A stretch of 10,993 nt of DNA, from assembly GCA_964244895.1 (NCBI GenBank), contig CAXTKV010000178.1, forward strand, positions 1-10,993. The letters are read 5' to 3'. Source of the DNA: an uncultured Deinococcales bacterium (GTDB taxonomy: Bacteria; Deinococcota; Deinococci; Deinococcales; JAAFIG01). This document shows positions 1-10,993 of this stretch, in pieces. Position 1 is the stretch's first letter. Each line of letters opens with the position of its first letter. A program made the position numbers and the translations under genes. The notes below the pieces were generated by a model, which saw only the letters and a list, made by a program, of their open reading frames with translations, searched no databases and was not told the origin of the DNA.

Positions 1-1
1 A

Positions 2-124
2 TTCGATGGCGAACCGCTTGACTCGTACTCCATTGGCGTCGCGTTGCGGCTCGAAGAGTTGACACGCAAAGCCGTCGAGCTTAATCCGACGCCAGGGCGA
101 GTCGTGGAACTCGAGTTTGCGTGA
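2..124 (+). CDS. 3' end of an upstream CDS (unknown product)
   Basis: Open frame from the window edge, FDGEPLDSYSIGVALRLEELTRKAVELNPTPGRVVELEFA, with TGA at 122-124. Host-like codon usage. Not in the ORF track because the start lies outside the window. Confidence 0.55.
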   Translation, partial: FDGEPLDSYSIGVALRLEELTRKAVELNPTPGRVVELEFA

Positions 125-168
125 AGATGTTCAGGTGTTTGAAACAAGTGGATTTGAGCAAATCATCT

Positions 169-636
169 ATGGCAACCCTGGTGAGATCAATATTCATTTT
201 TACTTTGATATCAGTTTTTCCGCTTCTCAAAGTCGAGGCGGAGCAAGCTGAATTTGCCAAGTTTTCTGTCAGTCAGGTTTTGTCTTCCTTTAAGGAATCT
301 GGATTCAAGTTTAAAGTTACAGGAACAGGTTCGATTACCACAAAATCTGGTGGGAAAATCGAATCAAGAATGCTTTATGTGCCTTTGCAGAAATCCATTC
401 CAAAAGATCCTTATAAGTTTGAACTAGGCACGAACATCGGTATTCTTGGAATTACTTCGTATTCCACCCAGGCTGATCTTGATAAATGGACGAGGCTCAC
501 CAAGTCGAACAACAGTATGCAGTGTGGTCAACCAAAAGCGAATTGTCATTCATTCCAAAAGGGAAATTTAATAATCGAAGCAGGTTACATGCTAATGCAC
601 TGTATGAAAGATACAAAGCTGTTATCGAGCAACTGA
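169..636 (+). CDS. AT-rich hypothetical secreted protein (possibly frameshifted near the C-terminus)
   Basis: ORF track 121..636. ATG169 gives a signal-peptide-like N-terminus (MATLVRSIFIFTLISVFPLLKVEA|EQ). Much more AT-rich than the rest of the window. Confidence 0.6.
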   Translation: MATLVRSIFIFTLISVFPLLKVEAEQAEFAKFSVSQVLSSFKESGFKFKVTGTGSITTKSGGKIESRMLYVPLQKSIPKDPYKFELGTNIGILGITSYSTQADLDKWTRLTKSNNSMQCGQPKANCHSFQKGNLIIEAGYMLMHCMKDTKLLSSN

Positions 637-648
637 AATGAGGAAGCC

Positions 649-2043
<1,395 letters not shown>

Positions 2044-2053
2044 GTTTTTCTCG

Positions 2054-2081
2054 AGCCGGGGCGTTCGCGTCCCGGCTTTTT
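2054..2081 (+). terminator. Intrinsic terminator after sufD
   Basis: AGCCGGGGCG-TTCG-CGTCCCGGCT hairpin followed by a T run, 10 nt after the stop codon. Confidence 0.85.
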
Positions 2082-2097
2082 CGCGGCCTAAAATCGG

Positions 2098-2145
2098 GAA
2101 TACCGTCCAGCGCGCGCTATCAAATATGCGTGCGGGACGGTGTTC
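2098..2145. repeat. REP-like palindrome, copy A
   Basis: GAATACCGTCCAGCGCGC-N12-GCGTGCGGGACGGTGTTC; same family as 4453-4506. Confidence 0.75.
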
Positions 2146-2272
2146 GTGAACTAGGTGCGATCCAGGATGGGCAGGCTCGAGGTGCGCGAAGCCGAGCGGA
2201 GATAAAGTCGTGTTTTGTGACCGAACGAGCTATTGGTGCAGGATTATTCCCGCCCTGCGCAGCGAGTTTCCT

Positions 2273-2278
2273 TAGACT
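2273..2278 (+). promoter_or_regulatory. -10 element of a putative leaderless promoter (GGDEF gene)
   Basis: TAGACT 7 nt upstream of ATG2286, with no Shine-Dalgarno. Confidence 0.55.
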
Positions 2279-2285
2279 TGAGCCA

Positions 2286-3410
2286 ATGCGTGCAAGTACG
2301 GAATTCAAAGCATTGGTTCTCGACGACAGCGTGCCCGAAGATCGGCGGCGGCGCGTGTACCTGACGGCCTCGTTCCTGGGGCTTTCGAGCATGGCGGCGT
2401 TCTGGTTTTTGCGTCAGGGCGTGGATGTCTACGTGCGTTGGGCCTACCCGTTTTTTATGGTGAACGGCCTGATCTGCGCGGTCATGCTGGCCAACCGGAA
2501 CGTGCGCGTGCGGGTTTCGGAACGCTATACGCTGGCGGTGTTCGTGCTGATCGTGCTTTCCAAGTTCGTGTACGAGGTCTACGCCAAGACTCCGGTGCAG
2601 GTCTCGAGCGCGGAACTGACCGAAAGCGTGTACTGGCTGGCGTGCATCGTGGTCTTGATGATTTACATGGTGCTGGAAACGCGCAAGGGCTTGATATCGG
2701 CGCTGTTGCTGGTGGCAGCAATGGCGAGCATCGGCTTGCCCGGACTCATCTCGGAGGCGCTTTCGGGCGACGGAAGCCGCCTGATCGGTTTTGCGCGCTT
2801 CCTGACCTTCATGGTGGGCGTGGTGCCGTTCGTGTACGTCATTTCCAGCGTCAAGGAGCGGTTGGCGATCGAACGCTGGCACTCGAGCACGGATGTGCTG
2901 ACAGGCGCGGCCAACCGGCGCAAACTCCTGGACGTGATCCAGTCGGTGCAGCAGGGTTGCTCGGTGATTTTGTTTGACCTGGATCATTTCAAAGCGATCA
3001 ACGACACCTTCGGGCACGAGGTCGGCGATGCCGTGCTGCGCGAGGTCGCGGCGATTTCGAGCGATGTCTTGCGTTCTGGTCACGGTGACACGATCGGGCG
3101 TTGGGGCGGCGAGGAATTCCTGGTGGTGCTGCCGGGCGTGATGCTCCCGCAGGCGCTCGAGGTGGCGGAACGCCTGCGGTACAGCCTGGCGGCGCACGCC
3201 TTCGGGGCGGTCGGACAGGTCACGGCCAGTTTCGGCGTGGCGTGTTCGGTTGAACCCGGCGCGATGCTCGAGCTGATCCGGCACGCCGACGACGCGATGT
3301 ACCGCGCGAAGCAGTCCGGGCGCAATCGGGTGGTTGGGGATCAGCACGTGCTGGTCGGTGGTGCGGGGGTTCAGCCGTCAGTTCTCGAGCAGAGTTCAGC
3401 GCAAGTGTGA
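2286..3410 (+). CDS. Membrane-bound diguanylate cyclase (GGDEF domain)
   Basis: Several N-terminal hydrophobic helices, then TDVLTGAANRR, DLDHFKAINDTFGHEVGD, GRWGGEEF, ADDAMYRAKQSGRNRV. Start placed at ATG2286 rather than 2130 because the ORF-track start overlaps repeat A and a -10 box precedes 2286. Confidence 0.92.
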   Translation: MRASTEFKALVLDDSVPEDRRRRVYLTASFLGLSSMAAFWFLRQGVDVYVRWAYPFFMVNGLICAVMLANRNVRVRVSERYTLAVFVLIVLSKFVYEVYAKTPVQVSSAELTESVYWLACIVVLMIYMVLETRKGLISALLLVAAMASIGLPGLISEALSGDGSRLIGFARFLTFMVGVVPFVYVISSVKERLAIERWHSSTDVLTGAANRRKLLDVIQSVQQGCSVILFDLDHFKAINDTFGHEVGDAVLREVAAISSDVLRSGHGDTIGRWGGEEFLVVLPGVMLPQALEVAERLRYSLAAHAFGAVGQVTASFGVACSVEPGAMLELIRHADDAMYRAKQSGRNRVVGDQHVLVGGAGVQPSVLEQSSAQV

Positions 3411-3494
3411 AGACAACGTGAAGCGCGTCAGGCAAGTAACAATTCACTTCTTTAAAGTCTGCCAAGCTGAACCCTGAACCACAAGGGGGTCAGC

Positions 3495-4439
3495 ATGATG
3501 GCAGAACGACAAGATCTGTTCCGATACGTCGTCGAAGAATTCGCAGAAGATTACCGGGAAGGCGAGATCGACCGCCGGGAATTCCTGAGGCGCTTGACGC
3601 TGTTGGGTGGCGGCATCGCGGGTGCGACCGCGCTGCTCGAGTCGGTCGGTGTGGCGGCGGCCAGCAACGAGGAATGGCAGCAGGCGTTCGCGGCCATCCC
3701 GCAGCGTCAGGCGTCCTTCAAGGCGCAGCAAGTTGACCCGGCAGACCCGGCCATCAGTGCGCAACCGATCACCTACCAGGCGCGCGGTTTCGAGAATTAC
3801 GCGTACCTGGCGCGACCGGCGCAGGCGACCGGGAACCTTCCGGGCGTGCTGGTGATTCACGAAAACCGGGGTTTGCAGCCGCACATTCAGGACGTGGCGC
3901 GGCGCGCAGCCAAGGCGGGCTACGTGGCGTTGGCGGTGGATCTGATGTCCAAGCAGGGCGGCACGGCCAAATTCACCGATCAGGCGCAAATCTCGACCAT
4001 CCTGGCGCAGACCTCGGGCGACGAGCACGAGGCGAACCTGCTGGAAGCCCTGAAAGTCCTGAAGGCCACGGCGGGCGTGGACGCGACCAAACTGGGCGCG
4101 GTCGGCTTCTGCTTCGGCGGCGGTCTGACGTGGCGCCTGGCGACGGCAGCGCCGGACTTGAAGGCCGCCGTGCCGTTCTACGGGCCATCGCCCGACCTGG
4201 CGAACGTCCCGAAGATCAAGGCCGCCATGTTGGGCATTTACGGCGGTCTGGACGCGCGCATCGACGCGGGCATCCCGGCCCTGGAGGAAGCCTTGAAGAA
4301 GGCGGGCGTCAAATACCAGATCAAGATTTACGAGGGCGCGAACCACGCGTTCCACAACGACACCGGCGCGAATTACAAAGAGGACGCCGCCAAGGACGCC
4401 TGGGCGATGACGCTGGCGTGGTGGAAGGCGAACCTCTAG
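3495..4439 (+). CDS. Dienelactone hydrolase family protein (YghX-like) with a twin-arginine-like N-terminal motif
   Basis: VLVIHENRGL, nucleophile motif GFCFGG, AAVPFYG, HAFHND; N-terminal DRREFLRR plus a hydrophobic stretch; RBS AAGGGGG at 3483-3489. Confidence 0.9.
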   Translation: MMAERQDLFRYVVEEFAEDYREGEIDRREFLRRLTLLGGGIAGATALLESVGVAAASNEEWQQAFAAIPQRQASFKAQQVDPADPAISAQPITYQARGFENYAYLARPAQATGNLPGVLVIHENRGLQPHIQDVARRAAKAGYVALAVDLMSKQGGTAKFTDQAQISTILAQTSGDEHEANLLEALKVLKATAGVDATKLGAVGFCFGGGLTWRLATAAPDLKAAVPFYGPSPDLANVPKIKAAMLGIYGGLDARIDAGIPALEEALKKAGVKYQIKIYEGANHAFHNDTGANYKEDAAKDAWAMTLAWWKANL

Positions 4440-4452
4440 AACCGGATTTCCT

Positions 4453-4506
4453 CGAGAACACCGTGCTGGACGCAATATCATTCTCGCGTCCAGCACGGTG
4501 TTCTCG
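4453..4506. repeat. REP-like palindrome, copy B (perfect 21-bp inverted repeat, 12-nt spacer)
   Basis: CGAGAACACCGTGCTGGACGC-aatatcattctc-GCGTCCAGCACGGTGTTCTCG. Confidence 0.9.
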
Positions 4507-4753
4507 TGCAGCTCGTAGCGAGTCGTCTTTGGAATAGTCGGCGCACCTTCAGACGATGCGAGCGATTCTCTCGCCCTGCGCGACGATTCCGAAAATCGCG
4601 CAGAGACAATTACACTTCGGGTACGGTTTGCGCGTGACACGGCGTCCGCGTGCGGCAGCTGGAGCAGGCGTGCGTTTTTCGACGGTGGTTTGGCTGCACC
4701 GGGCGTAATTTCACGTCATGAACGACGGCGCACACTGGCGACGACTCGGCAGA

Positions 4754-6598
4754 ATGCCGCGGTTCGCGCTGATGCTTTCACTGATCGTGTCCGTGGGCTG
4801 TCAGATGCCGCCCACGACTCAACCTGCGCCACCTCAACCACCCGCTGCGCCGCAGCCGCCCCAACCTCAGCCGCCCGCGCCGTCTTCGACCCGGTACGTC
4901 GCCACGGACGGATTGGACGCGAATCCGGGAACGCTCGAGAAGCCGTACCGCACGATCCAGAAATGCGCCTCGAGCGCGAAGGCCCTCGAGGTTTGCGCGA
5001 TCCGCGCCGGAACATACCGCGAGACGGTCAAGCCGAACGCCGGCGTGCGCTTCGAGCCCTACCAGCGCGAGATCGTCACGGTCGATGGCAGCGACCCCGT
5101 CGGCGGCTGGACGCTCCACGCGGGCAGCATCTACCAGGCGCGCGTGAGCCTCGAGCCGTCGCTGCCCGGCAACCAGGTCTTCGTCGGTCAGGACGCGATG
5201 CAGGAGGCGCGCGGGCCCAATATGGACGCCGATCCGTCCCGTCCGACGTGGGCCGCGATGGGCACCGGAACGACGTACACGACGGTCTACGACCCGAACC
5301 TACCCGACCTCGACTGGACGGGTGCGACGCTTCAGATGTGGTCGGGGTCGAACCCGTTCGCGCACCAGACGGCCACGGTCGCGTCGAGTTCAGTCGGGCG
5401 GGTCGCCACGGATTTCACCAACACGGGAGTCTGCCCGTCGCTGTGCGCCGTACCGGGCGGGCGCTACGCGCTGGTGGGGAAACTCGCGGCGCTCGATCGC
5501 CCGACGGAATGGTTCTACGACACCGGCGCAAAAATCCTGTACTTGTGGGCGCCGGGCGGTGCGAACCCGAACGCGCTCAAGGTTTACGCCAAGGCGCGCC
5601 AGTACGCCTTCGACCTGCGCGGTGCGTCCGGCGTGACGATCCGCGACATCCGCATCTTCGCCAGCACCGTGATCACCGACAATCGCTCGAGCGGCATCGT
5701 GTTGGACGGGTTAGATGCGCGCTACGCGTCCGCCTACAGCACCTTGCCCAGACCGAAGCCGAACGATCTGGCGTACTCGGAGGGTGATTTCGACGTGGTC
5801 GCCTCTCGGGCGCTCGAGAGCGGCATCGTGATCGAGGGCAGCACCAACACGATCGAGAACAGCACCATCCGGTACTCCGCCGGGAACGGCATCCTGGTGC
5901 GGGGCAGCGGTCACACGGTCACGAACAACCTGATTTCGGGTGCGGGTTTGATGGGCAGTTACGCGACGGGCATCAACGTCTCCGGGACGAACCAGAAAAT
6001 CACCAGGAACACCGTCTTCGACACCGGGCGCGATGGCATCACCGTCGACTGGCACCTGAACGGTTTGCAGTTCAAAAACAACGAGATCGCGTACAACAAC
6101 GTTTACAACGCGTCGTTGCAGGCGGTCGATTCGGGCGGTATCTACGCCTGTTGCCGATTGGATGCGGCGGGCACGAGCATTCACCACAACTGGGTTCACG
6201 ACATTCCCTTCGGGAAGGTGGGGCGATCGAAACCGGCGGGCATCTATCTGGACAACGGTTCGGGTTCGTTCGAGGTCTACCAGAACGCGATCTGGCGGAT
6301 CGAGGGTCACGGCATCCTGCTCCATGGGGACAGCATGCCGAGCCGCAACAACGTCATCCGCAACAACACCGTCCTGGGGCAGTCGGATGCCAGCATTTAC
6401 CTGCTCGCGATTTCCGACGCCGAGGGAACCAGGGTCTTCGACAACGCCGTCTCGAACGACATCGTGACGCAGAGCGTCGCGGCGAACGCGTTCACGAACA
6501 ACAACAAGCCCACCGCGCCCGGTGCGACGGACACGAATCCAGGCTCGGCGGGCTGCGCGTTTTCGGGCTGCGAGAGCGCGCAACCTCCACCGAGGTAG
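4754..6598 (+). CDS. Exported (lipo)protein with right-handed parallel beta-helix repeats (pectin-lyase fold, DUF1565-like N-terminus)
   Basis: Signal MPRFALMLSLIVSVGC, a Pro/Gln-rich linker, YVATDGLDANPGTLEKPYRTIQ motif, and Asn-ladder repeats (NTIENSTI, HTVTNNLI, IAYNNVY, DSGGIY, IHHNWVHD, GIYLDNGS). Alternative start at 4718. Confidence 0.85.
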   Translation: MPRFALMLSLIVSVGCQMPPTTQPAPPQPPAAPQPPQPQPPAPSSTRYVATDGLDANPGTLEKPYRTIQKCASSAKALEVCAIRAGTYRETVKPNAGVRFEPYQREIVTVDGSDPVGGWTLHAGSIYQARVSLEPSLPGNQVFVGQDAMQEARGPNMDADPSRPTWAAMGTGTTYTTVYDPNLPDLDWTGATLQMWSGSNPFAHQTATVASSSVGRVATDFTNTGVCPSLCAVPGGRYALVGKLAALDRPTEWFYDTGAKILYLWAPGGANPNALKVYAKARQYAFDLRGASGVTIRDIRIFASTVITDNRSSGIVLDGLDARYASAYSTLPRPKPNDLAYSEGDFDVVASRALESGIVIEGSTNTIENSTIRYSAGNGILVRGSGHTVTNNLISGAGLMGSYATGINVSGTNQKITRNTVFDTGRDGITVDWHLNGLQFKNNEIAYNNVYNASLQAVDSGGIYACCRLDAAGTSIHHNWVHDIPFGKVGRSKPAGIYLDNGSGSFEVYQNAIWRIEGHGILLHGDSMPSRNNVIRNNTVLGQSDASIYLLAISDAEGTRVFDNAVSNDIVTQSVAANAFTNNNKPTAPGATDTNPGSAGCAFSGCESAQPPPR

Positions 6599-6627
6599 GC
6601 TGGCGCTCGAGAAACAGCCACAACGAT

Positions 6628-6681
6628 CGAGAACACCGTCTGGCACGCACCATTCAACTCGCGTCCTGGGCGGTGTTCTCG
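6628..6681. repeat. REP-like palindrome, copy C
   Basis: CGAGAACACCGTCTGGCACGC-accattcaactc-GCGTCCTGGGCGGTGTTCTCG, 12-nt spacer. Confidence 0.85.
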
Positions 6682-6714
6682 TACATCTCACGGCATTTGG
6701 GGCATGATTGGCGC

Positions 6715-7362
6715 GTGAAGAGGCGCGGCTGGTGGGTGTCGATCGGGGTCGCGGCGCTCGTCGCGCTGCTCCTGGTGGGCACTTACGGCCCGAACGAACT
6801 CGTCTCGAGGGTCGCGGCGCCGTACCTGTACTCGAGCCTGAAGGACGTGCCCAGGAACAGCGTGGCTCTGGTGCTGGGCACGAGCAAACGCGCGGCATCG
6901 GGTGCGCCGAACCTGTTCTTCGAGGCGCGCATGGACGCGGCGGCGGCTCTGTACGAGGCGGGCAAGGTTCAGTACCTGCTGGTCAGCGGCGACAACGGCG
7001 AGGAAGCCTACAACGAACCCGGCGACATGCGGGACGCGCTGGTGGCGAGAGGCGTGCCCCGGAATCGGATTTACCTCGATTACGCGGGCTTCCGCACGCT
7101 GGATTCCGTGGTTCGCGCCCGCGAGGTCTTCGGGCAGGGCCGCTTCACGGTCGTCTCGCAGGCGTTTCACAACGAACGCGCCGTCTTTATCGCGCGGTAT
7201 TTTGGGATCGAGGCCGTCGGGTTCAACGCCGCCGACGTGGGCGGCGCGGTCGGCGCTCAGGTCAACGCGCGCGAAGTCCTGGCGCGGGTTCAGGTGGTGC
7301 TCGACCTGTACGTTCTGAACACGCAACCCAAGTTTTACGGGCCTCGCGTGCCGATCCCTTAA
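6715..7362 (+). CDS. sanA: SanA/ElyC (DUF218) family membrane-anchored protein
   Basis: N-terminal TM helix; motifs ALVLGTSK, LLVSGDN, YNEPGDM, DYAGFRTLDSVVRA, SQAFHNERA, REVLAR. Start GTG6715 is preceded by CATGAT-N6. The ORF-track start at 6151 overlaps the previous gene. Confidence 0.88.
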   Translation: MKRRGWWVSIGVAALVALLLVGTYGPNELVSRVAAPYLYSSLKDVPRNSVALVLGTSKRAASGAPNLFFEARMDAAAALYEAGKVQYLLVSGDNGEEAYNEPGDMRDALVARGVPRNRIYLDYAGFRTLDSVVRAREVFGQGRFTVVSQAFHNERAVFIARYFGIEAVGFNAADVGGAVGAQVNAREVLARVQVVLDLYVLNTQPKFYGPRVPIP

Positions 7363-7418
7363 GGCCATTCCAGACGCGAATCTCGAGCTCGGAGAAAATG
7401 CGTCCAGGACGGTGTTTC
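7361..7418. repeat. REP-like palindrome, copy D (degenerate left arm)
   Basis: AAGGCCATTCCAGACGC-N22-GCGTCCAGGACGGTGTTTC. Confidence 0.65.
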
Positions 7419-7562
7419 TATTGGGTTGACCGAACGCTACACCGTGCCCAATCCCGGTTCTCGAGCGTTCCGGGTCGTCGCGGTGAATCTCGAGAATTGA
7501 CCGACGCCTGCGTCCTAATTGCACCCGACGGCCTGGAATTTGGCTCCGCTTGCGCTGCGCGG

Positions 7563-7853
7563 TTACATCGACTTCGCTTCGTACACCCTGATACTCGTGA
7601 TGATCGGGCAGTCTTTGGCTATTTTTTCGGCTTCATCGAGGCTTTCTGCCCGAATGATGCAGTACCCAGTCAACGAATCCAGTCCGAGCGGCAATTCTTT
7701 GGTTCCGGCGTGCGAGATTTCTCTGCCGTTTCCCAGAGGACTTCCGCCATCGACCATTTTGTCGCCGATCGACGCGAACCATTTGCCCCAGGCTTGCTGG
7801 ATTTCTGGGGTCGGTGTCTCAAAACCGTAGGAAATCAGGACAAATTTCTTCAT
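7563..7853 (-). CDS. YCII-related domain protein
   Basis: MKKFVLISYG...AWGKWFASIGDKMVDGGSPL...TGYCIIRAESLDEAEKIAKDCP...IRVYE fits the YCII/DGPF-like pattern. RBS GAGGAG (complement of 7859-7864) precedes ATG7853. Confidence 0.8.
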   Translation of the reverse strand: MKKFVLISYGFETPTPEIQQAWGKWFASIGDKMVDGGSPLGNGREISHAGTKELPLGLDSLTGYCIIRAESLDEAEKIAKDCPIITSIRVYEAKSM

Positions 7854-8011
7854 TTCTTCTCCTCGTTCATGGCGGGTTACGCTCGAGTACCGAGCGTCGT
7901 TCTGGAAAGTCATCATTTTCGCGTTCCGCTCGCGCTGATCATACCTGCGGCGGTACATCAAACTACGCCGAATCGCGCGGAGGTCGGCGCACACTCCACG
8001 GCGCGTTCGCA

Positions 8012-8050
8012 GAACCCGTGACCCGACAGACCGCGTACTGAACGGTTTTT
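8012..8050. repeat. REP-like palindrome, copy G (degenerate)
   Basis: Right arm GCGTACTGAACGGTTTTT (8033-8050) resembles GCGTGCTGGACGGTGTTC; weak left arm GAACCCGTGACCCGAC. Confidence 0.4.
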
Positions 8051-8077
8051 TTACAGCCAGCCTTCATGCTCGAGCGC

Positions 8078-8083
8078 TAAACT
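8078..8083 (+). promoter_or_regulatory. -10 element of a putative leaderless promoter (lipoprotein gene)
   Basis: TAAACT 6 nt upstream of ATG8090, with no SD. Confidence 0.6.
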
Positions 8084-8089
8084 TTGGGC

Positions 8090-8605
8090 ATGAAGTTCTG
8101 GATTCGCGCTTGCACCATCCTGATCTGCGCCGCGCTGGTCGCGTGCGCACCCGCCGCGCTCGAGGTCACGCGCGGCCCGAGCCTGTACGCCAAAAACGAC
8201 GTGGTGACGGTGCGCGGCTTCCTGGTGACGGGTTTCGACGGGCCGCTCGGGGCACAGTTGCGACAGCGCGTGATTACCGCTCTGGAGACGCGGCGCTTCA
8301 CCGTGCTGGACGCGCAGGCCGGATCGAAGAACGATGGCAGCGATTTCGCCGTGTCCGGCGTGGTCAACGCGCAACGCGCCAGCCTCACGACCACGAGTTA
8401 TTCCGGGTCGCCCGGATTGGGCTTCGGCTACAGCACCACCAGCGATTCCTGGGACGTGACGGACGTGCTGGTGCGCGTCTCCTCGCGCCGCGACGGTCAG
8501 ACGGCGCGCGTGCTGGAATTGCGCCCGAACCAGCGTTTGAGCGCGATCGACACGGCGGAATTGATCGCGGACGGCATCGCCCGAGAGTTCAGGCCAGCGC
8601 GTTAA
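8090..8605 (+). CDS. Hypothetical lipoprotein
   Basis: Signal peptide MKFWIRACTILICAALVAC with lipobox LVAC; host-like codon usage. Confidence 0.75.
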   Translation: MKFWIRACTILICAALVACAPAALEVTRGPSLYAKNDVVTVRGFLVTGFDGPLGAQLRQRVITALETRRFTVLDAQAGSKNDGSDFAVSGVVNAQRASLTTTSYSGSPGLGFGYSTTSDSWDVTDVLVRVSSRRDGQTARVLELRPNQRLSAIDTAELIADGIAREFRPAR

Positions 8606-8662
8606 AGGCCGTGCTGGACAAGGTTTTCTCGAGATGAAGGAACACCGTGCAGGACGGTGTTC
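8605..8662. repeat. REP-like palindrome, copy E (left arm plus collapsed hairpin), between convergent genes
   Basis: AAGGCCGTGCTGGAC at 8605-8619, then GAACACCGT-GCAGG-ACGGTGTTC at 8640-8662. Confidence 0.75.
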
Positions 8663-8669
8663 TAAGAGG

Positions 8670-9596
8670 TTACGAACCCGAGGTATCAGCCTTCAACGCC
8701 GCGAAATGCTTGCCCCAGTGCGGTTTTGAACCGTCCAGATCGGTGAAATCGTAGAACTCCGATAAACCCCAGCTCGAGAGCGCCCGACCCGCGAAGCGTT
8801 CGACATCCGGGTCTGCGGCCAGCGCGGCCACGGCCCGACCGATGTAATGCGGCGTCTCTGAGGCGATGAAATTGGGGTCGCGCAGCGCGCCGTCCTTCCA
8901 GTTCGATTCGGTCACGCCGAAGTATTCGAGCATCTCCTCGGAGCGCAAGAATCCGGGCGTGAGCGCTGCCACCGTGATCCGTGCGCTGGTTTTCTCGGGT
9001 GCGACCGGATCGTGCGTCAGCGTGCCGCCCGCGAAGTCTGCGGCCATGCCCTTCGCCAGCCGGATCACGCCGTTCTTGATGAAGTCGTAGATCAGGTTGC
9101 CACGGTAGGAATCGTTGTCCCCGTCGGTGATCTCGAGGATCAAGCCCCGGCCCGACCGGATCATCAGCGGTGCCGCGTACTTGCTGGTGATGATGTGCGA
9201 GTGGATGGATCGTTCCATCAGCGCCCAGGCTCGCGGCAACTCCAGTTCCCAGAACGGCTTGCCCCATTCGACCAGTTTCTCGCCGCCCCAGATATCGTTC
9301 ACGAGAATATCGAGTCTTTCCTGCTCGCGCTCGACCTGCTCAAACAGCGCGCACACCTCGAGTTCCTGGGTGTGATCCACCCGAATCGGGACGCCGATGC
9401 CGCCAGCTCGCGTGACCAACTCGGCGGTCTCGTCGATCGTCTCCGGGCGGTTCAGGTCGGACGCCTGGGCTCGAGTGCTGCGCCCCGTGCAGATCACGGT
9501 CGCGCCCGCCGCGCCCAGTTCTACCGCGATGCCGCGCCCCGCACCGCGCGTCGCACCCGCCACCAGAGCCACCTTGCCCGAGAGGGGTTTCGTCAT
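8670..9596 (-). CDS. Short-chain dehydrogenase/reductase (SDR)
   Basis: Rossmann motif GATRGAGRGIA, LDILVNDIWGG, YxxxK (YDFIK), LTPGFLRSE, SETPHYIGRAVAALAADP. Confidence 0.92.
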   Translation of the reverse strand: MTKPLSGKVALVAGATRGAGRGIAVELGAAGATVICTGRSTRAQASDLNRPETIDETAELVTRAGGIGVPIRVDHTQELEVCALFEQVEREQERLDILVNDIWGGEKLVEWGKPFWELELPRAWALMERSIHSHIITSKYAAPLMIRSGRGLILEITDGDNDSYRGNLIYDFIKNGVIRLAKGMAADFAGGTLTHDPVAPEKTSARITVAALTPGFLRSEEMLEYFGVTESNWKDGALRDPNFIASETPHYIGRAVAALAADPDVERFAGRALSSWGLSEFYDFTDLDGSKPHWGKHFAALKADTSGS

Positions 9597-9602
9597 GCGG
9601 GC

Positions 9603-9666
9603 AGCGTATCTCGAGCGCGGGATCGGGAGCTTCCGGCGAATGGCTTAGGGCGAATCAACGTAGACT
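9603..9666. promoter_or_regulatory. Divergent leaderless promoters for the SDR (-) and Rieske (+) genes
   Basis: TACGCT on the minus strand (9603-9608) 6 nt before ATG9596; TAGACT (9661-9666) 6 nt before ATG9673; no SD for either gene. Confidence 0.6.
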
Positions 9667-9672
9667 CCCGGC

Positions 9673-9984
9673 ATGAATCGCGTCCTGGCTGGCACCCTTC
9701 TGGAATTTCCCGAAGGCGCACAGAAATCCATCGAGTTTCACGACGAGTACGTGCTGGTCTTGCGTTCACCGTCCGGCTTCTGGGCCATCGAGGATCGCTG
9801 CTCGCACGACGACAACGAGTTGCTCGGCGGCCTGGTCGTCGGCAAGACCATCAAGTGCGTTCGCCACGGCGCGACCTTCGATCTCGAGTCGGGCGCCGCC
9901 CTGTCCATGCCCGCCGTTCGCGGCGTGAAATCGTACCGCGTGTTGATCGAGGACGATCTGGTCTGGGTGGAAACGAAAGACTGA
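9673..9984 (+). CDS. Rieske [2Fe-2S] ferredoxin (non-heme iron oxygenase ferredoxin type)
   Basis: C-x-H (CSH) and C-x-x-H (CVRH) ligand motifs, HGATFDLESG, 103 aa. Confidence 0.92.
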   Translation: MNRVLAGTLLEFPEGAQKSIEFHDEYVLVLRSPSGFWAIEDRCSHDDNELLGGLVVGKTIKCVRHGATFDLESGAALSMPAVRGVKSYRVLIEDDLVWVETKD

Positions 9985-10071
9985 GAGCGGGTTTCTCGAG
10001 CCTCGAGGAGTGCGAGTAGGTCGGAGGTCAAAGAGGTTGAAGGGTAAAAGGTGAAAGGAAAGACAGACGGC

Positions 10072-10091
10072 GCCCTGCGAGAAGGGTTTTT
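10072..10091 (+). terminator. Putative intrinsic terminator after the Rieske gene
   Basis: GCCCT-GCGAGA-AGGGT followed by TTTT, inside a larger purine/pyrimidine inverted repeat. Confidence 0.45.
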
Positions 10092-10110
10092 CACTTTTCC
10101 CTCTGACCTT

Positions 10111-10167
10111 CAGCCGTCCCACACGCTGTTTTCTCGAGGGTCGAATCTCGCGTGCTGGACGGTGTTC
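10111..10167. repeat. REP-like palindrome, copy F
   Basis: CAGCCGTCCCACACGC-N23-GCGTGCTGGACGGTGTTC. Confidence 0.7.
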
Positions 10168-10263
10168 GGTTTCTCGAGCTTCAGGGGTACGCCGTTTCGC
10201 GTGCCGCCATGTACGCCGTTCGAGTCACGCGCGCGGCAGCCGCAACCTCTAGAGTTCTCATTC

Positions 10264-10380
10264 GGAACGGCGGCAGACGAACGCAGCGGTCGGGGTTCAT
10301 TCGTGTTTGGCCGATACGACGCCCCGCTGGCGCACACAGGTTTCCTGGTGTCGCGTACCGCGAACGCGAGTCCATGTTCC
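10264..10380 (+). ncRNA. Candidate structured small RNA, Y-RNA-like
   Basis: The 5' end GGAACG..GAC-GAA-CGC can pair with the 3' end GCG-A-GTC..TGTTCC. Contains GACGAACG (GNCGAANG) and two internal hairpins. TAGAGT -10-like box at 10250-10255. Ends one base before the first tRNA. Confidence 0.4.
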
Positions 10381-10381
10381 A

Positions 10382-10455
10382 GGACGCGTAGCTCACTGGT
10401 AGAGCGCTCGAGATGGCTCGAGAGGACGACGGTTCGATTCCGTTCGCGCCCACCA
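10382..10455 (+). tRNA. Atypical tRNA or pseudo-tRNA, Ala(GGC)-like, with a non-canonical 6-nt anticodon loop
   Basis: Acceptor GGACGCG/CGCGCCC (A3-C70 mismatch), D arm GCTC-ACTGGTA-GAGC, anticodon arm CTCGA-GATGGC-TCGAG, T arm GACGG-TTCGATT-CCGTT, then A73 and CCA. Confidence 0.75.
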
Positions 10456-10540
10456 CAGGATTGGCGGATTGGTAACCGCTACTGACTTGAAATCAGTCGG
10501 GCGAAAGCCCATGCAGGTTCGATTCCTGCATCCTGACCCA
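10455..10540 (+). tRNA. tRNA-Ser(TGA), atypical acceptor end
   Basis: Acceptor (A)CAGGAT/ATCCTG(A), D arm GCGG-ATTGGTAA-CCGC, anticodon arm ACTGA-CTTGAAA-TCAGT (TGA at 10488-10490), long variable arm GGGC-GAAA-GCCC, T arm GCAGG-TTCGATT-CCTGC, then C73 and CCA. Confidence 0.85.
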
Positions 10541-10541
10541 C

Positions 10542-10614
10542 CTGGTTTTAGCTCAGAGGTTAGAGCAACCGACTTGTACTCGGTGAGTCCTGGGTTCAAC
10601 TCCCAGAAACCGCA
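10542..10614 (+). tRNA. tRNA-Thr(TGT), degenerate acceptor stem, no encoded CCA
   Basis: Acceptor CTGGTTT/AAACCGC (C1-C72 mismatch, U2-G71), D arm GCTC-AGAGGTTA-GAGC, anticodon arm ACCGA-CTTGTAC-TCGGT (TGT at 10575-10577), T arm CTGGG-TTCAACT-CCCAG, A73 then TCA. Confidence 0.8.
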
Positions 10615-10649
10615 TCAGCGTAAACACATACGTTGAAATCCTTGCACCA

Positions 10650-10905
10650 CGCGACGGTTGCCTCGAGCGCGAATCGTATCCGGATCGGGTTCGCCCGCGA
10701 AGGATTCGGCTCGCACCGCGCCCGAAGCCCGGACGTGACGTTCCGCCCCGCTCCTCGTCCTCGAGTCACGTTAGGCCTCTATCGCCCTCAACAGCGTGCG
10801 GCCCTGCGGCACATCCCGGATGTCGGCGGAAAGGCTCGGGTTCGCCCGAGTCCGGCGCAACCCACGGCCCACCTCGGGAACGGCAGTCTCGAGGCAACCA
10901 ACGCG
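10650..10905 (+). ncRNA. Candidate large structured ncRNA (unrecognised family)
   Basis: Closing stem GGTTGCCTCGAG (10656-10667)/CTCGAGGCAACC (10888-10899), extended by CGCG/CGCG. Two CGGG-TTCG-CCCG hairpins and several nested stems. No credible ORF. Confidence 0.5.
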
Positions 10906-10987
10906 CCCTTTTGCATCAATCGCGCCCGGCGTCGCTCTTGAGTTGCCCGTCCCAGTCGCAATCACCAACGCTGAATGAAGGAGAGCC

Positions 10988-10993
10988 ATGTTC
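10988..10993 (+). CDS. Start of a downstream CDS (truncated by the window)
   Basis: Strong SD AAGGAG (10978-10983) followed by ATG TTC. Confidence 0.5.

Follow-up and report, generated by a model that had tools for sequence, protein, structure and literature searches.

A probable Band-7-associated RNA-slipin locus with three tRNA-shaped modules in an uncultured Deinococcales bacterium

Described Band-7 and Ro60 systems and the locus under study

A tRNA-like RNA beside Band-7 genes was predicted in 2016 and is called unvalidated in the passage of a 2018 paper that treats it (10.1101/312249). In Anabaena 7120, according to the passages on TrcR, this protein represses rtcB, a tRNA array and the gene pair alr0739-0740 (PMC10272220), the latter being identified as YdeI and slipin in a passage of PMC9938897. 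Without TrcR the pair is up 72- and 42-fold, rtcB is likewise up, and chloramphenicol acts as an inducer (PMC10272220). The slipin alr0740 is co-induced with rtcB and the tRNA array under translation stress, as the relevant passages state (PMC10272220, PMC8421152). A two-part RNA, consisting of a likely protein handle and a tRNA-shaped part, appears in passages on YrlA/Yrn1 and Rsr (PMC4201824; 10.1101/312249). Furthermore, a parallel to the vault particle (MVP plus vault RNA), based on repeats, an SPFH domain and a long helix, is already in print in a passage of PMC13404743.

The window, i.e., the whole stretch of DNA that was analyzed (10,993 nt), is an entire contig (C178) of a 5.1 Mb genome that consists of 328 contigs and is 91% complete. 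We are confident that the locus at its 3' end is a Band-7-associated RNA-slipin pair. It comprises a non-coding unit of ~650 nt, made up of a junction domain, three tRNA-shaped modules and a 3' domain, which likely heads the slipin gene. We regard it as a stand-alone, larger form of the Band-7-associated tRNA mimic, free of both Ro60 and RtcB.

Like the Band-7/b7a-tRNA/RtcB system, the locus has a tRNA-like non-coding RNA directly 5' of a Band-7/SPFH gene (in 11 of 13 relatives, and presumably here). In contrast to that system, RtcB is not adjacent and three tandem modules stand in place of one. Compared with what the b7a-tRNA passage describes, the slipin (~510 aa) carries additional N-terminal repeats, while the conserved 5' three-way junction and the 250-nt 3' domain are absent from that description (10.1101/312249). 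Since RtcB is not adjacent, the locus was classed as a variant and not as the three-part operon. The system itself is known, and the "new RNA components" of the original prediction are only partly new, since the b7a-tRNA has been a prediction since 2016 (10.1101/312249). New here are the Deinococcales case, the defined 5' core, the conserved promoter, the lack of an attenuator and one contig from an RNA run, which is a weak hint.

Structure and conservation of the RNA unit

About 700 nt were originally described as lacking a credible open reading frame, and this holds true: the three overlapping ORFs of 79-144 aa found there have no tblastn match in the loci of 13 relatives and are disrupted by frameshifting indels in the contig of a related strain. 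A DNA search of 61 genomes had located the RNA cluster in these family relatives.

The unit begins with a 5' domain (10264..10380, + strand), in which an outer helix GGAAC/GTTCC surrounds a conserved three-way-junction core (10282..10362, + strand). The core consists of P1, P2 with a bulge, and P3 with a UA bulge; in the alignment of relatives P1 is joined to P2 by a 3-nt joint, and the copy in this genome has an additional hairpin in the P2 loop. The predicted end-paired element of 117 nt is present at these positions, but it folds no better than shuffled sequences (z -0.10), so that its support is comparative. The outer helix, judged by comparing the outer duplex with shuffles, is enriched rather than universal: in 25 of 69 loci it does better than 48 or more of 50 shuffles.

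For the core, a model (R1) was built from 13 loci, with this genome and genome G010 left out. In the MAFFT alignment of the 13 sequences, 97.8% of the cells are paired, and both partners change in 10 of 21 pairs; none of 500 shuffles reached the alignment score, the structure being derived from these same, related sequences. The held-out window is R1's best match (47.4 bits) and the sole strong copy in the genome. Outside Deinococcota, the comparison covered 75 slipin loci (L031-L105; Cyanobacteria, Proteobacteria and others), of which R1 matches 55 at E<=0.01, or 55 of 70 if only foreign loci with >500 nt upstream are counted, the Deinococcales records L026-L030 being excluded from this count. 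All these foreign matches lie 5' of the slipin gene and on its strand, and 52 of 59 R1 matches are found at most 40 nt from a tRNA-like gene (median 21 nt). Among 80 metagenome slipin loci, 64 have useful upstream DNA and 38 of these match R1, some of them duplicates. When 57 distinct held-out sequences were fitted to the model, 92.7% of the cells paired and 15 of 21 pairs showed compensatory change; the outermost P1 pair is unpaired in 29 of the 57. Within the family, the 13 of 18 genomes that have a slipin are the same 13 that have the 5' core, 12 of them belonging to R1's training set. Matches in 11 genomes of other families (E 5e-5 to 9e-3) were taken as noise. Four slipin genes (L063, L069, L082 and L105) are preceded by two copies of the RNA unit, which are ~1.9-2.5 kb apart.

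Three tRNA-shaped modules follow, all called by ARAGORN on the + strand and all matching the Rfam tRNA model RF00005, the only model that reaches its cut-off in an Rfam scan of the window. Module 1 (10382..10455; 52 bits) has a 6-nt anticodon loop, an A3:C70 mismatch and an encoded CCA. Module 2 (10455..10540; 49 bits) combines a long variable arm and the anticodon TGA with A1:A72, C73 and a CCA. Module 3 (10542..10614; 59 bits) has the anticodon TGT, C1:C72 and no encoded CCA, unlike the three housekeeping tRNAs used for comparison, which all encode it. The three abutting cloverleafs of the original prediction are therefore all present, but the spacers, given there as 0-1 nt, are -1 and +1, because the first base of module 2 is also the last base of module 1's CCA. 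Each module deviates from the housekeeping form, as had been proposed, by its 6-nt loop and A3:C70, its A1:A72 and C73, or its C1:C72 and missing CCA. Normal Thr-TGT and Ser-TGA genes are located elsewhere, on contigs C53 and C6.

Among relatives, the D and T arms of the modules are kept and the anticodon arms vary; the D/T elbow is retained, and anticodon and acceptor identity are lost. The anticodon arm of module 1 varies in length and sequence, module 2 carries GAA, CAA or AAA and shortened or extended arms, and module 3 has a mispaired acceptor top in every one of the 14 family loci. The anticodons of module 3 in these loci are TGT (8), TCT (2), TGA, CGT and TAG (1 each), with a loop insertion in the remaining one. 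The latter, at L025 (genome G012), is an insertion of ~37 nt into the anticodon loop; the inserted sequence is found again in a repeat that lies 5' of the slipin start. A 7-nt anticodon loop, a paired acceptor top and an anticodon that is stable among orthologs, as a decoding tRNA would have them, were not found together in the modules. The original prediction was right in that the unit is not a housekeeping tRNA operon. Standard annotation miscalls its modules as Ser, Thr, Met or Ile tRNAs.

One might still regard the modules as spare, stress-induced decoding tRNAs like those of the cyanobacterial L-array, with the flanking domains as processing aids. The 7-nt loops of modules 2 and 3 contain U33 and A37, both modules score above the Rfam tRNA cut-off, some homologous loci (L032, L036 and L039) continue real tRNA arrays, and CAT is common in the copies of Cyanobacteria. 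Across the set of 69 loci no anticodon is more frequent than CAT, which 25 of 64 first modules and 27 of 50 second ones carry; most of these come from related cyanobacteria, and anticodon drift is not free there. However, the mispaired acceptor top of module 3 in all family loci, its five anticodons plus an insertion, the 6-nt loops or long extensions of modules 1 and 2 in relatives, and the separate array of 24 tRNA calls in this genome make such a role improbable. A same-strand tRNA-like gene occurs within 1.5 kb upstream in 66 of 71 slipin loci that have at least 900 nt of upstream DNA (three of them from Deinococcales), and in 0 of 66 on the downstream side.

Decayed tRNA genes from a mobile element, with flanking folds that arose by chance, would account for the fact that every module is defective, and CTCGAG palindromes do inflate hairpins here. 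However, the order and spacing of the parts, the promoter and a covarying domain persist throughout the family and in other phyla; the held-out R1 matches in other phyla refute this reading, and we give it next to no credence.

The 5' element had been taken for a Y RNA, partner of Ro60, and this part of the original prediction has to be withdrawn. No TROVE match was obtained in the window, on contig C278 or in the genome (91% complete), also if a relative's TROVE protein served as query. The Y RNA models stay far below their cut-offs (YrlA, RF02553: 19.5 bits versus 69; Deinococcus Y RNA, RF01053: 21.1 versus 80); their matches fall inside the tRNA modules, and neither covers the 5' element. 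The YrlA match spans two tandem tRNAs, which are a named source of false YrlA matches in the passage on this subject (PMC4201824). What speaks for a Ro60/Y RNA locus like rsr of Deinococcus radiodurans is an end-paired 117-nt RNA with GACGAACG near its 5' end (10276-10283), fitting the published Ro-type motif GNCGAAN0-1G, and the presence of TROVE in 8 of 18 family relatives. However, the motif is found in 0 of 13 relatives, and TROVE always lies on contigs other than that of the slipin. In 6 of the 8 TROVE loci the Ro60 gene is preceded by Trp and Ser tRNA genes, and R1 matches none of the 8. In genus g4 the RNA is present in 6 of 6 genomes and TROVE in 0 of 6. The matching end of the tRNA array on contig C151 leads into an unrelated gene in this genome, which fits TROVE loss rather than an assembly gap. 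Consequently, we consider a Ro60 partnership highly improbable.

Nevertheless, the likeness to YrlA and Yrn1 extends beyond the two-part design to the kept D/T elbow, the loss of anticodon identity and the RNA-repair context, as far as the passages describe them (PMC4201824; 10.1101/312249). The modules differ from YrlA, which is circularly permuted with a closed acceptor stem in these passages: they align to RF00005 positions 1-71 in normal order, and their acceptor ends are open. Besides, Ro60 is missing here.

The unit ends in a 3' domain (10644..10910, + strand), which begins with GCACCAC, has a branched interior and is closed by the helix 10650-10667/10888-10905. The folded element of about 260 nt in the original prediction corresponds to the 256 end-paired nt from 10650 to 10905 (z -2.74; 0 of 200 shuffles as good). 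Arbitrary pieces of the 3' region gave no folding signal (z +1.28 and +0.28), and 10615-10990 as a whole yielded z -1.06. A perfect 12-bp inverted repeat as found here is seen at that distance in 0.8% of 1000 windows drawn at random from the genome, although half of it is CTCGAG, which itself amounts to 4.3 per kb in the genome. Place, start motif and end-pairing of the 3' domain are kept in 14 of 14 family loci, with z from -1.7 to -10.2. Its interior is not matched across genera by nhmmer, and profiles from genus g4 or g5 miss both the copy in this genome and all 75 foreign loci. The folds obtained for two genera share a side hairpin and a long interrupted rod, and compensatory changes are few within these genera (1 of 79 and 9 of 56 pairs). 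Conservation of the non-tRNA segments among related loci is thus given, by covariation for the 5' core and by place and ends for the 3' domain. As an aside, CTCGAG, with its genome-wide density, is also frequent in the loci of relatives and resembles a highly iterated palindrome.

The probable slipin gene and the genome setting

The window ends with an SD, GAAGGAG (10977-10983), followed by the codons ATG TTC, the ATG being at 10988 (feature 10977..10993, + strand), just as the original prediction had read it. The RNA cluster is followed immediately, and without a contig break, by a long SPFH/Band-7 (slipin) gene in 11 of 13 family relatives; in the other two, G009 and G011, the contig stops before the downstream gene, as in the window. 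The family slipin has ~510 codons and a Band_7 domain. This genome's sole slipin ortholog begins contig C278 (G000:C278:56-1408) and is devoid of residues 1-60. Its protein has a Band_7 domain and groups with the family slipins (support 100/100 in a tree of 22 rows), and its nearest named relatives are Deinococcales records; two further Band_7 genes in the genome are of other kinds. The missing N-terminus was not found anywhere in the assembly, a C178-C278 overlap was not detected, and the first 55 bases of C278 are non-coding and match nothing. A related run contig continues for 4.3 kb. Since C178 ends at ATG TTC and C278 starts without the first 60 codons, we infer the link between window and slipin rather than read it. 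The slipin of another family of the order begins with the same ATG TTC. The gene starting at 10988, whose retrieval the original prediction had called for with Ro60 as one candidate, is very likely the SPFH/Band-7 slipin as judged across this contig break; the partner is not Ro60.

The slipin gene was found in 13 of 18 family genomes; the rest of the order adds 2 out of 182 genomes, and one of these two is a weak, distant match. One slipin from another family (L122, genome G200) groups with cyanobacterial and acidobacterial proteins rather than with the family of this genome, and transfer is possible. By sequence the slipin is closest to stomatin, which is also the best match of its structural model. 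Compared with MVP, the full model aligns over ~590 columns (Foldseek E 3e-10, TM 0.25). The vault parallel weakens with the N-terminal repeats alone, which resemble MVP weakly (Foldseek E 5e-3, TM 0.18) and find their best VIA-align match in the first SPFH subdomain (Z 5.6). MVP-type N-terminal repeats are therefore not established by Foldseek and VIA-align.

The position of the RNA between the promoter and the slipin start would also suit a cis-acting leader of the slipin message, in which the modules serve as processing signals, the flanking domains control slipin, and no stable particle is formed. The 3' domain ends ~80 nt 5' of the ATG and differs between genera, as leaders do. However, in some cyanobacteria other genes or up to 2.5 kb separate RNA and slipin (L102, L099), and the four loci mentioned above have a second RNA copy further upstream. 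Moreover, the 5' core keeps a constant distance from the first tRNA module and not from the slipin gene. Hence, we hold a mere leader to be unlikely and prefer the RNA-slipin pair.

The genes upstream of the RNA unit (SufD, GGDEF, dienelactone hydrolase, beta-helix, DUF218, short-chain dehydrogenase and Rieske) are unrelated to it, and the RNA loci of relatives have other upstream neighbors. SufD is solitary at 649-2043, and the Rieske ferredoxin is encoded 7.6 kb away (9673-9984). A dispersed 54-nt repeat (10114-10167) has many copies on other contigs, at 76-87% identity. Viral contigs contained no relative, an exact 24-mer matched 0 metagenome stretches, and a metagenome protein scan revealed no same-genus locus.

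Promoter, RNA repair and a proposed mechanism

The -10-like box TAGAGT of the original prediction (10250..10255, + strand) is present, and all 14 family loci have a TANNNT at the corresponding position; a scan with the sigma-70 consensus, on the other hand, calls no promoter. Upstream, two TACGCC motifs are found within 10188..10217 (+ strand), the second one 38 nt 5' of the -10 box, and TA[AC]GCY stands 38-39 nt 5' of this box in all 14 family loci. The start of transcription is predicted near 10262-10264. The pair of TA[AC]GCY and TANNNT is possibly a family-wide promoter element or activator site. With 33 occurrences of the pair at a distance of 38 nt in this genome, it may also be a general promoter element. 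One such pair precedes the short-chain dehydrogenase gene (9610-9650, - strand), apart from 32 other places. An operator common to the RNA and rtcB was considered and rejected, the pair occurring at 4 of 17 rtcB loci and 33 times genome-wide.

Between the -10 box and the RNA no attenuator, leader gene or terminator was found. A long hairpin with a U-run lies 3' of the Rieske gene (10027-10112) and is deleted or replaced in two strain contigs; given this placement and its absence from these contigs, it was discarded as an attenuator candidate. One freshwater RNA run yielded a contig of 183 nt over 10276-10458 (depth 21.9), which bridges the 5' domain and module 1. It is a weak hint, as contigs give neither ends nor strand and DNA carry-over is possible. 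Contigs of this RNA run cover neither the upstream genes nor modules 2-3 or the 3' domain, which, for contig data, proves nothing. Given run shares of 0.04-0.18, we claim no habitat.

RNA repair and translation stress, the context put forward in the original prediction, fit the homologous loci, which carry RtcB, RtcA and Tpt1, and the chloramphenicol-induced slipin of Anabaena. In this genome RtcB is encoded on C76, away from the locus, and a Tpt1 homolog on C96. None of the 15 family loci has RtcB, RtcA or TROVE as a neighbor, and RtcB is not found downstream on C278. The flanks of other slipin loci include RtcB in 7 of 75 and in 8 of 80 cases; RtcB is present at L078, L091 and L031, with RtcA at L091, and Tpt1 and YdeI are present at L102. 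R1 matches the RtcB-linked loci L078 (E 9e-5), L031 (5e-4) and L091 (3e-3), more weakly L060 and L032, and not L042 and L044. Given these three matches, the RNA of this locus and that of the classic arrangement are homologs. In Anabaena azotica (L102) the RNA heads Tpt1, YdeI and slipin. Other genes also accompany slipins: an AAA ATPase 3' of the gene at L031, L032, L035 and L036, an HNH nuclease at L038, and EF-G at L040.

As in the Anabaena TrcR regulon, this genome has a separate tRNA array and rtcB. A difference is that the passages on TrcR mention no RNA at alr0739-0740 (PMC10272220, PMC8421152). In addition, the published TrcR repeat occurs at only 3 of 48 cyanobacterial RNA promoters, in 6 of 50 regions upstream of slipin and in 1 of 50 downstream. 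Being rare at RNA promoters, it indicates that the RNA need not be stress-induced; for the present locus, both stress induction and function are predicted from its homologs.

With some reservation, we propose that the RNA acts together with the slipin as a tRNA-mimic scaffold or decoy in RNA repair upon translation damage, a mechanism whose probability we place somewhat short of even. Starting from the observed parts, their conservation and covariation, and the pairing of RNA and slipin in relatives, we infer the following steps. Transcription would be driven by the -10 box at 10250 and meet no attenuator. Cuts at the module junctions would then leave module 1 attached to the 5' domain, giving an RNA of ~190 nt that has two parts and a terminal CCA. 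The 5' domain might be the handle for a slipin oligomer, comparable to the Ro60-binding stem in Y RNAs. The tRNA elbows could engage repair enzymes encoded elsewhere (RtcB on C76, the Tpt1 homolog on C96) or absorb tRNA-cutting nucleases. The 3' domain would either remain on the slipin message or provide an additional binding site.

More speculatively, and rather unlikely in our view, the long slipin might form a soluble vault-like cage, with the RNA as dedicated cargo that docks via a new protein-binding junction fold. Such a cage would display tRNA elbows, either to recruit repair enzymes or to trap tRNA nucleases. If true, bacteria would possess a second RNA-protein machine besides Ro60/Y RNA and parallel to it, one that works with neither Ro60 nor a linked ligase and spans Deinococcota, Cyanobacteria and Proteobacteria. 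The covarying core of 67 positions, its fixed distance to module 1, the promoter and the exact boundaries make the predicted RNA directly testable, including in Anabaena. Tests could reveal the role of soluble SPFH proteins toward RNA, and whether or not a bacterial vault-like RNA particle exists.

The separate tRNA array of this genome comprises 24 tRNA calls, 23 of them on the same strand (G000:C151:8015-11705, - strand). Ahead of it lie an ORF of 53 codons and a hairpin with a U-run, read by eye, which are a possible attenuator of an L-array-type operon.

Follow-up and report, generated by a model that had tools for sequence, protein, structure and literature searches.

Positions 10650–10905 of the window, the whole 10,993-nt contig C178 analysed here, are a real, conserved non-coding RNA domain whose fold differs from the one that an earlier note had proposed. 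The domain forms the 3′ part of a ~620-nt run of tRNA-shaped modules ahead of a probable slipin gene, slipin being what we take, from the annotation of alr0740, to be the family name. We classify the locus as the Deinococcales form of a predicted accessory module of RNA repair, Band-7/b7a-tRNA, from which it differs in having no RtcB gene alongside. The domain is likely an RNA handle bound by the slipin under translational stress, a reading to which we give a probability of about 0.5.

Organization of the locus

On the plus strand, element 0 is followed by three tRNA mimics, a hairpin, the structured domain and a start codon near the contig end. Contigs C6, C53, C76, C151 and C278, cited below, are other contigs of the 5.1-Mb source genome. 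The features of the window are:

649–2043, upstream neighbour, SufD-type protein
2130–3410, upstream neighbour, GGDEF protein
3495–4439, upstream neighbour, dienelactone hydrolase
4718–6598, upstream neighbour, beta-helix protein
8670–9596, upstream neighbour, short-chain dehydrogenase
9673–9984, upstream neighbour, Rieske ferredoxin
10281–10364, plus strand, element 0, a T-arm-like structured element (profile match)
10382–10455, plus strand, tRNA mimic 1, with a 6-nt anticodon loop (ARAGORN possible pseudogene; Rfam tRNA, 52 bits)
10455–10540, plus strand, tRNA mimic 2, with a long variable arm and a 1-72 mismatch (ARAGORN, Rfam tRNA)
10542–10614, plus strand, tRNA mimic 3, with a 1-72 mismatch (ARAGORN, Rfam tRNA)
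10615–10636, plus strand, small hairpin after mimic 3, containing TACGTT (−8.7 kcal/mol)
10650–10668, plus strand, P1 5′ strand, CGCG and the 12-bp helix (pair probability 0.99–1.00)
10669–10714, plus strand, P2, variable hairpin closing on the first UUCG loop (predicted fold)
10715–10883, plus strand, single junction A (10715), then P3 (10716–10883), a long rod with interruptions (minimum-energy fold)
10833–10852, plus strand, side hairpin with the second UUCG loop, on the 3′ strand of the rod (P 0.93)
10886–10912, plus strand, P1 3′ strand, then a 4-U run (predicted fold)
10978–10993, plus strand, Shine-Dalgarno sequence and two opening codons of a gene, probably long-form Band-7/SPFH (slipin), cut off at the contig edge (sequence, synteny)

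The mimics lie head to tail (10382–10614), with their arms in normal rather than permuted order, and score 49–59 bits against the Rfam tRNA model. The anticodon of mimic 2 varies between relatives, and a second Ser(TGA) gene is present on C6; in relatives, that of mimic 3 is tgt, tct, cgt, tga or tag, and C53 carries a second Thr(TGT) gene. The mimics carry annotation as ordinary tRNAs, which is a warning for annotation. Resemblance to tRNA belongs to them, and the 10650–10905 domain itself is not tRNA-like. BLAST searches against phages and plasmids gave matches confined to the tRNA-like part.

Variants of the mimics are seen 5′ of slipin at other loci. At L038 and L064 (G012) and at L039 and L050 (G004), hairpins of ~20–35 nt are inserted in the anticodon loops, which we take as further evidence that the mimics would not decode. 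At L066 (G197), L068 (G181) and L069 (G198), the tRNA arms are permuted or broken in order, with the T arm preceding the D arm in L066; the same DNA, as L051, has a weak YrlA score (23 bits). Such arm orders hint at possible intermediates between b7a-tRNA and YrlA.

Element 0 is the best match in the 5.1-Mb genome of a profile built from 10 other loci with the window excluded, although a weak one (E 0.059), and the profile matches 28 of 74 loci with the seed loci counted in. It replaced a strict pattern that had matched 11 of 75 loci, several of them falsely. Just ahead of element 0 we found no short leader open reading frame (ORF); the sole ORFs below 40 aa start at 10010 and 10037. A terminator-like site (10072–10087) lies after the Rieske ferredoxin gene, and positions 1–500 of the window are low in G+C (0.44). 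A REP-like palindromic repeat at 10149–10167 recurs near 2113–2130, 4471–4488, 6646–6663, 7402 and 8647–8655. The 19-nt match of 10149–10167 to the region upstream of rtcB, considered as a shared operator, was rejected as a dispersed repeat, its 16-nt core having 430 exact copies in the genome.

A 183-nt RNA-run contig spanning 10276–10458 gives a weak hint of transcription; it stops before the domain, and no RNA-run contig lies over the domain. Run X6 likewise has none there, although contigs are no proof of absence. No promoter-like site was found between the mimics and the gene.

Distribution of the layout

In relatives, the same modules are followed by a structured spacer and then by a PF01145 gene of 504–517 aa. 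A slipin-type protein is found in 14 of 19 genomes of the family and in 7 of 201 genomes of the phylum. All 15 Deinococcota slipin loci with upstream DNA carry tRNA-like modules with varying anticodons, L066 having T-arm motifs only. We also analysed 81 metagenome and viral loci, comprising the best 80 of 534 confirmed metagenome loci and the single slipin locus, with 168 nt upstream, that a scan of viral contigs returned. Of these 81 loci (the best 80 of 534 plus 1 viral), 62 carry tRNA-like modules or T-arm motifs ahead of the gene, and the spacer after the modules is usually 230–600 nt. Among the remaining 19, 13 have less than 360 nt upstream and 5 hold partial genes. The layout of modules, structured RNA and Band-7 gene is common to relatives and distant bacteria.

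For comparison of the spacers we used 78 sequences, namely the window, 15 from Deinococcota and 62 from metagenome loci (from the best 80 of 534), near-duplicates included. At the position of the hairpin at 10615–10636, a hairpin of −3 kcal/mol or better is predicted in 75 of the 78 loci, a count made with no shuffle control. The TACGTT that the earlier note had offered as a −10 box sits in the 3′ strand of this hairpin, and a TAnnnT word occurs there in 4 of 78 loci; a promoter at TACGTT finds no support.

Predicted fold of the domain

The minimum-energy fold comprises a closing stem (P1), a hairpin (P2), a single A and an interrupted rod. The second UUCG hairpin is a side branch on the rod, and the predicted folds of L069 and L070 have side branches too. 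This fold retains part of what the earlier note described. Every string that it named is present where it had placed it, and in the ensemble both its 12-bp stem (10656–10667/10888–10899) with CGCG/CGCG and its twin UUCG hairpins persist (P 0.93–1.00). The other helices that it proposed, TCCGG/CCGGA, TTCGG/CCGAA, ACGTGAC/GTCACGT (10733–10739/10765–10771) and ACATC/GATGT, are missing from the ensemble. Two of its helices, at 10729–10733 and 10733–10739, overlap by one base. Enforcing all of its helices together carries a penalty of 19.6 kcal/mol relative to the minimum-energy fold, and four of them, each enforced alone, cost 4–8 kcal/mol.

The stem–hairpin–rod architecture is predicted in 45 of the 78 spacers, compared with 8.8% of shuffles and 55 of 449 random 330-nt windows of the source genome; in the other 33 spacers it is not seen in the minimum-energy fold. 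Across the 45 architecture-positive loci, P2 measures 20–87 nt and the rod 111–238 nt. Seventeen of the 45, including the window, have the junction pentamer CACCG, which none of the 449 genome windows shows. Together with internal-loop motifs, the pentamer is conserved within clusters and partly between them. A run of at least four U follows the closing stem in 17 of the 45 loci; 28 are without it, a few of their tails having been cut short. P1 shows a C-G to T-A change against genus g4, and the closing stems of genus g5, L069 and L070 have different sequences. All six copies in g4 (for example, L032:8140–8199) carry an extra ~60-nt hairpin between an outer 4-bp helix and the closing stem.

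A 92% relative, present in two runs of one study (X2 and X4), was compared position by position. It differs by five small indels that shift every overlapping frame, from which we conclude that the region is non-coding; no ORF overlapping the domain has a Pfam match. P2 holds most of the changes in X2. Those in the rod mostly retain or add pairs in X2 and X4: the change at 10771 converts G-U to G-C, those at 10817 and 10754 can add pairs, those at 10792 and 10871 fall in loops, and 10830–10831 are unpaired. Against the rod, a change at 10717 (X2 only) disrupts the middle of the 3-bp helix 10716–18/10881–83, and both partners of the pair 10734–10866 are changed to a mismatch. In the closing stem, changes at 10899 and 10892 (X1) give G-U pairs, 10900 gains a pair and 10902 loses one. 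The side hairpin (10833–10852) is two pairs shorter in X2 and X4. The same comparison bears on the earlier proposals. The ACGTGAC/GTCACGT stem has two of its seven pairs broken (10734, 10771), and the suggested pseudoknot 10741–10747/10825–10831 loses two of seven (10830–10831) while their partners are unchanged.

Taken by themselves, the motifs of the earlier note are near chance level, and it is their context that makes the element real. Perfect helices of at least 7 bp occur in 97.5% of shuffles, and the region holds 4 compared with a shuffle mean of 4.07. A perfect helix of at least 12 bp is found in 2% of 200 shuffles, and the source genome contains 260 perfect inverted repeats of at least 12 bp with 150–300-nt spacers (51 per Mb). 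The palindrome CTCGAG, which makes up half of the 12-bp stem, has 21,883 sites in the genome against 1,720 expected from base composition (~13-fold over-represented). CTCGAG is frequent also in loci of the same family and within RNA stems. The domain folds more stably than shuffles (z −2.70 on the plus strand and −2.90 on the minus strand), but 37% of the 449 genome windows are at least as stable; because both strands give similar z, thermodynamics alone cannot choose the strand. Many dispersed copies, which that note had named as the mark of a miniature transposable element (MITE), were not found: the domain is single-copy, and its other matches in the genome are at most 35 nt (E ≥ 0.02).

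Covariation and family membership

In two distant clusters of spacers, both sides have changed in 23 of 44 pairs (19 sequences) and in 31 of 58 pairs (15 sequences). None of 500 shuffles reaches the observed level, and slid partners pair in 33–49% of cases compared with 93–95%; these controls flatter the folds, because the alignments tested also supplied the structures, and the sequences are related to one another. The shape recurs in genera g5 and g4, where 9 of 56 and 1 of 79 pairs, respectively, have changed on both sides. The covariation comes from clusters other than that of the window. The covariance model R1, built on the rod of cluster A, recovers the held-out loci L076, L079, L080 and L131 and, weakly, L125, L134 and L135; with filters on or off, it gives no match over the domain of the window, and none over any Deinococcota spacer. 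Four sequence profiles of other clusters likewise have no match in the window, and the profiles do not cross clusters. The best z among 77 pairwise comparisons was 4.4, with alignments out of register, and plain alignment with Deinococcota or L070 spacers was rejected for the same fault. The window nevertheless shares with the junction-and-rod RNA of cluster A its position, three-way architecture and CACCG junction. As model scores are not significant, family membership rests on position, architecture, junction and closing-stem changes.

The domain is absent from Rfam. In agreement with the earlier note, which did not recognize RNase P, tmRNA, SRP, 6S or a known riboswitch, Rfam gives no match over it (E up to 1), whether to these, to the T-box or to a known ribozyme, and none over the equivalent spacers of 22 other loci. 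What that note had suggested, a novel ncRNA or a leader or partner RNA for the gene at 10988, holds in so far as the domain is non-coding and bound up with this gene, but not as a stand-alone ncRNA.

The slipin gene and its product

In relatives, the position of the ATG at 10988 starts the PF01145 gene. Its only match in the source genome is C278:50–1402, which is without the first 58 residues, and we infer that the gene beginning at 10988 continues there. Codons 3–58 are not in the assembly, and C278 opens with 55 bases unrelated to the gene, so the slipin gene may be interrupted or misassembled here. These bases (C278:1–55) are single-copy and contain in-frame stops and a 10-mer repeated twice; they may represent either the end of a transposon or an artefact of assembly. 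Across loci, the distance from the RNA to the start codon ranges from ~20 to ~290 nt and the Shine-Dalgarno sequence lies outside the fold, which argues against occlusion of the ribosome site.

In the predicted model of the full protein of a relative (pLDDT 84.9), five beta-rich N-terminal repeats are followed by an SPFH domain and then a long helix; no long helix precedes the SPFH domain. In structure comparisons, the whole model best matches stomatin, prohibitin, HflK and erlin (Z 15–16.7). Taken separately, the repeats come closest to the N-terminal subdomain of HflK, erlin and prohibitin (Z 5.3–5.6 over 44–46 residues). Foldseek gave poor matches throughout for these repeats, with the major vault protein (MVP) at rank 41 (E 0.068). 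Slipin proteins fall into two size classes, ~380 aa and ~510 aa, apparently two N-terminal repeats apart, and the long class occurs together with element 0.

Proposed function

We favour a function in which RNA and protein are partners. One stress-induced transcript would carry the mimics, the domain and the slipin mRNA, and tRNA-processing nucleases may free the domain or trim the unit. The slipin would assemble into a ring or cage, as other SPFH proteins do, and bind the rod. The particle would display tRNA shapes that do not decode and so act as a decoy for tRNA nucleases; alternatively, it may give RtcB-type repair a platform, much as Y RNA does for Ro60, with RtcB acting in trans in the source organism. 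We prefer this reading because the RNA and the gene are in fixed pairing, with variable spacing to an unsequestered start site, and because the protein model best matches the ring- or cage-forming stomatin, prohibitin and HflK. Further grounds come from passages of the papers cited below, namely the prediction that Band-7 and Rsr exchange partners, the proposal on YrlA and a nuclease, and the co-regulation in Anabaena.

The RNA always lies immediately 5′ of slipin, on the strand of the gene, which would also suit a cis-regulatory leader that controls slipin, for example through autoregulation by slipin binding or a conditional terminator after the mimics. The U run in 17 of 45 loci and the lack of a promoter-like site between mimics and gene point the same way. 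We hold such a leader to be a genuine possibility if not a probable one, given that the spacing to the start codon varies, the Shine-Dalgarno sequence is unsequestered, the U run is missing in 28 of 45 loci (a few tails cut short), and covariation favours one fold. Quite unlikely, in our estimate, is a passive structural end, in which a stable fold would guide processing and keep exonucleases off the mimic transcript or the slipin mRNA, with the mimics as the sole active parts. The wide variation in sequence, P2 length and rod length fits this reading, as does the failure of sequence profiles across clusters, but a plain hairpin would suffice for such a role, whereas conservation extends, within clusters and in part between them, to the junction pentamer and internal-loop motifs.

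The genome is rich in CTCGAG and REP-like repeats, and the folding energy of the domain is ordinary for it, which would be expected of a mobile or repeat-derived element (a MITE or REP derivative) or of a chance fold of GC-rich, CTCGAG-rich DNA. This reading is largely refuted, and we consider it very improbable: the domain is single-copy, its place before slipin is fixed across genera and distant bacteria, and the closing stems are unrelated in sequence between loci. To a self-cleaving ribozyme or ligand-binding riboswitch built on the proposed pseudoknot we assign next to no weight. Its 7-nt complementarity exists, but most shuffles contain perfect helices of at least this length, two of its pairs are lost in X2 and X4, and Rfam has no match.

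Beyond the partnership of slipin and RNA, we tentatively raise a broader idea, which we regard as unlikely. A widespread bacterial RNP cage may exist in which a vault-like slipin is assembled on the ~620-nt RNA, the rod acting as protein-binding spine and the mimics trapping tRNA-cutting toxins or recruiting repair enzymes, with no need for a linked RtcB. SPFH proteins are known as membrane scaffolds. In the conserved, covarying RNA domain fixed ahead of slipin, an SPFH protein gains a candidate ligand, and the statement that SPFH cages bind RNA becomes testable in bacteria. The predicted b7a-tRNA is at the same time enlarged from one tRNA-like gene to a multi-domain RNA. To our knowledge, the function of the vault particle is a long-open question.

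Relationship to known systems

The pairing of Band-7 with b7a-tRNA had itself already been predicted by Burroughs and Aravind in 2016, as relayed in bioRxiv 10.1101/312249. As far as that account describes the module, our locus resembles it in having tRNA-like RNA genes directly 5′ of a Band-7 gene and in the linkage of RtcB or RtcR to part of the homologous loci. It differs in its three mimics, T-arm element and 256-nt junction-and-rod domain, where the account gives one tRNA-like RNA, in its ~510-aa protein with five N-terminal repeats compared with ~380 aa, and in its unlinked RtcB. The Band-7 partner is established by synteny in the relatives; in the source genome, we infer it across the contig break. 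RtcB lies within 18 and RtcR within 5 of the 81 loci (the best 80 of 534 metagenome loci plus 1 viral), and neither was found in the 12 Deinococcota stretches searched. The rtcB of the source genome is on C76, unlinked to the slipin locus, and because RtcB is not adjacent the locus is filed as a variant of the module. In cluster B (L129, L134, L137, L143 and L147), an HNH endonuclease gene lies just 5′ of the mimic, and RtcB usually follows slipin. In the literature we found no account of a structured RNA ahead of slipin; the 2016 prediction and its supplements may describe more.

In Anabaena, according to passages of PMC10272220, rtcB, the slipin operon alr0739–0740 and a trn array have TrcR as a common repressor and increase in translational stress. 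The likeness is that slipin, rtcB and the tRNA array lie apart there, and the source genome has all three, unlinked. The difference is that these passages of PMC10272220 mention no RNA ahead of slipin; no shared operator was found among the source-genome parts. The array on C151 (8015–11898, L040) is dense, with at least 24 tRNA genes on the minus strand, and resembles the trn operon of Anabaena. At several distant loci, slipin lies where such an array ends.

Bacterial Y RNAs (YrlA, YrlB and Deinococcus Yrn1), which act with Rsr/Ro60, are alike, in the parts of bioRxiv 10.1101/312249 and PMC7790460 on which we draw, in being structured RNAs with an end-joining stem and tRNA-shaped modules, encoded ahead of a partner protein in RNA-repair settings. 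Interchange of b7a-tRNA and YrlA between Band-7 and Rsr is reported there as a prediction (bioRxiv 10.1101/312249), and the tRNA-like YrlA has been proposed as a possible inhibitor of an anticodon nuclease (PMC7790460). Unlike these RNAs as so described, the window has no YrlA match in Rfam and its mimics are in normal order. Matches to YrlA in the relatives are sub-threshold and lie over tRNA-like parts (Rfam), and no TROVE (PF05731) gene was found in the source genome, which is 91% complete.

The vault, composed of MVP and vault RNA, resembles the slipin in the protein layout of N-terminal beta repeats, SPFH domain and long helix, as set out in parts of bioRxiv 10.1101/872010 and 10.1101/2023.11.10.566534. 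Whole-length alignments with MVP reach Z 11–12 at an rmsd of 6–12, in one case Z 11.6 over 267 residues at an rmsd of 6.8. Stomatin-type proteins score higher (Z 15–16.7), the repeats alone do not single out MVP, and vault RNAs measure 88–140 nt in the same sources. The likeness to the vault is a matter of layout. If the broader idea is true, the RNP cage would be a bacterial counterpart of vault and Ro60 particles.
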